A program made the position numbers and the translations under genes. The notes under the pieces were generated by a model. It saw nothing but the letters and a program-made list of their open reading frames with translations. It was not told the origin of the DNA and did no database searches. From a virus (lineage: Duplodnaviria > Heunggongvirae > Uroviricota > Caudoviricetes), in the IMG/VR virus record IMGVR_UViG_3300037743_000091: a stretch of DNA of 64,000 nt, one strand, 5' to 3'. Below, piece after piece: positions 1 to 64,000 of this stretch; the first letter of the stretch is position 1, and every line of letters begins with the position of its first letter.

Positions 1-13
1 CACGACGGGGGTA

Positions 14-1126
14 TTACTTCGGCTGGACGAACGGCGTCGAGCCCTCGGGGACCACATACACAGTCCCCTTCTTGTACGCCTCGATCTGACGAAGGCGGAT
101 CAGCTCTTCTGTCAGGGAGTCGGAAATGATCTCGTTCGCCTCGGCCTCGGCCTCCGCGTTCTTGATCAACTGCTCGTTCTGTACCTGCTTCGCGGCAGCG
201 TCAGCACGGGCAGCCTCCTCCTGCTGCTGCTTCTCCTCGACCTGGGACAGGGACGCCTCCACCTTCTCGGTGAAGTCCACGTCCTTGACCGTCGCCACGG
301 TAACGGCCACGCCGACGTCTTCCAGCACGTCGTTCACTTCTTCGGCGATCCGACCCCCGGCCTCGACGCTACCCGCGCCCCGGAACTCCGTAGTGGTGTA
401 CTCGGAGGGGAGGGAACGAGCGGCCTTCTGAATGGCGGGGTAAATCACCTGACGTGTGAACCGTTCCTGACTGCGGTACTTGCTGTACAGGGTCTTGAGG
501 TCCACCGTCTGGGTGCAGAACTCCGGATCTTCAACAACGCAGAGGTTGTACGTCACGTCGAGGTCGTACCAGACCTGCGCACCCGACTCCGCGCCGGACT
601 TCACCGACGTAGCGATCCGGGCGCCCGTGATCTCTCCCTTCTCGAATGTGGCTTCTGCGTCGTCCGGCTCGGACAGAGAGACATCCCGGGTGAACAGGTC
701 CCACTTGTGAACCCGATCCCAAGGCGCTTTAGTACCGAAGCCCTGCGTCATGTCGTCCTTGATGACCTCGCCACCGATACGGGTAATGATGACACCCTGC
801 CCGGCGCTCTGGGAGTAGATCATGGAGAACCCGGTGAAGAGCAGGGCACCCAGGGTGAAGACCCCCGTAATGACCTGAGCGACGCGCCGCGCGTTTCTCG
901 CGTCCGCCCACTCCTCGTACTTCTTCGAGGGGTTTCCGTAACGGTCCTGGGGGTTCTCCGGCTCCTCTCCCGGCTTGATGGCCCGGGAGATCGCCAGGCC
1001 GATCAAGGCGAGGACCGCCAAGACGATCGCCGTAATGAACATAGGTGTCCCTTCGTTGCTGGTACCTGGTAAGCCACCAGGCCACGGGTCACGAGCAAAG
1101 CTGTTCGTGAACCATGGTCCGGCCAC
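14..1126 (-). CDS. SPFH/band-7 (stomatin/prohibitin/HflC-like) membrane protein. GTG start at 1126 is coupled to the upstream stop; an alternative ATG start at 1042 lies just before the TM helix.
   Basis: N-terminal TM helix (FITAIVLAVLALIGLAI), SPFH-like core and C-terminal Ala/Glu/Gln-rich coiled coil. 370 aa ORF ending near window start. Confidence 0.6.
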   Translation of the reverse strand: MAGPWFTNSFARDPWPGGLPGTSNEGTPMFITAIVLAVLALIGLAISRAIKPGEEPENPQDRYGNPSKKYEEWADARNARRVAQVITGVFTLGALLFTGFSMIYSQSAGQGVIITRIGGEVIKDDMTQGFGTKAPWDRVHKWDLFTRDVSLSEPDDAEATFEKGEITGARIATSVKSGAESGAQVWYDLDVTYNLCVVEDPEFCTQTVDLKTLYSKYRSQERFTRQVIYPAIQKAARSLPSEYTTTEFRGAGSVEAGGRIAEEVNDVLEDVGVAVTVATVKDVDFTEKVEASLSQVEEKQQQEEAARADAAAKQVQNEQLIKNAEAEAEANEIISDSLTEELIRLRQIEAYKKGTVYVVPEGSTPFVQPK

Positions 1127-1473
1127 TAACTCACAGGGTCAGGGTGGCCGACGACAGAGGGGAATTCCGACAGGAACGGAATCCGCCATCCAACTGTCCG
1201 GATCTGGTACGAGTTCCCCGTCTCCAGATCCGAGTAGATATCCGCTGAGTCGAACTGGCCGCGCCACAGGATGTCTCGTACGGCCAGGGTTCCGCACTCC
1301 TGGGTGTAGATGCGCATGTCGCTACCGCTGTTGCCATTCCGTGTACGGTCCTTCTCCGTCACGGTGCAGGTACGCACATCTTCGCTTGCGTAGGCGGAAG
1401 CGACGCTCAGCGCGACGATCCCGACGACAAAGCAGACCGCGATCCCCATAACCCACTTCGGCAAATACTCCAC
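1126..1473 (-). CDS. Small secreted/lipoprotein-like protein
   Basis: GTG start 6 nt after GGAGGG. Signal-peptide-like N-terminus MGIAVCFVVGIVALSVASAYA. Stop overlaps the SPFH start (TAGTG). Confidence 0.5.
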   Translation of the reverse strand: MEYLPKWVMGIAVCFVVGIVALSVASAYASEDVRTCTVTEKDRTRNGNSGSDMRIYTQECGTLAVRDILWRGQFDSADIYSDLETGNSYQIRTVGWRIPFLSEFPSVVGHPDPVS

Positions 1474-1627
1474 GTAATTCCCTCCGGTATTCGTTACTTC
1501 TTGGGGTTGGGCTTCGGCTTGGAAGCTGGATCACCTTTTCTTTTCCCGCATCCGATGTTCCGGCACAGAAGGTAGGACTTGCCTTTTCCAGCCGGAACTC
1601 GGACATAGTTGTGTTTGAGGCACACCA

Positions 1628-1777
1628 TCAGGCGGTAACCTCAATCGGAACCGTGCGAGAGATGATCTCTTCCTGAGTCAGGAGTGCCTGAGCCGAGGTG
1701 ACCAGACCCATGTCTTGCATCTGGTCCACATCGGCGCACGCCTGGTTCGCCTCGGCACGCGAGATGATCATGTTCAT
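1628..1777 (-). CDS. Hypothetical small protein (49 aa)
   Basis: ATG overlaps the stop of the upstream gene (ATGA). Same operon as the two downstream genes. Confidence 0.35.
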   Translation of the reverse strand: MNMIISRAEANQACADVDQMQDMGLVTSAQALLTQEEIISRTVPIEVTA

Positions 1778-1962
1778 GAGCGCATCTTCTCCACTTTCGT
1801 ATCCACCTTGAGACGCATGTACTGCCCGTTGGCGAGGTGGAACGTGATGTTGTCCCCGATCTGTACCACGTGGGTGACCTGCTGCCGACCCCATACCGAC
1901 AGCACGGAATCGCCCTGGTTGACTCGGACAGCCTTCACGCGCTCGTACCCGTGCTCGCCCAT
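1774..1962 (-). CDS. Hypothetical protein (62 aa), first gene after a conserved promoter element
   Basis: ATG at 1962 with GGAGGAAG RBS. Conserved promoter element immediately upstream on the minus strand. Confidence 0.5.
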   Translation of the reverse strand: MGEHGYERVKAVRVNQGDSVLSVWGRQQVTHVVQIGDNITFHLANGQYMRLKVDTKVEKMRS

Positions 1963-1980
1963 GTGCTTCCTCCTTCGTTG

Positions 1981-2024
1981 TGCTGACGTTCGTAACATTA
2001 CCACAGCCCGTGGGAACCGGGCAA
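1981..2024 (-). promoter_or_regulatory. Conserved promoter/operator element (minus orientation): -35 TTGCCC, 18 bp spacer, -10 TAATGT, then TACGAACGTCAGCA
   Basis: Reverse complement of the plus-strand motif family. About 15 nt upstream of RBS+ATG of gene 1774..1962. Confidence 0.55.
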
Positions 2025-2047
2025 CCCGCCCAAGTTGCCGGGCTGAC

Positions 2048-2254
2048 TCAGCACCTGGACGGGGGTGTCTCGTTCTTGCCGACACCCTTCAAGACCTGCT
2101 TCTTCCGGTAGAGCGTCACGTCTTCATACTGACCGCACGCCCGACAAATCTTAATCGGCGCACCGCGCCGCTTTGTGAGATGGGAGTTGATCGGGGTCCC
2201 GTACTGTTTGGTATCACACCCGGGACACGGGTCGAGTTCGTGAATACCAGGCAT
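2048..2254 (-). CDS. Small zinc-ribbon protein (68 aa)
   Basis: ATG 2254 with AAGGAG RBS. CPGC ... CRAC four-Cys motif. Confidence 0.5.
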   Translation of the reverse strand: MPGIHELDPCPGCDTKQYGTPINSHLTKRRGAPIKICRACGQYEDVTLYRKKQVLKGVGKNETPPSRC

Positions 2255-2256
2255 GG

Positions 2257-2577
2257 CTACTCCTTGATCTGACGGACGTACTTGACCGGCCCCCGGTACC
2301 CGTTGGCGTGCAGGGCCGTGACGATTCCTCGGGTCCAGCCCTTCCCGCGCGGAGTCGGGGGACACTCCACAACGTCCCCCTCCTTCACCGGGAACCGACA
2401 ACCGTAGGTGAACTCGTTGGTTGTGCTGTGGCCAAAGTCGGCCAGGTGGGGCAGATCGAGCAGAACGGTAATCCGGTCATCATCCGGCCGCGTGCGTTCG
2501 TCCGCCTCTATGACGTCGAGGGCGCTCACGATCTGCGCGAAGCGCTCCTCGACGTTTTCTTCCATCTGCGTCGGCAT
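2257..2577 (-). CDS. Hypothetical protein (106 aa)
   Basis: ATG lies 1 nt after the sulfotransferase stop (tight coupling). Continuous coding potential. Confidence 0.5.
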   Translation of the reverse strand: MPTQMEENVEERFAQIVSALDVIEADERTRPDDDRITVLLDLPHLADFGHSTTNEFTYGCRFPVKEGDVVECPPTPRGKGWTRGIVTALHANGYRGPVKYVRQIKE

Positions 2578-2578
2578 C

Positions 2579-3193
2579 TTAGGTATATCCAAACCTTTCG
2601 GCTCGTGCTCGAATCAGTGCCCCGTCAGGGTGGTTATCGATGTCCTCCCGGGTTGGCCCGTTGGACCGGAGTGCGGGACTGTTGTGGTTGACCCGAGTAC
2701 CCAAGGCATCCATGACCTTGCGTACTTGTTGAAGTGGTGACGTTGAGTCAGTCAGGAATCCCACGGCGCGCTGAACCGTGAGTGCATCCGCTTCTACATG
2801 GAGGATGTAATCTCCCCGTATTTCCATTGGCTCGTCCCACAGAGCAGCCCAACGGATTGCGCGTCCGAGCCGGTCCGAGGGGATTGTGATGTCCGGGCGA
2901 TGGCGATGCACGAACGCCCCGTGTGGATGATCAAGCTGACCAAGGAACGGGCGTTCTGCTGCTGAACGGGCTACCTCGTAAGGATCGCGCACCATGCGCA
3001 ATACCCGAGTTTCCTTGGGAAGGCTCTCCAGAAAGGGAACGGCGTGCCACGCCGATTCCGGAACCCGCAGGGGCCCCGATGAGACTGGACTGAACTGGTT
3101 CTCGTGGCGGGTGCGGAAGCCCAGGTCCGTCAGGAGCCGGTGAGCCCACGTCGTTCCTGAGCGACCGCACCCAGAGATGAGGAACGGGGTCAC
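2579..3193 (-). CDS. Sulfotransferase-family protein (PAPS-dependent)
   Basis: N-terminal 5-prime-PSB-like P-loop ISGCGRSGTTW. GTG start overlaps the upstream stop (GTGA). 204 aa. Confidence 0.6.
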   Translation of the reverse strand: MTPFLISGCGRSGTTWAHRLLTDLGFRTRHENQFSPVSSGPLRVPESAWHAVPFLESLPKETRVLRMVRDPYEVARSAAERPFLGQLDHPHGAFVHRHRPDITIPSDRLGRAIRWAALWDEPMEIRGDYILHVEADALTVQRAVGFLTDSTSPLQQVRKVMDALGTRVNHNSPALRSNGPTREDIDNHPDGALIRARAERFGYT

Positions 3194-3369
3194 TGCCGCC
3201 GGTCCAGTTCCGCCTGAACCCGGGCGCGCTGCCTGAGCACTTCCGCGCGCTGGGTATCAGTGAGCTTGGTCCCGAGCACCCGGTTCAACTGCTTTCGCCA
3301 CCCGTCGAGAGTGGCGACCGTTGCTGTACTGAGGGTCGCGGTCTTGACCTTGTTGGTAGCGTCGTTCAT
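3190..3369 (-). CDS. Hypothetical small protein (59 aa), not in the ORF track
   Basis: ATGA overlap with the stop of 3366..3917 and GTGA overlap with the sulfotransferase start. Read manually. Confidence 0.4.
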   Translation of the reverse strand: MNDATNKVKTATLSTATVATLDGWRKQLNRVLGTKLTDTQRAEVLRQRARVQAELDRRQ

Positions 3370-3917
3370 CGTTCCTGGGTTCCCTTCATCTTGATCTTCT
3401 GGGCTTCGCCGATGGCCTGGTACACAGCGTCCAGGAGTTCCCGGAGTTCGTAGGTCTCCAGGACGTTTCGATCGGCAGTCTCCGTGCTCCTCATCGCCCG
3501 AATGGCCTCTTCTGGGGTGATCCCAAAGTCCTGGGGGTCCGGGACGAATTCCCGCACGTCTTCCTCACGGACCGCGAGAAGGCTTTCCGGCTGCTGTACG
3601 AAGGGAGCGAAGTAGAAGGTTCCGGTCAGCCCTTCGATCCACGTTCCCTTCACTTGACGCCCCTTAAGGAGGACACTTCCCCGCTCTCCAGGCTCACGTG
3701 CAGGGAGTTCCCGCGTACCCCCGACGAACTTCCAGCCTCCCGAGGTACAAGCAGTCGGGATGCCCCCGCCGGACATCGCGGGGAGTTCGAGGTGCGGTCC
3801 ACCGGAACGACAATCCCGGTGCTTTCCGGTCACCTGAACACCACTCTTGGTGAGAGTGATCGAGTCCCCATCCCGGACCTTCTTCGGGTCTGTAATGGTT
3901 ACCGTTCGTGCAGTCAT
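3366..3917 (-). CDS. Hypothetical protein (183 aa)
   Basis: ATG 3917 with GGAGGA RBS. ATGA overlap with the glycosyltransferase stop. Confidence 0.5.
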   Translation of the reverse strand: MTARTVTITDPKKVRDGDSITLTKSGVQVTGKHRDCRSGGPHLELPAMSGGGIPTACTSGGWKFVGGTRELPAREPGERGSVLLKGRQVKGTWIEGLTGTFYFAPFVQQPESLLAVREEDVREFVPDPQDFGITPEEAIRAMRSTETADRNVLETYELRELLDAVYQAIGEAQKIKMKGTQER

Positions 3918-4996
3918 GAGAGGTTCCTCCTTCGATTCACTGCGCGTTCCCACGCGTTGGCCCATTCTTCGGCTCGTGCCGAAATCGCCAAGGGACGGAC
4001 CTGGTTGATGAGTTCTGTGCGATAGTCGTTTCGGGCCTCACGCAAAGTACGCGTGACATCCACCTGCGCCTTCAAGTTCAGGTACCACTCCCGAGGATCG
4101 CTAGCCATACGCAATCCAGAAGTCTTACTCAACTCCCGGTTGGCGGGTGTCGGGGAGGCTACGACAAGAGCCCCCACGGCTCGGTACTCCAGGGCCTTTA
4201 GTGCGCTCTTGGCCTTGTTGAAGTGGTTGTCCACCAGGGGAACCATCGCTACGTCGGTGCCCTGGAGGGCTTCGTGGTACTCCTGGAGCGGTACCGGCCC
4301 GGACTCCGGTAGGAGTCGATCCTGTGGAATTCCCAGGGCCTCGGCAGCCCATTCATGATGTCCCACGATCTTGACGAACACGTCGGGATCTTCCGAGAGG
4401 ACGCGTTGAAGAGAGTCCCCTACCGCGCTCAGATCTCCGGCGTGACTCGCCTGAACACCGGACCAGCCCACGATCACGGCCCGTTCGTCCTCGGGACCAG
4501 TGTCAGGACTACCCGAAGCGAAAGCAGCGTCCGGGAGCCCGTTGACCAGCTTCTCGACGCGCCCGTGCTTCCCGTACCGCTGAGCCAGGGCATCGGTAGT
4601 AACGGTGACTAGATCAGCCTTCTTACACGCCTCGTCCAGGTGGGACCAGTGATGCGTCTGAGTCTTGTTCCAGTACACCCATGACCCGTTATCCCGTGGA
4701 ATAGCGTGCAGGGCGTCGTCCACGTCCACGACAACCGCAACGCCGTTCTTCTGGAATGCCCTTACCAACTCGACTTGAGTTGGAGAACCGACGCGCTGCA
4801 TCACAACGAGGTCCAATCCCTTCGGGTTGACTCCCCTGATCACAATGCCTCGGCTGCTCCTACCGATCTTGATAGATCCTGGCTTGTACTTCTCCACGGT
4901 CCACTCAGGACGAGCCTCTGCTACCACGACAGACGGCCAGATCAGACGAAAGTGACCGCAGGCCCCGACATCGTCGGGAAGAATCGCGACTCTCAC
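3914..4996 (-). CDS. Putative glycosyltransferase (GT-B-like)
   Basis: N-terminal MRVAILPDDVGACGHF Rossmann-like start typical of GT1/GT4. 360 aa. GTG start overlaps the upstream stop. Confidence 0.45.
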   Translation of the reverse strand: MRVAILPDDVGACGHFRLIWPSVVVAEARPEWTVEKYKPGSIKIGRSSRGIVIRGVNPKGLDLVVMQRVGSPTQVELVRAFQKNGVAVVVDVDDALHAIPRDNGSWVYWNKTQTHHWSHLDEACKKADLVTVTTDALAQRYGKHGRVEKLVNGLPDAAFASGSPDTGPEDERAVIVGWSGVQASHAGDLSAVGDSLQRVLSEDPDVFVKIVGHHEWAAEALGIPQDRLLPESGPVPLQEYHEALQGTDVAMVPLVDNHFNKAKSALKALEYRAVGALVVASPTPANRELSKTSGLRMASDPREWYLNLKAQVDVTRTLREARNDYRTELINQVRPLAISARAEEWANAWERAVNRRRNLS

Positions 4997-5226
4997 GAAC
5001 TCGCCACTCCCACCCAGATTCCGGCCAGGAGGAGAACGAGGCTAACGAAGAACAAAAAGAAACCCAGACTTCCTAGAGTTTCCGTGTTCTTGTTCATCCG
5101 GTTTCTTTCCTGGGCTGTCATTACCTCCCTGGCCCGAGGGTGAGGCCATCTCGCGGCTATTCCTGAAAAAGCACCGAAGATCAGAAATACCCCCGCCGTA
5201 GCCAACAGCCCTTCGTAAACTTCCAA
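4993..5226 (-). CDS. Small membrane protein (2 TM)
   Basis: TTG start 4 nt after AAGGGGG. Two hydrophobic helices. Coupled (GTGA) to the glycosyltransferase. Confidence 0.4.
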   Translation of the reverse strand: MEVYEGLLATAGVFLIFGAFSGIAARWPHPRAREVMTAQERNRMNKNTETLGSLGFFLFFVSLVLLLAGIWVGVASS

Positions 5227-5436
5227 ATCAAAACCCCCTTGAAGTCACGCTCATAAAGATGAGCACGAGTATGTAAGCGATGATCGCGACCACCTCCCAA
5301 CCCACCGGACCGTATCGGGACGGGCGGGAGGGGCGCCGTGTCACAGGAGACTCCAGTTAGTTCCTCGGGTGCCCCGATTCATGAAGCACCCGTAGCACTC
5401 GGCCAGTGTCACGCCTTCGACAGACCGGGCGCGCAG

Positions 5437-5490
5437 CCGCGCCGGTTCGCCGCACCCGCACAGTACTACTGAGTGGAGTGCGCCGAACCA
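5437..5490 (-). terminator. GC-rich hairpin (GGTTCGGCGCAC ... GTGCGGCGAACC) downstream of gene 5514..5882
   Basis: Imperfect inverted repeat in a 288 bp gene-free gap. Confidence 0.3.
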
Positions 5491-5513
5491 CAATGCGGCT
5501 ACATCGGCCTCGT

Positions 5514-5882
5514 TCACGTCGGGGCTCCGACCATCTGGAAGGTCTCCAGGTATCTGTCCGCCATCTGACGAACCCGGGCCGCACGCCCGTAGCTCGGATC
5601 GGTGCGCATCATGAATGCCAGGGATTCGGCAGCCTGGCGCAGGTCGAGAAAGGCGCGCGCCTCACGAATGCGGTCGAAGAACTGTTCCGCGTGACGCTGG
5701 ACTCTCTCGGGTACGAGACCCCAGCCGGGCTGCCACACGGACCGGAAGAACCGGTGCGTCAGGATGTCGCGCTTACCGCGCTCCGGGTTGGTGATGTACA
5801 GAGGGATCGCAGCAGCCCCGATATGGGGCAACTCCGGCCCCAGGATCAGCGGGTTAGCGTCTGCCAAGTCGATAGGACTCAC
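5514..5882 (-). CDS. Hypothetical protein (122 aa)
   Basis: GTG start with GAAGGAG RBS. GTGA overlap with the upstream stop. Confidence 0.5.
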   Translation of the reverse strand: MSPIDLADANPLILGPELPHIGAAAIPLYITNPERGKRDILTHRFFRSVWQPGWGLVPERVQRHAEQFFDRIREARAFLDLRQAAESLAFMMRTDPSYGRAARVRQMADRYLETFQMVGAPT

Positions 5883-6085
5883 GGGGGTACTCCTTCGTTT
5901 GCGTAGTCTTCAATCTTCTGAATCTGATGGGTGAGAAACGTTCCGTTCTTGATAGCCGAAAGCATCGGCTTAAACAAGGAGAGCTGTCTGTTTGTCTCGG
6001 CCCTCTTCACGGCGTTTCGTTCTATGTGCGCCTCCCAGGCTGCTCGGTACATGGGTCCATCGTTCGGACCGGGGGGAGTGCTCAC
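5879..6085 (-). CDS. Hypothetical protein (68 aa)
   Basis: Coupled to the downstream gene. Codon usage consistent with its neighbours. Confidence 0.45.
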   Translation of the reverse strand: MSTPPGPNDGPMYRAAWEAHIERNAVKRAETNRQLSLFKPMLSAIKNGTFLTHQIQKIEDYANEGVPP

Positions 6086-6095
6086 TGTATGTTTC

Positions 6096-6434
6096 TCAGT
6101 CTTCCTCTGGTTCTGCGATCTTTGAATAAATGATGAGGTAAGTGAGAATTGCTGAGGTCAGCGTCTCACCTGACTTCTCCGCGTTCTTCTTCGCGGATTC
6201 CCAGATATCGTCAGGGACGTAAAAGCGGTACATGGTGCTCGTATCCGAGCCCGGCGGCGCCTTCATGATCCCGATGCCTGGTTGAGATACGCGCTTTCCT
6301 CGCCGCCCGTAGGCAAGGAGGAAAGTACGTAGGCTGTTAGGCAGCGTCTCTCCTCGCTTTGTCGCCTGACGCTTGGACGCTTCGAGGATTTCTTTCGGAA
6401 CTCGGATGCTCCGTCCTTCTCCGGTGTGGGCCAT
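6096..6434 (-). CDS. Tandem ribbon-helix-helix (Arc/MetJ/CopG-like) DNA-binding protein
   Basis: Two internal repeats (IRVPKEILEASKRQATKRGETLPNSLRTFLL and YRFYVPDDIWESAKKNAEKSGETLTSAILTYL). ATG 6434 with GGGAGGAG RBS. Confidence 0.5.
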   Translation of the reverse strand: MAHTGEGRSIRVPKEILEASKRQATKRGETLPNSLRTFLLAYGRRGKRVSQPGIGIMKAPPGSDTSTMYRFYVPDDIWESAKKNAEKSGETLTSAILTYLIIYSKIAEPEED

Positions 6435-6473
6435 ACGGCTCCTCCCATGTGATGTTACAAACATACTATCACA

Positions 6474-8516
6474 TCAAGAGACGACGGTGGCAACGTCAGC
6501 GAGGCCCCACCGAGACCCCACGGATGCCTCGACTGCCAGCGGCACGTCCAGACGACACCCGAGACGTTCCAAGAGCTTGTGTGGATTGATCATTCGCTGC
6601 ATGGCCCGACCGATACAGCGCTGCCAATCGTCAATCGGAACCTCCACGACCAGCGAGTCATGCACCGTTCCGACGATCCGTACCCGTGGCACCGGGTTCC
6701 CGAACTGACCTCCGATGTCGGCGGCAGTGAGTTGCATGATGTCGGACGCGAACGACTGAACAGGGGAGTTGATCGCCTGACGTTCAGCCTGAGCGACCAG
6801 GTATTCGTCACCGCCCAGGGCATCCTCCAGGCGCCGCACTCGACCAACTGGGGAAGTCACGAACCCATCGCGACGAACTCGACGGCTCACGGCCATGTGC
6901 CACTGCTCCATACCCTCCCAACGCTCGAAGAAGGCGTTTCGCATCGCTACGGCCTGCTCCAGGGTGAGGAGCACGCCGTACGAGGACTCCGCGTAGTTCA
7001 CGAAACCGAAAGCCTCTTGGCCGTAGAGGAAGCCGAAGTTCGCGGCCTTCGCTTGCTGACGCTCTAGCGCCGTGACTTCTTCCGGAGATTTCCCGGTGAC
7101 TTCGGCTGCCATCAACCGGTGAAGGTCGTCCCCGTGTTGATACGCCTCGATCATCGGGGTACAGCGTGCGATAAACGCAGCAGCTCGAAGCTCAATCTGG
7201 GAATAGTCGATCTCCGCGATGTAGTACCCCGGCGTCGGAATGAACGCGGGTTTGAGAGCCTTCGTCACCTGTTGGAGATTCGGCTCAGAACTGGACAATC
7301 TTCCTGTACTAACCCGACCCACGTTGTACTTAGCGTGGATACGAGATTCCGGGCTGACCAGATCCATCCACGAGCGGAGGAATTCCTGCTGCTTTGATGC
7401 CTGTCGGAGGACGAGGAGCTTTGAGGCAATCTCCCGACCCTCCCGCTCCTGGCGCTTGAGAACCGTCTTGTTCCACTGGGGAATACCCTTCCTTGTCAGC
7501 GCGTCTACCCGGAGGTCTCCCTTCTCCACCGCCTGGGCCGTCCACGCGCGGAACCACTTCGAGGTAGGGGCGAAGGAGGGGTCACCAATTGAATTTTCAA
7601 CTTCATACCGCGCTACGAGGTCCGAGAATTCCTGCTCTTCTTCCTGGCTCAGGGATTCCAGCCGGTCGTGTACCCATTCTTGGTCTAGCCGGAGCCCCTG
7701 GACTTGAACGTTCGTCAGGTTCCGGAGCATGGGCATGACGCACTCGACGGTGAGGTTTCCGAGCCGGATTCCTTGGCTCGCGTCCGGGTCTTCGTCCGGG
7801 TCGAGTCCATCGGCTAGCCATAGGTCTCGTTGCTGTGCGAGGTACAGAATCCACGTCCAGTACGTGTCTCGTGCGGCGTAGAGTCCAAGCTGGATCAGCG
7901 GAGCACGCTCAGCCGCTCCCGGAGACGAGAGGTCGAAGTCGTCCCAGCGCTTCACGTTGAACCGGCGGGGTACGCACTCCTTGAGCTTCGTGCTGCTGTT
8001 CTCGTCCAGCAGGTGCTCCGCGACCATCGTGTCCCACGCCAGGAACGGGCTCAGGTCGATTCCCGTATGCGCCGCGATCCATCGCACGTCGAACGGCCCG
8101 TTATGCGCGATCAGCGGTGCCTCGGTCTCCTGCATCGCAATAGCGAATCGGCGCAGGATTTCGCGCCACTCCCCGAACCAGGGGCCTTTCTTGTGGCTCA
8201 GGGGAATGAGCCACGTGTGTGCGTTCATTTCTCCGCGCCGAGGCACCGTGAGCGATAGTAGGGCGACCCGAGCACCCGGGGCGAACTCGTTAAGCCCTGT
8301 GGTTTCGAGGTCGAAAGACACGTGACTAGCTGATCGGACCGATTCCAACGCGAGGTCGATCGTGTCATCGTCAGCCCAGCTAACGAGGGTGGCGTCAAAG
8401 CCGGGAAGTCCCGCCGCCTTGACTTCCCGCGCGTTATTCAGCAATTCCAGGGGTCGGATCATCCACTTCTCCACGTAGTAGAGGAGGAGGCCCCGAAGGA
8501 CCTCCTCCGCGTTCAC
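6474..8516 (-). CDS. DNA polymerase I (family A) with 3-prime-5-prime exonuclease domain
   Basis: Motif B (RQQAKAANFGFLYGQ) and motif C (VHDSLVVEV). Exo motifs in the N-terminal half. 680 aa. Confidence 0.9.
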   Translation of the reverse strand: MNAEEVLRGLLLYYVEKWMIRPLELLNNAREVKAAGLPGFDATLVSWADDDTIDLALESVRSASHVSFDLETTGLNEFAPGARVALLSLTVPRRGEMNAHTWLIPLSHKKGPWFGEWREILRRFAIAMQETEAPLIAHNGPFDVRWIAAHTGIDLSPFLAWDTMVAEHLLDENSSTKLKECVPRRFNVKRWDDFDLSSPGAAERAPLIQLGLYAARDTYWTWILYLAQQRDLWLADGLDPDEDPDASQGIRLGNLTVECVMPMLRNLTNVQVQGLRLDQEWVHDRLESLSQEEEQEFSDLVARYEVENSIGDPSFAPTSKWFRAWTAQAVEKGDLRVDALTRKGIPQWNKTVLKRQEREGREIASKLLVLRQASKQQEFLRSWMDLVSPESRIHAKYNVGRVSTGRLSSSEPNLQQVTKALKPAFIPTPGYYIAEIDYSQIELRAAAFIARCTPMIEAYQHGDDLHRLMAAEVTGKSPEEVTALERQQAKAANFGFLYGQEAFGFVNYAESSYGVLLTLEQAVAMRNAFFERWEGMEQWHMAVSRRVRRDGFVTSPVGRVRRLEDALGGDEYLVAQAERQAINSPVQSFASDIMQLTAADIGGQFGNPVPRVRIVGTVHDSLVVEVPIDDWQRCIGRAMQRMINPHKLLERLGCRLDVPLAVEASVGSRWGLADVATVVS

Positions 8517-8995
8517 CAGTTCTGATGCCAGTTAATACCCACTCGGCAATCGAGGCAGATACCGTGGCGAGCCCTATTTGTCATGCGCTCACGGAAGAAC
8601 ATGTTCGGGCATGAGCGGCACCGCCCGACCCACTTGTACATCTGCATCCCCTCCTCCTTGGTCACGACGACGGACGCCTCCCCACTCCCGCCCAACTCGC
8701 GGTGCTTGCGCTTCCACACGGAGTCATGCCCGTGCCTGCTCCCACCGACCAGGGCGTGAGCGACCTCATGCGTCATCGTGTCGAAGATCTGTTCCGGGGA
8801 CATGGTGAGCATTGCGCGCTGGCTGTAGGTGATCCGGTAGACGCGCCCGAACCACTCATGGGTACTTCCCAGACGGCGCACACCGGTGTGCCACCCGACG
8901 CTGACGTACTCCTCGCACCCCTGCTCGCGCAGCAACTCCCCCGTACGCTTGAACAGGTTGTCCACGGTAACGGGGGTCATGGTGGCGATCGTCAT
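8513..8995 (-). CDS. SprT-like zinc metallopeptidase
   Basis: HEXXH motif MTHEVAHAL plus C-terminal Cys-rich zinc ribbon. ATG with GGAGGACAC RBS directly after a promoter element. Confidence 0.6.
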   Translation of the reverse strand: MTIATMTPVTVDNLFKRTGELLREQGCEEYVSVGWHTGVRRLGSTHEWFGRVYRITYSQRAMLTMSPEQIFDTMTHEVAHALVGGSRHGHDSVWKRKHRELGGSGEASVVVTKEEGMQMYKWVGRCRSCPNMFFRERMTNRARHGICLDCRVGINWHQNW

Positions 8996-9014
8996 GTGTC
9001 CTCCAGGTTCGTTG

Positions 9015-9056
9015 TGCTGACGTACGTAACATTACCATACCCGAAGAGAGCCGCAA
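9015..9056 (-). promoter_or_regulatory. Conserved promoter/operator element (minus orientation): -35 TTGCGG, 16 bp spacer, -10 TAATGT, then TACGTACGTCAGCACAAC
   Basis: Same element family. 8 nt upstream of the RBS of the SprT-like gene. Confidence 0.55.
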
Positions 9057-9176
9057 TCCCGAGGGTGTGGGACTGCGGCTCTCCACGATGCAACAGAAGC
9101 GAACGAAAGGAGTTCTACGAGACGTGACGAGAGAAGTAACGGCTCACGGAGAGCTTAGCTCTCCCTGCTCCCCCTG

Positions 9177-10829
9177 TCACTTCCCCGCCTGATCTCCCCG
9201 GATGTAGGCGAGCAAGGCGGTCTCGATCGACTCGCGCGTCAGGTGCGCCTTGCGAATCACCTCGTCTACCGATCCGGGGACCTCCACATTCCAGAACGTC
9301 ACGGATGGTCCTTTCTGGCCAAGACGGTTCAACCTGTCCCGCGCCTGCACCACGTCATCGCGTCTTTCGGACAATGAGGTAAATACAGCGTGCGAGGCAG
9401 ACACAAGTTCGTTCACGGCCAACGAGAGGGTTCGCATCTGGGCTACCAGGATGATTCGCTGCTTCTCGTCTGATCCGAACCGCTTACGTAGGGCCTCCCG
9501 TTCCTTCGGTGGCGTGTCACCCGTAATCGTCATGACCTCGCTTTTCGGCTCGTAATAACGAAGTCGATCAGCAAGTGCCGCGACTTCCTGACGGAAGTGC
9601 GCGAATACGACCACTCGTCGCTGCCCGGCAAGGGTGTCCATGACCGTACTCGTTGCGGCGTCCACCTTCGAGGACCCGATGATCCGTGTTACCCCGTTGT
9701 CATCGGGCAGGTAACCGCTCGTGATCTGGCGTAGGCGCATCATCTGGGCGAGGCGGTTCGGTACGGAAGCGAACGTTCCGTCAGACATGACTGTGGCAAG
9801 TTGCCCCTTCATATCGTCATAGGCACGCTGTTCGGCTGGTGACAGATGCACGGGAACCGTGATGTCCATAACCGGTGGTAGGTCGAGTGCGTCAGCCTTT
9901 CGGACCACGATGGAGTTGGCTTCCATGACCTTTTGCATTTCCCCGAGGTTCTTGTACGCGATGACCTGACGACCCTGCCATCCTCCGAATACCCCATACC
10001 GATCCTGGAATGCCCCGAAGGACATGGGTTTACGTCCGCCCGGAAGTCGGGAATCTGGGCTGTAGAACGCCTCAGGTTCGAGGAATCGCCACTGCGCCCA
10101 GACGTCCATAGGTGAGTGAGGCATAACTGTTCCAGTGAGGATCAGACGCCGGGGACACAGCCTGCCGATCCGCGCGGCGGCGCGGGATACGTTCGAGGAG
10201 GCGGACTTGAGCCGGTGGCTCTCGTCCACGATCACTAGGTCAGGCTGAAAAATCTTGATCGCATCAACCACCTTGTCTGTACTCGTGCGTGAGGCCGAGA
10301 CCTGCCTCTTGTGGCTCAGGGAGTCCAACGAGACCACTTCCAGCACTAGTCCGGGGGCTGACTGCCAAGGACCCTCGTAGAAGTCCCCCCAGTGAGCCCT
10401 CCTGGCGCGTGAAGTACTGGAGACCGCCTCACCCGTACGTGTGACCCCCGCCCATGAGATCGCTCGCCGTAGCCCCTCTGACGGGTCGCTGGACGATGCC
10501 CGACGTCCCGCTAGGGCTTCGGCGCGCTGGAGCACGGTTCCCCCCAGCGCTTCGGCCCACACCGCGACCCCGTGGGAGGCGAACCCGGAGGTCTGTCCCA
10601 CCCAGGAATCCAGGGCAACTACGGGTGCGAGGACAAGAACCCGGATCGATCGTTCCGCCTTGAGCGCCAAGAGCGAGGCGTAGTCGATAGCGACAGCCGT
10701 CTTCCCCGTCCCCGGTTCGAGGAGCAGGGCACAGCGCCCTCGTGTCTCGATGATCCTACGTAGAGCTTGCTTCTGGTGTTCGAACCGGACCGGCCCGCGC
10801 GGCCGGTACTGAATCCGCTTTTCTGTCAT
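9177..10829 (-). CDS. SNF2/DEAD-box-like helicase
   Basis: Walker A (PGTGKTAV) and DExH (VIVDESHRLK). 550 aa. Confidence 0.8.
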   Translation of the reverse strand: MTEKRIQYRPRGPVRFEHQKQALRRIIETRGRCALLLEPGTGKTAVAIDYASLLALKAERSIRVLVLAPVVALDSWVGQTSGFASHGVAVWAEALGGTVLQRAEALAGRRASSSDPSEGLRRAISWAGVTRTGEAVSSTSRARRAHWGDFYEGPWQSAPGLVLEVVSLDSLSHKRQVSASRTSTDKVVDAIKIFQPDLVIVDESHRLKSASSNVSRAAARIGRLCPRRLILTGTVMPHSPMDVWAQWRFLEPEAFYSPDSRLPGGRKPMSFGAFQDRYGVFGGWQGRQVIAYKNLGEMQKVMEANSIVVRKADALDLPPVMDITVPVHLSPAEQRAYDDMKGQLATVMSDGTFASVPNRLAQMMRLRQITSGYLPDDNGVTRIIGSSKVDAATSTVMDTLAGQRRVVVFAHFRQEVAALADRLRYYEPKSEVMTITGDTPPKEREALRKRFGSDEKQRIILVAQMRTLSLAVNELVSASHAVFTSLSERRDDVVQARDRLNRLGQKGPSVTFWNVEVPGSVDEVIRKAHLTRESIETALLAYIRGDQAGK

Positions 10830-10861
10830 GTTACATTCCTCCCATCACGCTATGTGTGACT

Positions 10862-10956
10862 TTTGTGAAACCCCAGGTCAGACCGGGTGCGCCGGATCGA
10901 TTATTTGTTTCCAACCACCCGGACCCCCTATAGGTACAGGTGGTTGGAAACAAATA
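10862..10956. repeat. Conserved hairpin element, copy 1: TTGTGAAACCCCAGG ... TTATTTGTTTCCAACCACC, loop containing CCTATAGG, then GGTGGTTGGAAACAAATAA
   Basis: Near-perfect 19 bp inverted repeat. The whole element recurs at 14830..14936, co-oriented with the transcript on each side of the divergent module. Confidence 0.5.
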
Positions 10957-10984
10957 AAAGAATCAGTGTCCGGTTCGACCCGGT

Positions 10985-13282
10985 TTATACCCATGGTGGG
11001 GCGTCGCTCCCGCCCGTGGAGTCCTCCCGGTTGAAGAGCGCCTCTAGAACATCCGATCCGGGTAGGGACTCCGGAGGTGTGTAGTCGGGGTCGAGGGAGA
11101 ACACGTGCGGAGCCCCTCGGGCCTTGAGCACTTCATCTCGTAGCTCTCCGGTGGCAAGCATCCGATCTCGGGCGTCCGTGATCTTGCGACGCCCGACTCC
11201 GGCCTGCCGTCCGGCTTCGCTCTGGATCGCAGCGGCAACCAACTCGTTCGTACGGAGAGGTTCGTCTACCTGGGCCAGAACTTCGCGTACGGCGTCCTCG
11301 GCTGCCGCTTCGGTTCCGGTGTCGATAACAATCGCCCCGTTCGCATCCGTACCGACTGAGGTGTTCACCGTGTCGGCCTTGTCCCCCAAGGTGAGCTTGT
11401 GGGTTAGCTCGTCGTGGATGACCTGGAACTTGTCCAGGTTCGCCGAACGTCCCCGAGCACGGATGTACCGGGCGGCTGTCGGATCGTCCGGGTCATCCGT
11501 GGATAGGTACACGATGTCGTCCGGCCAGTCCTCCAGTGCCGAGGAACCGCGAGCGCGGTTTCCGGACCAGCCGGAGTGTGCGGTCACGATGAGTTCTTTC
11601 ACTCCGGCATCCTCGCGAGACCAGCGAAGTAGTTCGTCCAGCCACTTTCGGGTCTCCCCGGCGGAGTTCTGGTCTTCCCCATCGAACGAGGCCCCGAACG
11701 TGTCCAGGATCAGCACTTCGCACGAACGCTCACGTAGCTTTTCAGCTAGCAACGCACGTCCTCGACGAGAGGCCAGTAGGTTCTTACGCCCGCGTAGGTT
11801 GAAAGGCTTGACTCGACGCATGAGTCCCACATCTCCATCGGAGATTCCAGCGAACCATTCGGCGATTTGTTTCGGCTCCATCTCGAAGTTCAGGAAACCC
11901 ACGGTAGCCTCCGCTTCGATGGGCTTTACGGCTCTGTCACCCATGAGCGGGGAGCCGTCCACGAGGCTTTTCGCTAGGTTGAGTACAAACGTACTCTTAC
12001 CCGTCTTGCGTTGCGCGGTAACCATTAGTACACCTCCTCCCGTCATGATTCCTTCGATACGTTGATCTACGTCTTGGGCATTTTCTAGGGCATCGGCGAA
12101 ATCCTCGAAATCATCGTCGATAATCGCTTTTAGGTCTTCATCGGATACGCCATCTCGATACCTTTCGCGAGCCTCTTCACGCACCCGCATTCGCAAGATT
12201 TCTTGCTCAATCAGGCGTTCAAAGGTCTTGCGGCTCCACCCTCCGACAACCTCGCTATCGGAATCGTTCTCTTCGGAGTCCTCTTCATCCGAGGATGACG
12301 GGGAGGATTCTTTTCCACCGTCCCCGATTTCAGGTGGTGGCAAATAATCGGATTGAGCATCGTCCCCGGTAGGGCGCTCGTACCCGTGATCCTTCTCGAT
12401 CTGGCGCACGAATTCCCGCGCCCGGTTCACGACGTCCTCCCCGACCATCTCGGCCAGCGTTGGCCAACCCTGAACCGGCTTACCGTTCTGGATCTTGCGG
12501 ACGGTGGACTCCACGACCTCGCTCGCGCGGTCCTCGCGGTCGTGGGTGAGGTCGCGAATCGCATCGATGATGGGTTCGACGTACGGGTGCCAGACCGAGG
12601 ACACGCGGCGCTTGTCACCGTATCCCTCGGCCAGGAGCGCTCCCGCCAGGGCTAGGTGTGCATCGTGGCGCGAGCCCTCTCCGGGCCACTCGATCACCAG
12701 CAGGGAGACCAAGGCCATGAGGCCGCATCGCGCGCGGAGTTGATCTCCGGGGATCACGCCAGGCGTGACGTCTTCCCCGCCCCACGGTTGCCCGTCGTCC
12801 CAGACGTATCGTTCCCCGTTCGGGTGAATAGACGCGGGGATGGCCGTTTGGTGCCCATCGCTACGAATCTCGACCAGGACGTCCTTGCCCTTACCGAACC
12901 GGTTCTTGTCCGGGTGCTTCCATACGATGCGCCCCGTGCCGAGGTCCGAGCATTGGTACCACCAGTGCGAGCGAGGAGACCCGACGCGCCCCGAGACGAC
13001 CTCGGTCGTTCCCGCGAGGAAGAAGCGCTCAGCTAGGAGGGTGGCCCGGGGCCAGTCGATATCCACGTCTACGAGGTGCCCTGAGCGTGCCCCGAGGATG
13101 ACCCCGACGTTGCCCGTGTGATCCTCGAAGGTCTCGCGCACCTCGGTCTCATCCGTGTAGGTGAGAGTTCCCCAGTCTCCGGCAGGCTTCTTGCTGCGCT
13201 CCTGGAGGGGTAGAGGCGTGTACCCACGGCGGTAGGCGGTTACGGCGTGCGTCAGGGCTTGGGTTCCGATAGGCTCGCTCAC
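10985..13282 (-). CDS. Bifunctional primase-polymerase (PrimPol N-terminus) fused to a P-loop helicase/ATPase
   Basis: N-terminal Prim-Pol signature (LPLQERSKKPAGDW ... VGVILGARSGHLVDVDID). Central Walker A (RKTGKSTFVLNLA). 765 aa. Confidence 0.8.
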   Translation of the reverse strand: MSEPIGTQALTHAVTAYRRGYTPLPLQERSKKPAGDWGTLTYTDETEVRETFEDHTGNVGVILGARSGHLVDVDIDWPRATLLAERFFLAGTTEVVSGRVGSPRSHWWYQCSDLGTGRIVWKHPDKNRFGKGKDVLVEIRSDGHQTAIPASIHPNGERYVWDDGQPWGGEDVTPGVIPGDQLRARCGLMALVSLLVIEWPGEGSRHDAHLALAGALLAEGYGDKRRVSSVWHPYVEPIIDAIRDLTHDREDRASEVVESTVRKIQNGKPVQGWPTLAEMVGEDVVNRAREFVRQIEKDHGYERPTGDDAQSDYLPPPEIGDGGKESSPSSSDEEDSEENDSDSEVVGGWSRKTFERLIEQEILRMRVREEARERYRDGVSDEDLKAIIDDDFEDFADALENAQDVDQRIEGIMTGGGVLMVTAQRKTGKSTFVLNLAKSLVDGSPLMGDRAVKPIEAEATVGFLNFEMEPKQIAEWFAGISDGDVGLMRRVKPFNLRGRKNLLASRRGRALLAEKLRERSCEVLILDTFGASFDGEDQNSAGETRKWLDELLRWSREDAGVKELIVTAHSGWSGNRARGSSALEDWPDDIVYLSTDDPDDPTAARYIRARGRSANLDKFQVIHDELTHKLTLGDKADTVNTSVGTDANGAIVIDTGTEAAAEDAVREVLAQVDEPLRTNELVAAAIQSEAGRQAGVGRRKITDARDRMLATGELRDEVLKARGAPHVFSLDPDYTPPESLPGSDVLEALFNREDSTGGSDAPPWV

Positions 13283-13419
13283 GCGTCGATGACTCCTTGT
13301 GTGTTGTCGCTAGTCGAGAGGTCTTCGTCAAAAACTCTCTCGACGGGTTCCATCAGGTTGGTACCTGACGAAGGGCCGTTCGGTTCGTCCGGACGGCCCT
13401 TCGTTGTGTCCTGAGTCAT
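13279..13419 (-). CDS. Small acidic protein (46 aa), first gene of the minus-strand operon
   Basis: ATG 13419 with GGGGAGAGAG RBS. GTGA overlap with the primase start. Confidence 0.4.
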   Translation of the reverse strand: MTQDTTKGRPDEPNGPSSGTNLMEPVERVFDEDLSTSDNTQGVIDA

Positions 13420-13439
13420 GCTCTCTCCCCTCGCTCCGT

Positions 13440-13500
13440 ACCGGGTCGATCCGAGCAGGTACATGATACATTGGTACACATCACACCAGGTCACCAGGAC
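13440..13500. promoter_or_regulatory. AT-richer divergent promoter region between the minus and plus operons
   Basis: Local GC drop (GTACATGATACATTGGTACACATCACACC). TG-TATCAT extended -10-like box on the minus strand. Confidence 0.3.
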
Positions 13501-13586
13501 TCCGGGAGGGTCCGGCACCGTGGCGTGACGCAACGCTACCGCACAGGTAGGACACCGTGCGCGGCGACCTCAACCCGGATCGATTT

Positions 13587-13622
13587 GATTTCGAACCAGT
13601 GCCTCGTAGGTGGTTCGAAATC
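13587..13622 (+). repeat. TTTCGAACCA hairpin, copy 1: GATTTCGAACCA, 12 nt loop containing CGTAGG, then TGGTTCGAAATC
   Basis: Perfect 12 bp inverted repeat in the leader of the Cas4-like gene. Related copies at 15223..15276 and 39454..39480. Confidence 0.45.
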
Positions 13623-13641
13623 AGCGATGGAAGGAACTCCT

Positions 13642-14802
13642 ATGGATAAGCAAGCTGCCCCGGCGACCCCCGACGAGGTGCTGTGGATCTCGCCGTCGCG
13701 CCTGAACACGTGGCGCAAGTGCCCCAAGGCGTACGAGTACAGCTACCTACGCGGCCTGACCGTCGCGCAGGCGGGGGCGCAGGTGGACCGCGAGTTGGGT
13801 TCGTGGTGGCACGCGGTGCGTGGTGCCGACTCGATCGCACGAGCACAGCGTCAGGACGATGAGCCCTTGTACGTCCCCCCGACACTCTCCACAGGTGACC
13901 TCGGCCCAGAACTACCCGTGACTCTCCAGACGAACGCCACGGCCGTCCTGGCAGCGTCTGAGAGCTTCTGGCGCACCCTGAGCACGGACGACCGGGACGC
14001 CTGGGTTCAGCGCACCGGGCGGGGGCTTCCGGAGCACCTGGCGGAGATGGACGAGAGATGGCGTGACGTGTGGGACGAAGCTTCGACCGGCGAGAAACTG
14101 CTCGCGGTCGAGTACCCGTTCGCTGTCCGGATCGGGACCACCGGGTACGGCCTGCGTGGTCGCGTGGACGAGATCTACTACGACGCGGAGCGGGATCTGA
14201 CCGTGGTGCGCGATCACAAGTCGAATCGGGACATTCCGCCCAGTGAGTCACTGGAGGACATGCTGGACGCACAGTTGCACCTGTACGCGTGGGCCGTGAG
14301 TCAAGCACTCGTGAAGGTGGACGCCGTGGCCTTCGACCGGGCTCGTTCGAAGCCCGCCGCGACCCCTACCCTCACCAAGTCCGGAAGCCTGTCGAAGTCG
14401 GTCACGGACTACGACGCGCTGGCCTACCTCGCGTTCACGGACGCCCCGGTCCCCTACCCGGGGCTCAAGAAGGACGGGTCCGGCGCGGGTGAGTACACGC
14501 GTGATGAAGACGTACTCGCGAAGCTGCGTACCCCCTCGGAGCGGGACAAGTGGAACCGGCGCACGCTCGATCCCGTGAACCGGCGCATGGTGCGCGGGCA
14601 CATGCGAGAGCTGTTGGCCTCAGCCGTGGACATGCGTCAGGCGCAGGAGCGCTACGCGCGCTCGACGGATGAGGGGATAGGGAACGCTCGCAACCTGTCG
14701 CGGTACTCGTGCAAGGGCTGTGACTTCCTGAGCCTGTGCCTCGACGAGCTGCGTACGGGGCTGATCCTGGAGCCGGACGAGTACGGGCTGCGGGTTCGGT
14801 AG
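13642..14802 (+). CDS. Cas4/RecB-family PD-(D/E)XK exonuclease with Fe-S Cys cluster
   Basis: N-terminal Cys (RKCPKAY), C-terminal C-x2-C-x5-C (YSCKGCDFLSLC) and D ... EIYYD ... DHK nuclease motifs. ATG with GGAAGGAA RBS. Confidence 0.75.
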   Translation: MDKQAAPATPDEVLWISPSRLNTWRKCPKAYEYSYLRGLTVAQAGAQVDRELGSWWHAVRGADSIARAQRQDDEPLYVPPTLSTGDLGPELPVTLQTNATAVLAASESFWRTLSTDDRDAWVQRTGRGLPEHLAEMDERWRDVWDEASTGEKLLAVEYPFAVRIGTTGYGLRGRVDEIYYDAERDLTVVRDHKSNRDIPPSESLEDMLDAQLHLYAWAVSQALVKVDAVAFDRARSKPAATPTLTKSGSLSKSVTDYDALAYLAFTDAPVPYPGLKKDGSGAGEYTRDEDVLAKLRTPSERDKWNRRTLDPVNRRMVRGHMRELLASAVDMRQAQERYARSTDEGIGNARNLSRYSCKGCDFLSLCLDELRTGLILEPDEYGLRVR

Positions 14803-14829
14803 ATCCTGTGAAAATCGGACATATCTCCT

Positions 14830-14936
14830 CCTGATTTTTTATTTCATTCCACCTCCCTCTACCTATAGGGAATCGGGGGTGGTTGGAAACAAATAATCGA
14901 GAATCAGGACCCCGTCTGACCTGGGGTTTCACACAA
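14830..14936. repeat. Conserved hairpin element, copy 2: TTATTTCATTCCACCTCCC, CCTATAGGG loop, GGTGGTTGGAAACAAATAA, then GTCTGACCTGGGGTTTCACA
   Basis: Matches copy 1 in the same orientation relative to transcription, immediately after the Cas4-like gene. Confidence 0.5.
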
Positions 14937-14967
14937 TCTACAAAATCTGTCATGGGAGGAACGTAAC

Positions 14968-15219
14968 ATGCCACTCCGCGTGCGGATCGACTACCCGGGG
15001 AGCACCCGGTATCCGTGGCGTCCTTGGCGGCTCGGCTGGGACCGGTACGGGAGTCGCGCCCTGTTCCTCGGGCTGCCCCGCTTCCGGTGCCTCGCGATCG
15101 TGTACCGCGAGTGCAGGGAGCCGTGTTGTCCATGCGAGTACCTGGAGCCCTACGGCTGCTCGGACTGCTACAACACGGGACACCTACATCTGTACGAACC
15201 GAAGCGGCCCCGGATTTGA
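14968..15219 (+). CDS. Cys-rich small protein (83 aa)
   Basis: ATG with GGGAGGAA RBS. 9 Cys including CCPCEY and CSDCYNTGH. Confidence 0.45.
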   Translation: MPLRVRIDYPGSTRYPWRPWRLGWDRYGSRALFLGLPRFRCLAIVYRECREPCCPCEYLEPYGCSDCYNTGHLHLYEPKRPRI

Positions 15220-15222
15220 TTG

Positions 15223-15276
15223 ATTATTTCGAACCAGTTAGGATGCGCCGTAGGCGCTCCACTGGTTCGAAATAAT
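15223..15276 (+). repeat. TTTCGAACCA hairpin, copy 2: ATTATTTCGAACCAGT, 23 nt loop containing CGTAGG, then ACTGGTTCGAAATAAT
   Basis: Perfect 16 bp inverted repeat directly after the stop of 14968..15219. Confidence 0.45.
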
Positions 15277-15387
15277 AATCAGCGAACCGGAGACCAACTC
15301 ATCTAGCTAGCTCCCCGGTACTCCGCTATACGGGTACCGGGTTAGTTATTCCCCCCGTTTGATATCAGATGGTCTCGGATCTTGTGG

Positions 15388-15409
15388 TAAGGTTACGAAC
15401 GTCAACAAC
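15388..15409 (+). promoter_or_regulatory. Degenerate copy of the promoter core (TAAGGTTACGAACGTCAACAAC)
   Basis: Two substitutions relative to TAATGTTACGAACGTCAGCAC. Upstream of the Sak4-like gene. Confidence 0.3.
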
Positions 15410-15446
15410 ACAGGTCATGGCGACGCCAGACCGGGGAGAGGCAACT

Positions 15447-16283
15447 ATGCAGATTGCTGGGCTTGACATGTTCGACGTCGGGGACGTCGGTGCGGACTAC
15501 GGGAGGTTCCTCCTCCACGGTCCTCAGGGATCGGGCAAGAGCTTCCTGGCCGCGACGATGGCCGAGGTCGGCCCCACGCTGTACGTGGACATGAGGGGTG
15601 AGCGCGGGACGCGGTCGTTCATCGGTACCCCGTACGCGAAGAACATCAAGGTGATCCGACCCAAGTCGATCCAACAGCTTGACTCGCTGTTCTACGCGCT
15701 GGACAAGGGCGATCAGGGGTTCAAGGCGGTGGTTCTGGACTCCCTCACGGCGGTGCAGAAGCTCACCATGCGCTTCCTGCTCGGGCACTCGGAGACGGCG
15801 GTTCGTGAGATCAGCCAAGGGGTTGCCCCGGCCGATCAACGTACCTGGGGCCAGGCGCTCGACATCATGAGCGATGTCCCCACGTTCTGGTACAGCCTCG
15901 CCGACGCGGAGCGTCCCAACCCCATGCACGTCATCCTCACAGCGCAGACCAAGGTCACGGAGGACGAGGTCAATCAGGTCACTTCCCGTGTTCCGGATGT
16001 TCAGCGCGGAGCGCAGTCGATTACGCTAGCCACTCCGGATTACATCCTGTACACAGATACAGAACTCGACTACGACAACCTGAACGATGAGGGTGACCCG
16101 GCTACCCGCCACATCGCCCGATTCGGAAACGATCGGGATTACCGAATCAAGGCACGAGTTCCGGCGCACCTCCACGGGAAGATTCCCCCGGTGCTCGGAC
16201 GCAAGGGACCGATGTCCCTGGTGACCCTGGGGCGCGCCCTCGGCCTGGGTGGTATCCCCGCCAAGCCTGCCGCCAAGAAGTAA
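15447..16283 (+). CDS. RecA-like AAA ATPase (Sak4/AAA_24-like recombination protein)
   Basis: Walker A (HGPQGSGKSF) and Walker B (VVLDSLT). Followed by a DUF669-like gene as in Sak4 modules. ATG with GGGGAGAGG RBS. Confidence 0.7.
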   Translation: MQIAGLDMFDVGDVGADYGRFLLHGPQGSGKSFLAATMAEVGPTLYVDMRGERGTRSFIGTPYAKNIKVIRPKSIQQLDSLFYALDKGDQGFKAVVLDSLTAVQKLTMRFLLGHSETAVREISQGVAPADQRTWGQALDIMSDVPTFWYSLADAERPNPMHVILTAQTKVTEDEVNQVTSRVPDVQRGAQSITLATPDYILYTDTELDYDNLNDEGDPATRHIARFGNDRDYRIKARVPAHLHGKIPPVLGRKGPMSLVTLGRALGLGGIPAKPAAKK

Positions 16284-16312
16284 CCAACAACAGCACAGAG
16301 AAACGAGCATCG

Positions 16313-16918
16313 ATGTACACACTGGATCTCACCGGGTACAAGGAGACGCTGTCTGCAACGGTTCCGGATGGCCGGTACCTCGTGCAGGTGGACGACTACG
16401 AACTCACCAAGACGAAGTCCACCCAAAAGGACATGTTCAACGTCTGGCTCCGGATCGTCGAGGGCGAGTACGCGGGGGAAGTCGTTATCGACCGCCTTAC
16501 CGTGACGGACAAGGCGCTGTTCCGGATCGTCGGGTTCCTCAACGGCCTAGGCATCCCGACTCCGAAGAAGCGCCTGGCCCTCGACCCAAACAAGTGGACG
16601 GGTCGCAAGGTGTGGGTGGACCTGGAGATCGGGGAGCCTTACCGAGGCCGTCCGGGCAAGTCCGAGGTTCGTGGGTACGTGCGCTACGTTCCCGGCGAGG
16701 CGGCTCCTCAAGCCGCGCCGGGTGACGTTCCTGGTACCGTGGAACGTCAGTCCACGCGGGACGAGCTGGACGAGTTCGCTACTGCTCAGGGTGTCGTGAC
16801 GGATACCCCGGCAGAGGCCGATACTCCGGCGACAGCCTCACCTTCGATCGCTGAGGCGGTCGAAGCGAAGGTCTCCGATTCGGAGACGATCAACCTCTCG
16901 GATATCGAGGGGCTGTAA
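16313..16918 (+). CDS. DUF669-like protein (putative ssDNA-binding partner of Sak4)
   Basis: Position after Sak4. Acidic disordered C-terminal tail typical of phage SSB-like proteins. 201 aa. Confidence 0.45.
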   Translation: MYTLDLTGYKETLSATVPDGRYLVQVDDYELTKTKSTQKDMFNVWLRIVEGEYAGEVVIDRLTVTDKALFRIVGFLNGLGIPTPKKRLALDPNKWTGRKVWVDLEIGEPYRGRPGKSEVRGYVRYVPGEAAPQAAPGDVPGTVERQSTRDELDEFATAQGVVTDTPAEADTPATASPSIAEAVEAKVSDSETINLSDIEGL

Positions 16919-17081
16919 CCTAAGACCCCTGGCGGGGAGTAGAGCGCGGTTGTGCTGACACTCAACTCCCTTCGGGTAGCTCCTCCCCGTCAGGTCCAGG
17001 ACCAGCGTCTCACCGTGGCAGGTAACCTGGTCCCCGACGCCCGCCGTGTGTTCTTCCATCCGCGCGGCGGGCGTCGTTCTC

Positions 17082-17153
17082 GCTGGTCTGGCTGATCGGT
17101 TAGGTGCTCGCCTGCAAAGCGAGATCAAGCGGGTTCGAGTCCCGCCACCAGTT
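17082..17153 (+). tRNA. tRNA-Cys(GCA), tentative; D-arm atypical
   Basis: T-arm GCGGG-TTCGAGT-CCCGC. Anticodon arm CTCGC-CTGCAAA-GCGAG. Acceptor 6/7 paired. Confidence 0.4.
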
Positions 17154-17154
17154 C

Positions 17155-17226
17155 GGCCCGTTCGTCCAGCGGTCAGGATTCCGGACCTTCACTCCGGCGA
17201 CAGGGGTTCGACTCCCCTACGGGCTA
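17155..17226 (+). tRNA. tRNA-Glu(TTC), with C at position 33
   Basis: Acceptor GGCCCGT/ACGGGCT. D-arm GTCC..GGAT. Anticodon arm CCGGA-CCTTCAC-TCCGG. T-arm AGGGG-TTCGACT-CCCCT. Confidence 0.5.
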
Positions 17227-17227
17227 C

Positions 17228-17299
17228 GCGGTATTGGTCTAGTGGTTAAGGCACCAGGCTTCCACCCTGGAGACCCGGGTTCGATTCCCGGATACCGCT
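17228..17299 (+). tRNA. tRNA-Gly(TCC)
   Basis: Acceptor GCGGTAT/ATACCGC. Anticodon arm CCAGG-CTTCCAC-CCTGG. T-arm CCGGG-TTCGATT-CCCGG. Confidence 0.75.
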
Positions 17300-17300
17300 C

Positions 17301-17373
17301 GTCGCGTTCGTCTAGTTGGCCAGGACGCCGGTCCCTCACTCCGGAAACACGGGTTCGAATCCCGTACGCGGTA
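17301..17373 (+). tRNA. tRNA-like gene with an atypical, apparently 9-nt anticodon loop; identity unresolved
   Basis: Acceptor GTCGCGT/ACGCGGT. D-arm GTCT..AGGA. T-arm ACGGG-TTCGAAT-CCCGT. Anticodon region GCCGG-TCCCTCACT-CCGG. Confidence 0.4.
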
Positions 17374-17383
17374 CTGTCGAGAA

Positions 17384-17704
17384 ATGGCGCAACCTGAAAC
17401 CCTCCTGGTTAACAAGATCCGGGCCGCAGTCAAGAAGAAGTACCCTGACTCCGTCAGCTTCAAGGTTCACGGAGGCCCCTATCAAACTGGGGGAGTTCCT
17501 GACCTCCTGGTCTTCCTCAACGGCAAGGTGGCCGGATTCGAGGTGAAGAAACAGAAGCTTGGGGAGTCGGAGGAACATGCGCGGGAGCGCGCGACCCTTC
17601 GTCAACGCCTCCGGATTGACGCCTTCCGCAAAGCCGGGTGCCGCGCGGAGGTCGTGCTCTCCGTAGGCGAGGTGCTAACCGTCCTCGCGGACCTGGATAC
17701 GTAA
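17384..17704 (+). CDS. VRR-NUC domain nuclease
   Basis: GVPDLLVF ... GFEVK core of the VRR-NUC (PD-(D/E)XK) fold. 106 aa. Confidence 0.7.
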   Translation: MAQPETLLVNKIRAAVKKKYPDSVSFKVHGGPYQTGGVPDLLVFLNGKVAGFEVKKQKLGESEEHARERATLRQRLRIDAFRKAGCRAEVVLSVGEVLTVLADLDT

Positions 17705-17725
17705 CCATCCTGTTATCTCCCTGGG

Positions 17726-17769
17726 TTGCTAACTCCTGTGACTTCGTGTAATGTTACATATGTCAGCAC
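17726..17769 (+). promoter_or_regulatory. Conserved promoter/operator element: -35 TTGCTA, 17 bp spacer, -10 TAATGT, then TACATATGTCAGCAC
   Basis: Canonical spacing. 25 nt upstream of GGAGG + ATG 17795. Confidence 0.6.
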
Positions 17770-17794
17770 GGAACACCGAACCACGGAGGTCACC

Positions 17795-18046
17795 ATGAAC
17801 AGCACCCGCGAGGAACTGACCCAGGGCGTCAAGTCGTTCAGCGACAAGCTCCTGAACGACCTGCGGAACTCCGCGCACATGGACCGAGCGAACCTGGTCG
17901 AGAACATCACGGGCTACACGATCCCGGAGCGCTCGGAGAAGATCATGCACGTGGACACGATCATCTCCGTGATCGAGGAGGAGCAGGCGCGGCGTAGCGG
18001 ACTCGCTTCTTCGGGGGAGATCCTGGCAGCGTTCGGCGCGAACTGA
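17795..18046 (+). CDS. Hypothetical protein (83 aa)
   Basis: ATG after ACGGAGG RBS. Promoter-proximal. Confidence 0.5.
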   Translation: MNSTREELTQGVKSFSDKLLNDLRNSAHMDRANLVENITGYTIPERSEKIMHVDTIISVIEEEQARRSGLASSGEILAAFGAN

Positions 18047-18131
18047 CTCGCCCGGTGACGGCCCGCTTCTGCGGGACGTTGCCGAGTGGGTTAGCCCGCT
18101 ACGTCAGCACAACTACCGAAAGGAACCCACC

Positions 18132-19202
18132 ATGGTTCACGAAATCACTGACACGGACGCCATGTTTAGCGTCCGCGAAATGCCGTGGCATCGTCTCGGA
18201 ACGGTCCTCACGGACTACCCGACGCGCGAGGAGGCGCAGAAGATCGCCCACGACTGGGAGCCCGTGACGGCCCCGGTGTTCCGCCGCGTGGTCGGCGTCC
18301 ATACCCACGGGAACGAGTGCTACAGCGACTTCGGCTCCGGCGACCTGGAGTGTGAGCAGGCGGAGGGTCCGTTCTCCCGCTTCGAGGAGATCGAGGGACA
18401 GCAGGAGGTCGTCCGCTCGGACAACGGCCACCACATCGGCGTCACGAACGACACCCTCGGGATCGTCACGAACGATGAGATGTACGACATTGCGGAGGCT
18501 GTCCAGGGGCTCAGCGGGGACGTGATGTACGAGACCGGCGGTACCCTTCGCGGAGGCCGTCAGGTGTGGCTCCTCCTGCGCCTCGCGGAGCCCCTGGAGA
18601 TCAAGGGCGATCCTCGCGGCGCGACGATGCAGTACTTCGCCCTCCAGAACAACCACGACGGCGGGGGTTCGTTCCGGGGTCAGGCGATCAACACGAGGAT
18701 CGTGTGCGCGAACACGTCCCGCATGGCCGACATGGACGCCCGCGCCCACGAGACGGAGATCGTCTTCCGGCACACGAAGAACGTGGCGGAGCGCGTCGAG
18801 GAGGCGAAGCAGGCACTGGCCATGTGGCGTACCTCGATCAACGAGTGGCAGCTCTTCAACGAGCACCTGATCTCGTGCAAGATCACGCGGGAGCAGCGGG
18901 AGGAGTTTGTGGAGCGGTTCTTTCCGATACCGCCCACGGGTGTTTCCAAGCGCATGATGACCAACATCGAGAACGACCGGGGGAACCTGCGGGAGATCTT
19001 CGCAGGGGTCACCAGCGAGGGGATCGAGAACACGGCCTACGGCCTGGTTCAGGGTGCAGTGGAGTTCTCCCAGCACTACCGCGCGACCCGGGGCAAGAGT
19101 GACATGGCGCGCAACGAGAACCGTTTCCGCCGGTCCGTCCTGGACAAGGACAAGCTGGTCCGGGGCGCGGCGAAGCTGGCCAAGGAGATCGCCCTCGTGT
19201 GA
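18132..19202 (+). CDS. DUF932 (phage/plasmid-related) protein
   Basis: YFALQNNHDGGGSFRGQAINTRIVCANT block matches the DUF932 R.VC.N signature. 356 aa. GAAAGGAA RBS. Confidence 0.5.
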   Translation: MVHEITDTDAMFSVREMPWHRLGTVLTDYPTREEAQKIAHDWEPVTAPVFRRVVGVHTHGNECYSDFGSGDLECEQAEGPFSRFEEIEGQQEVVRSDNGHHIGVTNDTLGIVTNDEMYDIAEAVQGLSGDVMYETGGTLRGGRQVWLLLRLAEPLEIKGDPRGATMQYFALQNNHDGGGSFRGQAINTRIVCANTSRMADMDARAHETEIVFRHTKNVAERVEEAKQALAMWRTSINEWQLFNEHLISCKITREQREEFVERFFPIPPTGVSKRMMTNIENDRGNLREIFAGVTSEGIENTAYGLVQGAVEFSQHYRATRGKSDMARNENRFRRSVLDKDKLVRGAAKLAKEIALV

Positions 19203-19215
19203 TCCCCTGACCGTA

Positions 19216-19243
19216 GGACGGGCGGCCTTCGGGCCGCCCGTCC
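19216..19243 (+). terminator. I-shaped GC hairpin terminator (GGACGGGCGGCC-TTCG-GGCCGCCCGTCC)
   Basis: Perfect 12 bp stem immediately after the stop of 18132..19202, followed by TTCC. Confidence 0.5.
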
Positions 19244-19269
19244 TTCCGTGCAGTAGAAAGGATGGATAG

Positions 19270-19482
19270 ATGGCGCAGCGTAAGACGACCTTCGAGATGT
19301 GCGATAACCCGGAGTGCGGCAACGAGTACGAGGTCTTCAAGAGCGAACCCCTTCCGGGTTTTGTGATCACACGCGGTAGCTGGGACAACGGCGCGGGTGG
19401 GGGACCGATCCCTCAGACCTACGCGTGCTCCGTGGAATGCTTGCCCGCTGCCGTACTTTGCCGGATCGGGGAGGAGGGATGA
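19270..19482 (+). CDS. Zinc-finger protein (70 aa)
   Basis: CDNPECG ... CSVEC Cys4. AAAGGATGG RBS. Confidence 0.5.
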   Translation: MAQRKTTFEMCDNPECGNEYEVFKSEPLPGFVITRGSWDNGAGGGPIPQTYACSVECLPAAVLCRIGEEG

Positions 19483-19796
19483 GCGAGGAGTACGAGCCTC
19501 ACACTGAGGAGGAAGTACGCCAGAGCGCCGCTGACACACTCCGGCACGCCCGTCTCGATACCAAGGGGATCATCTGGGGTAAGAGGAGCAAGGATGATCG
19601 CCGGTCGGCGTGGCGCACCCTGGAGTCAGCTTCCCTGTCGGCGGCCTCCATGTGTGCCCAGTGGACGGCAGCGGGAGATCCGTTCGCCATGCACCAGGCG
19701 GTCAAGTGGGCTCGTGTGTTCGTCCTCCTGGACGATCGCCGTAAGCGCATGTTCAGGATGCACCGGGATCGTTTATTCGGGAGGTTTCTTAAATGA
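19479..19796 (+). CDS. Hypothetical protein (105 aa)
   Basis: ATGA overlap. GGGAGGAGGG RBS. Confidence 0.5.
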   Translation: MSEEYEPHTEEEVRQSAADTLRHARLDTKGIIWGKRSKDDRRSAWRTLESASLSAASMCAQWTAAGDPFAMHQAVKWARVFVLLDDRRKRMFRMHRDRLFGRFLK

Positions 19797-20167
19797 GGTA
19801 CCTCGGACCTCTTCCGTTCCCTGTGAGGACTCTTGGGGACGTGTGGGATCTTTCGGTACCGATTCCTCCACGCCGCCACCTCCGGACCTTGGGAGATTTC
19901 TGGGACCTGCCGGACGTGGTTATCCGTGTCCTGGAGATGCGGGAGAGGGAACAGGAGGAAGAGGACATGGACGAGGACGACGAGTGGACCGAGGAGGACG
20001 ACGCGGAGGAGGGATGGAGGCAGTACAGGTACGCGAAGAATCAGGTACTCGCTGCTCGGAAGATCCTCGACGACCTCGAACGAGCCCTGGAAGACGCGGT
20101 ACGTCTTCGTGAGTTCCGTCAGGAATTCAGGCGCATTACTAATAGCTCCCACTTCTACCGGGGGTGA
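19793..20167 (+). CDS. Hypothetical acidic protein (124 aa)
   Basis: TAAATG overlap. GGAGG RBS. Glu/Asp-rich central stretch. Confidence 0.45.
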   Translation: MRYLGPLPFPVRTLGDVWDLSVPIPPRRHLRTLGDFWDLPDVVIRVLEMREREQEEEDMDEDDEWTEEDDAEEGWRQYRYAKNQVLAARKILDDLERALEDAVRLREFRQEFRRITNSSHFYRG

Positions 20168-20190
20168 CATAACAGGGTTACAGTGCAGGC

Positions 20191-21099
20191 ATGGCCGAAG
20201 AATCGTTCTACCTGTTGGAACACAAGAATCCACACCTCGATCAGTACGGGGAGGAACGTCGATACGACCAAACACCGTCAGGCACTATCGTCATTCACAC
20301 GGCGGAGAACGTCGCGGATCAACTCGGGGGAGACCTCGGGGCGGAGAACGTAGCGGCCTATGTCGTGAGGCGGACGAACCACGGTTCTTATCACCGGCTC
20401 GTCGATGCTGATTCCATTATTAAGATGGCGCCTTTCGGGTACGAAACGTGGCATTGCCGTAATACCAATCCGTGGTCCATCGGTATTTCCATGGCGGTCA
20501 TGGCTGACGACTGGGATAAGTACTCGGACGATTACGTGATGCGAGTTCTCCGCAATGCGGCTCGTGCGGCAGCGGAAGCAGTTCGGGACCTTAAGAAGTA
20601 TTGGAAGGTCACAGTCCCCCTCGAACACATCACGGGATCTCAGGCGCTTGCCAAGCGCCCGGGATTCACTGGACACGGAGAGACGGACCCGACTCGACGG
20701 CACGACCCCGGCTCCGGGTTCCCGTGGGCTCGTTTCCTGAATCTGGTTCGCGAGGAACTGGGAGACGACCCGATCGAAGCGGAACCGGTCAACAACCCGA
20801 TCACTCCCGCCAAGCCCAAGCCCGCCCCGAAACCGAAGGGAACCGAATACCGCATGAACCGTCTCGACTTGCGTACCGCGCACCGTACAAAGATCTATAA
20901 CGACGATATGAAGAAGTGGCAAGGGCTGCTGCTCGCCCACGGTTACGGTCCGCGCGGTCTCGTGGAGACCACTGGACGGCCGGATGGGATCGGCGGTGCC
21001 TATACGCGGCGTGCGACGCTGGCCTTCCAGAAGAAGGCGGGTATCGAGGAGGACGCCGTGGTCGGCCCTATCACCTGGAAGAAGGCCCTGGAGGGGTAA
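20191..21099 (+). CDS. Endolysin: N-acetylmuramoyl-L-alanine amidase (amidase_2/PGRP-like) with C-terminal peptidoglycan-binding domain
   Basis: IVIHTAE ... GHGETDPTRRHDPGSGFPW amidase_2 motifs. C-terminal PG_binding_1 repeat (WQGLLLAHGY ... DGIGGAYTRRATLAFQKKAGIEEDAVVGPITWKKAL). Confidence 0.75.
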   Translation: MAEESFYLLEHKNPHLDQYGEERRYDQTPSGTIVIHTAENVADQLGGDLGAENVAAYVVRRTNHGSYHRLVDADSIIKMAPFGYETWHCRNTNPWSIGISMAVMADDWDKYSDDYVMRVLRNAARAAAEAVRDLKKYWKVTVPLEHITGSQALAKRPGFTGHGETDPTRRHDPGSGFPWARFLNLVREELGDDPIEAEPVNNPITPAKPKPAPKPKGTEYRMNRLDLRTAHRTKIYNDDMKKWQGLLLAHGYGPRGLVETTGRPDGIGGAYTRRATLAFQKKAGIEEDAVVGPITWKKALEG

Positions 21100-21314
21100 T
21101 GGCGGGACGTAATTCAACGATCCAGGATTCTTACGGAGAATCCCGGAAGAAGTTCGAGGCGTCACTGGAGTTCGGGACTCACGACTTCGTCGGCCAGTTG
21201 GCCTACGCTCGTGACCCTGCCCGTGTTCTGTACGATCGTCAGCAGGCGATGCGTCGCTCTACCATCGAGCGGGGACGTAAGAAAATCCCCATGAGAGGAC
21301 AGAACATTGAGTGA
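21099..21314 (+). CDS. Hypothetical protein (71 aa) within the lysis cassette
   Basis: TAATG overlap with the endolysin stop. GGAGGGG RBS. Confidence 0.4.
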   Translation: MAGRNSTIQDSYGESRKKFEASLEFGTHDFVGQLAYARDPARVLYDRQQAMRRSTIERGRKKIPMRGQNIE

Positions 21315-21585
21315 CTTCGTTCGATCTGCGATCCGTACGGGTGTCCCGTACATCGTCGGTGCCCTGCTCTCTTGGCTCACGGCGCGGGGGATCGATATTC
21401 CTCCGGAGGGTGAGGCGGGGCTGATCGCGTTCTTGACCGCGTTGTTCGGCGCGGTTTACTACTTGACGGTTCGGGCCCTGGAGAGTCGTTGGCCTAAGCT
21501 CGGGGTTCTTCTCGGGTCGGCTACGGCTCCGGAATACCGGGGACCGGACTCCAAGGGGGTTACCTCGAAGGAGACGCAGGACTGA
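21307..21585 (+). CDS. Holin-like membrane protein (TTG start)
   Basis: Two hydrophobic helices (VPYIVGALLSWL; LIAFLTALFGAVYYL). Directly downstream of the endolysin. GAGAGGA RBS. Confidence 0.45.
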   Translation: MSDFVRSAIRTGVPYIVGALLSWLTARGIDIPPEGEAGLIAFLTALFGAVYYLTVRALESRWPKLGVLLGSATAPEYRGPDSKGVTSKETQD

Positions 21586-21652
21586 CCCCGGCGGCTGCCG
21601 GTCCGTTATCCCACTGTTATACGGATCGGTAGTCGCCCTCTCTTGGATGTGG

Positions 21653-21673
21653 TAATGTTACGAACGTCAGCAC
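21653..21673 (+). promoter_or_regulatory. Conserved promoter core (TAATGTTACGAACGTCAGCAC), divergent -35
   Basis: Same -10/+1 block as the family. 30 nt upstream of the HicA-like gene. Confidence 0.5.
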
Positions 21674-21703
21674 AACGTACGGTACGACATCCCGGAGGGC
21701 ACA

Positions 21704-21904
21704 GTGAACAGGGAACTACGAGAACTCCTTGCGGAACTGGATAAGCAGGGGTTCAAGTACAAGGTGACCAAGAAGGGTCACGTCATGATCAAGACGGCCG
21801 ATAATAAGCCGGTGACCACGTTCTCCGGTACCCCGAGCGATATTCGTTCGTGGAAGAACAGTATAAGCCGTTTGAAGCGGGCCGGTTTCGAGGATGAGGG
21901 TTGA
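21704..21904 (+). CDS. hicA: HicA-like toxin (mRNA interferase family)
   Basis: 66 aa. LRELLAELDKQGFKYKVTKKGHVMIKT ... SDIRSWKNSISRLKRAGF follows the HicA/YcfA pattern (helix-GW-KGSH-h-h, then a C-terminal basic helix). GTG start after GGAGGG. Confidence 0.55.
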   Translation: MNRELRELLAELDKQGFKYKVTKKGHVMIKTADNKPVTTFSGTPSDIRSWKNSISRLKRAGFEDEG

Positions 21905-21915
21905 AAGGAATAAAG

Positions 21916-22176
21916 ATGGAAGAGACCCGGGAGCAGTTCAACGTCACCCTTACTCTCAGTGGTGAGTTGAGTGACCGGGAGGTGGGGAGGCTGATTGACG
22001 GTCTGGTGGGCATGTCTCCCGCCATCGCACATGAGGGCGAGATCGTCGTCACCGTGACCGCAATCAATCACTCCGAGGCTCTGGTTAAGGCCGGAATAGA
22101 AGCGAAGAGATTCATGGGGGACATCGTTCAGGCCGTCATCCTCACTACCGAAGAATTCGATAAGGACAACGAGTAG
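21916..22176 (+). CDS. Possible HicB-like antitoxin (UPF0150-like)
   Basis: 86 aa acidic protein immediately downstream of hicA-like gene (toxin-first order). Weak resemblance only. Confidence 0.3.
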   Translation: MEETREQFNVTLTLSGELSDREVGRLIDGLVGMSPAIAHEGEIVVTVTAINHSEALVKAGIEAKRFMGDIVQAVILTTEEFDKDNE

Positions 22177-22198
22177 GTATCGACCGAGGGAGTAACCC

Positions 22199-22534
22199 AT
22201 GATGACCGATCGCAAGAAGACAATGAGGTGGAGTGTGGTGCTCGGCGCATCACTGCTCATCTTTACCGGTGGGTGGTTCACCGGGCACAGCACTGCACGC
22301 GTCGAGAAGGTCGTCATTGAGCCCTCGGAAGCGTGCTTGGCCTCCTCGCAGTACGGGCGCGTTTACGTAGCCCGTGAGCGGCAGGAGAACCTGATCCTCC
22401 TTAATCAGGAAGAGCACAGCGACGAGAAGGTCCGTGAGTTGTTGCAGGCCAACGCGGAACGTAAGCAGAAGGCATCCGTTCTCTGGCGCTCATTCGAGGA
22501 TCAGTGCCAGGTCGATCTCCAGGAGGGGTCATGA
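22199..22534 (+). CDS. Membrane-anchored protein (N-terminal TM)
   Basis: WSVVLGASLLIFTGGWF helix. GGAG RBS. Confidence 0.45.
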   Translation: MMTDRKKTMRWSVVLGASLLIFTGGWFTGHSTARVEKVVIEPSEACLASSQYGRVYVARERQENLILLNQEEHSDEKVRELLQANAERKQKASVLWRSFEDQCQVDLQEGS

Positions 22535-22827
22535 CTCGCGTATTCAGTGATGCCGTCCTCGCAAAGTCTCGTAGTTACCTGGCCAATGGGCACGTTCATC
22601 GTGATGCCGAAGCGGAAAACATGTGGTGGGTTCAGGGTGCGGACCTCATGAACAGTCGCCCGTACCGGGTTCAGGTAGTCATGGATGGGGATCTGATCCT
22701 CACCCGAACCTGTACGTGCGAGCACGGGAAGAACGCGGGAGGGTCGGCCACGTGTTCGCACGTTGCGGCTGCTCTCATTCGTAAACAGCAGATCGACAAA
22801 GAAGGGGGTACAGCAGATGACGAGTAA
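22531..22827 (+). CDS. SWIM zinc-finger protein
   Basis: C-x-C-x11-C-x-H (RTCTCEHGKNAGGSATCSH). GGAGGGG RBS. ATGA overlap. Confidence 0.5.
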   Translation: MTRVFSDAVLAKSRSYLANGHVHRDAEAENMWWVQGADLMNSRPYRVQVVMDGDLILTRTCTCEHGKNAGGSATCSHVAAALIRKQQIDKEGGTADDE

Positions 22828-23029
22828 TAAGGGCGAAGATGAGGAGTTGCTGACTCCGGCGGAAGTGGCTCACCTGTTCCGTGTGGACGTCAAGACGGTT
22901 GCGCGATGGGCGCAGATCGGCAGAATCCCTCGCGATCAGGTGATCATCACCCTGGGCGGGCACCGCCGGTACAAGGCCCGGTTCATCCGGTCTCTGCTGC
23001 TGAGCGAGGGAGAGAATGACGCAGGATGA
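22817..23029 (+). CDS. Helix-turn-helix DNA-binding protein (excisionase/MerR-like HTH_17)
   Basis: LTPAEVAHLFRVDVKTVARWAQIGRIP motif. Confidence 0.55.
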   Translation: MTSNKGEDEELLTPAEVAHLFRVDVKTVARWAQIGRIPRDQVIITLGGHRRYKARFIRSLLLSEGENDAG

Positions 23030-23198
23030 TGTGTTGTTCCTGGTCCTGCTGATTGCGGGTTGCTTGCTCGTGGTCGGGTGCGGGATCGAACTGCTGTTGT
23101 GGATGCTCAGGGTGTCGATGCGCATGGGCGGGGGCGTGTGGCTGTGGGGCGCGACGTGCGTCGGTGCGGTCGTGTTCATGAACCATCTTGCGTGGTAA
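23016..23198 (+). CDS. Small membrane protein (60 aa)
   Basis: GAGGGAGAG RBS. Two hydrophobic segments. Confidence 0.4.
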   Translation: MTQDDVLFLVLLIAGCLLVVGCGIELLLWMLRVSMRMGGGVWLWGATCVGAVVFMNHLAW

Positions 23199-23265
23199 CT
23201 CAGGGCGTTATCTAACCGTGATGGAAGATCAGACGGATTAGGTAGCGCCCTGAGTTGTTGTGATG

Positions 23266-23286
23266 TAGTGTTACGTACGTCAGCAC
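23266..23286 (+). promoter_or_regulatory. Promoter core variant (TAGTGTTACGTACGTCAGCAC)
   Basis: Single substitution in the -10. 24 nt upstream of AAGGAG + ATG 23311. Confidence 0.45.
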
Positions 23287-23310
23287 AACGAATCACCGAA
23301 GGAGTAGATC

Positions 23311-23961
23311 ATGCAGATCTCCAAGATGAACATCGGCACCATGTACCTGGTCAACGAGCGTCGGGACTGGAAGACCTGGGGTTACGACAACAAGGCGTAC
23401 ATCCTCATGAGCCTGGAGCCGTTCGAGGAGCAGAAGCTGCGATGGTCCTCGCGTTACACCTATGCCACCGTGACCATCAACGGGACCAACTACTCTTACG
23501 GCGGTCGGCCGTGGTTGGCGACCACAGTCAGCGGCTCGAAGCTCTACCTGATGCAGCACGTTGACCCGGACACTCGGGAGCCGGTCCTGAACGAGCAGAA
23601 CGGCAAGCCGTTCCTGTCGCTCATCTCGACTCGGAGTGTGCGCGGCGAGTGGGCCGTGGCCAAGGCGGAGCAGGAGGGGGCAGTCAAGGAAAAGCAGGAG
23701 CGCAGTGACCGGGAGCGGGTAGCCTCTCAGAACCGTTGGAACCGCGCCGAGGGTATCGCGATCCGCCTCCGTTCCCTGCTCGGGCTGAACTCGAACGCCT
23801 ACCAGGTGAACACGGCCGATGTCGGACACGGGTACTCCGGGGGAGGTCCGCGCGCCATCAAGATCAGCATGAACGAGGCCGAGAAGCTGGCCGACATGCT
23901 GGGCGAAGCTCACCAGGAGATCGAAGACCTCAAGGCGGAGTTGCGCGACCTTCGCGGCTAA
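23311..23961 (+). CDS. Hypothetical protein (216 aa) with C-terminal coiled coil
   Basis: Promoter-proximal with strong RBS. Followed by a terminator hairpin. Confidence 0.55.
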   Translation: MQISKMNIGTMYLVNERRDWKTWGYDNKAYILMSLEPFEEQKLRWSSRYTYATVTINGTNYSYGGRPWLATTVSGSKLYLMQHVDPDTREPVLNEQNGKPFLSLISTRSVRGEWAVAKAEQEGAVKEKQERSDRERVASQNRWNRAEGIAIRLRSLLGLNSNAYQVNTADVGHGYSGGGPRAIKISMNEAEKLADMLGEAHQEIEDLKAELRDLRG

Positions 23962-23971
23962 CCTGTTCTCT

Positions 23972-24014
23972 CACACTGGGGCGATAACCCGTTTGTGGTT
24001 ATCGCCCCAGTGTG
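23972..24014 (+). terminator. Hairpin terminator (CACACTGGGGCGATAACC-CGTTTGT-GGTTATCGCCCCAGTGTG) overlapping the next promoter
   Basis: Perfect 18 bp stem directly after stop 23961. Its 3-prime arm abuts TAATGT of the next promoter copy. Confidence 0.5.
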
Positions 24015-24015
24015 C

Positions 24016-24036
24016 TAATGTTACGTACGTCAGCAC
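24016..24036 (+). promoter_or_regulatory. Conserved promoter core (TAATGTTACGTACGTCAGCAC)
   Basis: 22 nt upstream of AAAGGAAG + ATG 24059. Confidence 0.5.
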
Positions 24037-24058
24037 CTCACCGAACGAAAGGAAGATC

Positions 24059-24337
24059 ATGGGTCTCTTGAACGGTCTCTTCGGACTCAGCGAGCCGACC
24101 CCGGAAGAGCGGCGCAAGGCGCGGAACGACAAGCGCGAGACGCGCCGGATCGTGGGTGAGCGTGACACGGGCGAGATCGCGGACGCCACGGCGGCCGGTT
24201 CCCTGTCGATCGACGTCGAGCGTGACGGTTCCGGCGTGACGAGCAAGGCATACAACCGGCGCGGGAACTCGTGGCCCGGTCAGCGGATCTCCGAGACCCC
24301 GGCGGAAGAGCCCAAGAAGGGCAGCCTGGGCTGGTGA
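24059..24337 (+). CDS. Hypothetical protein (92 aa)
   Basis: Promoter-proximal. Basic N-terminal region. Confidence 0.5.
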   Translation: MGLLNGLFGLSEPTPEERRKARNDKRETRRIVGERDTGEIADATAAGSLSIDVERDGSGVTSKAYNRRGNSWPGQRISETPAEEPKKGSLGW

Positions 24338-24483
24338 CCGACCCGGACGACAAGCTTCTTGCTGCCCTCTCCGAGAAGGACACGTGCGTTCACTGCACGT
24401 GGGAGGTCACCAACTTCACGGAGTACGTGGAGCACCTGGCCAAGGAGCACCCGGAGCACGGGAATCCCAAGACATACGGCTGA
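24334..24483 (+). CDS. C2H2-type zinc-finger miniprotein (49 aa)
   Basis: C-x2-C-x12-H-x5-H (CVHCTWEVTNFTEYVEHLAKEH). GTGA overlap. Confidence 0.4.
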   Translation: MTDPDDKLLAALSEKDTCVHCTWEVTNFTEYVEHLAKEHPEHGNPKTYG

Positions 24484-24538
24484 ACCACACCGGAGGGGCG
24501 CATATTGCGCCCCTCCGGGCTACATGGAAGAGAGCACG

Positions 24539-25471
24539 ATGAATTCACCTACCTTGGTGATCACCAGGGGTCTGCCCGGAGCGGGAAAGGCCACGTTTGC
24601 CCGGCGCTGGGTGGACGAAGATCTGGAGAAGCGCATACGGGTTAACTACCGTGATCTTTACACGTCGATGTATGGACGGAGTAGGCCCCCTCGGGAACCT
24701 CAGAAGAACAGCGTCCGGAAGGCCCAGCACGCACAAGTTCAGGCGCTCCTGCTGAGTGGCATAAGCGTCGTTGTGGATGACGAGAACCTGGTTCTTCGGG
24801 ACGCTCGTGCTTTTGCTGACCTTGCCCTGCGTACCGGGGCTGAGTTTCAGGTGAGGGACTTTACGGATGTCTCCCTGTCGGAGTGCATTCAGCGTGACGC
24901 CGGGCGCGTGTTTTCGGTAGGGGAGCAGACGATTCGGGACCTGTACCGGCGGTACAAGTTCCCTCTGCCGAAGGTGGAGCCGACACCGCGTCGAGCCGGT
25001 GAGCGCCCGGCGTGGTACAAGCCGCATGACACCTCCGCAATCCCGACCGTCATCGTGGATCTGGACGGCACCCTGGCTCGCAACATCACGAATCGGGAGA
25101 TGTGGGGCCCCAGGTTCGAGGAGCGCGTTTACGAAGACGAGGTGAACCAGTCTGTTCTTCGGTTCATTACTGGATGGCTCATGCAGGGGTATGAACTGAT
25201 CTTCATGTCGGGGCGTGCGGAGATCTCTCGCGCTGAGACGATGCGCTGGCTCTTCGATAAGGCGGGCATCCGTGAGGATGAATACGAGCTGTTCATGCGT
25301 CGAAACGGGGATGGTCGGCACGACTATGAGGTCAAGGCCGACCTGTTCGAGGAGCACGTTCGCCCCTACTACGCGAACGTGGCCCTGGCGATCGACGATC
25401 GGAATCAGGTCGTGGATCTCTGGCGCGGGATTGGCCTGGAGTGCTGGCAGGTTCGCGACGGAGACTTCTAG
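24539..25471 (+). CDS. pnk: Polynucleotide 5-prime-kinase/3-prime-phosphatase (T4 Pnk-like)
   Basis: N-terminal P-loop kinase (TRGLPGAGKATFARRW). C-terminal HAD phosphatase motif I (VIVDLDGTLA). GGAAGAGAG RBS. Confidence 0.7.
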   Translation: MNSPTLVITRGLPGAGKATFARRWVDEDLEKRIRVNYRDLYTSMYGRSRPPREPQKNSVRKAQHAQVQALLLSGISVVVDDENLVLRDARAFADLALRTGAEFQVRDFTDVSLSECIQRDAGRVFSVGEQTIRDLYRRYKFPLPKVEPTPRRAGERPAWYKPHDTSAIPTVIVDLDGTLARNITNREMWGPRFEERVYEDEVNQSVLRFITGWLMQGYELIFMSGRAEISRAETMRWLFDKAGIREDEYELFMRRNGDGRHDYEVKADLFEEHVRPYYANVALAIDDRNQVVDLWRGIGLECWQVRDGDF

Positions 25472-25479
25472 GAGGAGTC

Positions 25480-25884
25480 ATGACGAATGACTGGCGCGTT
25501 GGCTACCGGAAGGCGGTGGCTGACTTCTTGAAGACCCAAGGGCTGTTCGTTACTAAGGACGCATACCGGAGCTACTGGACCGACGAGGACACAGAAGATT
25601 ACGACACCAGTAACACCGTGTACGGATGGGCGGATCATGAGCATACTCAGGGAGTTCCTTGGAGGACTCCTCCGGTTCCCGGGTGCCCCGTCGTGTCAGT
25701 GAGGTTCGAGACGATGAGGGAGCGCAGCCTGTCGCAGTTCACGGACACGTTCCACAGCAACGAGATGCGTGCAGGCGTCGAGGTCCGGGCCTCGTGCGCC
25801 TGTGGTGGGTACACGGATAAGTGGTTGCGCTGGGACGGGGCGGTCTCGGAGATCCTTCCCGAGTTGTTGAAGGGAGGTGAATAA
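25480..25884 (+). CDS. Hypothetical protein (134 aa)
   Basis: GGAGGAG RBS. Cys pair CACGG. Confidence 0.5.
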   Translation: MTNDWRVGYRKAVADFLKTQGLFVTKDAYRSYWTDEDTEDYDTSNTVYGWADHEHTQGVPWRTPPVPGCPVVSVRFETMRERSLSQFTDTFHSNEMRAGVEVRASCACGGYTDKWLRWDGAVSEILPELLKGGE

Positions 25885-25885
25885 C

Positions 25886-26068
25886 GTGGTGGAGCCGAAT
25901 ATCCGGAAGACGAATCAGGAATTCAAAAAGGGGCATTACTGGCTGGCCTGGACGATTCAGGGTCCGGAGGGGCTGATCCGGGGCATGGCTACCTCGGAGG
26001 GCCAGGCCAAGAAGGATGCCGCGAAGGAACTTAAAAGGGCCGTTAAGGCAGCCGAGAAAAGGACCTGA
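25886..26068 (+). CDS. Hypothetical basic protein (60 aa)
   Basis: GTG 9 nt after GGGAGG. Lys-rich C-terminus. Confidence 0.4.
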   Translation: MVEPNIRKTNQEFKKGHYWLAWTIQGPEGLIRGMATSEGQAKKDAAKELKRAVKAAEKRT

Positions 26069-26141
26069 CGCTCTCGCCGATTCAGGAGCTTAGGAGTTCC
26101 TGGGTGGGCGTGTACGCCAGATACCTTAGATGGAGAAGGAA

Positions 26142-26690
26142 ATGATTGAGTTTGAGATCGGGGATCGTGTTCGCCGCGTAGCTCTCATCACCGGAGGCAT
26201 GAAGGTAGGGCACGAGGGGACGGTTATGCATACCCGAAAGGGGGAGGGCGACGGAGCCGACCAGTATGTCATGCTGGACAACTCACCTAATCACTGGTGG
26301 TTGTCGAGCGGCTTCGAGAAGGTCGCTTCCCTCTCCTGGGATGACCTGGAGGTCGGCGGGCGCGCTCGTATCCGCGTGAACGAGACTGGCGAGGAGTTCG
26401 AGGGGGAGATTCTCCCTGACTCCACGACGTACCCGGAGCACAACGGTCCGCGCATCCTGGGGGTGAGTGTCCTGCTGTTCAAGACCTTCCCGGACCGGTG
26501 GACTCTCCTGGAGGTCACAGCACCGGAGCCGAAGTTGCCAACTGCTTTCGGTTCTCTCATCCGGTACGAAGACGATGGGTCGTACTGGATTCTCAACGCG
26601 CGTGACCACTGGTACAGCGACCACGGGCACGACCACTTTTCACCGTTCATGCGCCCCGGCTGGACTCTCGTTCGTGACGGGATCGAGTGA
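26142..26690 (+). CDS. Hypothetical protein (182 aa)
   Basis: GGAGAAGGA RBS. Confidence 0.5.
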   Translation: MIEFEIGDRVRRVALITGGMKVGHEGTVMHTRKGEGDGADQYVMLDNSPNHWWLSSGFEKVASLSWDDLEVGGRARIRVNETGEEFEGEILPDSTTYPEHNGPRILGVSVLLFKTFPDRWTLLEVTAPEPKLPTAFGSLIRYEDDGSYWILNARDHWYSDHGHDHFSPFMRPGWTLVRDGIE

Positions 26691-26896
26691 TGGGCTGGAT
26701 TCACGGTAAAAGCTCGGTTCACCGTTGCCCTCCGCTTCCGGTTCTGTGGTGGCCCCAGACTGGACGCATGGTGACGTGCGCGGAATGCGGCACCAGATAT
26801 GTCGTTCAGGGAAGCCGTTGGGTGTGGCAGGGGGTTCCGCCTAAGCCCTCGAACCGGATAGCCGAGGAGATCGCGGAGGACCGTTATGACGCCTGA
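26687..26896 (+). CDS. Zinc-ribbon protein (69 aa)
   Basis: CPP ... CAECGTRY. GTGA/TGATG overlap. Confidence 0.4.
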   Translation: MMGWIHGKSSVHRCPPLPVLWWPQTGRMVTCAECGTRYVVQGSRWVWQGVPPKPSNRIAEEIAEDRYDA

Positions 26897-27176
26897 ACCC
26901 CGGAGGTACCGCAAGAAGCCTCTGTCTGTGATCGCCATGCAGTGGTCCGAAGAGGCCGTATTTAATGATTTGGTTCTGTTCGCTAACTACCTTATTCGGG
27001 TAGATAGCGCAGGCCCGATTCGCTATTTCGTGTATGACCGGCTGCACGATACCTGGGTCGAATTCAAGCGTGGGGATTGGATCGTCCAGGGGGTGAAGGG
27101 GGAGTTCTATCCGGTTGAAGAAGTTGTCTTCGCAGAAACGTACGAGCAAGTGGGATTCGACCCCGAGGAGTGGTAA
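26886..27176 (+). CDS. Hypothetical protein (96 aa)
   Basis: GGAGGA RBS. Confidence 0.45.
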   Translation: MTPEPRRYRKKPLSVIAMQWSEEAVFNDLVLFANYLIRVDSAGPIRYFVYDRLHDTWVEFKRGDWIVQGVKGEFYPVEEVVFAETYEQVGFDPEEW

Positions 27177-27180
27177 GCGC

Positions 27181-27453
27181 ATGAATGATTCGGAAAATCT
27201 GGTAACCCGTCCGATGCGTCGAGCACTGGACTTCCTGTATCCCCGGCCGGACGGTAGCGAGTATGAGGGCTGGGAGGTTACCAACGTGCGAGAAGTACTG
27301 CGTGCTGCACTCGCAGAGGAGCGGGACTTTCTGATAGCTCGCCTGCACTCGGAGGAGTGTCCGTACGATTCCATGATTTGTGAGTGTGACATGGACTGGT
27401 ATAGCTCACACGTGGACACCGTAATCACGCACATCCTCGGGAGTTCGGAGTGA
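27181..27453 (+). CDS. Hypothetical protein (90 aa)
   Basis: GAGGAG RBS. Cys cluster CPYDSMICECD. Confidence 0.45.
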   Translation: MNDSENLVTRPMRRALDFLYPRPDGSEYEGWEVTNVREVLRAALAEERDFLIARLHSEECPYDSMICECDMDWYSSHVDTVITHILGSSE

Positions 27454-27725
27454 GACTCAAGCTCGACCACAGGCCGACTCTTTTCATGCGTTCCCCGCTG
27501 TGCGGGACGTGCTGGGTCGATCTGGAGTACGACGCAGATGGTATGACGTGCCCGAACTGCGGTACCTACTGGGATCATGAGGACGCCGAGGACGGGGCTG
27601 AGGGGAAACTTCCAGAGGACTGGGACGACCTCCCCGGGCTTCCGATCGACGAAGACCAGGCGCGCACGATCGCACTGGAGCAGGAGCGGGAGACGTTCGC
27701 CGCGTGGAAGAGGCGTCGGGAATGA
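27450..27725 (+). CDS. Zinc-ribbon protein (91 aa)
   Basis: CGTC ... CPNCG. GTG after GGGAG. Acidic C-terminus. Confidence 0.45.
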   Translation: MRLKLDHRPTLFMRSPLCGTCWVDLEYDADGMTCPNCGTYWDHEDAEDGAEGKLPEDWDDLPGLPIDEDQARTIALEQERETFAAWKRRRE

Positions 27726-27730
27726 TGTGC

Positions 27731-27750
27731 TAATGTTACGTACGTCAGCA
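27731..27750 (+). promoter_or_regulatory. Conserved promoter core (TAATGTTACGTACGTCAGCAC) directly after a stop codon
   Basis: 22 nt upstream of GAAGGGG + ATG 27773. Confidence 0.5.
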
Positions 27751-27772
27751 CGTCCGATCGGAAGGGGTCAAG

Positions 27773-27952
27773 ATGAACAGCAGGAGATGGGTCACTGCCG
27801 GAGTCGGCCTCGCGCTGGGATACGTAGTCGTGTCCTGCGCGTTCGCCGGGCTCTGGTGGCCGCTGGGCGCCCTGGTTGCCCTGTGGGTTGCCGCGTTCGC
27901 CTGGACGAACACGAGCACGCGGGCAGTCTGGAGGCGTAACACAGGTGACTAA
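27773..27952 (+). CDS. Small membrane protein (59 aa), not in the ORF track
   Basis: Read manually: MNSRRWVTAGVGLALGYVVVSCAFAGLWWPLGALVALWVAAFAW ... Two TM helices. Promoter + RBS. Confidence 0.45.
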   Translation: MNSRRWVTAGVGLALGYVVVSCAFAGLWWPLGALVALWVAAFAWTNTSTRAVWRRNTGD

Positions 27953-27959
27953 GGGACCG

Positions 27960-28109
27960 ATGCTGCGCGGGGAATGTCCCGCGTGTGGAAGGTTCATGCC
28001 TCTCCGGAAAAACGGGAAGCTGATCATGCATTTGCCCCGGGAACTGATCAACACACCATCCGCTCCGCGTTACCAGTGCCCGGGATCGTCGAAGCCACCG
28101 AAGAAGTGA
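27960..28109 (+). CDS. Zinc-ribbon miniprotein (49 aa)
   Basis: CPACGRF ... CPGSS. AAGGGA RBS. Confidence 0.4.
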   Translation: MLRGECPACGRFMPLRKNGKLIMHLPRELINTPSAPRYQCPGSSKPPKK

Positions 28110-28148
28110 AGAGGTAGACGCCTCATTACAGGTGGGGCGTCTACCTAA

Positions 28149-28373
28149 ATGGATGAAGTTCACGAATGGAACAGGAGGGGTCCGGTGACTAGCTGGCTCC
28201 GTGGCTTCTGGTGTTGGCTTACTTCGCATGACTGGGTGGAGGTCTCCTCACCGGTGAGAGGGGGGACTCACCTGCACGTCGTGGGTGGGTGCGGTAGGTG
28301 CGGCCTTCGTCGAGAAGACACGGTGACCAACGAGGAATGGATACACGGATATCCACGAAGGGAGTGGGGATGA
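28149..28373 (+). CDS. Hypothetical protein (74 aa)
   Basis: ORF with Trp-rich N-terminus and CGRCG. Confidence 0.4.
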   Translation: MDEVHEWNRRGPVTSWLRGFWCWLTSHDWVEVSSPVRGGTHLHVVGGCGRCGLRREDTVTNEEWIHGYPRREWG

Positions 28374-28753
28374 GTAGCTTCGGCGAGGACGTGACTGACG
28401 CCATGGCGGAGGAGATGGCCCGGAAGTACTGGGGTAAGCACTGGTCTGACCTTCCCGAACCTCAGCGTGAGCCCGAGAAGAGGCGCATGGCGTCCTTCCT
28501 CCGGTTCGCTGCCCCGATGCTCGAACAGTGGGCTACGGAACTCCTGGAGAGGGAGCGCACGGGTCACACGGCGACTGCCCAGGAGCGCGACGGGTGGAAG
28601 CACCGCGCCGAAGTGGCGGAGGAAGCCCTGGCGGAGGTACAGGCCCTCGTGAATGACGGTGTACGCCATCTCCGGGGAACGACGATGGAGGGGGACATGG
28701 TGGCCGACTTCATTCCCGTGACCTCCTTGAAGAGGGCATTGGTGGCGCGATGA
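28370..28753 (+). CDS. Hypothetical protein (127 aa)
   Basis: GAAGGGAGTGGGG RBS. ATGA overlap. Confidence 0.5.
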   Translation: MSSFGEDVTDAMAEEMARKYWGKHWSDLPEPQREPEKRRMASFLRFAAPMLEQWATELLERERTGHTATAQERDGWKHRAEVAEEALAEVQALVNDGVRHLRGTTMEGDMVADFIPVTSLKRALVAR

Positions 28754-29025
28754 GCGGGTATCTGGACGACCCCACGGCCGTAGCGAAGGAGGCCCTTCGC
28801 GAGTTCGTGGGAGACGGTGAGGGTGCCGACGAGTGGGTACTCATGGCGCATGACGCTCAGGTGCGGGCGCAGGCGTTCGAAGAGGCCGCAGAGGCGTTTG
28901 ACCTCGATGTCGCCTCGGTTGCGTTCACTGCATCGGACGGTTACCAGAGTGTTGGGGTCTACACCAACGAGGAGGCGAAAGTCATCGTGAAGGCTTGGCT
29001 GAGGGAGAGGAAGGGGCCCGGGTGA
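28750..29025 (+). CDS. Hypothetical acidic protein (91 aa)
   Basis: ATGA overlap. Confidence 0.5.
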   Translation: MSGYLDDPTAVAKEALREFVGDGEGADEWVLMAHDAQVRAQAFEEAAEAFDLDVASVAFTASDGYQSVGVYTNEEAKVIVKAWLRERKGPG

Positions 29026-29312
29026 AGACTTGCACCTATCGCATTCCCTTCGGGGCCGCGTACTTCACGTGCGGGGGAGATCACACGACGGAACAGCACA
29101 ACGCCCACGTCAATGCCGCATACGTAGACGGCCTGCGGTTCGCCGCTGACATCGTGCATAAGGAGGCGCGTTGGCAGATGGAGCGGTCCATGCGGAGTAT
29201 GCAGAGGGTCGGGAAGGCGTTGGCCCTGGGTATCTCAGAGCGCATGACCGTGACGGAGAACGCCATCCGGGCTGTGATCGAGACCGTGAGTCCGAGGAAG
29301 GATGACACGTGA
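29022..29312 (+). CDS. Hypothetical protein (96 aa)
   Basis: GTGA overlap. GGAGAGGAAGGGG RBS. Confidence 0.45.
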   Translation: MKTCTYRIPFGAAYFTCGGDHTTEQHNAHVNAAYVDGLRFAADIVHKEARWQMERSMRSMQRVGKALALGISERMTVTENAIRAVIETVSPRKDDT

Positions 29313-29704
29313 GTGAGGTAGGCAAGACTCCGGTTGAGCAGGCGGGGCGGGCCGTAGCTGCTCACGCCCTGGAGACCTGGGGACTCGGCGTCCCTGTGTA
29401 TCTCTGTAAGGACGACGAGAACAATCCTCGTGGGGATTGGGACCACCCCACGACTGCCGCGCATGAAGTGGCTCAGGCAGCCGTCCTGGCCGCTGTCTCC
29501 GACCTGGAAGGCTTGGCACGGGTGTTGCTGGAGCACGCGGCAGAGATCTGGTCTTTGGGTGATGTCGAGTGTTCGTGCCGAAAGTTTGAGTCTCGAATTG
29601 ACTGGGAGTACGGGGAGACCTCAGCTCATCGTAGCCGGAACCTCGACGCCCACAGGGAGCACGTAGCCCGGGAGATCTTCTATTACCTGACAGGTAGGAG
29701 CTGA
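29309..29704 (+). CDS. Hypothetical protein (131 aa)
   Basis: GTG after GAAGGATGA. Confidence 0.5.
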   Translation: MSEVGKTPVEQAGRAVAAHALETWGLGVPVYLCKDDENNPRGDWDHPTTAAHEVAQAAVLAAVSDLEGLARVLLEHAAEIWSLGDVECSCRKFESRIDWEYGETSAHRSRNLDAHREHVAREIFYYLTGRS

Positions 29705-29723
29705 AATTAATCCTCAAGAGGCG

Positions 29724-29882
29724 ATGCACCAGGTAGCAGATGAACTTGCACGCCTTCGTGAAATGGCCGATGGGTTCCGCGCTCAAATGATAGAGAACGG
29801 GTGGAGTAAGGAGTTCTCTCAGGAAGTCTCGGCTCATCTCCTCAAGGAAATGATTTTGAAATCATTTGACAGAGGGAAATGA
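29724..29882 (+). CDS. Small protein (52 aa) in a locally AT-richer segment, not in the ORF track
   Basis: Read manually: MHQVADELARLREMADGFRAQMIENGWSKEFSQEVSAHLLKEMILKSFDRGK. AAGAGG RBS. Confidence 0.35.
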   Translation: MHQVADELARLREMADGFRAQMIENGWSKEFSQEVSAHLLKEMILKSFDRGK

Positions 29883-29896
29883 AGGGAGGAGTGGCT

Positions 29897-30079
29897 ATGA
29901 ATAGCGACGCAGATACGGAATACGCAAGGGCCCTTCAAGCGTGGATTTCAGCTAATAAGCGATTGTCCGATGCGCGTAAGCGACAGGCTGCACGGAACTT
30001 GCGTGCGTTGGCCGCTTTCACTGAGTCCGTGGCAGGCGCAATCGAAGGAGTCGATAATGCAGAGCTTTCTCCACGCTGA
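29897..30079 (+). CDS. Hypothetical protein (60 aa)
   Basis: GAAGGGAGGAG RBS. Alternative ATG 29879 overlaps the upstream stop. Confidence 0.4.
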   Translation: MNSDADTEYARALQAWISANKRLSDARKRQAARNLRALAAFTESVAGAIEGVDNAELSPR

Positions 30080-30479
30080 GGCGTCGGTGCGTAAGTTCGG
30101 TGGATCAGTGGCCGACTACCTTCCCATTCATGAGTTCATCGACGAGAGCAAGAAGTGGGTCGGGGACGTACGGCATCGGGCTATGCGTCATCACACGGCA
30201 GGTCCGTGGATGGCGCAGGAGAAGTTCGGGGTCGCGATCGAGATTCACAACGAGGACGGAACGCCGATCCTCAACAAGCACGGCAGACCCAAGCGGGTAA
30301 TCGTGCGGGACATCGCAGAGAACCACATCGTGGAAGACCTCGGTTGGATTCCCTCTCCGGCGGATTGGCTCTCCTGCATGGAGTGCAAAACGTGGATGGG
30401 CGGGAAGAGAAATAAGGTCATGAGCCGGGCGGGCGTTGCCCGGAAGTTCGCGGAATCGCAGAAGGAGAACAACGCATGA
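30057..30479 (+). CDS. Hypothetical protein (140 aa)
   Basis: AAGGAG RBS. Confidence 0.5.
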   Translation: MQSFLHAEASVRKFGGSVADYLPIHEFIDESKKWVGDVRHRAMRHHTAGPWMAQEKFGVAIEIHNEDGTPILNKHGRPKRVIVRDIAENHIVEDLGWIPSPADWLSCMECKTWMGGKRNKVMSRAGVARKFAESQKENNA

Positions 30480-30976
30480 ACGAGCAGCGCAGCATCTCGG
30501 GTCGTCCGATCACGGGAAACGTCGAGCACTACACGAGCCCTCGCGGTCCCCAGGGAACGGCTGAGGAGTTCCTGGCGGAGGTGGATCAAGCCTTCGCCAC
30601 GGTTCCCGGTCTCCTGCGGATTCGGTGGCACCAGTACACGCCGTACTTCAACGACGGAGAGCCCTGTGTCTTCGAGATCCACGGCGTCTACTTCGAGCTT
30701 GAGTGGACTACGGGCGACGAGTACGGGGACTACGAGGATGGCTTCGTGGATGAGTGGGACCTCTACACCCGGGACTATTCGCAACCCGGTAAGAGCCAAC
30801 CCGTGTACAAGGTGGACGGACGCGACACGGAGGCCGAGTACACGGCGGTCAAGGCAGCAATGACGGGCCTGGCCTCTGGTCGGTACCACGACGTGGTGCA
30901 GGAGGCGTTCGGCGACCCGGCGAAGGTGACAGCCTCTCGTGACGGTTTCGACGTGGAGTTCTACGAGCACGACTAA
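30476..30976 (+). CDS. Hypothetical protein (166 aa)
   Basis: ATGA overlap. Confidence 0.5.
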   Translation: MNEQRSISGRPITGNVEHYTSPRGPQGTAEEFLAEVDQAFATVPGLLRIRWHQYTPYFNDGEPCVFEIHGVYFELEWTTGDEYGDYEDGFVDEWDLYTRDYSQPGKSQPVYKVDGRDTEAEYTAVKAAMTGLASGRYHDVVQEAFGDPAKVTASRDGFDVEFYEHD

Positions 30977-30991
30977 GGGAGGAGGTGCCCC

Positions 30992-31567
30992 GTGATGTGG
31001 AAACAGGTACTCGTGTGCGTGGTTTTCGCCGTGACCGTTCCGTCTCCGGAACCGTCATCCGTACCCACGGAAACACCGGTTCCTGAGCCGAGCGTGACAT
31101 CTCCGGCACCCGTGACACCTAGCGTGACCCCTGATCCGGACCCCACACCGACTCTCACGGAGGTACCCGAACCTAGCCCGACAGCACCCAGTTCTCCTCC
31201 GGTTCCGGAACCCGTGCCTCGTGTGACGCCAACCACGGAACCGACTTCGGACCCGTCGCCTACAGGGCGGGTATCCGAGTCTCCGAACCCGGCCCCCTCG
31301 GAACCCGTGACGGTAGGGAGGAAACCTTCGGCATCTCCCGAGCCCACTGTTACAGGGGGCTCACCGACGAAGGTCGAGGAAGTGTGTTCCTCCCCTTCCC
31401 CGGAGTGCTTTACAGGATCAGAGATTACTTCGGGTTACTCCGAGTTCGTGGGGGAAGTCCTGGAATTCCTTCTGGGAGTTACGTTGGCCGGGGGCCTCGT
31501 ATGGCTTTGGTACCGGAAAAACCGTACGGCTGTATACAACTGGCTCCGTGAACCTAAGCACTCATAA
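30992..31567 (+). CDS. Pro/Thr/Ser/Glu-rich membrane-anchored protein (signal peptide + C-terminal TM)
   Basis: N-terminal hydrophobic leader. About 130 aa low-complexity PEPS/PTPT repeats. C-terminal TM (LEFLLGVTLAGGLVWLWY) followed by RKNR. GGAGGAGG RBS. Confidence 0.5.
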   Translation: MMWKQVLVCVVFAVTVPSPEPSSVPTETPVPEPSVTSPAPVTPSVTPDPDPTPTLTEVPEPSPTAPSSPPVPEPVPRVTPTTEPTSDPSPTGRVSESPNPAPSEPVTVGRKPSASPEPTVTGGSPTKVEEVCSSPSPECFTGSEITSGYSEFVGEVLEFLLGVTLAGGLVWLWYRKNRTAVYNWLREPKHS

Positions 31568-31576
31568 GGAGGGTGA

Positions 31577-32485
31577 ATGAATCAGGAGCGTAAGAATGTC
31601 TCTATCGGGGACGAGGAGATCGCTCGACGGAACGAGATCCTTCGTACAAGAGCGGGCTCCGAAGTATTCGGAATGGCCCTTCCTGGTACAAGCGATCAGG
31701 ACGAGATGGGTGTCTACGTCGAGACGCAGGAACAGCTTCTTGGGCTGGCCCCGTCCTCGGAGCACTACACCTTCCGTACTCAGCCGGAAGGTATGCGCTC
31801 AGGGCCGGGAGATACTGATCTGACCCTGTACTCGTTGCGTAAGTACATGCGCCTCGCGTGTGCCGGGAATCCTACGGTCCTGACGCCGTTGTTCGTGGAG
31901 CCCCAGCACGTCCTTTCTGGGACGGTGGTCGGGGGTGCTCTGCGGAACCTCGCGCCGTTCATCGTTTCCCGGCGGGCTGGGTGGCGGTTTCTCGGGTACC
32001 TGGAGAGTCAGCGTGAGCGCATGGTCGGCGGCGGTCGGCAGAGCCGAGTCCCCAAGCGTCCGGAGTTGATCGAGAAGCACGGGTATGACACCAAGTACGC
32101 CAGTCACGCCTTGCGTCTCGGACTCCAGGGAATCCAGTTGGTGTCCAGAGGCTACCTGCCGCTGCCCATGGATGAAGAGTTCTTGGAAACGTGCATGGAG
32201 GTTAAGCGCGGGGAGGTGGATTTCACCGAAGCATTGAGACGCGTGGATGTAGCACGTGAACGACTGCGGGAATGCATAGAAAACGGCACATCCCCTCTCC
32301 CGCCACAACCCAACATGCAGTACATCAATGCGTGGATGGTTCAGGCACATAAGGAGCATTGGCGGGTCGAAAGAATGGCTCGGTACATGAAGGCAGACTC
32401 CACATATCAGTCAATCCTCTTTCGTGAAGCCGCTGCGACGACTCGACTAGACCGGGACGAAACATTCAGTCTCGGTCCCCAGTAA
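31577..32485 (+). CDS. Pol-beta-superfamily nucleotidyltransferase
   Basis: GS-x9-D-x-D signature (RAGSEVFGMALPGTSDQDEMGVYVE). 302 aa. Confidence 0.55.
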   Translation: MNQERKNVSIGDEEIARRNEILRTRAGSEVFGMALPGTSDQDEMGVYVETQEQLLGLAPSSEHYTFRTQPEGMRSGPGDTDLTLYSLRKYMRLACAGNPTVLTPLFVEPQHVLSGTVVGGALRNLAPFIVSRRAGWRFLGYLESQRERMVGGGRQSRVPKRPELIEKHGYDTKYASHALRLGLQGIQLVSRGYLPLPMDEEFLETCMEVKRGEVDFTEALRRVDVARERLRECIENGTSPLPPQPNMQYINAWMVQAHKEHWRVERMARYMKADSTYQSILFREAAATTRLDRDETFSLGPQ

Positions 32486-32499
32486 TCAAGGAGAACAAG

Positions 32500-32988
32500 A
32501 TGGAAGAGATCAAGATCGGAGACCGGGTCGCGGCTGCCGTGAAGCACCGCAACTCCTCCGCTCTGCGTAAGGGCACTGTGGAGAAGATCCATCCGAGGAC
32601 CCAGGCAAGCCCCCTCCGGTTCACGATCCGGGAGGATAACGGCCTCTGTACGGTCGTTGCGGCTTCACGAACGGTCGCTATCGAGCGCGATCGTCACCAC
32701 ACGATGGATGAGCTGTACTACTACAGGGGGTTGTACAACGCGTACGCAACGCAGGCGTGGCTGGCCTCTGGCTTCGAGGTCGTGAAGTCGTGGCTGCACG
32801 ATGACGGGACGATGTTCGACAACATGTTCATCGTGACCGCCCATCTCTTCACGGGACAGGTGTCCAACCACTACCTGTCGGACCTGTGGGACCTGTTCGA
32901 CGTACCGGAGGTTGAGAAGGCACCGCCGTGGGATGGGCACGACCCGAAGATCGCGGCACGGCGACTCCGGGATGGACTGAACCGGTGA
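32500..32988 (+). CDS. Hypothetical protein (162 aa)
   Basis: CAAGGAG RBS. Confidence 0.5.
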   Translation: MEEIKIGDRVAAAVKHRNSSALRKGTVEKIHPRTQASPLRFTIREDNGLCTVVAASRTVAIERDRHHTMDELYYYRGLYNAYATQAWLASGFEVVKSWLHDDGTMFDNMFIVTAHLFTGQVSNHYLSDLWDLFDVPEVEKAPPWDGHDPKIAARRLRDGLNR

Positions 32989-33185
32989 GCGTGGCTCAGC
33001 CTGTAGGGCCGTGCGCCGCTGATGGGTGCGGCGCACGGTTCGAGCCGGGCGATTACTGGGTTTATCACTCCAGGTTGAATGCCTACGTGCATTCGATCTG
33101 CTCAACTACTCGGACCGTTAAGGGCGAGGACATTCAGGGACACACAATTACCTGCGGACAGATTCCTGAGGAGAACGAAGAATGA
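32985..33185 (+). CDS. Cys/His-rich small protein (66 aa)
   Basis: GTGA overlap. CAADGCGARF ... HSIC. Confidence 0.4.
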   Translation: MSVAQPVGPCAADGCGARFEPGDYWVYHSRLNAYVHSICSTTRTVKGEDIQGHTITCGQIPEENEE

Positions 33186-34798
33186 GAACGTGGAAGAACC
33201 TGTCGAACGCGGCTGAACCGCGTGAGGGGGATCGCGTCACCCTTGAGCAGGGGGATAGGCTCGCCCGATTCGTCGTGGACCACATCGATCCGAACGGGTT
33301 TCTGTGGGACGGTCAGGATGAGATGCAGAGCGCGGCGTATGAAGTGCTTCCCCGACTCCCTATGGAGAAGGACGGATTCCTGATCGTTCACGACCCTTAC
33401 GCCTGGGGCGTGATGCAGATTGAGCGCCTGGAGTCTGAGGTGAAGCCTGGCACGATCGGGGTCGCGACCGTGCGAGGTGTCAAGAACGTGCGGGTAGTGC
33501 GCACATATCATGACACGGTGCCCTGGTTTAGTCCGTCCTCGCGTATTGAAAAGAGCCGGTGGTATGCCGAGGAATCGGTTACCGATTTCGTCCCCGACGA
33601 CGCCGAGGCGCTGCGGCGGGAGGTCGGTCTCCTGACCCACAAGCTGGACAAGTTGCAGCAGGCGCACGACATCATCGCGAAGGATCGTGACGCGCACCTC
33701 CAGGCCGTGGCGCGTGTGGCCGAGGAGAGGAACGAGGCCCGGCGCGAGGCCAAGCGGCTCGGCAAGGCGTTCGACGACCTGACCGAGCAGTGGCGTGCCC
33801 AGAACGCCGCGATCAACGACGCCGGGCAGTACCTGATCCCGGTCGATCGGGCGAGTGAAGGTCTCGCAGGCGATGCCCGGGCGCTGCGGGCTGAGGTCGA
33901 GCGCCTGACCGCCGTGCTGGCGGAAAAGGAGCAGGCGCTCGACGGCGTCTATGGCCGCCTGGACCGGATGCAGCAACGCGCCGAACAGGCAGAGGCCGAG
34001 ACCGAGCGCGTGGGCCGCCGTTACGCGGAGCAGGCGCAGAAGTTCGAGAGCCTCGACGCGCTCGTCAACGGTCAGCAGATCAAGATCCAGACCCTGGAGA
34101 ACATCCGCGACGCTCTCCGCGAGGAAATCAAGGCTCTGCGCGCCACCCGCACGCTGCCGACGCGGGAGCGGCGGGAGCAGGTGGTGGACCTGCTGATCGC
34201 GTTCAGCAACGACCGCGCGGACGAGTGGGACACGGCGGACAAGATCATTGCCCTCTTCGAGCAGGACGGCGCGTCCTCGGGGGACCTTCTCCCCGTAGTA
34301 GAGAATCTGGTCCGAGAGTGTCAGCAGAAGAACGCCGACTGCGAGCGTTACGCACAGGCTCTTTCCGAGGCGGAAAGAGAGCGCAACGTGCTCCGCCGTG
34401 AGCGTGACGAGATGCGTCAGGAGCGGGACTCAGCGGAGCGGGCTGCCAACGCGGCCGAGGCCCGTACCCGTATCGCTGAGCGAGAGGTTGACCGCCTCCG
34501 CAAGAAGGTTCTTCCCAAGGATCTGACCGCGTGCGCGTGTCACACTCACGCACAGGACGCCGGAGCTGGATTCACGGAGTACACCGTGGAGTACGAGCCC
34601 GCGTGTCCGATTCACTCGACGCATGTCTACAACCCGCGCACGGGCCAGTGGAGAAGCCTGCCCGATCAGGTGGCCCTTGCCAAGGCCATCGGAGACGGTC
34701 AGCGTGAGGTTCCCGGTAGCGGTACTTTCTTGAAGGAGATCAAGCCGGAGTACGCCGCGAACCGTGTTATTCACCTGCTTAAGATGTGGGGCCTCTGA
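33182..34798 (+). CDS. Large coiled-coil protein with C-terminal Cys/His cluster
   Basis: 538 aa. About 300 aa of heptad-like Ala/Glu/Arg/Leu-rich sequence, then CACHTH ... PACPIHSTH. ATGA overlap. GAGGAGAACGAAGA RBS. Confidence 0.55.
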   Translation: MRTWKNLSNAAEPREGDRVTLEQGDRLARFVVDHIDPNGFLWDGQDEMQSAAYEVLPRLPMEKDGFLIVHDPYAWGVMQIERLESEVKPGTIGVATVRGVKNVRVVRTYHDTVPWFSPSSRIEKSRWYAEESVTDFVPDDAEALRREVGLLTHKLDKLQQAHDIIAKDRDAHLQAVARVAEERNEARREAKRLGKAFDDLTEQWRAQNAAINDAGQYLIPVDRASEGLAGDARALRAEVERLTAVLAEKEQALDGVYGRLDRMQQRAEQAEAETERVGRRYAEQAQKFESLDALVNGQQIKIQTLENIRDALREEIKALRATRTLPTRERREQVVDLLIAFSNDRADEWDTADKIIALFEQDGASSGDLLPVVENLVRECQQKNADCERYAQALSEAERERNVLRRERDEMRQERDSAERAANAAEARTRIAEREVDRLRKKVLPKDLTACACHTHAQDAGAGFTEYTVEYEPACPIHSTHVYNPRTGQWRSLPDQVALAKAIGDGQREVPGSGTFLKEIKPEYAANRVIHLLKMWGL

Positions 34799-35049
34799 TG
34801 GACCAGGATAAGAACCTGGTCGGGTACAACGTCGAATACCGTTATGAAGACCTGGTATTTACACGAACTGAGACCAGGGAGTATCACGTAGGGTTCGTGA
34901 TCTATATTTCGAACCTGGACAAGTGGCGCGCCAAGTTTCGGGATGACCCTCATGAAGCGCCATCAACGGTGTTCGACTCCGTGGACGAGGCTCGCTCTTA
35001 CCTGATTCAGCGATACGAACAGACGGTATTCGGAAAGAAGGTTGAGTAA
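34798..35049 (+). CDS. Hypothetical protein (83 aa)
   Basis: TGATG overlap. Confidence 0.45.
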   Translation: MDQDKNLVGYNVEYRYEDLVFTRTETREYHVGFVIYISNLDKWRAKFRDDPHEAPSTVFDSVDEARSYLIQRYEQTVFGKKVE

Positions 35050-35262
35050 ATGGAACAGGACCACTACCTGATGCGCTACTTCGACACGTCGAGGCGCACT
35101 CAGAACACGAACATCCGGGACGTAGCACGCAAGTTCGAGGAACTGGTCGCGTTCCTGAACGACTTCCTGCCGGAGGGCTCAGAAAAGTCCTTCGCCATGC
35201 GACAAGTTCTCCTCGCCAAGGACGCCGGGTGCCGCTCCGCTCTCGATCTCCCGGAGGGATGA
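35050..35262 (+). CDS. Hypothetical protein (70 aa)
   Basis: AAGAAGG RBS. Confidence 0.45.
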   Translation: MEQDHYLMRYFDTSRRTQNTNIRDVARKFEELVAFLNDFLPEGSEKSFAMRQVLLAKDAGCRSALDLPEG

Positions 35263-35420
35263 CCATGGGGCTGTTCGATAAGAAGCCTGTTCCTGAGTCC
35301 GACGATCCTGAGCGACCCCCGAAGGGTCCGGCTAGCGTGAGCCGCAAAAGGGAGGATCAGGACAAGGAGACCCCGGAGGTTCGGATCACTACGACGTACG
35401 AAATCTGGGGTACCCGATGA
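35259..35420 (+). CDS. Hypothetical protein (53 aa)
   Basis: ATGA overlap. CCGGAGGG RBS. Confidence 0.35.
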   Translation: MTMGLFDKKPVPESDDPERPPKGPASVSRKREDQDKETPEVRITTTYEIWGTR

Positions 35421-35435
35421 TGAGGGAGAAGTGAC

Positions 35436-35657
35436 ATGTGTGGTGACTGCTTCAACGGAGGACAGTGTGCCCAGTGTCGGAGTGATTCCGACACGGTCGT
35501 CACGACGCGGGAGGCCCTGGGTGGTGCGCTCAGGGACGCGGTGTCGTATATGGACTACGACCTCTACAAGTCCCTGGAAACCCCGGAAAACGGCGAAGAG
35601 GGAATGACGTTCGCTGAGGTGCTGGACCGCTTCGTGAAGAACCTGGAGGATCAGTGA
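35436..35657 (+). CDS. Cys-rich small protein (73 aa)
   Basis: MCGDCFNGGQCAQC. GGGAGAAG RBS. Confidence 0.4.
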   Translation: MCGDCFNGGQCAQCRSDSDTVVTTREALGGALRDAVSYMDYDLYKSLETPENGEEGMTFAEVLDRFVKNLEDQ

Positions 35658-36265
35658 TCCCGGAGGGTATGGAGCCCGAGGGCCGGTACACGAAAAAGCG
35701 CAAGGATTGCCCGTACCCGGAACGCCTGCACTCTCCGGATCAGGACTCCACGGAGTACGAGGTCAGTAGATGGATCGCTGCTACGGTCGGAATGCTCCGT
35801 CCGGATCTCGTGGTGGAGACCGGAACGGCCTTCGGGCAGACGGCCGAACTCATTGGGGAGATGCTGGGGGAGACCCCGCATGGCTTGTTGATGACGTTCG
35901 AGACCGATCCGGCGCGCGTGAAGATCGCACGGGAGCGCGTTATGGAGATGCGCGTTGAGGTTCACCAGGAGTCGAGCCTGGACGGTCTGCGTGCGTTGGC
36001 GCACCTCGTAGAGATCGGGCAGCGCCCGAAGGTGGGGTTCGCCTGGCTGGACTCCCTGTTCGAGCTTCGAGCGAAGGAGCTGCGTATCGTGACCCCGATG
36101 CTTTCGCCGGGAGCCTTCGTGGGGATTCACGACTGCGGGGAACCCGGACACACGAAATACAACCCGTTTTCCCGGCAGATCGCGACGGAGGCCGAACGCC
36201 TCAAGTACAACCGGATCAGTGCCCCGACGCCACGTGGTGTGACGCTGCTCCAGAAGAGATGGTGA
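35654..36265 (+). CDS. Class I SAM-dependent methyltransferase
   Basis: Motif I VVETGTAFGQTA. GTGA overlap. 203 aa. Confidence 0.6.
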   Translation: MIPEGMEPEGRYTKKRKDCPYPERLHSPDQDSTEYEVSRWIAATVGMLRPDLVVETGTAFGQTAELIGEMLGETPHGLLMTFETDPARVKIARERVMEMRVEVHQESSLDGLRALAHLVEIGQRPKVGFAWLDSLFELRAKELRIVTPMLSPGAFVGIHDCGEPGHTKYNPFSRQIATEAERLKYNRISAPTPRGVTLLQKRW

Positions 36266-36274
36266 TTACATTAA

Positions 36275-36781
36275 ATGCCCCCACCGGCTCCAGAGTGGGA
36301 GAGGTTCTGGCCCAAGGTAAACCTTCTAGCTAAGGATGGTTGCTGGGAATGGGTAGCCGGGAAGTCTGGCAGTGGATACGGACGATTTAACGCCGGAAGC
36401 ACTACTACTGGAAATAACCGATCTGTCCAGGCGCATAGAAGATCATATGAGTGGTTCGTTGGAGATATCCCGAATGGACTTGACTTAGATCACTTGTGCC
36501 GTAATCGAGCGTGTGTTAATCCTGATCATCTTGAACCGGTTACCCGGTCCGAGAATGTCCGAAGAGGACTCGTCCCAGGCTTGTTGCGGGAAGTTCAGAG
36601 ACGTAACTCTCAGGCAATTACACATTGCCCACAAGGACATGAGTACAACAAAGACAACTGTCGGGTAGGCGCAGCCGGAGCAAGGCACTGTAGGAAGTGC
36701 CAGGCGCAGCGGGCGAGAGAACATAGGAAGACGAAGAAGTACAAGGACTGGTACACCGCATGGAAGGGGCGTAAAGGATGA
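36275..36781 (+). CDS. HNH endonuclease (HNH_3/homing-type) in a low-GC segment
   Basis: DGCWEW ... GYGR ... AHR ... DHLCRNRACVNPDHLEPVT ... EN. Local GC clearly lower than flanks. Confidence 0.7.
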   Translation: MPPPAPEWERFWPKVNLLAKDGCWEWVAGKSGSGYGRFNAGSTTTGNNRSVQAHRRSYEWFVGDIPNGLDLDHLCRNRACVNPDHLEPVTRSENVRRGLVPGLLREVQRRNSQAITHCPQGHEYNKDNCRVGAAGARHCRKCQAQRAREHRKTKKYKDWYTAWKGRKG

Positions 36782-37422
36782 AATGTAGCGTAATTATTCC
36801 CACTATTCGTGGAAGGGAAAAGCTACTGGATCGGGCGCTGTCCTCAGTGAAGGCTCAGGACTTTACCGATTTTGAAGTCCTCGTAGAAATGGATGACCGA
36901 GGGGACGGTCCTGCGGTAGTTCGTAATCGGGCAGCAAACAGGGCTACCGGGGACTTTCTGGCGCTACTCGATGATGACGACGAGTTCAAGCCGGGACACC
37001 TAACCAAGTGCATTCGTCACGCCGAGGAGACCGGGGCGGACATCGTGTACCCCTGGTTCGATCTCATGCGCGGGAAAGTCCTCCGCAACGACACAAAGGT
37101 TCTCCTCCAACAGGACGGGAACGGGGGGAAGGTGGACGCCTTCGAGAAGCCGTTTAGTGTCAATGCCCTGCGCAAGAACAACTACATCCCTGTCACGACC
37201 GTGATCCGTACCGACAAGTTCTTGGAGGTGGGCGGGTTTCCGACCCCGGGGACCGACGCGTGGCCTCACAAGGACTGTGAGGACTGGGGGCTGTGGCTGC
37301 GCATGGTTGAGGACGGAGCCACGTTCTCGCACCTGCCAGAGCGGACGTGGACCTGGTGGTGGCACGGGCGGAACACCTCGGGACGTCCTGACAACGCCCG
37401 TAAGATCTACGGCCAGGCGTGA
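36778..37422 (+). CDS. Family 2 glycosyltransferase (GT-A fold)
   Basis: CSVIIPTIRGRE ... DFEVLVEMDD ... DFLALLDDDDEF (DXD motif). 214 aa. Confidence 0.7.
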   Translation: MKCSVIIPTIRGREKLLDRALSSVKAQDFTDFEVLVEMDDRGDGPAVVRNRAANRATGDFLALLDDDDEFKPGHLTKCIRHAEETGADIVYPWFDLMRGKVLRNDTKVLLQQDGNGGKVDAFEKPFSVNALRKNNYIPVTTVIRTDKFLEVGGFPTPGTDAWPHKDCEDWGLWLRMVEDGATFSHLPERTWTWWWHGRNTSGRPDNARKIYGQA

Positions 37423-37427
37423 ACTCT

Positions 37428-37457
37428 GGGCCCGACTCCCCTTGTGGGAGTCGGGCC
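37428..37457 (+). terminator. Hairpin terminator (GGGCCCGACTCCC-CTTGT-GGGAGTCGGGCC)
   Basis: 12-13 bp stem immediately after stop 37422. Adjacent to the next promoter copy. Confidence 0.5.
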
Positions 37458-37471
37458 TCGTCCACATGTGG

Positions 37472-37491
37472 TAATGTTACGAACGTCAGCA
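37472..37491 (+). promoter_or_regulatory. Conserved promoter core (TAATGTTACGAACGTCAGCAC)
   Basis: 23 nt upstream of GGGAGGAGGGG + ATG 37515. Confidence 0.5.
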
Positions 37492-37514
37492 CGTCCACAG
37501 AGGGAGGAGGGGAC

Positions 37515-37835
37515 ATGGAGGAAGAGAAAGAGACCGTGGACCTCATGGAACTGAGGTACATGCGAGAACTTCCGGGAGTCCTGGCGGGCTCCCTGGTATC
37601 CGTGGTTATTGGGCTCATCCTGGCTGTCTGGGCTGGCCTCGTCTACCGGATCACGGACGGCAGGTGGGATGACCTGCTGCTCGGCCTGCTCGGTATGGCC
37701 ATGGCGTCATTCGGAGCCAAGACCTTCGGAAGTAACCTCGGTAGCTCGGTGCGTGAACTCAGTGCATGGCTGGGTGTCATCCACACGAACACGCGCTCGA
37801 AGAAGGACCCGGAGGACTTTCCCCATGAGGGCTAA
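37515..37835 (+). CDS. Membrane protein (106 aa, 2 TM)
   Basis: Hydrophobic helices LAGSLVSVVIGLILAVWAGLV and LLLGLLGMAMASFGA. Confidence 0.5.
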   Translation: MEEEKETVDLMELRYMRELPGVLAGSLVSVVIGLILAVWAGLVYRITDGRWDDLLLGLLGMAMASFGAKTFGSNLGSSVRELSAWLGVIHTNTRSKKDPEDFPHEG

Positions 37836-38001
37836 CTGGGGTATCCGCCCGGAGCCGGACCCCAAGGACGGGACCTGCGGCAAGCCGCTCAAGCGAGCAC
37901 GCTTCGTAGGCCGCCCGGTGGAGAAGCCCACCGATGTGGCCCAGGGCTCCTATGAGCAGGAGTACTGCCCCAAGCCTCGCGGTCATTGGGGTGAGTGCTA
38001 G
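37825..38001 (+). CDS. Small Cys-containing protein (58 aa)
   Basis: ATG overlapping the upstream stop region. CGKP ... CPKP. Confidence 0.35.
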   Translation: MRANWGIRPEPDPKDGTCGKPLKRARFVGRPVEKPTDVAQGSYEQEYCPKPRGHWGEC

Positions 38002-38025
38002 CGCTACTAGTCATGGGGAGAGGTC

Positions 38026-38325
38026 ATGACGTCGAACTTGGACGATGACGCGACAGTCACGGCGCTCAATGCGCGGTTGGCTCGTGTCACGGCCAGGCAT
38101 GAGGAAGCCATCGTCATTCGGAACAGGTTGGCTCGGTTTACCGAAGGACGAATCTGGACGGATCGCTACCCGGGCCAGGATGTCTACTACGTGACGATGG
38201 ATCAGCGAGCGGCGGCCGACCTGGCGCGGCTCCTTACGGAGAAGCAGAAGAAAACGGCCCGAGAGGCGTTCAAGACCGTTCTCTTCGCTATCACCCGGAA
38301 TTATCACAGACCGAAAGAAAGATGA
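38026..38325 (+). CDS. Hypothetical protein (99 aa)
   Basis: GGGGAGAGG RBS. Confidence 0.45.
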   Translation: MTSNLDDDATVTALNARLARVTARHEEAIVIRNRLARFTEGRIWTDRYPGQDVYYVTMDQRAAADLARLLTEKQKKTAREAFKTVLFAITRNYHRPKER

Positions 38326-38335
38326 CGTGATCAGT

Positions 38336-39241
38336 ATGTCAGACAGCACTGAGCAGTACGCATGGAAGAACGTCAGCCCGGTTCTCTACACGGACGGGGT
38401 GGACATCTTCGCGGCGGACATGACGCCGGAGGTCGCTTCGGAACTCCTCGGGCACAACCCCAAGAACCGCACGATCTCGGCGAAGAACACCGGGCGCATC
38501 ATGCGTCAGGTCGAGAAGGGCGAGTGGAAGTTTAACGGGGACGCTATCCGTATCACTGCGGACGGAAAGCTCATCGACGGGCAGCACCGGGCCCTGGCCT
38601 GTATCAACGCGAACACGTCGATTCGGGTTCTCGTGGTGCATGGGGTTCCGGCCGAGGTTCAGGACACCATTGACACGGGACGCCCCCGCACCCTGGCCGA
38701 CATCCTCGCCATCCGTGGGTACACGAACACCAACGCTCTGTCCGTGGTCCTGCGGGGGATCTACACGCGGGAGAACGCTGCACTGGAGCGCTGCTTCGAG
38801 ATGGCCGGGCCCGTGGCCCGTCTCCGGTGGACGAACGCGGAACTCCTGGCCTTCCTGAACAAGAACGAGGAGCGCGTTCTCGATTTGGTCAAGGTCTCCA
38901 CCTCCCGTTCGGACAAGATCCCGTACATGCCCCGGAGTGTCACGGCCGTCCTGACCGAGGAGTTCGAGGACGCCTCGTACATGGACGCTGACGAGTTCTG
39001 GCACCGGCTCACGACCGGAATCGCTGACAGCGCGGATGAGGCGTGTTTTGTCCTTCGTAGGACGCTCCAGCGTGAGGCCGACAAGCACGACCGCGAGGGC
39101 CGCTCGAACGTGTGGGTGGCTGCCCTGACGATCAAGGCATGGAACGCCTACCTCCAGGGCAGGCCGGTCAATCACCTCCGCATGATCCGTGGTGGAAGCC
39201 AGCCCGAGGCATTCCCCAGCGTCCTGACTCGGGCGGAATAA
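38336..39241 (+). CDS. ParB-like nuclease domain protein
   Basis: ParB N-terminal box (GHNPKNRTISAKNTGRI ... ITADGKLIDGQHRALACI). 302 aa. Confidence 0.65.
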   Translation: MSDSTEQYAWKNVSPVLYTDGVDIFAADMTPEVASELLGHNPKNRTISAKNTGRIMRQVEKGEWKFNGDAIRITADGKLIDGQHRALACINANTSIRVLVVHGVPAEVQDTIDTGRPRTLADILAIRGYTNTNALSVVLRGIYTRENAALERCFEMAGPVARLRWTNAELLAFLNKNEERVLDLVKVSTSRSDKIPYMPRSVTAVLTEEFEDASYMDADEFWHRLTTGIADSADEACFVLRRTLQREADKHDREGRSNVWVAALTIKAWNAYLQGRPVNHLRMIRGGSQPEAFPSVLTRAE

Positions 39242-39261
39242 ATCCGCGTCGAGATTTGTTA

Positions 39262-39364
39262 GCCGCTAGGCGGTGCGCGGAGCGCGGCGGCGATTTGCGG
39301 CGGAGCGACCCCTAGGGAGCGGAAGACGTAAATCGCCAGAGTGCGCCGGGTGACGCCTAGCGGC
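39262..39364. repeat. Roughly 100 bp nested imperfect palindrome centred on CCCTAGGG
   Basis: Outer arms GCCGCTAGGCGG / CGCCTAGCGGC. Inner arms GGCGATTTGC / GTAAATCGCC. Non-coding, immediately after the ParB-like gene. Confidence 0.4.
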
Positions 39365-39453
39365 TGCGAACCGGGAGGTCTCTCCCAAAATAGGGCTATA
39401 GCAGTAGATGTAACCCCGCGTTCAGCCCAAACTTTCCGCACGGTTTACCGTCG

Positions 39454-39480
39454 TTATTTCTAACCGCTGGTTTGAAATAA
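39454..39480 (+). repeat. TTTCGAACCA-family hairpin, copy 3 (TTATTTCTAACC-GCT-GGTTTGAAATAA)
   Basis: Imperfect inverted repeat related to 13587 and 15223 copies. AT-rich surroundings. Confidence 0.3.
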
Positions 39481-39529
39481 TTAACGCGGAATATTCCTTT
39501 ACCAACACTTGAAAGAGGTTCAGACCACG

Positions 39530-39661
39530 ATGCGCGACTCCTCCACGATCAAACTGGGTAGCGTGACCCGGAAGTGCCGCACCTGGGGATGTGACGAGTT
39601 CGCTCTCAACGAGAAGGACAAGTGCGCTGACTGCTATCTGAACCGGGAAGACAACAGATGA
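39530..39661 (+). CDS. Zinc-ribbon miniprotein (43 aa), not in the ORF track
   Basis: Read manually: MRDSSTIKLGSVTRKCRTWGCDEFALNEKDKCADCYLNREDNR. AAAGAGG RBS. ATGA overlap with the next gene. Confidence 0.35.
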   Translation: MRDSSTIKLGSVTRKCRTWGCDEFALNEKDKCADCYLNREDNR

Positions 39662-39921
39662 GCGATGACGTGAAGTTCCGGAACGTTACTGTGGACGACA
39701 AGGGGCGTTGCACCCTCGGGAAGGGGGCGGCGGGCCTGTACCGGGCCACGATCCACCCTGAGGGGCGGATCGTCCTGGAACCGGCGAAGGTGTACACGGA
39801 GGCGGAGGTGGCCGTCCTGCGGAACCCGGAGGTGTCCGAAGCCCTGGAACGCGGGTTCTCGGACACTCCTCCCGGGATGCTCCGCGATCCGCAGACACCG
39901 ACCCTCGAAGGTATCGACTGA
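39658..39921 (+). CDS. AbrB/SpoVT/MazE-like swapped-hairpin DNA-binding protein
   Basis: N-terminal KFRNVTVDDKGRCTLGK motif. 87 aa. Confidence 0.45.
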   Translation: MSDDVKFRNVTVDDKGRCTLGKGAAGLYRATIHPEGRIVLEPAKVYTEAEVAVLRNPEVSEALERGFSDTPPGMLRDPQTPTLEGID

Positions 39922-40044
39922 CCTCGTGTCGGTCACCGGTGCTACGGTGCTGACAGGAGCCCTCGGGTTCCAGGAGAGGCGCAACCCGCCATCGCGAAAC
40001 TCAACAGGTTTCCGGTGGCGGGTTGTTGTCGTCCCGGCCCGGTG

Positions 40045-40088
40045 TTGCTAAGTCCCCTGGATTCGTGTAATGTTACGAACGTCAGCAC
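40045..40088 (+). promoter_or_regulatory. Conserved promoter/operator element: -35 TTGCTA, 17 bp spacer, -10 TAATGT, then TACGAACGTCAGCAC
   Basis: Canonical copy. 28 nt upstream of GAAGGAG + ATG 40117. Confidence 0.6.
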
Positions 40089-40116
40089 AACAGAGCACGA
40101 TCCGAAGGAGCACACC

Positions 40117-40890
40117 ATGACCCGCACGAAGCGCCCGGCCGATTACAACGTCAAGAACATTTGGGAGGACTGCGGCAAGTGCGGCGGTTCTGGTTCGGTG
40201 GACTGGGGTATCGATGTTGCCGGTTCGGTGACGCTGGTGAAGCAGGGGAAGGTCGTCGGCCACCGAACGGTCGAGAAGGTGTGCTTCACCTGCCACGGAG
40301 CGCGCGGCAAGAGGGTCTCTCAGGGGCAGCTTGACCGGCGCGAGTACAACCGTAAGCTCCGGGAGCGTAAGGCGGCCGAGAAGGCAGCCGCCAAGGCCGC
40401 TGAGGTTGCCGCGAAGGAGGCCGCGAAGCTCTCGGAGTTCGAGGAGTGGAAGACCGACAACGCGGACGTGGTGACGTTCCTGGAGGGACTGACCTTCGTG
40501 GGTGAGCCGGGAACGTTCCTGTTCGACATGGTGGACACCTACAGGTACAACCGGGCGCTCTCGGAGCGGCAGACGGAGGCTGTGCGTCGGATCGCGGTTC
40601 AGCGGGCCGAGGAGCGCAAGAACTCCTCCCCGGTGATCGAGGGTCGTATCGTCATCACGGGCACGGTAATCCGGGTCAAGGAGCAGTTCAACTACTACGG
40701 CAGCGTGATCAAGATGCTGGTCAAGGACGACCGGGGATTCCGCGTGTGGGGCACGATGCCCAAGGCCATCATGGGCGAACAGTGCGAGGGAAAGAACGTC
40801 ACCTTCACGGCGAAGGTGACCGCCAAGGAGGGCGACGAGACCTTCGGCTTCTACAGCCGCCCGACCAAGGCTTCGCTGGTCGAGGCGTGA
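40117..40890 (+). CDS. Hypothetical protein with N-terminal zinc ribbon and central coiled coil (257 aa)
   Basis: CGKCGGSG ... CFTCHGARG. Ala/Lys/Glu-rich helix. Promoter and terminator flank it. Confidence 0.55.
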   Translation: MTRTKRPADYNVKNIWEDCGKCGGSGSVDWGIDVAGSVTLVKQGKVVGHRTVEKVCFTCHGARGKRVSQGQLDRREYNRKLRERKAAEKAAAKAAEVAAKEAAKLSEFEEWKTDNADVVTFLEGLTFVGEPGTFLFDMVDTYRYNRALSERQTEAVRRIAVQRAEERKNSSPVIEGRIVITGTVIRVKEQFNYYGSVIKMLVKDDRGFRVWGTMPKAIMGEQCEGKNVTFTAKVTAKEGDETFGFYSRPTKASLVEA

Positions 40891-40896
40891 TCATCC

Positions 40897-40920
40897 GGGA
40901 GGGGCCTTGCGGCCCCTCCC
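40897..40920 (+). terminator. Hairpin terminator (GGGAGGGGCC-TTGC-GGCCCCTCCC)
   Basis: Perfect 10 bp GC stem 7 nt after the stop, followed by TCTACTT. Confidence 0.5.
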
Positions 40921-40939
40921 TCTACTTGAGGAGAAGCGA

Positions 40940-41329
40940 ATGAACCTGATCTGCAAGCTCTTCGGACACAAGTGGGGTCCGGTCTACTCCGGTAATACCG
41001 CTATTCACCAGGTTCCGCATCGGTATGACTGCGTGCGGTGTGGAGCGTTTGGGTCGAATGTGTTCATCGTGCGCCGGGGGTCTGTTGAGGATGCCTACGA
41101 GCGGGAGGACCCGCCGTCTGGTGATCCGATGACGTGGATTGAGCACCTTCGCGGAATTCCCTGGTGGGAAGCCGGTATTCCGCCCCGTAACCATCAGTGC
41201 TGGGCTCAGACTCGTGGATTTATCAGACTGAATCTCACGCAGCGTTGCGCGTGCGGGGCCATTCGGATGCCTCGGCATCACCTGGACAGTGTGGGTTGGA
41301 GTAACCGCAATTCCCGTACCGACAGCTAA
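40940..41329 (+). CDS. Hypothetical Cys/His-containing protein (129 aa)
   Basis: GAGGAGAAG RBS. N-terminal LICKLFGHKW then CVRCG. Confidence 0.5.
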   Translation: MNLICKLFGHKWGPVYSGNTAIHQVPHRYDCVRCGAFGSNVFIVRRGSVEDAYEREDPPSGDPMTWIEHLRGIPWWEAGIPPRNHQCWAQTRGFIRLNLTQRCACGAIRMPRHHLDSVGWSNRNSRTDS

Positions 41330-41347
41330 GAGCCGAGGGAGAACACC

Positions 41348-41596
41348 GTGAAGCTCAAGAGGGGCATGAAGGTGCGCGTCACCGAGGCGTACAAAGTGAG
41401 AACCGGAAACCCCTTCTCCGGGGGTTTCCGGGCGGAGGCCGGGATGGTGGGCGTCATTGAGCACGTGTCGGAGGATTACGGAGACCCCGATTTCGAGGTG
41501 ACCGACTACCCGTACGCCGTGGAGTTTCCTGGCGGAGATTACGAGATCTTCGCACCTGACGAGATCGAAGCCGTGAACGACAGCGAGGAGAAGTAG
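41348..41596 (+). CDS. Hypothetical acidic protein (82 aa)
   Basis: GTG after GAGGGAG. Confidence 0.45.
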   Translation: MKLKRGMKVRVTEAYKVRTGNPFSGGFRAEAGMVGVIEHVSEDYGDPDFEVTDYPYAVEFPGGDYEIFAPDEIEAVNDSEEK

Positions 41597-41599
41597 GAC

Positions 41600-41941
41600 A
41601 TGGATAAGGAGCAGTACGAGCAGTACACGGAGTGGGTGAGCAAACTGGAGGAGCCCGTGAAGTTCATCTTCGCGAAAGACTTCATCAAGCCCGCCGGAAC
41701 TCTGCTGATGCACGGGTACACGAGCGCCCGGGAGGACATGAAGGTCTGGTTTGATCCGGACCTCGGACTGGGACTCCAGATGAACCAGGGAGCATTCGAC
41801 TGGCGTATCTCGTGGCCCACAGATCGGCTCTACCCGAGCAAGCGCGCCTACCCGGAACGCACCGACCTGACGTTCGCCATGCTCATGGCGGAGCGGCACG
41901 AGTACCCGATCAGATTCACGAACCCCACCGATTGGGAGTAA
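41600..41941 (+). CDS. Hypothetical protein (113 aa)
   Basis: GAGGAGAAG RBS. Confidence 0.5.
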   Translation: MDKEQYEQYTEWVSKLEEPVKFIFAKDFIKPAGTLLMHGYTSAREDMKVWFDPDLGLGLQMNQGAFDWRISWPTDRLYPSKRAYPERTDLTFAMLMAERHEYPIRFTNPTDWE

Positions 41942-41959
41942 GTCTCTTATCCCCCTGGG

Positions 41960-42004
41960 TTGTTGGACTGGCCCGACATGGTGTAATGTTACGTACGTCA
42001 GCAC
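41960..42004 (+). promoter_or_regulatory. Conserved promoter/operator element: -35 TTGTTG, 18 bp spacer, -10 TAATGT, then TACGTACGTCAGCAC
   Basis: 19 nt upstream of CAGGAGG + ATG 42024. Confidence 0.6.
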
Positions 42005-42023
42005 AACAACCCAGGAGGTCACC

Positions 42024-42695
42024 ATGAACGGCAAGCAGGAGCGGGACGCTCAGATGGACATCCTCGCGATGGGCTCGCGTTGCACCCGATGCGGTGTCTT
42101 CGCGGACGAGAAGTGCCAGACCCCCAAGGGCCGCGAGACCTACCCGCACAAGGCCCGAATCGACCGGGCCGTGAAGCAGTACATCGCGGCCCGAGACGCG
42201 AAGACGGTTGCCGAGGCCCCGAAGGAGCAGCCCACGGTGACCAAGTACGAGGTCGAGTGCCAGGAGGACTGCAACGACGGCACGATGCACGAGGCCACCT
42301 ACAGCCACGACACGTACGGCAAGAAGGTGTACGTCGCCGTGTGCAACGGGTACGAGGACACGTACACGGAGGACGTGGTGTGGCCCGTCGAGGTACCCGA
42401 GGAGACGGCAGAGGCACTGGGTCTCGATCTGCGTCAGGTTCCCGAAGTGCAGGACGCGAAGACCGAACTGGTGACCATCAAGCTCCCGGACGGCTCCGAG
42501 CAGTCCCGGCGAATCGAGGTGAGCGACTTCACGGGCGTGGGGGAGTTCCTGTCCGAGGTGGTTGGGACCAGCTATCGGAGCCTCAATCAGGAGTACGCCG
42601 GGCGCAAGGATGACGGTACTCGGAAGTGGCTCCTGCGCGACCACCGGGGCGACACTCACGCCACGATCTACAAGAAGAGGGGAATCCAGGAATGA
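42024..42695 (+). CDS. Hypothetical protein with N-terminal zinc ribbon (223 aa)
   Basis: CTRCGVF ... EKCQTP. Promoter-proximal. Confidence 0.55.
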   Translation: MNGKQERDAQMDILAMGSRCTRCGVFADEKCQTPKGRETYPHKARIDRAVKQYIAARDAKTVAEAPKEQPTVTKYEVECQEDCNDGTMHEATYSHDTYGKKVYVAVCNGYEDTYTEDVVWPVEVPEETAEALGLDLRQVPEVQDAKTELVTIKLPDGSEQSRRIEVSDFTGVGEFLSEVVGTSYRSLNQEYAGRKDDGTRKWLLRDHRGDTHATIYKKRGIQE

Positions 42696-42868
42696 GCGGG
42701 TATTCCAATCTGGATACGGAAACGCTGCGCAAGATTCAGCGGATCGCGGCTCAGGCCTTCGTTCTGTTCGACGAGGAGGACCGGACCGAGGCCGCCGAGA
42801 ATGCCAAGGAGGTCTTCCAGGACATCAACGAAGAATTGGCCTCCCGGAAGGGTGCAGACGATGACTGA
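42692..42868 (+). CDS. Hypothetical acidic protein (58 aa)
   Basis: ATGA overlap. Confidence 0.4.
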   Translation: MSGYSNLDTETLRKIQRIAAQAFVLFDEEDRTEAAENAKEVFQDINEELASRKGADDD

Positions 42869-42966
42869 GGGCAAGCATCTCAGACGTCACTCCAAGGATT
42901 GCGGGTGCTCAAAATGCCTCGAAGAGGTTCGCCTGGAGGCCGAGGAGACCGCGAGGGAAGGGCGTC

Positions 42967-43203
42967 GTGGTTCGTAAAGGAGCGCGGTACATCCACTCGA
43001 CCCCGGAGGACATCGAACGACGTCGTAGACGTGTACGGGGCATGGCGAAGGCCGGACTGGTGGATCACGAGATAGCAGGGGAATTGGGTGTCTCGGAACG
43101 CACGATCCTCCGGGATCGCAAGGCGGCGAACATCCCGACCGGATATGACCCGTTCATGCGGATGCCTCGCCTCAAGAGCAAAGACGGGCGCCGGGCCAGT
43201 TGA
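42967..43203 (+). CDS. Small HTH DNA-binding protein (sigma-region-4/LuxR-like helix)
   Basis: GLVDHEIAGELGVSERTILRDRKAAN. A 38 aa Zn-binding ORF (42865..42981) overlaps its start. Confidence 0.45.
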   Translation: MVRKGARYIHSTPEDIERRRRRVRGMAKAGLVDHEIAGELGVSERTILRDRKAANIPTGYDPFMRMPRLKSKDGRRAS

Positions 43204-43232
43204 GCCGGTGACGTCCTTACCGAATAGAAGGA

Positions 43233-43712
43233 ATGATGAAACAGCTCGAATACAAGTACGCGGGCCCGGACCCGATCGGGGACACGCGAACCTGGGAGAC
43301 TCGGCGGGATACGCCGGACGCTCCGGCGAACTGGAGTGGAGTCCTGGTCGGTCGCCGTATCGTCCAGATCGCCAAGGCGCGGAAGCACCTCGTGAGCCTT
43401 GTGCTTGACGACGGGACCAGTCTGGACCTGGAGCCGGTCCGGGCGTGCTGTGTGGATTACGAGGTGAGCGAGATCGCTACCGAGCCGTTCGACGGCGTGA
43501 TCATGCGTGTCTTGACCATGGTCAACGACAAGGACGGCCTGGAGTCCAACACGAGGGATAACCCCCGTATCTTCCGTCTGTTCGTGTATGGCCAGGACGG
43601 GACTCAGGCGCAGATTGCGCGCTTCGATGGCTCGGACGGTACGGGGTACTACGGCACGGGCTTCAACGTCACGGTACGCCGTGTGGTTCAGGGGCAGGGG
43701 AAGAGCGCATGA
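43233..43712 (+). CDS. Hypothetical protein (159 aa)
   Basis: AGAAGGAA RBS. Confidence 0.5.
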   Translation: MMKQLEYKYAGPDPIGDTRTWETRRDTPDAPANWSGVLVGRRIVQIAKARKHLVSLVLDDGTSLDLEPVRACCVDYEVSEIATEPFDGVIMRVLTMVNDKDGLESNTRDNPRIFRLFVYGQDGTQAQIARFDGSDGTGYYGTGFNVTVRRVVQGQGKSA

Positions 43713-44149
43713 GCGACGTAGGTTCCCCGCTGGCTGAGCTGGACGCACTCGCTCCGTACCTGTGCATCGCTGTGGAGGGTAAGGAGACCCGTGACGGCCG
43801 TCTTCTCCTTCCTGGGGTCGTTAACTGGCAGTACGGGCACTCTCTGCCCCTCCGCGTTCTCCCTGTGGGTTCCCCGCCGGAACACGGGCACGCGGGTGCG
43901 CGGCTCGTGGGGAGCGTCGTGGTCAGCCGCACGCACAGCTTCGGGGCTGTCAGTGACGTCATGGCTTACCTGTACCTCAAGCCGGAGGATATGCCGGAAG
44001 GTCAGATCGCCCTCGGGATCGACCTGGACGAACTCGGCTTCGTGATGCGTGAGGGAACCCTGACCGTGACCCACGCCCGGCTGCGCGCCGTGACGATCCT
44101 GCCGGGAAGCGCGGGAGTGTGGCCCGAAGTGGTTTACGACCGGATCTGA
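43709..44149 (+). CDS. Hypothetical protein (146 aa)
   Basis: ATGA overlap. Confidence 0.5.
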   Translation: MSDVGSPLAELDALAPYLCIAVEGKETRDGRLLLPGVVNWQYGHSLPLRVLPVGSPPEHGHAGARLVGSVVVSRTHSFGAVSDVMAYLYLKPEDMPEGQIALGIDLDELGFVMREGTLTVTHARLRAVTILPGSAGVWPEVVYDRI

Positions 44150-44167
44150 TTTGACGAGGAGAAGAGC

Positions 44168-44581
44168 ATGACAACCAAGGAAACGGTTATCGACGCTGAG
44201 AGCGTCGCGAAGTTGTTCGGTGAGTGCGTTGCCAAGCGCGGGCGTGACTACACGCACCCGAGGACGCGATGCGTTTACTTCGAGTACGACGGCACTCCCT
44301 CGTGCGCTGTGGGATGGATGCTGAACCGGGTGGAAGTCACAGCCCAGACGTTCGAGGACATGGGTTCGATCCCGGGCAAGTACCAGATCGGCGGGGGTGT
44401 GGTGGACCCGAACGATGCCCGCTTCGAACTTCTGTGGGAGCACCTGGAGATGCACACGCAGCTCCGGTTCACCGAACACGCCGTTCAGACCATCGCCCTC
44501 ATTCAGTCTGAACAGGACGGTATGACGCCCTACGGGGAGATCCTGGACATGGTGAAGGATGAGCGGGAGGACGCCTCATGA
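44168..44581 (+). CDS. Hypothetical protein (137 aa)
   Basis: GAGGAGAAGAG RBS. Confidence 0.5.
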   Translation: MTTKETVIDAESVAKLFGECVAKRGRDYTHPRTRCVYFEYDGTPSCAVGWMLNRVEVTAQTFEDMGSIPGKYQIGGGVVDPNDARFELLWEHLEMHTQLRFTEHAVQTIALIQSEQDGMTPYGEILDMVKDEREDAS

Positions 44582-44802
44582 AGGGTGTCACGAGCTACGA
44601 GGACATCCCGCTCCACCTTCACGGTAAGGAGTGGGTCCGCGTCTACGTGAGCCCTGAGGGAGCTATCTGCCTTGAACCGGTGTCTCGTACGCCGATTGGC
44701 ACCACTCAGCGGGGCGATTACATGCCGCTGCACCCGGATAAGGCCGAGGAATTGATTAAGGCACTCAAGCGTGCATTGCGTCGCTCGAAACGGGGGAACT
44801 GA
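44578..44802 (+). CDS. Hypothetical protein (74 aa)
   Basis: ATGA overlap. Confidence 0.45.
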   Translation: MKGVTSYEDIPLHLHGKEWVRVYVSPEGAICLEPVSRTPIGTTQRGDYMPLHPDKAEELIKALKRALRRSKRGN

Positions 44803-44969
44803 TGGAAACGAAATGCCGACCCTGTAAGGGTTACGGCTTGGTGGGTCGGAACTACGCAACCAAAGGAGGAAATACCGCTATCTCTCCTGATAAGTGCAAG
44901 GCGTGCAAGGGGACGGGGTTAGTGGAATTCCCGGGAAGTAGTAACAACACAGGAAAGGAGAAGAAGTAA
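44802..44969 (+). CDS. DnaJ-type zinc-finger miniprotein (55 aa), not in the ORF track
   Basis: Read manually: two CxxCxGxG repeats (CRPCKGYG, CKACKGTG). TGATG and TAATG overlaps with neighbours. Confidence 0.45.
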   Translation: METKCRPCKGYGLVGRNYATKGGNTAISPDKCKACKGTGLVEFPGSSNNTGKEKK

Positions 44970-45223
44970 TGCTAGTCGATCTGGAGGAGATGGACAACTA
45001 TGTCGGTAGTCAGCCCACACCGAGTCCTCAGCACCTTGAGGACGGGTGCATGGAGTGCCGTTCGCTCGTGGCGCTCAGAACCCTCGTGGAGTTCGCCCAG
45101 GGGGTCGAGAGGCTGACTCAGGAAGCGTTCAAGGAGGCCCAGGAGTACAAGTCCCCCGAGGAGGACGCCACGGTGGACGCCGCAGATCTGCGGTCGATCC
45201 TGCGGGTCCTGACAGGAGGCTGA
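44969..45223 (+). CDS. Hypothetical protein (84 aa)
   Basis: Coupled start. Cys pair CMEC. Confidence 0.45.
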   Translation: MLVDLEEMDNYVGSQPTPSPQHLEDGCMECRSLVALRTLVEFAQGVERLTQEAFKEAQEYKSPEEDATVDAADLRSILRVLTGG

Positions 45224-45226
45224 GAC

Positions 45227-45436
45227 GTGGCCACAGTCGCACATGGGCGGCTCGGGAGTATCCACACGGAATCAGATATCTGTGCCCATACGGGGCGCAC
45301 TCTGGCTATCGCGCTGGACGAGGCGGCCCAGTGTGCGGGGGTTCCTATGACGGTCCTCGAACGCACGAACATGGTGTCAAATCTGAAAGGCGGCAACGCG
45401 GCCCCGTTCAAGGGGATTGGCTTCGCCGCCAAGTGA
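45227..45436 (+). CDS. Hypothetical protein (69 aa)
   Basis: GTG after AGGAGG. Confidence 0.4.
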   Translation: MATVAHGRLGSIHTESDICAHTGRTLAIALDEAAQCAGVPMTVLERTNMVSNLKGGNAAPFKGIGFAAK

Positions 45437-45526
45437 TCTGACGCGCTCCATACCCTCACGGCCGGTAAGTCGTGGGGATTGGAGTACGGCGGACCTGACC
45501 GTACGAACACAAGGAGATGAGTACCG

Positions 45527-45934
45527 ATGATCCAGATGTCTCAGCGTGGCCTTGATCTGCTGACCGCTGCCCTGGAGTCCGGAGAGTACGAGCAGGGACG
45601 CGGGAGGCTGCACTACCTGGAGGACGGCAAGGAGAAGTTCTGCTGCCTCGGCGTTCTCTGCCGGGTAGCTCTCAAGGATGGCGCGGAGGTGTCCGAGGAG
45701 TCCGCGCCCTACGGTGCAGTGGAGATCTACAAGTACGACACCCGGTCCACGATGCCTCCCCGGTCCGTCCTGGACCACTTCCAGATCACGGAGGGGGCGT
45801 CCGACGAAGAGGCACGGGCGAATGACGTCTTCGAGCTTCTGACGCTGGTCGCCTGGAACGACACCACCGAGTCCGATCACAAGAACTTCGTCGAGATCGC
45901 GCAGGAACTCCGTGCGCGCGTCGTGGTCGTCTGA
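45527..45934 (+). CDS. CCLGVLC-motif protein, paralog A (135 aa)
   Basis: AAGGAGATG RBS. Shares SQRGLDL-TAALESGEY, CCLGVLC and WND ... HK.F.EIA.ELR with the next gene. Confidence 0.5.
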   Translation: MIQMSQRGLDLLTAALESGEYEQGRGRLHYLEDGKEKFCCLGVLCRVALKDGAEVSEESAPYGAVEIYKYDTRSTMPPRSVLDHFQITEGASDEEARANDVFELLTLVAWNDTTESDHKNFVEIAQELRARVVVV

Positions 45935-46014
45935 CACGCTCCATACCCTCATGGCTCACGTCATGGGGGTTGGAGTGTGGCAGATCGGCTGCTACCTCAC
46001 CGATGGAGGAAAAA

Positions 46015-46457
46015 TGGGAATCAGGATGTCCAAGCGCGGTCTGGACCTGTGGACCGAGGCGCTGGAGAGTGGTAAGTACCCCCAGGGTGAAGGGTGGCTG
46101 TGCCAGATCAGCGGGGAGGACGAGGGGAAGGCCGAGTGGTGCTGTCTTGGCGTTCTCTGTGACGTCGCGATCAAGGACGGTCTCCAGCTCGAACAGGAGA
46201 CTGGGCGGTGTCACGATGAGTGTGGCGACGACGCTCATTCTCCGGTGGTCAAGTTCGCCGGATACGACGCGACCTTGCCTCCCGAAGTTCGCGACCACTT
46301 CGACTTCGAGCAGGTCGTAGAAGGTTTCGGTGGGGCACACGAGTACATCAGCATCCACAAGCTGATCAAGTGGAACGACTCCAGCCTCTCCCACGAGCAC
46401 AAGACCTTCCCGGAGATCGCCGCGAAGCTCCGCGAATTCGTGGAAGTCATCGACTGA
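46015..46457 (+). CDS. CCLGVLC-motif protein, paralog B (147 aa)
   Basis: GGAGGAAAA RBS. Tandem duplicate of 45527..45934, including the conserved leader GACRCGCTCCATACCCTCA. Confidence 0.5.
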
Positions 46458-46513
46458 CCCACGCCGGACTCAAGTACGCGTCCCCCACCAATAAGAAAGG
46501 AAAAATCCCACCC

Positions 46514-46630
46514 GTGGAATGCATCGGCTGGCTCCTGGTCATCTTCTGCGCCTACGTTCTCGCGCAGGATGACATTTCCGCATTTCTTGCCCGTAGGCGA
46601 GCTGACAAGAATCGCCGTCGCAACTCCTGA
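46514..46630 (+). CDS. Possible TM micropeptide (38 aa)
   Basis: GTG 8 nt after AAGAAAGGAAAAA. VECIGWLLVIFCAYVLA helix. Confidence 0.3.
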   Translation: MECIGWLLVIFCAYVLAQDDISAFLARRRADKNRRRNS

Positions 46631-46647
46631 AAGGACCGGCAGCACGC

Positions 46648-46794
46648 ATGGATTCACTCCTGGAAACTCTGGGCCTCATCGCTATGATTCTGGCCGCTCC
46701 CGTCGCCATTCTTCTGCTCCACCACGGAGGTGACCTGCTCGACGCGATCGCTACCCGTATCCGGGGGAACAGGAAGGACAACTCCGATGACTAA
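46648..46794 (+). CDS. Small membrane protein (48 aa), not in the ORF track
   Basis: Read manually: MDSLLETLGLIAMILAAPVAILLLHHGG ... Confidence 0.35.
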   Translation: MDSLLETLGLIAMILAAPVAILLLHHGGDLLDAIATRIRGNRKDNSDD

Positions 46795-47065
46795 GTGGGA
46801 CCCGGCGCTCACCCCTGCACAGCGGGCCAAGCTCGATCAGCACGTCACCTACCTGCGCGAGATCGGCCAGGAAGAAGCCAAGAAACGGGCTCAGAGCGCT
46901 CTGGACGATCTCGCACGCAGCGATGATCTCGGGGCTCTCGTGGGCTGGCTTGTAGCCATCGAAGAGGCGTTCCACGCCCCGGCTACCTGGTCGTGGGAGG
47001 ACGAGGGAGGCCACTGGCACGCCACCGTGACTCTCGAACGTCTCACCCCCGACTCAAGTACGTGA
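46787..47065 (+). CDS. Hypothetical protein (92 aa)
   Basis: ATG overlapping the upstream gene end. Confidence 0.45.
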   Translation: MTKWDPALTPAQRAKLDQHVTYLREIGQEEAKKRAQSALDDLARSDDLGALVGWLVAIEEAFHAPATWSWEDEGGHWHATVTLERLTPDSST

Positions 47066-47075
47066 AGGAGATCGG

Positions 47076-47306
47076 ATGATCTCAGATCGAAGCGAACTCA
47101 GTAAGGGGCGGGCGTGGTCGGCGGCGCTCCTGGCCTCCCTTGGATCAGCTTTCGGATGCTTCGAACTGGCTCAGGTGGAGGCACAGGAGTCCAGCTCCTT
47201 CCCGACCGCCTGGGCGATCATGACAGTGGTCTGGGCCCTGTCCGCCATCGCGTCATCCCTGAACGCCGGAGCGGCTTTCCGCGCTCATATCAAGAGCAAG
47301 CGCTGA
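47076..47306 (+). CDS. Membrane protein (76 aa)
   Basis: GAAGGAG RBS. Two hydrophobic helices. Confidence 0.45.
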   Translation: MISDRSELSKGRAWSAALLASLGSAFGCFELAQVEAQESSSFPTAWAIMTVVWALSAIASSLNAGAAFRAHIKSKR

Positions 47307-47308
47307 CT

Positions 47309-47512
47309 CACGTGCATCACGACCCCCAGGGTATCGAGACGGCTATCGCCAAGGCCCTGTTTCACGACCGCACGCATCCGTTACCGGAATTTCAGGAATG
47401 CGCGTGCGTGTGCCCGGAGTGTTTCACCACGCAGGAGACCGAGAGTAGAACGGACTGCATCTGTCCGGAATGTCCGTGCCATGAGTACGACGTTCCTCTC
47501 CATCCCACCTGA
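47309..47512 (+). CDS. Possible Cys-rich miniprotein (GTG start uncertain)
   Basis: CACVCPEC ... CICPECPCHEY. Confidence 0.3.
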   Translation, partial: HVHHDPQGIETAIAKALFHDRTHPLPEFQECACVCPECFTTQETESRTDCICPECPCHEYDVPLHPT

Positions 47513-47639
47513 CAATCCCTGATACATACGTACCACGCGATACCCCGTCACGCATCACGCGTCGGCGGGGTATTCGTGTACTCCCATCTGCCCCTGTACC
47601 CTCACCGTAGGACCCATCGGAACGTGTTACATAGGAGAC

Positions 47640-48068
47640 ATGAATATGGAGGGTCAGGAAGTAGTTCCAGAGGGAATGTCCCAAGATGGGCGGTGTACGG
47701 CGACCAGCAGAAAGACCGGTGATCGGTGCGGCGCGATGGCTATTGCGGGGGGCCGCGTATGCCGTTATCACGGGGGAGGAGCGCCCCAGATCAAGCGTAA
47801 GGCGCAGCTCCGACTTCTTGAATTGATCGAACCCGCGATTGCCACACTGGCGCGGGAAATGGCTACGGCGGAAAAGTCGGCCGACCGGCAACGCGCGGCG
47901 AACTCGATCCTCGACCGCGCGGGTATGCCCCGTACCCAGGTGGTGGACGCGGGTGTGGCGAAGGATCTGCTCATGGCCCGTATTACGTCGATGCGTAAGC
48001 GGGGCCTCGCCTCGAACCTGTCCGAGGACCACAAGGTCATTGAGCAGAAGAGCGGGGATGACGAATGA
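47640..48068 (+). CDS. Zinc-ribbon DNA-binding protein; possible small terminase subunit
   Basis: RCTATSRKTGDRCGAMAIAGGRVCRYHGGGAPQ motif plus helical basic C-terminal half. 142 aa, size and position compatible with TerS. Confidence 0.4.
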   Translation: MNMEGQEVVPEGMSQDGRCTATSRKTGDRCGAMAIAGGRVCRYHGGGAPQIKRKAQLRLLELIEPAIATLAREMATAEKSADRQRAANSILDRAGMPRTQVVDAGVAKDLLMARITSMRKRGLASNLSEDHKVIEQKSGDDE

Positions 48069-48220
48069 GTACAGCATTCATTGCCTGGTGTGACCTGTGT
48101 GAGGAAACCGGCCCGACGTTGAAGCGCAAGGCGGGTGGAGCCGTCCTCGAAGATCAGGACGAGTGGACTCGTTGGCTGATTGACCACGAGTACCACGGAT
48201 TGGAGTTGAGGCACGAGTGA
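48065..48220 (+). CDS. Small Cys-containing protein (51 aa), not in the ORF track
   Basis: ATGA and GTGA overlaps with both neighbours. WCDLCEE. Confidence 0.35.
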   Translation: MSTAFIAWCDLCEETGPTLKRKAGGAVLEDQDEWTRWLIDHEYHGLELRHE

Positions 48221-48693
48221 CGCCTACGCGAATCAAGACTCAAGCATCAGTTCAGGTATCCGAGCTATGGAAGTGTGGGTGCCCCACTCTCCCGGGTGCT
48301 CCGGTGGCGGCCTTCGAAGCGGAAATGGACCTGACGCTCCGGGGGAACCTGAGCCCAGATGCAACCCAGTTCATTAACTACTCAGTTGACTGCACGCTCG
48401 ACGGTCAGCAAGCACGGGATCTCTTGCCTCCGTACGCGGCAGTAGAAGCGTGGATTCCGGGACTCGCCTCGATTACTTGTGAAGGGTACGAGGACGAGGA
48501 CGAGGGCCCCACTAAGTACGGGTATCTACTGTTGCCCCGAGTTGATCACGGGGCGCTGACGTTCGACGGGAACAAGTGCAAGCACCTCGTCTCGCGGCTC
48601 TCCCCGGTCCCGTGGAATACCCACCTGTTCATGACGATGACCCCGTATGAATGGGAGACTCCGGATCTGAACTTTGATTATTCTCGGAGTTGA
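48217..48693 (+). CDS. Hypothetical protein (158 aa)
   Basis: GTGA overlap. Confidence 0.45.
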   Translation: MTPTRIKTQASVQVSELWKCGCPTLPGAPVAAFEAEMDLTLRGNLSPDATQFINYSVDCTLDGQQARDLLPPYAAVEAWIPGLASITCEGYEDEDEGPTKYGYLLLPRVDHGALTFDGNKCKHLVSRLSPVPWNTHLFMTMTPYEWETPDLNFDYSRS

Positions 48694-48842
48694 GATCGAC
48701 CCGACTCAATACTTCGACCATTCTCCTAGGCTCATGTGGCTCACGGAGGATCAGTATTGGACCTGGGTTTGCATGGTCTGCGAATCCGCGTGGCCTTGGT
48801 TCTGTGTAGAAATGCCCGAATACGAAGGAGAAGATTACGACG

Positions 48843-49235
48843 ATGACGAGTAAGGCGATTGTGACGCACGGTCAGGCATCCGGGGAGGGGCCGGGAATGC
48901 TGATCGTTCAGACCGGCGTTCGCGCAGATCGGGTCACCCTGGAGTCCTACGACGGTGACACCTCGAAGGTTCACCTGAATCATGGGGCTGTCCTGGACCT
49001 GATCCTGGCGCTTACCGGCGCTCTCGCGTACCGACCAACTCAGGTGGTCGATATCGCGGCCCCGGAGGGTTACGAGGTCGAGGAAGTGTCCGAGGCCAAG
49101 ACGGAGGCGACCGACCTTCTGCACCGTGAGGAAGGGGCCGACTACCTCACCCTCGGGAACGATATCGTCGAGAGCCTTATCGCCATGGGATGGCGTCCCA
49201 CGTTTTCCGAGGAAGGAAACAAGAATGACAAGTGA
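48843..49235 (+). CDS. Hypothetical acidic protein (130 aa)
   Basis: GAAGGAGAAG RBS. Confidence 0.45.
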   Translation: MTSKAIVTHGQASGEGPGMLIVQTGVRADRVTLESYDGDTSKVHLNHGAVLDLILALTGALAYRPTQVVDIAAPEGYEVEEVSEAKTEATDLLHREEGADYLTLGNDIVESLIAMGWRPTFSEEGNKNDK

Positions 49236-49881
49236 GACCCCTGCCCCGCGCCGGACTGAATACGTGCGCCTCGCTGAACTCAAGGTGAATCCCCGGAATC
49301 CCAAGAGTCACAACCTGGAGGAGATCGACGCCTCCGTAAAGCGGTTCGGGACCATCGACCCCATCGTCCGGGACGACCGAACCGGGTACATCATCTCTGG
49401 GCACGGGCGGCGCGAGACGTTGACCCAGATGTTCAAGCGAGGAGAAGATGCGCCGGACGGGGTGCTCGTGAACGAGTCCGGGGAGTGGATGGTCCCGGTA
49501 GGCGTGGGCTGGGCGAGCCGAACGGATGCCGAAGCCACGGCAGCTCTTATCGCCCTGAACAGGACGACGGAACTGGGAGGCTGGGTGGATGACTCGCTTC
49601 TTGATGCCCTGGATTCGCTCGACGACTACTCGGGTGTGGGTTTCACGGAAGAAGACATTGAGGCGCTTCGCGTACTCACTGATCGCGTCAACGAGGATGG
49701 CGGGGAGCGCGACCTGGACGCACTCGCTGAGGAATACGGAGCCGACGACGAGGAGAACCAAGCCAACGACGCCCTTCGCAAGGTGACGCTGAATCTCCCG
49801 CGCGTTCTGGCCGAGCAAGTGGAGGAGGCGTTGGCCGACCAGGACCACGCGGAGGTAGTGGCCCAGTGGCTCCGCCCGTAA
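49229..49881 (+). CDS. ParB-like nuclease-domain protein adjacent to DpdA (DpdB-like candidate)
   Basis: ParB N-terminal box (LKVNPRNPKSHNLEEIDASVKRFGTIDPIVRDDRTGYIISGHGRRETL). Acidic C-terminus. Immediately upstream of the TGT-like gene. Confidence 0.55.
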
Positions 49882-49920
49882 GTGATGGAGGACCCCGTCA
49901 AGTCACAGCGTTAGGAAGAC

Positions 49921-51192
49921 ATGACTCACAAGCGACCCTCTCTCTCCCCAGAGGATCGACGCCCAGATGGCCCGAGACAGGTGGTCGCCGTGAGTAAGTC
50001 GAGTAACGCGGACCCGAAGGTGTTCGCCTCGCCCCTGAACACTCCGAATGACGTCGTGACGCTCGACGAGCCCACGGACATCCTGTGCAGCTACCACTAC
50101 TTCTCGGACGTGGATATGGCGCAGGTTCACGGTTGGGGGACGCGCATCATCGGGGACTCCGGGGCGTTCTCGGCGGAGACCTCCGGCAAGCCGATCGATC
50201 GTGAAAAGTTTCACGAGTGGGCAGCTAAGTGGGGTGACTCCCTGTGGTGGGTAGCGTCTCTCGACGTGATCGGAGACGCCTCAGCAACTCGCCGGAATTG
50301 GGAAGCTGCCCAAGCAGACGGCCTGAACCTCGTACCGTCGATCCACTACGGCGCGACAGTTAGCGACCTGGATTGGTACGTGGAGCAGGGCGTGGACTTC
50401 CTGGGCCTCGGGGGAATGGTCGCGTACTCCTCGGAGAAGGCGCGCCTGATGCGCTGGCTTATTCCCCTCTTCCGGCACGTTCGTGATCACGCCCCGCACG
50501 TCCGGTTCCATGGCTGGGGGATCAGTCACCCTGAGTTGCTGGACAAGCTGCCCTTCTACTCCACGGACTCCTCCGGGTTCTCCTCTGCATTCAGGTTCGC
50601 TACCTTGCGTCTGTGGGACGTGGACAAGGCACGCTTCTACACGGTGGACCTGGACGGGAAGGAACCGGCGAAGTACGCCCGACTTCTGCGTGAGCACTAC
50701 GGGATTCACTGGAAGAAGATCGCCGTATCTACTCCGGAAGTGCGCCGCGATCTCGGGCGCGTTGCCGTGAAGGCCGTTCAGCATTATGGACGGTGGCTTC
50801 GTTCTCGTCAGCAGGTGACGGCTCCACAGTCGCTCGTGGATCGGCCGGGCGCTCCGCGCCCGGCCGTCGTAATGGCGTTCCCTGGAACTGCGCAGAATCT
50901 AGCTGTGCAGCCTCCCGACGAGGGTCCGTGGCAGGTGAGAAGTGCTATGGGTAGATCTAACTCTCAGGCTGTCCACCCAGAGGGAACGGGTAGTTTGCCA
51001 CGTTCTGGAGAAGATGGGCCCATGCAAGTTGCTGCCGTGGGTCGAGATACCAAGGTCTCTTTTGTGATCGACGGACCCCGAAAAGAAGGCCCTCACGCGG
51101 TAACCGCATTTGGTGTGGGGCAAGATGCAAAGGTGCTCATTCCTCCTCCGGATGAACACTGGCCGAAAACTAACTCAGGAGAAAATCAATGA
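49921..51192 (+). CDS. dpdA: tRNA-guanine-transglycosylase-like DNA 7-deazaguanine transferase (DpdA-like)
   Basis: 423 aa TGT-fold candidate (ILCSYHYF, GDSGAFS, DFLGLGGM). Directly followed by queC/queD/queE/folE. Confidence 0.55.
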   Translation: MTHKRPSLSPEDRRPDGPRQVVAVSKSSNADPKVFASPLNTPNDVVTLDEPTDILCSYHYFSDVDMAQVHGWGTRIIGDSGAFSAETSGKPIDREKFHEWAAKWGDSLWWVASLDVIGDASATRRNWEAAQADGLNLVPSIHYGATVSDLDWYVEQGVDFLGLGGMVAYSSEKARLMRWLIPLFRHVRDHAPHVRFHGWGISHPELLDKLPFYSTDSSGFSSAFRFATLRLWDVDKARFYTVDLDGKEPAKYARLLREHYGIHWKKIAVSTPEVRRDLGRVAVKAVQHYGRWLRSRQQVTAPQSLVDRPGAPRPAVVMAFPGTAQNLAVQPPDEGPWQVRSAMGRSNSQAVHPEGTGSLPRSGEDGPMQVAAVGRDTKVSFVIDGPRKEGPHAVTAFGVGQDAKVLIPPPDEHWPKTNSGENQ

Positions 51193-51878
51193 CCAATCAC
51201 CTCGTTGTTCTGTCCGGCGGAATGGACTCGACCGTTGCTCTCGCTACGGCGTTGCGGGATATGGAATTGGGGGACACCGTTCAGGCGGTTTCCTTCTCGT
51301 ACGGCCAGCGGCACAAGAAGGAATTGGCTGCCGCTCGGGCGGTGGTGGATTACTACACAGGCATTCCGTACCGCGTGATCTCGCTCGACGGGCTCATGTC
51401 CGGATCTGCGCTTCTGTACGAAAGCAACGTTCCGCAGGGGCACTACGCGGAAGAGAACATGAAGGCCACTGTGGTTCAGGGCCGTAACCTCTTGTTCGCC
51501 TCGGCTGCTGTTGCCGCGACCGGCTCTGACGGGGACGCGAAGGTGTGGCTGGGCGTTCACGCAGGTGATCACCCGATCTACCCGGACTGCCGACCGGAGT
51601 TCTGGAACCGTCTCCGGGGGCTGGTGTTCGACGCCTACGGGGTCACCCTGTACACGCCGTTCCTCGGCATTTCCAAGGCTGACGTCGCTAAGCGAGGAGC
51701 CGCGCTGAACGCCCCTCTCGGGCTCACCTGGTCGTGCTACGAGGGTGGCGAGATCCACTGCGGTAAGTGCGGGACGTGCGTCGAGCGCGCCGAGGCGTTC
51801 CACCTCGCCGGAGTTCCTGACCCGACGCCGTACGCGGATGCCGACTTCTGGCGGGAGGCTGTGAAGATCGTTGTCTGA
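51189..51878 (+). CDS. queC: 7-cyano-7-deazaguanine synthase
   Basis: PP-loop VVLSGGMDST. Zn-binding CYEGGEIHCGKCGTC at the C-terminus. ATGA overlap with dpdA-like stop. Confidence 0.85.
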   Translation: MTNHLVVLSGGMDSTVALATALRDMELGDTVQAVSFSYGQRHKKELAAARAVVDYYTGIPYRVISLDGLMSGSALLYESNVPQGHYAEENMKATVVQGRNLLFASAAVAATGSDGDAKVWLGVHAGDHPIYPDCRPEFWNRLRGLVFDAYGVTLYTPFLGISKADVAKRGAALNAPLGLTWSCYEGGEIHCGKCGTCVERAEAFHLAGVPDPTPYADADFWREAVKIVV

Positions 51879-52278
51879 TCCGACGATCGTCATAGGGTGC
51901 GGTGCCGCGAAGCTGGACCACGCGGCACCCGCCCGTGACCTGTACATCGGACAGCAATTCCGTATGGCGCGTCGAGTCGTTGAATATCGAGGATATGACT
52001 GGCTCATTCTGTCTGGGAGACATGGGCTTCTATATCCCGAGGAAATAATTCGCCCTTATGACTACTTCCTGGGTGATTCAGTTCCTCGAAGGAAACTACT
52101 AACGAGGCTACTTACTCTCCAACGGAGTAAATGGCCTAAGGGCCAGATTGAATCCTGGTGTGCTCGCAGGTATACCCAAGCCATGAAAGAAGCCCGAATG
52201 CCCGTGGTGTCTGCGCCCCTTGACGGATTGGGAGTCGGGGAGTGTTACACATGGCTCTACGAAAGGATGTTTGTATGA
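51871..52278 (+). CDS. Hypothetical protein within the queuosine-precursor cluster (TTG start uncertain)
   Basis: 135 aa. N-terminal IVIGCGAAK strand-like segment. Coupled to queD (ATGA). Confidence 0.4.
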   Translation: MSDPTIVIGCGAAKLDHAAPARDLYIGQQFRMARRVVEYRGYDWLILSGRHGLLYPEEIIRPYDYFLGDSVPRRKLLTRLLTLQRSKWPKGQIESWCARRYTQAMKEARMPVVSAPLDGLGVGECYTWLYERMFV

Positions 52279-52730
52279 CGCGCTCAGTCACCGTGAGGCA
52301 CAACTTCGAGACCGGGCATCGCCTCCCTCACCTGGAGGGCAAGTGCCAGTCCCTCCACGGGCATTCGTGGTGGGTAGAGGTCACGGTTCAGGCCCCGGGT
52401 GATCCGGGGATCGTGGTCGAGTTCGGCCCGTTCAAGAAGGCGATCCGCTCGTGGATCGATGACCACCTTGACCACGGGCTCATGCTCGGGCTGAACGATC
52501 CCCTACTTAAGACGCTCGCCGCGCACGGGAAGGTGTTCGCGTTCAGTGAGCATTACGGCGGCTGGCCGACCGTGGAGAACGTCGCCGGACTCCTGGCGGA
52601 GATCTCTCAGGACGCTCTCCGAACGTTCACCCGTGCGCATGATGCGCGTGTGGAGCGCGTGCGGGTGAGTGAGACCTCAGTGAACGCCGCTGAGTGGATC
52701 AACGACGCACCAAAGACGTGGGAGCGCTAA
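52275..52730 (+). CDS. queD: 6-carboxy-5,6,7,8-tetrahydropterin synthase
   Basis: HNFETGHRL ... CQSLHGHSW (Cys-x3-His-Gly-His). Confidence 0.85.
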   Translation: MTRSVTVRHNFETGHRLPHLEGKCQSLHGHSWWVEVTVQAPGDPGIVVEFGPFKKAIRSWIDDHLDHGLMLGLNDPLLKTLAAHGKVFAFSEHYGGWPTVENVAGLLAEISQDALRTFTRAHDARVERVRVSETSVNAAEWINDAPKTWER

Positions 52731-53401
52731 TGCATCTGAATATTTCAGAACATTTCTCCGGAACCATTCAAGGGGAGGGACGCTACGCCGGGCACCTTGC
52801 GTCCTTCCTGCGCGTGGCCGGATGCAACCTGACGTGCTCGTGGTGCGACAGTGCGTACACCTGGGATTGGGGCAAGTACGACCACGCCCAGGAAGTGCGG
52901 CAGATGGAGATCGAGGAGGTCTCCGACGTCGTGCGCCGGATGAAGGGGCGCATTGTCGTTACGGGAGGCGAGCCTCTTCTCCAGTCCGCAGGTCTCGGGT
53001 ACGTACTGAGCCGGTTTGCTGATACGCGTCTGTTCGATCTGGAGACGAACGGAACGCGACCTCTCGGGGCCACGCTGGGAATGTGGGCGTCAATCACGTG
53101 TTCACCGAAGGTCATTCCATCGGCCGATCAGGGAAACCTCGCCCGGCGCATTCACGCGGACATGATCAACTACGCGGACTTCAAGTTCGTGATCCGGGAC
53201 GGTGCCGACCTCGACGCTACGGACGCGTTTATCGAGGAACATGGGATTTCGCCCTCTCGGGTATGGCTCATGCCCGAGGGAACGAACGCTCAGACCATTA
53301 CCGACCGAACTCCGGCCGTGGCGAATGCCGCTGTGGACCGGGGTATGAACTTCTCCTCACGGCTGCACGTGTACGCCTGGGGCGACGAGAGGGGGCACTG
53401 A
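52730..53401 (+). CDS. queE: 7-carboxy-7-deazaguanine synthase (radical SAM)
   Basis: CNLTCSWCDS radical-SAM cysteine triad. TAATG overlap. Confidence 0.85.
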   Translation: MHLNISEHFSGTIQGEGRYAGHLASFLRVAGCNLTCSWCDSAYTWDWGKYDHAQEVRQMEIEEVSDVVRRMKGRIVVTGGEPLLQSAGLGYVLSRFADTRLFDLETNGTRPLGATLGMWASITCSPKVIPSADQGNLARRIHADMINYADFKFVIRDGADLDATDAFIEEHGISPSRVWLMPEGTNAQTITDRTPAVANAAVDRGMNFSSRLHVYAWGDERGH

Positions 53402-53949
53402 TGTCCGTCAATCAATACGCCGTAGCCCAGGCGGTACGGGATCTTCTGCACGCAGTAGGGATCGATCCGGACGACTCCCCGCACACCTCGGATACCCCGA
53501 ATCGGGTAGCGCGTTTCTGGGCAGAATTCATGGACTACGACCCGGGGACCGTGGCTACGACCTTCCCCGTGGAGCAGGTAGACCAAATGGTGGTCGTCTC
53601 CGGGATCGATACGTGGAGCATGTGCGCTCACCACCTCCTGCCATTCTCAGCACGGGTCACCATCGGGTATATCGCAGATGACCAGGTACTCGGGCTGTCC
53701 AAGTTCGCGCGCATCGCGCACGCGGAAGCGCACCAACCCAATACGCAGGAGGGGCTGGTCGCCAGGATCGCTGACACGGTTACCGAGGTGACGGGGACGA
53801 AGGACGTTGCGGTCAAGGCCACGGGAATGCACCTGTGCATGGCTATGCGCGGGATCAAGACCCCGGCGGAAATGACCACCTCGGTAACTCGTGGAGCATT
53901 CCGGGATCAGCCGGAAACTCGGGCCGAATGGCTTTCTCTGACACGATGA
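53401..53949 (+). CDS. folE: GTP cyclohydrolase I
   Basis: SMCAHHLLPF (CEHH-type zinc motif) and ... GLSKFARI ...; TGATG overlap with queE. Confidence 0.8.
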   Translation: MSVNQYAVAQAVRDLLHAVGIDPDDSPHTSDTPNRVARFWAEFMDYDPGTVATTFPVEQVDQMVVVSGIDTWSMCAHHLLPFSARVTIGYIADDQVLGLSKFARIAHAEAHQPNTQEGLVARIADTVTEVTGTKDVAVKATGMHLCMAMRGIKTPAEMTTSVTRGAFRDQPETRAEWLSLTR

Positions 53950-53953
53950 GTCC

Positions 53954-55564
53954 GTGATGGACGAATACACCGATGCGGAACTTGCCGAACTGGTAGCGGG
54001 GCTGAGTCCGGAAGAGATCGAAGAGCTGATCGATGATCTTCCGGACCCAGCCGCGCGCGCCTTGCTGAATATCCTTCCGGCATCGCGGGAAGACCTCCCG
54101 GCAACGGCCTTGGCGCAGGCACTCGAACTCGACGACGGATACCGCGTCCGCGCGCACCTGGAGTACCTGTCCGACCGCCTCGCCAAGGCCGTTGAGGACG
54201 TGGAGAACGGCGAGAGCCGAAACCTCGTAATCTCCATGCCTCCGCGTATGGGGAAGTCCACCCTGGCGTCTCAGTACCTCCAGGTGTGGCTCTTGCGTCA
54301 ACATCCGGAGTGGAAGATCGGTATGGTCTCCCACGACTCCTCCTTGGCCGTCACCTGGGGTCGTGCGGTGCGCCGGTTCGCTGAGAACAGGCCGGAACTA
54401 GGTATCCGAATCGCGCCGGACGCCGGGGCCGCGCAGGAGTGGGAAACCAAGGAACACGGTGGCATCCTTGCGCGCTCCGTAGGTGGGTCGATTACCGGGC
54501 GTGGGTTCAAGGTGCTCCTGATCGACGATCCGGTCAAGGACTTCGTGACGGCCCACTCCGAGGTCTTCCGAAAAAATCTGTGGGACTGGTGGCTGTCCAC
54601 GGCATTGACCCGCCTCGAACCCCCGTCGTTGACGATCGTGATCGGTACGCGCTGGCACGAGGATGATTTCATTGGGCGTCTTCTGTCGGACGACTACGAG
54701 GGCGACCCGAACGAGTGGGAAGTCATTTCCTTCCCCGCGCTGGCCGATGAGGAATCCGATGTCCTAGGGCGTGAACTCGACGAACCCCTGATCTCTCCCC
54801 TGATCGAGGAGACCCCGGAAGAAGCGGTTCAGCGCTGGGAGAAGATTCAAAAGGACGTCGGCTCTTACACGTGGTCCGCTCTTTATCAGCAAAAGCCCTC
54901 AGCACCTAAGGGGGCAATCTTCAATGTGGGTTGGTGGCGTTACTGGACCACGAACCCGAAGAAGGTTTCCGATGACGGTCGAGTGGTGTTGTTCGATCCG
55001 GACGACCACGCCGGTACCTGGGTGGAATCTTGGGACTGCGCGTTCAAGGACACCAAGGCGTCTGACTACGTGGTGGGTCAACGGTGGGTACGTCGAGAGG
55101 CGCAGATCTTCCTAGCTCAACAGGTGCGGGGACGCTGGTCGTTCACCAAGACCCTCCCCCAGATGGAAGCGTTCTCCGCGCCGTGGGTGGTCGCGCGATT
55201 GGTCGAGGACAAGGCGAACGGCACGGCGATTCTGGACACCATGCGCCGGAGGTTGACGGGCCTTATCCCGATTAATCCTCGGGAGAGCAAGGAGGCACGC
55301 GCTCGTGCTATCTCTCCCCTCGTCGAGGCGGGTAACGTCTACATTCCCCACCCGAGCGAACCAGGCTGTGAATGGGTCACGGACCTGATCAATGAGACGA
55401 GGAACTTTCCCACAGGTGCGCACGATGACCAGGTGGACGCACTCAGTCAGGCATTGTTCCGTCTGCGCCTCGTCGAAGTCACCCGTAAGACGCGATCTCC
55501 AAACGCCATGGGTCAACGTGTTCCTCAACGGGCTACGAGTGGATCACTACGCCGGACTCGGTGA
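53954..55564 (+). CDS. Terminase large subunit
   Basis: Walker A-like PPRMGKST, Walker B LLIDDPVKD, C-terminal RNaseH-like nuclease region. 536 aa. Confidence 0.85.
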   Translation: MMDEYTDAELAELVAGLSPEEIEELIDDLPDPAARALLNILPASREDLPATALAQALELDDGYRVRAHLEYLSDRLAKAVEDVENGESRNLVISMPPRMGKSTLASQYLQVWLLRQHPEWKIGMVSHDSSLAVTWGRAVRRFAENRPELGIRIAPDAGAAQEWETKEHGGILARSVGGSITGRGFKVLLIDDPVKDFVTAHSEVFRKNLWDWWLSTALTRLEPPSLTIVIGTRWHEDDFIGRLLSDDYEGDPNEWEVISFPALADEESDVLGRELDEPLISPLIEETPEEAVQRWEKIQKDVGSYTWSALYQQKPSAPKGAIFNVGWWRYWTTNPKKVSDDGRVVLFDPDDHAGTWVESWDCAFKDTKASDYVVGQRWVRREAQIFLAQQVRGRWSFTKTLPQMEAFSAPWVVARLVEDKANGTAILDTMRRRLTGLIPINPRESKEARARAISPLVEAGNVYIPHPSEPGCEWVTDLINETRNFPTGAHDDQVDALSQALFRLRLVEVTRKTRSPNAMGQRVPQRATSGSLRRTR

Positions 55565-55585
55565 GGGCGTGACACTATCAACCCT

Positions 55586-55987
55586 ATGACCTTGGAAACC
55601 ATCTTCTGGATTGCCGCAGATATGGCCCTGCTACTCGGAGGGTCGTTGCGCCTGGTTCGGCTCGCCATCATGGATGACCTCGGCAGACGTGCCCTCCTTC
55701 CCCTGGAGGAGCGTCTTCGAGACAGGTTGCCCGAGGAACGTCAGTGGATCGCGGACGGATTCACGTGCCCGTTCTGTATTGGGTTCTGGATCGGGGCGGT
55801 GTTGCTCGGTACGTATTGGTTCGCAGGTTACGTTTCCCCGGAATGGATGATGGTCCCGTGGCGTCTGATCATGGGTTCGCTGGCCCTGAATTACGTGGTG
55901 GGACACCTGGTCGCGACTCTTGACATCTACGATGGGGACGAGGAAGAAGAATTAGTTGTTATCGATAATGACGAGGAGCCGCGTTGA
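55586..55987 (+). CDS. Membrane protein (CPFCIGFW motif)
   Basis: Three hydrophobic helices. Sits between terminase and portal. Confidence 0.5.
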   Translation: MTLETIFWIAADMALLLGGSLRLVRLAIMDDLGRRALLPLEERLRDRLPEERQWIADGFTCPFCIGFWIGAVLLGTYWFAGYVSPEWMMVPWRLIMGSLALNYVVGHLVATLDIYDGDEEEELVVIDNDEEPR

Positions 55988-57645
55988 TGGTCACCAAGAC
56001 TCCCACTCGAACTACGAAGGGTCTCGTACCGACCGCTGACCCGGAGGCTCGTCGCCTTGCGCGCAAGGCGCTGGTCGCCGCTTCGGCGCGCTTGCGTACC
56101 ACGCGACTCAACCGGCGTGAACTCATTGCCGCCTACGGCAGTGACGAGTGGCAATCCGAGGCGTGGGATGTCTACGACCTGGTAGGGGAGATGCGCTACC
56201 TGGCCGACACGTTGGCTGCCCGGGAGTCACAGGCTCGCCTGTATATCGGGCGCGTCACGGAACAGGACGAGTTCGGAGAACCTGTTCCGATTGATGAAGA
56301 CGATCCGGCGAATGTTCTTGACCTTCTCGGGTCGGAATCCGAGATCCAAGAAATGTTGGAGATCTACGGGGTAAACCAGTTCGTCACGGGTGACGGATGG
56401 ATGGTCGGAGTGCCGAAGCATTTCCTGGACCCGACCGCCGAAGCTCCTATCGCGGAACCGGAGATGTTCCTGGATCCGATCGGGTTGGAGCCTCTGGCGG
56501 AACCCTCGATCGAAGACCTCAAGTGGCGTTTCCTGTCCGTGGACGAGATCTCCTTCACCGATGGCGGGATCGCTTTGGAGTGGGAGTGCGAAGCGGCTCA
56601 CGGCGGAACAATTCACGTGGATAAGGAGCAGGTGTATGCCTTCCGCGTGTGGCACCCGCATCCGCGCCGTCAGCGCGAGGCCAACAGTCCGGTTCGCGCG
56701 GCCCTCCCCGTCCTTCGGGAACTCGTGGGCCTGACCATGCACGTTTCCGCGCAGATCGACTCTCGTCTTGCTGGCGCTGGAATCCTCTTCCTGCTCCAGA
56801 ACGCCGCTTCTGACGTTGCCGGACCGAACGGTGAAGATATGCCGTTTGATGAGGCGCTAGTAGACGCGATGGTCACTCCGATCAAGGACCGCGCCGCAGC
56901 CGGGGCTGTGGCTCCGCTGGTGTCGATCATTCCGGATGACGGGACCGATCGGGCGGCCTCTGACTACGTCCACCTCCAGACCTTTTCCCAGGTGCTTGAC
57001 CCCGAGGCGCGGAACCTACGCCGGGAGTCGATCGAACGGGCAGCATGGCAACTCGACGCCCCGCCGGAACTCCTTCTTGGTACCGGCGGCATGAATCACT
57101 GGGGCGCGTGGCTGGTCAAGGAAGACACGATTACCACGCACGTGAACCCGCCGGTCGAGCGGTTTGTTAACGCCCTGACTCAGCAATTCCTGTGGCCTGT
57201 CTTGGAAGCTCAGGGCAAGACTCCGGAAGAGGCTCGTGAATTCGTCGTGTGGTACTCCACGCGTCACCTCGTTACCCGACCGAACCGGACGGCTGACGCT
57301 CTGGACGTGTTCAAGGAAGGGCAGATCGATGGCGCGGCTCTGCGTCGTGAGTCTGGGTTCAACGAGTCGGACGCCCCGGATGACGGTGATAATGACGCGG
57401 CCGTGGACATGGTGTTGGCCCTCGTGTCGGGTTCACCGCAACTCGCAGTGAATCCCGGCTTGCCCGAACTCCTTCGGCAGATCCGTGAAATTCTCGACGG
57501 TCAAGAAGGTCCCGAACCCGAGACTGAACCCATCTCCGAACCGGAACCGGTGCAGGTCGAAGAGGGACCGGAAGATGAAAGTGAGAACAACGACATTCCC
57601 GAAACTATCGACCAGGAGACTGCCATGCCCGGAGCTGACGCGTGA
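55987..57645 (+). CDS. Portal protein
   Basis: 553 aa, position after TerL, acidic C-terminal tail. TGATG overlap. Confidence 0.8.
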   Translation: MVTKTPTRTTKGLVPTADPEARRLARKALVAASARLRTTRLNRRELIAAYGSDEWQSEAWDVYDLVGEMRYLADTLAARESQARLYIGRVTEQDEFGEPVPIDEDDPANVLDLLGSESEIQEMLEIYGVNQFVTGDGWMVGVPKHFLDPTAEAPIAEPEMFLDPIGLEPLAEPSIEDLKWRFLSVDEISFTDGGIALEWECEAAHGGTIHVDKEQVYAFRVWHPHPRRQREANSPVRAALPVLRELVGLTMHVSAQIDSRLAGAGILFLLQNAASDVAGPNGEDMPFDEALVDAMVTPIKDRAAAGAVAPLVSIIPDDGTDRAASDYVHLQTFSQVLDPEARNLRRESIERAAWQLDAPPELLLGTGGMNHWGAWLVKEDTITTHVNPPVERFVNALTQQFLWPVLEAQGKTPEEAREFVVWYSTRHLVTRPNRTADALDVFKEGQIDGAALRRESGFNESDAPDDGDNDAAVDMVLALVSGSPQLAVNPGLPELLRQIREILDGQEGPEPETEPISEPEPVQVEEGPEDESENNDIPETIDQETAMPGADA

Positions 57646-58091
57646 CCCCCACGGTACCCACCACCTCGGTTTCCACGTGTCCCGCGTGCGGGGCGTGGTC
57701 TCTTCCCGCTCTCGCTGAGCGCTCCGCGCTGCTGGCGGTGTGTGATGTGCTGGTGACCAAGGCACTGGAGGTTACGGGGAAGCGACTCGTAAGAGTCACG
57801 CGTTCTCGTCATGCTCAGCTTGCCGGGCGTCCGTGGCATATGGCGCATACGGTGTGGCGCGCGGACGCGAATCTCATCGACAAGGCCCTTTCCGGGGCTT
57901 GGGATGTACTGCCCGCCATGCTCGGGAATCACCGTACCGAAGCCCTCGGATTGTCACCGGAACAGGTGACGAAGACTCTGGACGAGTACGTGCGAGCATT
58001 GATTCAGTACCGTACTGCGCACGACTTGCGATCCTTGCGCGCGTGGTTGGTATCTCGGTTGAATCTGACCTTTCCTGGAGATCCGGAGTAA
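57642..58091 (+). CDS. Hypothetical protein (149 aa)
   Basis: GTGA overlap with the portal stop. CPACG near the N-terminus. Confidence 0.45.
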   Translation: MTPTVPTTSVSTCPACGAWSLPALAERSALLAVCDVLVTKALEVTGKRLVRVTRSRHAQLAGRPWHMAHTVWRADANLIDKALSGAWDVLPAMLGNHRTEALGLSPEQVTKTLDEYVRALIQYRTAHDLRSLRAWLVSRLNLTFPGDPE

Positions 58092-58094
58092 CCC

Positions 58095-59060
58095 GTGACC
58101 CTTAAGAATCCCACCCAGGATGAATCCCTCGAAATGATGGACGACATCGAGGAAACCATCATTGGACCGGCAGTAAATCGGGCAGTTCGTACCGTACTGA
58201 CGACGTTGGTTGACTCAGCAATCGCTGCTCTTCGTGCAGCTCCCTCACCGGAGTCAATTGTTGCGGCTGCTGAACCCTGGCCTCTTACTGCTGCCCAAGT
58301 CGCGGGATGGTGGGAAGACGAGGTCTCGATGGAAGTCCGATCCGCCATCGAGGAAGCATGGAGGTCCGCTTACGTCGGGCGGTCCACTGCTCCCCCGTCA
58401 TCGATCGCGCTGGACGCCCTCGTACTGTTCGTCACCCAGGTTATTGATCGTCTGGTACACGGACTTACTCCCCCCCTGCCTGATAACGCGATGGATCTTG
58501 TACGGGTATCGATCGTCTCCGGTACGGCTCTTGGATGGAGTACGAATCAAGTGGCCGAAGACATCGCTGCTCGGTTGGATTGGGATGTCCCAGATCGTTA
58601 CTGGCAACGCCAGCACCAGGAAGCTACTGAGCAACTGGACGCCCTACTGGATACGTACGGTCCCCCGGGAACTCCCGCTCGTGAGGCTGCTCGCACTGGG
58701 GGAGACCCCACCGTGACAGCCTGGCAGAATCAACGCGCGTCAGCACGAATCGAACTGGACCGTACTGAGTCGTTCTGGCGAATGCGTGCGACGCGGATTG
58801 CCCGTACGGAGTCCACCTCCGCGTACAACTCAGGTGCGCTAGCGGCTCTGGCGGACGAGGGGGTAACGAATAAGCGTTGGGTGGCCACCCGGGACTCTCG
58901 CACTCGCCCTACACACATCCGTGCTGACGGGCAGGTGCGTCCCCTGGTCGAGCCCTTCGACGTAGGAGGTCGCTCTCTCCAGATACCCGGCGACCCGTCC
59001 GGACCAGCTAGAGAAATAATCAACTGCCGATGCACAATGATCGCTGACGATGTCGATTGA
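58095..59060 (+). CDS. MuF-like minor capsid/head morphogenesis protein
   Basis: C-terminal VRPLVEPFDVGG ... INCRCTM signature. 321 aa. GTG after GGAG. Confidence 0.75.
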   Translation: MTLKNPTQDESLEMMDDIEETIIGPAVNRAVRTVLTTLVDSAIAALRAAPSPESIVAAAEPWPLTAAQVAGWWEDEVSMEVRSAIEEAWRSAYVGRSTAPPSSIALDALVLFVTQVIDRLVHGLTPPLPDNAMDLVRVSIVSGTALGWSTNQVAEDIAARLDWDVPDRYWQRQHQEATEQLDALLDTYGPPGTPAREAARTGGDPTVTAWQNQRASARIELDRTESFWRMRATRIARTESTSAYNSGALAALADEGVTNKRWVATRDSRTRPTHIRADGQVRPLVEPFDVGGRSLQIPGDPSGPAREIINCRCTMIADDVD

Positions 59061-59173
59061 TGAAGTCGCTGCGATACCCCGTGAAAAACTCAAACACAGC
59101 AACTACACTCAGGTACGCACCGATCACCTCGGGCACCCGGCCCCGCCCCGAGTCACTGCGGGACGGGGCTTTA

Positions 59174-59246
59174 TTCCTCGGTAGCTCAACAGGTAGAGCA
59201 CTGCCCTGTTAAGGCATTGGTTGTAGGTTCGAGTCCTGCTCGGGGA
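59174..59246 (+). tRNA. tRNA-Asn(GTT)
   Basis: Acceptor TCCTCGG/TCGGGGA. D-arm GCTC..GAGC. Anticodon loop CTGTTAA. T-arm GTAGG-TTCGAGT-CCTGC. Confidence 0.75.
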
Positions 59247-59249
59247 GCT

Positions 59250-59336
59250 TGGTAAGGCCAGCCGATGGGCGGCGGCAACTGTCTTGAAAACAGTCTGCGG
59301 GTGATACCGCGTGTGGGTTCGACTCCCACCCTTACC
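59250..59336 (+). tRNA. tRNA-Ser(TGA) with long variable arm
   Basis: Acceptor GGTAAGG/CCTTACC. Anticodon arm ACTGT-CTTGAAA-ACAGT. 19 nt variable arm. T-arm GTGGG-TTCGACT-CCCAC. Confidence 0.7.
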
Positions 59337-59340
59337 GCTC

Positions 59341-59421
59341 TGCTGTTCACGCGACTGGTGTCGCACGCGGACTGTAAATCCGTTGCCCTTGGGCGTGCCA
59401 GGTTCGATCCCTGGGAGCAGC
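59341..59421 (+). tRNA. tRNA-Tyr(GTA) with long variable arm
   Basis: Acceptor GCTGTTC/GAGCAGC. D-arm GCGA..TCGC. Anticodon loop CTGTAAA. T-arm CCAGG-TTCGATC-CCTGG. Confidence 0.7.
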
Positions 59422-59425
59422 ACCG

Positions 59426-59500
59426 AGCACCTATGGGGAAGTCAGGAGTTCCCGTCTCCCTGTCAAGGAGAAGATCGCCGGTTCAAATCCGGTTAGGTGC
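59426..59500 (+). tRNA. tRNA-Asp(GTC)
   Basis: Acceptor GCACCTA/TAGGTGC. Anticodon arm TCTCC-CTGTCAA-GGAGA. T-arm GCCGG-TTCAAAT-CCGGT. Confidence 0.7.
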
Positions 59501-59508
59501 GCTTTTCA

Positions 59509-59580
59509 TTCCGCATTCGTCCAACGGGCAGGACCCCGGATTTTGGTTCCGGAAATCTAGGTTCGAATCCTAGATGCGGA
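59509..59580 (+). tRNA. tRNA-Gln(TTG)
   Basis: Acceptor TCCGCAT/ATGCGGA. D-arm GTCC..GGAC. Anticodon arm CCGGA-TTTTGGT-TCCGG. T-arm CTAGG-TTCGAAT-CCTAG. Confidence 0.75.
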
Positions 59581-59667
59581 ACTGTTATTGCCCATTTCGG
59601 TTACCCTGGCCCTAGTTGTGATACGTGGCTGGCGATCGGGCCGCACGGGACCTCCAAGGAGGAAACC

Positions 59668-61608
59668 GTGACGATCAAGATTCGGAACGTGAAGCAAGCC
59701 GCTGCCCTTGTGGCCAGCGGATCGGATGAATGCCCGCCGTGTGCGCTGGCCGAAGAGTACGACCGGAACGCACTCGTTGCCGCTGGTCTGGCCGACATGG
59801 AGAAGGACGGGCGAACCCTCGCTCAGTGGTCGGGGCCTATCGGATACGAGAACCGCCGTACCGGTGACGGGCGGATGATCGAAGGTGGCGCGCTCGTATG
59901 GGACACTCCGATCCCGCTCATGTGGGCCCCGGAGAACATGGGCGCTCACCAGGGCGCCCAGGTGGTTGGGCGTATTACGGAGATCACCCGGGACGGGGAG
60001 GCCCTGATCGCGAGCGGGGACTTCGACCTCGGTTCCGAGGTAGGGCGTGAGGCATATCGCCACGTGGCCGAGGGGCTGACGCCGGGTGTGTCGATGGACC
60101 TGGACGAAATCTCTTTCGAAATCCGTATCGATGGGGAGCGCTACGACGAAGCGCGTCGCGAGGCCCAAGAGATGGAGGCCGCATGGGAAAACGGCGAGGA
60201 CATGCCGGAACCCCCGGAGCCGGATAGGGATTCAGAGGGTAACGTCGTCGTGCTCAAGATGAGCGTGGACGACGAAATGATGGTTACCACTTCGGCCCGT
60301 ATTCGCGGTGCGACGATGGTTTCTGTTCCGGCATTCCGGGAAGCGCTGATCACGCTGGAGGAAGAGGCGGCCGAAGGGGGAAGCCTTCTTTCTCTGGTCG
60401 CTTCCGTTACCGGAGCGACTGACCTTCCTGTAGCTCCGCGAGAGCACCAGTGGGAGGGGCAGGCCGCGCTGGATCGCGTGTTCGACTTCTACACGGACGA
60501 CGAGGGGAACGTGGATGTTCAGGGCGTCTCTCGTGCGTTCCTGTGGCGGGACAACGATGCGGACTCCACTCTTCGCGGTTCGTACTCCCTCGGATTCGCG
60601 GACATCATCGATGGCGTCCTGCGCATCATTCCGCGCGGGGTTGCGGCGACCGCCGGAGGCCGGGGCGTAGACGCTACCGACATTCCCGAGGACGCCAAGC
60701 GTCGTCTTCGTACACGGGTCTGTGCGCTCTACGATCGAGTTCGTCGGGAGTTCGATACCTGGCCCGCGTGCCCGTTCGATCAGGGCAGCAACGCCGGAGG
60801 TACTACGGCGCTCACTGCTAGCGCTTCGGTGAAGGAACGCGAACTGGCCGCACCCGCTCTCCCGCCGCGTGCCTGGTTCGGCAAGCCGGACCTCCCGGAT
60901 GTGACGCCTCTGACGATCTCGAACACTGGTCGGGTATTCGGACACATTGCCTCGTGGGGTACCTGTCACACGAGCTATCCGGGACGCTGCGTTACGCCTC
61001 CGGAATCGGTCAGCAACTACGCGTACTTCCACACGGGAGCCCTCCTTCTGGAGGACGGGGACGAGATCGCTGTCGGTCACCTGACCGTCGATACCGGTCA
61101 CGCGAATCCGGACATGCGTGCGACTGCCGCATTGGAGCACTACGACAACACGGGAACAACCGTGGCGTACGTGCGTGCCGGGGAGGATGGGTTCGGCATC
61201 TGGGTTTCGGGAACGCTCAACCCGACCGCCACGGAAGAGCAGGTCCGGACGTTGCGAGCTTCGCCGATGTCGGGTGACTGGCGTCGGATCGCGCATAACC
61301 TCGAACTCGTGGGCGTCCTCGGAGTCAACGTCCCCGGATTCCCGATCCCGCGTACACAAGCCGTGGTTGCCTCGGGTGCGATGCAGTCTCTCGTGGCCGC
61401 TGGCATGATCCCGCCGCGCGAGGTGATCCGTCCCGGTCTTCCGGGCGCTCTTTCGATGGACGATCTGCGTTACCTCAAGCACCTGGCGAACGCGGAACGC
61501 GATCGGCAGAAGCGTGAGGCCCCGGCGTCAGAGGACAAGCTGGAGCAGGCCGCCGCGTGGGCGAAGCGGGTCGAGGTACTGGCCTTTGCTAACGCCCTGT
61601 CCAAGTAA
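59668..61608 (+). CDS. Capsid maturation (prohead) protease of the HK97/S78 family fused to a large C-terminal domain
   Basis: GTG after AAGGAGGAAAC. N-terminal block IPLMWAPENMGAHQGAQVVGRI ... GDFDLGSEVGREAYRHVAEGLTPGVSMDL resembles the S78 protease. 646 aa. Position after MuF. Confidence 0.5.
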   Translation: MTIKIRNVKQAAALVASGSDECPPCALAEEYDRNALVAAGLADMEKDGRTLAQWSGPIGYENRRTGDGRMIEGGALVWDTPIPLMWAPENMGAHQGAQVVGRITEITRDGEALIASGDFDLGSEVGREAYRHVAEGLTPGVSMDLDEISFEIRIDGERYDEARREAQEMEAAWENGEDMPEPPEPDRDSEGNVVVLKMSVDDEMMVTTSARIRGATMVSVPAFREALITLEEEAAEGGSLLSLVASVTGATDLPVAPREHQWEGQAALDRVFDFYTDDEGNVDVQGVSRAFLWRDNDADSTLRGSYSLGFADIIDGVLRIIPRGVAATAGGRGVDATDIPEDAKRRLRTRVCALYDRVRREFDTWPACPFDQGSNAGGTTALTASASVKERELAAPALPPRAWFGKPDLPDVTPLTISNTGRVFGHIASWGTCHTSYPGRCVTPPESVSNYAYFHTGALLLEDGDEIAVGHLTVDTGHANPDMRATAALEHYDNTGTTVAYVRAGEDGFGIWVSGTLNPTATEEQVRTLRASPMSGDWRRIAHNLELVGVLGVNVPGFPIPRTQAVVASGAMQSLVAAGMIPPREVIRPGLPGALSMDDLRYLKHLANAERDRQKREAPASEDKLEQAAAWAKRVEVLAFANALSK

Positions 61609-61645
61609 CCTGAGAAGTACCGGTCACTCTCCAGGAGGAAATCAC

Positions 61646-61801
61646 ATGTGCGCATGTAACAGGAAGTCCAAGCCGCTCCAGGCCCGTCAGACCTCGACGG
61701 CCCAGGCTGGCGCTACTGCGAACCCGGCTCGTGTCCAGGTTCAGAAGGCCCGACCGACGTCTCAGCCCCGAGGAGCAAGCCCCGCCCCGCTCAAGAGCTG
61801 A
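61646..61801 (+). CDS. Small basic protein (51 aa)
   Basis: CAGGAGGAAATCAC RBS. Confidence 0.35.
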   Translation: MCACNRKSKPLQARQTSTAQAGATANPARVQVQKARPTSQPRGASPAPLKS

Positions 61802-61892
61802 TTTGTCCGGTTTATGCCCGTCTTCCCTGTATGGGTAGGCGGGCATCGCCGTGTTCGTTACACAATCTTCACAAATTAGTTAGTCCCCTGGG

Positions 61893-61936
61893 TTGCTAAC
61901 TGGGTGGTCTCCGTGTAATGTTACGTATGTCAGCAC
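61893..61936 (+). promoter_or_regulatory. Conserved promoter/operator element: -35 TTGCTA, 17 bp spacer, -10 TAATGT, then TACGTATGTCAGCAC
   Basis: 26 nt upstream of CCGGAGGA + ATG 61963. Confidence 0.6.
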
Positions 61937-61962
61937 AGAGGAACACAAACCCGGAGGACAGC

Positions 61963-62343
61963 ATGAACGTCACCACCAACGGCACCACGGTTCACAACGG
62001 ATGGATCGGTTTCGGTGAGTCCGGTGTCTACTGCGGATCTTCCAAGCGGTCTAACTACAGGATCACGCAGTACCGTGCCACGAACGCTCCGGTCAACTGC
62101 AAGCGCTGCCTGGGGATCCGCGAAGAGCGCCCCGCCGCTCCAGTCGTCGAGAAGACCATCACGACCATCGCCGCGACTGACCTTACCGAGGGCATGATGG
62201 TCATGGTCAAGGGAAACGCTCGCCGGGTCGTCGCGATCAGCAACCACATCAACGGTGAGGCACTGCTCGTCCGGGTTCGCATCGGGGCTCAGACCAAGAG
62301 GTTCCCGGTTCGCAAGAGCGCGAACGTCAAGGTTCAGAACTGA
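61963..62343 (+). CDS. Hypothetical protein (126 aa), own promoter and terminator
   Basis: CGSS ... CKRC pair. Bracketed by a promoter copy and a GC hairpin. Confidence 0.55.
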   Translation: MNVTTNGTTVHNGWIGFGESGVYCGSSKRSNYRITQYRATNAPVNCKRCLGIREERPAAPVVEKTITTIAATDLTEGMMVMVKGNARRVVAISNHINGEALLVRVRIGAQTKRFPVRKSANVKVQN

Positions 62344-62346
62344 GAC

Positions 62347-62375
62347 GGAGGGGCGCGGCCTCCGGGCCGCCCTCC
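62347..62375 (+). terminator. Hairpin terminator (GGAGGGGCGCGGCC-TCC-GGGCCGCCCTCC) followed by TTCTTCC
   Basis: GC stem 4 nt after stop. T-rich tail. Confidence 0.55.
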
Positions 62376-62407
62376 TTCTTCCGTTACAAACTCGTGATCT
62401 CCCCAGG

Positions 62408-62451
62408 TTGCTAAGTCCCCTGGACTACTGTAATGTTACGTATGTCAGCAC
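62408..62451 (+). promoter_or_regulatory. Conserved promoter/operator element: -35 TTGCTA, 17 bp spacer, -10 TAATGT, then TACGTATGTCAGCAC
   Basis: 28 nt upstream of GAAGGAG + ATG 62480. Confidence 0.6.
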
Positions 62452-62479
62452 AACAGAGGTACTACCGAAGGAGCTTCCG

Positions 62480-62965
62480 ATGAACGCCACTCTGATCGCG
62501 AACCGCCGTCCGGGCCGAACGGCCACCATGATCCACATCGAGGGCGTTGGGTGCGCCGCACTGGCGCAGGCGAAGTACACCCGGACCCTCGGGGACGAGC
62601 GCGAGCTGAGCGAGGCCCTTCGGAACGCCATCGCCCTCGCGACCGCGTTCAAGCAGATGAGCGTGTGCCGCAAGTGCCGCGCGACGGCGCGCCAGATCCT
62701 CGCGGTTGCCGCTAAGCGTGCGGCTTCTCAGCCGGTCGTTCAGGTTGAGGTGAAGACGGTCCCCCTCGTGATCGAGATGGCGAACACGGTCCGGTATGCA
62801 TCGGTTCACCACAAGGGTTGCCGCTCCATGAAGGACCCCATGGATCTCGGACGTGCTGTCTCTGCCACGGAGGTCCCGGGGCTGATCATGGAGGTCACGG
62901 GATGGGATGAGTACACCATGGACGACGTGACCTTCTGCCCGTGCGCGAAGACCCGACTCCAGTAG
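62480..62965 (+). CDS. Hypothetical protein (161 aa), own promoter and terminator
   Basis: Cys-containing (CRKCRATARQ, CPCAK). Promoter-proximal. Confidence 0.55.
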   Translation: MNATLIANRRPGRTATMIHIEGVGCAALAQAKYTRTLGDERELSEALRNAIALATAFKQMSVCRKCRATARQILAVAAKRAASQPVVQVEVKTVPLVIEMANTVRYASVHHKGCRSMKDPMDLGRAVSATEVPGLIMEVTGWDEYTMDDVTFCPCAKTRLQ

Positions 62966-62972
62966 TCGAATG

Positions 62973-62998
62973 AGAGCGGCCCCTTGGGGCCGCTCTCA
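62973..62998 (+). terminator. Hairpin terminator (GAGAGCGGCCCC-TTG-GGGCCGCTCTC)
   Basis: Perfect 11-12 bp stem 8 nt after the stop. Confidence 0.55.
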
Positions 62999-63035
62999 CC
63001 GGAGTTCCGTTCGAGCATGGAGAGGAGGGGAAGAC

Positions 63036-63194
63036 ATGAGCAACTACAGCAAGGGAACCGTGATCCAGGTGGCCCCGAAGGGTGGCGGTCCGTTCGTCGA
63101 GCACGGGGTTAGCAAGGACAACGGCAAGTCCGTCCTGACAACAACGGGCGAGGTGATCATCAAGAACGCCGTTCTGATGCAGGAAAAGAAGTGA
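63036..63194 (+). CDS. Small protein (52 aa)
   Basis: GAGGAGGGGAAG RBS. Confidence 0.4.
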   Translation: MSNYSKGTVIQVAPKGGGPFVEHGVSKDNGKSVLTTTGEVIIKNAVLMQEKK

Positions 63195-63253
63195 GCACCG
63201 GGGGAGGCCCGGAATCGGGTCTCCCCTCCCACTACCCGGAATTGGAGAAAGCA

Positions 63254-63523
63254 ATGAGCATGACCCACGCAGGAATGCGGCACGCGACGAAGACCCGGTC
63301 CCTCAAGGAGGGTGAGCAGGTGTTCACCCTGGCGTACTACTACGGCACCGCACACATTGAGACGGTCGAGATCGTCGCGCATACCCGCTCTGCCGTTGCG
63401 CGCCAGTACGCCAGGCGTAACCGCATGTACCTGGGGCGCAAGCGGATGACGGGACGGGGATGCTGGTTCAAGGTGACCGAGCGTAAGACGGGGCTCCCTG
63501 GTGGTTGGGTCTGGGTCTCGTGA
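63254..63523 (+). CDS. Hypothetical basic protein (89 aa)
   Basis: GGAGAAAG RBS. Arg/Lys-rich C-terminal half. Confidence 0.45.
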   Translation: MSMTHAGMRHATKTRSLKEGEQVFTLAYYYGTAHIETVEIVAHTRSAVARQYARRNRMYLGRKRMTGRGCWFKVTERKTGLPGGWVWVS

Positions 63524-63547
63524 CCCAAAATTAATTGATCCCCTGGG

Positions 63548-63591
63548 TTGCAGCCTGGCCCCGGATAGGGTAATGTTACGTATGTCAGCAC
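63548..63591 (+). promoter_or_regulatory. Conserved promoter/operator element: -35 TTGCAG, 17 bp spacer, -10 TAATGT, then TACGTATGTCAGCAC
   Basis: 27 nt upstream of CCGGAGGAA + ATG 63619. Confidence 0.6.
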
Positions 63592-63618
63592 AACAGGAAC
63601 GAACATCCCGGAGGAATC

Positions 63619-64000
63619 ATGGCTATCAAGGTCAACGGCACCGTTACCCTCGGCCCGAAGACGGCCCGCGTGACCTTTCGCGTGACGGAGATCAGCAGCC
63701 CGCGTCCGATCCCGGGAGGTACGGAATCCCACCAGTTCGTCACCCTCGTTGACGTGCAGGACAGGACTACGTGGCGAGTCACGGTCAAGGAGAACGCCGC
63801 GCGTATCAACTGGAACGTTCGCCGGTTCCGGGTCATGACCGAGGCCGACCACATGCGCGAGATCCGCGAGGAGCAGGCGCGTGTGGCGCAGGAGTTCCCC
63901 TACCTCACCCGAGTCCGCGTGAACGGGCGCCTCGGAGTCGTGCAGGGGGCGTCCAAGTGGATCGACCGCCTGAACGTGAGGTACGAGGATGGCGGGGAGG
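63619..64000 (+). CDS. Hypothetical protein, 3-prime-truncated by the window end
   Basis: Promoter + RBS. ORF continues to the last base. Confidence 0.5.
   Translation, partial: MAIKVNGTVTLGPKTARVTFRVTEISSPRPIPGGTESHQFVTLVDVQDRTTWRVTVKENAARINWNVRRFRVMTEADHMREIREEQARVAQEFPYLTRVRVNGRLGVVQGASKWIDRLNVRYEDGGE

Follow-up and report, generated by a model that had tools for sequence, protein, structure and literature searches.

A probable Rosebush-type operon for 7-deazaguanine DNA modification, with a ParB-like partner and a DUF6884 protein, in a tailed phage

Introduction

The window analyzed here is a 64,000-nucleotide stretch of DNA from a tailed phage (Caudoviricetes; IMG/VR record IMGVR_UViG_3300037743_000091). 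Next to its terminase gene, it carries genes for preQ0 synthesis together with a DpdA-like gene, a ParB-like gene and a small gene of 135 codons. The locus raises the question of whether the phage replaces guanines in its own DNA with a 7-deazaguanine, and of what the two additional proteins contribute. An earlier note made from the sequence had recognized a complete preQ0 pathway and a DpdA candidate just upstream of the terminase, and all of these genes were found, on the + strand. It is highly probable that the operon performs deazaguanine DNA modification. Our full reading, to which we assign a probability of about 0.6, is a Rosebush-type operon that swaps guanines in the phage's own DNA for 7-deazaguanine, with a ParB-like partner and tailoring by a DUF6884 protein.

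Organization of the operon

The genes are tightly packed on the + strand in the order ParB-like, DpdA, QueC, 135-aa gene, QueD, QueE and FolE (49225..53949), followed by TerL. The intergenic spacing along the operon runs -11, +39, -4, -8, -4, -1, -1 and +4 nt. The ParB-like gene begins with an ATG at 49225; position 49229, from which it had previously been drawn, is out of frame. The QueD start is joined to the preceding 135-aa gene by an ATGA overlap, and the FolE ATG is at 53401, not 53398, overlapping the QueE stop. The terminase large subunit TerL (53954..55564, + strand; Terminase_6C 1.4e-15, Terminase_6N 1e-6) starts 4 nt past FolE in the same direction, at the position of Rosebush gp7 and Megan gp10. 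Promoter-like and terminator-like matches in the operon showed no excess over chance, which, together with the tight junctions, fits a single transcription unit.

This arrangement had been regarded as unusual, a view that is not borne out. In Mycobacterium phage Rosebush (subcluster B2), gp1-gp7 follow the same order of ParB-like protein, DpdA, QueC, QueD, QueE, FolE and TerL, and by this sequence comparison the cluster itself is of a known type. The DNA of the two phages has only about 71% similarity, in short pieces. In Rosebush, QueC and QueD are adjacent with nothing between them, whereas the window has the 135-aa gene there. Rosebush DNA contains dPreQ0 at 28% of G and 9 dADG per 10^6 nt (Hutinet et al. 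2019, PMC6884629).

Synthesis of preQ0

The formation of preQ0 from GTP by FolE, QueD, QueE and QueC is an established pathway in which FolE performs the first step and QueC the last. All four enzymes are present with family signatures in Pfam. The 7-cyano-7-deazaguanine synthase QueC (51189..51878; PF06508 8e-51) scores 152.1 against the TIGR00364 cut-off of 150.3, and its translation has a C-terminal Cys cluster, CX8CX2CX2C. The 6-carboxytetrahydropterin synthase QueD (52275..52730; PF01242 2.3e-26) has the CxxxHGH motif. The radical SAM enzyme QueE, 7-carboxy-7-deazaguanine synthase (52730..53401; PF04055, PF13353), matches NCBIfam QueE models at 2e-23, under their cut-offs, and carries the radical-SAM CX3CX2C motif as CNLTCSWC. 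The GTP cyclohydrolase I FolE (53401..53949; PF01227 1.4e-47) scores 171.6 against the NF006826 cut-off of 162. The four enzymes are predicted to convert GTP to preQ0.

The DpdA-like transglycosylase

The 423-aa protein encoded at 49921..51192 on the + strand is assigned by homology to the Rosebush-type clade of phage DpdA enzymes, which are DNA guanine transglycosylases with a TGT fold. It matches phrog_7068 (4.5e-74) and is 39% identical to Rosebush gp2 (phmmer 3e-68). It has the TIM-barrel fold of TGT and DpdA, with a core at residues 40-310 and a low-confidence tail with GP-repeats at residues 312-423, and in structure it matches the DNA enzyme DpdA best, ahead of TGT. Profile searches gave no match to Pfam TGT, PADLOC DpdA, NCBIfam or PDB models. 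Residues D79, F83, D115, H142, H197 and D216 are invariant among 37-44 homologues, with D79, F83, D115 and D216 unchanged across 44, and the same residues are found in Rosebush DpdA. The bacterial DpdA active site has the pattern Asp95/Phe99/Asp130/Asp256 (PMC10164549), to which D79, F83, D115 and D216 appear to correspond, the last two by spacing and motif only. An hhalign alignment places IGDSGAFS of the window protein on LTDSGGFQ of E. coli Tgt, with D79 opposite Tgt D89. The window protein also retains a conserved His that DpdA2 lacks.

The earlier note had made its DpdA assignment depend on the TGT zinc and active-site residues. The Asp, Phe and His positions held, but the zinc site did not. 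C56 is the only Cys of the protein, and a CxCxxC zinc site after D216 is absent in 37 of 37 clade members, including Rosebush DpdA. Unlike bacterial DpdA and canonical TGT, the window DpdA lacks both the structural zinc site CXCX2CX22H and the insertion Ins8. Since the zinc site is missing clade-wide, including from the enzyme of a phage whose DNA is modified, its absence does not refute the function.

A role of the cluster in tRNA modification was historically proposed for Rosebush and Dp-1 (PMC5699537). Under that proposal, the TGT-like enzyme would modify tRNAs with preQ0 or a queuosine precursor, the phage's own tRNAs among them, and tRNA-Asn(GTT), tRNA-Tyr(GTA) and tRNA-Asp(GTC) do occur in the window at 59175..59502. 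These three Q-family tRNAs among nine are not above chance, however, and neither QueA, QueG or QueF nor a PUA/tRNA-binding domain was found with Pfam and NCBIfam. The homologous Rosebush cluster modifies DNA, and the top structural match of the window enzyme is itself a DNA enzyme. Modification of tRNA is thus a highly improbable function of the cluster.

The ParB-like partner

The ParB-like gene (49225..49881, + strand) encodes a protein of 218 aa, about 24 kDa, with a ParB-superfamily N-terminal domain, an ISGHGRRETL box and an acidic C-terminal half. It matches phrog_620 (4e-27), phrog_498, a methyltransferase N-terminus (3e-24), and the N-terminal region of PADLOC MTase_II (5e-9). The MTase_II model matches 23 of 26 homologues; Pfam ParB_N matches 13 of the 26 but not the window protein itself. 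In sequence, the protein resembles, and is probably related to, the N-terminal ParB module of type II DNA methyltransferases. It is this module of the ParB-methyltransferase fusions (phrog_498, PADLOC MTase_II PDLC03229) that it matches, although in the window the module forms a protein of its own, and the enzyme next to it is a transglycosylase instead of a methyltransferase.

Gene neighborhood suggests that this protein works with DpdA. The comparison covered 62 viral loci from IMG/VR that carry a DpdA of this clade. In 60 of them the gene immediately 5' of dpdA encodes a ParB-like homologue, and the remaining two are truncated by the contig end, so that the pairing holds in all 60 loci assessable for the upstream gene. 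These 60 loci cover 11 DpdA groups (<50% identity) and a GC range of 43-76%. For this clade, the earlier view of DpdA as usually unaccompanied in phage clusters is therefore wrong. The window has the same adjacency, as for DpdB, with a gap of 39 nt. The pairing extends to DpdAs outside this clade, those of MementoMori (phrog_6059) and Fusobacterium phage phiFN37, and a fusion of ParB with N6_N4_MTase adjoins the ParB-DpdA pair in three loci (L035, L036 and L065).

That the ParB-like ORF might act as a DpdB was proposed earlier in the CRB2 paper (PMC6392294), and the earlier note had likewise suggested a bacterial-type DpdB partner. A partnership with DpdA is likely, but orthology with DpdB was considered and rejected. 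Compared with bacterial DpdB (PMC10164549), the protein is half the size (the DpdB monomer is about 40-47 kDa) and its 218 residues do not include the C-terminal alpha-helical SspE-like domain. The DGQQR/DGQHR NTPase motif of the DndB/SspE subgroup is absent, the family consensus being AGNHTLxAA. No DpdB or DndB model in PADLOC matches the window protein, and DpdB, DndB and SspE models match none of the 26 homologues. The box-II arginine is missing from most family members, which makes NTPase activity doubtful. The DpdB label is thus an analogy, not a statement of orthology.

The main competing explanation is a plain dPreQ0 system like that of Rosebush, in which modification depends on DpdA and the four preQ0 enzymes alone and the ParB-like and DUF6884 proteins are incidental. 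The ParB-like protein would then serve packaging, partition or nuclease work at the head of a terminase operon. Rosebush has both proteins, ParB-like gp1 (30% identical to that of the window) and DUF6884 gp8, and plain dPreQ0. DpdAs from other clades (phages 9g, nt-1 and VH7D) need no partner to insert preQ0 in E. coli (PMC6884629, PMC10516641), and the window has no recognizable small terminase between FolE and TerL. On the other hand, the ParB-dpdA adjacency persists in very divergent loci, many without a nearby terminase and some with a separately annotated TerS. Functional coupling of the ParB-like protein to DpdA therefore seems likely to us; a strict, DpdB-style requirement for it is possible, with the odds slightly against.

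The DUF6884 protein

The 135-aa gene (51871..52278, + strand, TTG start) lies between que genes, as the earlier note had described, and its family, then called unknown, can be assigned. The protein scores 88.5 bits with PF21818 (DUF6884), whose gathering cut-off is 30, with E 5.6e-25 over profile positions 3-134 of 135, and it has the YaaA 'cantaloupe' fold in a prediction with pLDDT 97. Its CxxxK and LSAxxG motifs are C10-GAA-K14 and L47-S48-G-R-H-G52, and the C, K, S and G are unchanged in 19 of 19 cluster-associated homologues; Pfam finds nothing in these homologues beyond DUF6884/YaaA. Bacterial DpdC, described as a DUF6884/DUF328 protein (PMC11888242, PMC12839542), converts dPreQ0-DNA to dADG-DNA. 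PADLOC DpdC models match the window protein at 2.4e-6 and 7e-4, with residues 16-89 on positions 50-123 of 312 (74 positions), and match 18 of the 19 homologues (best 1e-9); a generic small DUF6884 model, PDC-M57A, outscores them on the window protein (3e-13). Membership in the family of DpdC, by Pfam and by the PADLOC models, makes plausible the earlier suggestion that this gene specifies the final derivative. An archaeosine synthase-like amidinotransferase (ArcS C1 domain) was rejected as a candidate: the protein lacks the PC-X3-KPY-X2-S-X2-H motif and has only the C-x3-K spacing in common with that domain (GCGAAKLDHAAPAR).

Under the plain dPreQ0 explanation, the DUF6884 gene would be a small mobile gene that serves general DNA repair or some other purpose and is present here by chance. 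The family is indeed widespread away from deazaguanine clusters and common among phages without deazaguanine genes. The proteins most closely related to that of the window (P0124, 48% identity) are encoded on actinophage contigs that have neither DpdA nor ParB nor que genes. Yet DUF6884 lies inside 17 of 62 ParB-DpdA clusters, at two different positions and in 6 of 11 DpdA groups, while tblastn matches occur in just 149-189 of 50,697 phage records. This enrichment of roughly 100-fold, with deazaguanine association in three bacterial phyla, argues against chance, and the plain dPreQ0 explanation is somewhat unlikely. Also in favor of a tailoring role, the phage Megan has Gat-QueC, and its gene at the DUF6884 position no longer has the motifs.

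Two phages with DpdA of another clade (phrog_887) show similar associations. In phiFN37, the ParB-like gene is directly 5' of dpdA, as in the window, and is followed in order by DpdA, DUF6884 and a preQ0/queuosine-precursor transporter, with DUF6884 inside the deazaguanine module; phiFN37 salvages the base, whereas the window cluster synthesizes it. Acinetobacter phage HD01 has DUF6884, QueE, QueC, QueD, FolE and DpdA, with DUF6884 embedded as in the window; its 10-kb locus includes no ParB-like gene. DNA analysis of phiFN37 or HD01 was not found in the literature searched.

The DUF6884 protein could instead assist DpdA at the DNA level, by base-flipping or lesion-binding. In that role it would offer target guanines to the enzyme, or protect or mend abasic sites left by hydrolysis of the covalent DpdA-DNA intermediate as about a quarter of all guanines were replaced. 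YaaA and YfjM bind DNA, and YfjM, which is predicted to flip a nucleotide, has been captured on abasic and RNA-base lesions (PMC11701544). Neither E. coli YaaA (PDB 5CAJ; PF03883), which is twice as long as the window protein, nor B. subtilis YfjM, a DUF6884 protein, is linked to deazaguanine genes. A helper accommodates the DUF6884 protein of Rosebush alongside high dPreQ0, as well as DUF6884 in phages without deazaguanine genes. However, DpdC, the sole biochemically defined relative in a deazaguanine system, is a hydratase dispensable for insertion (PMC10164549), and the invariant Cys-x3-Lys suggests catalysis over mere binding. A helper role is accordingly unlikely. The likeliest role of the protein remains that of a hydratase converting dPreQ0 to dADG, although this assignment is tentative. 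The main caveat for dADG is that Rosebush has a DUF6884 protein (gp8, on the opposite strand past TerL, with every invariant residue kept) and yet has dPreQ0 DNA. A further point against the hydratase role is that MED16, a phage containing dADG, lacks DUF6884.

Proposed mechanism and implications

The operon is probably a compact phage analogue of DpdA/B/C with dADG as its product. In this scheme, replacement of guanines would take place after replication, and the ParB-N-domain protein, a functional analogue of DpdB, would be the DNA-loading or targeting partner of DpdA. The zinc-less DpdA would swap G for preQ0 in double-stranded DNA, with D216 acting as the nucleophile and D79 as the general acid/base, by comparison with the mechanisms of bacterial DpdA and TGT. 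The DUF6884 protein may then bind the modified DNA, flip the inserted base into a Cys10/Lys14 pocket and, most likely, hydrate the dPreQ0 nitrile to the amide, dADG. Compared with the dpd island of Salmonella Montevideo, the phage counterparts of DpdA, DpdB and DpdC are each far smaller and more divergent, the DUF6884 protein having 135 aa against about 312 aa for DpdC and matching its models in part. The restriction genes dpdD-K of that island are absent here, and the modification level expected from the Rosebush example is hundreds of times above the bacterial one.

If this reading is true, the virion DNA would contain dADG or a mixture of dPreQ0 and dADG and would be resistant to many restriction enzymes. 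The ParB-like protein and the small DpdC-family protein are under-studied additions to such clusters, and they may govern how, and as what, the base is installed.

Organization of the gene cluster

Eight genes lie on the + strand from 49225 to 55564, with junctions of -11, +39, -4, -8, -4, -1, -1 and +4 nt, and they are read as a single transcription unit extending into the gene for the large terminase (TerL, 53954..55564). Promoter-like and terminator-like matches in the cluster were at or below chance level, and an Rfam scan returned nothing inside it. The first gene, encoding a ParB-like protein, runs from ATG 49225 to 49881; the start in the earlier note, 49229, is out of frame. A small correction also places the start of FolE at ATG 53401. 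The claim of a complete preQ0 pathway was borne out by Pfam and NCBIfam for QueC (51189..51878; PF06508, 8e-51; TIGR00364 above its cut-off), QueD (PF01242, 2e-26), QueE (radical SAM family, with a CX3CX2C motif) and FolE (PF01227, 1e-47; NF006826 above its cut-off). With all four enzymes confirmed, the route that leads from GTP to preQ0 is complete.

The arrangement had been presented as unusual, but it is shared. Rosebush gp1-gp7 have the same order (ParB-like, DpdA, QueC, QueD, QueE, FolE, TerL), Microbacterium phage Megan carries a close variant, and a 69-kb metagenomic contig carries the identical eight genes. Rosebush is the closest characterised system, from which the window differs by a DUF6884 gene inside the operon. 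At the nucleotide level, megablast of the cluster against phages gave no match, and blastn gave distant matches only. The cluster itself is ordinary and of a known kind; its points of interest are a ParB partner that never varies and an inserted gene of the DpdC family.

A small terminase was not recognisable between FolE and TerL (53949..53954) or just 5' of the ParB-like gene (46000..49225). The upstream ORFs 48843..49235 and 48217..48693 have no family match, and 47640..48068 matches phrog_3678 alone, a family of unknown function.

A probable ParB-like partner for DpdA

The association between the ParB-like gene and dpdA was surveyed in 63 IMG/VR loci with relatives of the window DpdA, whose ORFs were profile-searched. 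The loci form 11 groups by DpdA identity (50%), and their GC content ranges over 43-76%. A DpdA ORF is present in 62 of them; in 60 of these the ORF next upstream, on the same strand, is ParB-like, and in the remaining two the contig ends at dpdA. Many loci have no nearby terminase, and preQ0 genes are missing from several. Other DpdA clades show the pairing too, as in MementoMori (ParB-like, TGT-like of phrog_6059, TerS, TerL) and in Fusobacterium phage phiFN37. On this strong evidence of association, the ParB-like protein and DpdA are probably a functional pair.

A DpdB role for the ParB-like ORF was guessed earlier in the CRB2 genome paper (PMC6392294). ParB is nowhere mentioned in the main phage deazaguanine paper (PMC6884629), and the others consulted were not among the ParB-mentioning matches of a literature search. 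The suggestion of a bacterial-type DpdB did not survive comparison with the defining features of that protein, orthology to DpdB and DpdC being judged by PADLOC, Pfam and NCBIfam models. The DGQQR motif is replaced by SGHGRRETL (family consensus AGNHTLxAA), the protein is small (218 aa) and lacks a C-terminal domain of the SspE type, and DpdB and DndB models match none of 26 family members. Of the 26, 23 instead match a type II methyltransferase model in its N-terminal ParB module, and 13 match Pfam ParB_N. The box-II arginine is absent in most members, which makes NTP hydrolysis doubtful.

A ParB-methyltransferase fusion adjoins the ParB-DpdA pair in some loci. At 2222..3934 of locus L035, and also in L036 and L065, a 570-aa fusion of a ParB domain with an N6_N4 DNA methyltransferase lies just 5' of a separate ParB-like/DpdA pair, so that two different DNA-modifying enzymes, each served by its own ParB module, are neighbours. 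The ParB-like protein is probably a DNA-loading or targeting module, of a kind that base-flipping DNA-modification enzymes would use either fused, as in the methyltransferases, or in trans, as with DpdA.

A role of the ParB-like protein as the small terminase was rejected. In both MementoMori and Margaery another gene stands between dpdA and TerL, and in MementoMori it is annotated as TerS. The phiFN37 pair sits among DNA-metabolism genes in a 12-kb locus with no annotated terminase, and the ParB profile does not match the TerS of Orion.

A zinc-less DpdA

The 423-aa DpdA (49921..51192) has no Pfam, NCBIfam or PADLOC match. Sequence and profile searches of the PDB were empty, and structure prediction was therefore used. 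The protein matches phrog_7068, 'queuine tRNA-ribosyltransferase', at 4.5e-74 and is 39% identical to Rosebush gp2. An AlphaFold model built with 44 homologues is confident in its core, residues 40-310. Invariant among the homologues are D79 (in IGDSGAFS, with F83), D115, H142, H197 and D216-S-S, a pattern that matches Asp95/Phe99/Asp130/Asp256 of bacterial DpdA (PMC10164549). In hhalign, D79 falls on D89 of E. coli Tgt, within a local match of 26 columns between the DpdA profile and the single Tgt sequence.

The structural zinc site is absent: DpdA has one cysteine, and CxCxxC occurs in 0 of the 37 members of the clade, that of Rosebush among them. The protein therefore falls outside the bacterial DpdA family, but it may still be functional, since the DNA of Rosebush contains dPreQ0 at 28% of G (PMC6884629).

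Residues 312-423 (50854..51192) form a low-confidence C-terminal tail of about 110 residues, in which a (D/E)GPxxV...G repeat occurs three times. Homologues also have this tail and a near-invariant P367, a recurrence that suggests a peptide-interaction or DNA-contact region. Two tandem DpdA paralogues occur in several of the compared loci (L015/L061, L023, L044, L063 and L001, which is Megan), and in L044 and L063 the DUF6884 gene stands between the two. Such tandem genes are reminiscent of eukaryotic TGT, a heterodimer of a catalytic and a non-catalytic subunit.

About 5 kb 3' of the TGT-like gene cluster, the window carries a tRNA cluster (59175..59582) for Asn(GTT), Ser(TGA), Tyr(GTA), Asp(GTC) and Gln(TTG). 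In Q-proficient bacteria queuosine goes into four GUN-anticodon tRNAs, of which the cluster encodes three (Asn, Tyr and Asp); three of nine window tRNAs in this set is statistically unremarkable. Four further tRNA genes (Cys, Glu, Gly, Glu) abut at 17082..17374 with zero spacer nucleotides.

The DUF6884 protein

The 135-aa protein encoded at 51871..52278 belongs to Pfam DUF6884 (5.6e-25, full length), and its AlphaFold model has a pLDDT of 97. The CxxxK and LSAxxG motifs described by Pfam (PMC11701544) are present as C10-GAA-K14 and L47-S-G-R-H-G52. Nine residues (C10, K14, A21, Y25, S48, G52, Y63, Q84 and Y101) are kept in 19 of 19 cluster-associated proteins; Q84 is found in only 24 of 56 general relatives. 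A phmmer search against the PDB returned noise only.

Bacterial DpdC converts dPreQ0-DNA to dADG-DNA without the need for DpdA or DpdB (PMC10164549). It has been described as DUF328/PF03883 (PMC5699537, PMC12839542) and as matching DUF6884 (PMC11888242). PADLOC DpdC models match the window protein at 2.4e-6 and 18 of the 19 cluster-associated homologues (best 1e-9), covering only part of their roughly 312 positions, and a generic small model scores higher for the window protein. These matches place the protein in the family but stop short of making it a DpdC orthologue.

Of the 62 loci, 17, from 6 of 11 DpdA groups, have DUF6884 within the cluster, in the dpdA-queC or queC-queD slot; for comparison, about 0.3-0.4% of 50,697 phage records have tblastn matches. 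The order in phiFN37 is ParB-like, DpdA, DUF6884 and a queuosine-precursor transporter; in Acinetobacter phage HD01 it is DUF6884, QueE, QueC, QueD, FolE and DpdA. Together with the residues kept by the cluster-associated proteins and the Gat-QueC loci described below, these positions favour a function linked to the deazaguanine pathway, and tailoring of the base after its insertion is the simplest such function.

Variants of the gene were also seen. In Megan, which has a Gat-QueC fusion and two DpdA paralogues, gp6 (4064..4489) occupies the slot between QueC and QueD, has lost CxxxK and LSAxxG and has an HMM E-value of only 3e-4; the sole other Gat-QueC locus has no DUF6884. DUF6884 is also a domain of larger phage proteins (435-495 aa), C-terminal in gp117 of Streptomyces phage TurkishDelight (L074, 4116..5423) and internal in gp64 of Ponzi (L075, 4356..5843). 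The neighbourhood of the TurkishDelight gene includes two ParB-like genes, a methyltransferase gene and a gene with a glutamine-amidotransferase domain. The context in Caulobacter phage Kronos is uninformative, with hypothetical genes throughout and no DpdA.

The likeliest single reading, in which the protein is a dPreQ0-to-dADG hydratase, is held only tentatively because of several observations. Rosebush gp8 (L002, 6038..6508, minus strand, just past TerL), annotated 'gp8' only, is a DUF6884 protein (2.5e-15) that keeps every invariant residue, yet Rosebush DNA contains 96,530 dPreQ0 and only 9 dADG per 10^6 nt (PMC6884629). The closest relatives of the window protein, P0124 and P0126, are on contigs that lack deazaguanine genes or are too short to tell, so the window protein is not in an exclusively cluster-bound clade. 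The family is common in mycobacteriophages without the pathway. A scan of Pantoea phage MED16, which has trace dADG, found neither DUF6884 nor ParB-like genes, and DUF6884 therefore does not explain that trace. A role as a DNA-level helper or lesion-handling protein is somewhat less likely than the hydratase role, and an unrelated role is about as likely as the helper role.

A proposed mechanism and its implications

From these genes, folds, motifs and associations, we infer the steps of a mechanism in which the hydratase reading is retained. FolE, QueD, QueE and QueC would make preQ0. DpdA, with help from the ParB-like protein on DNA, would replace G with preQ0 by way of a covalent intermediate at Asp216. 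DUF6884 may then flip the inserted base, and Cys10/Lys14 could hydrate the nitrile to the amide by way of a thioimidate, in analogy to Cys enzymes that act on nitriles, giving dADG. The cluster would work like bacterial DpdA/DpdB/DpdC and uses the same three superfamilies, but the DUF6884 protein alone belongs at the family level, whereas DpdA and the ParB-like protein lack defining features of bacterial DpdA and DpdB. The clade may carry a miniaturised, independently diverged counterpart of the bacterial module, with a ParB-N-domain protein, shared with ParB-methyltransferase fusions, as the obligatory DNA-loading partner of a zinc-less DpdA, and DUF6884 as the long-sought dPreQ0-to-dADG enzyme of phages, acting on DNA through Cys-x3-Lys on a flipped base. 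We put the probability of this at roughly 0.3.

Deazaguanine modifications shield phage DNA from restriction enzymes and Cas9, and they affect its sequencing and cloning. Some phage DpdA clades reach about 30% replacement, whereas bacterial DpdA needs an ATPase partner; in the clade of the window DpdA, a ParB-like gene always precedes dpdA. The mechanism of phage dADG formation 'remains poorly explained', according to the MED16 paper; about a quarter of the clusters compared here contain a gene of the DpdC family, which is an obvious candidate for it. If the proposal is true, genomes with the DUF6884 gene would be expected to contain dADG and those without it dPreQ0. If the dADG prediction fails, as Rosebush hints that it might, a deazaguanine-linked role would still be assigned to DUF6884, a large family of unknown function.
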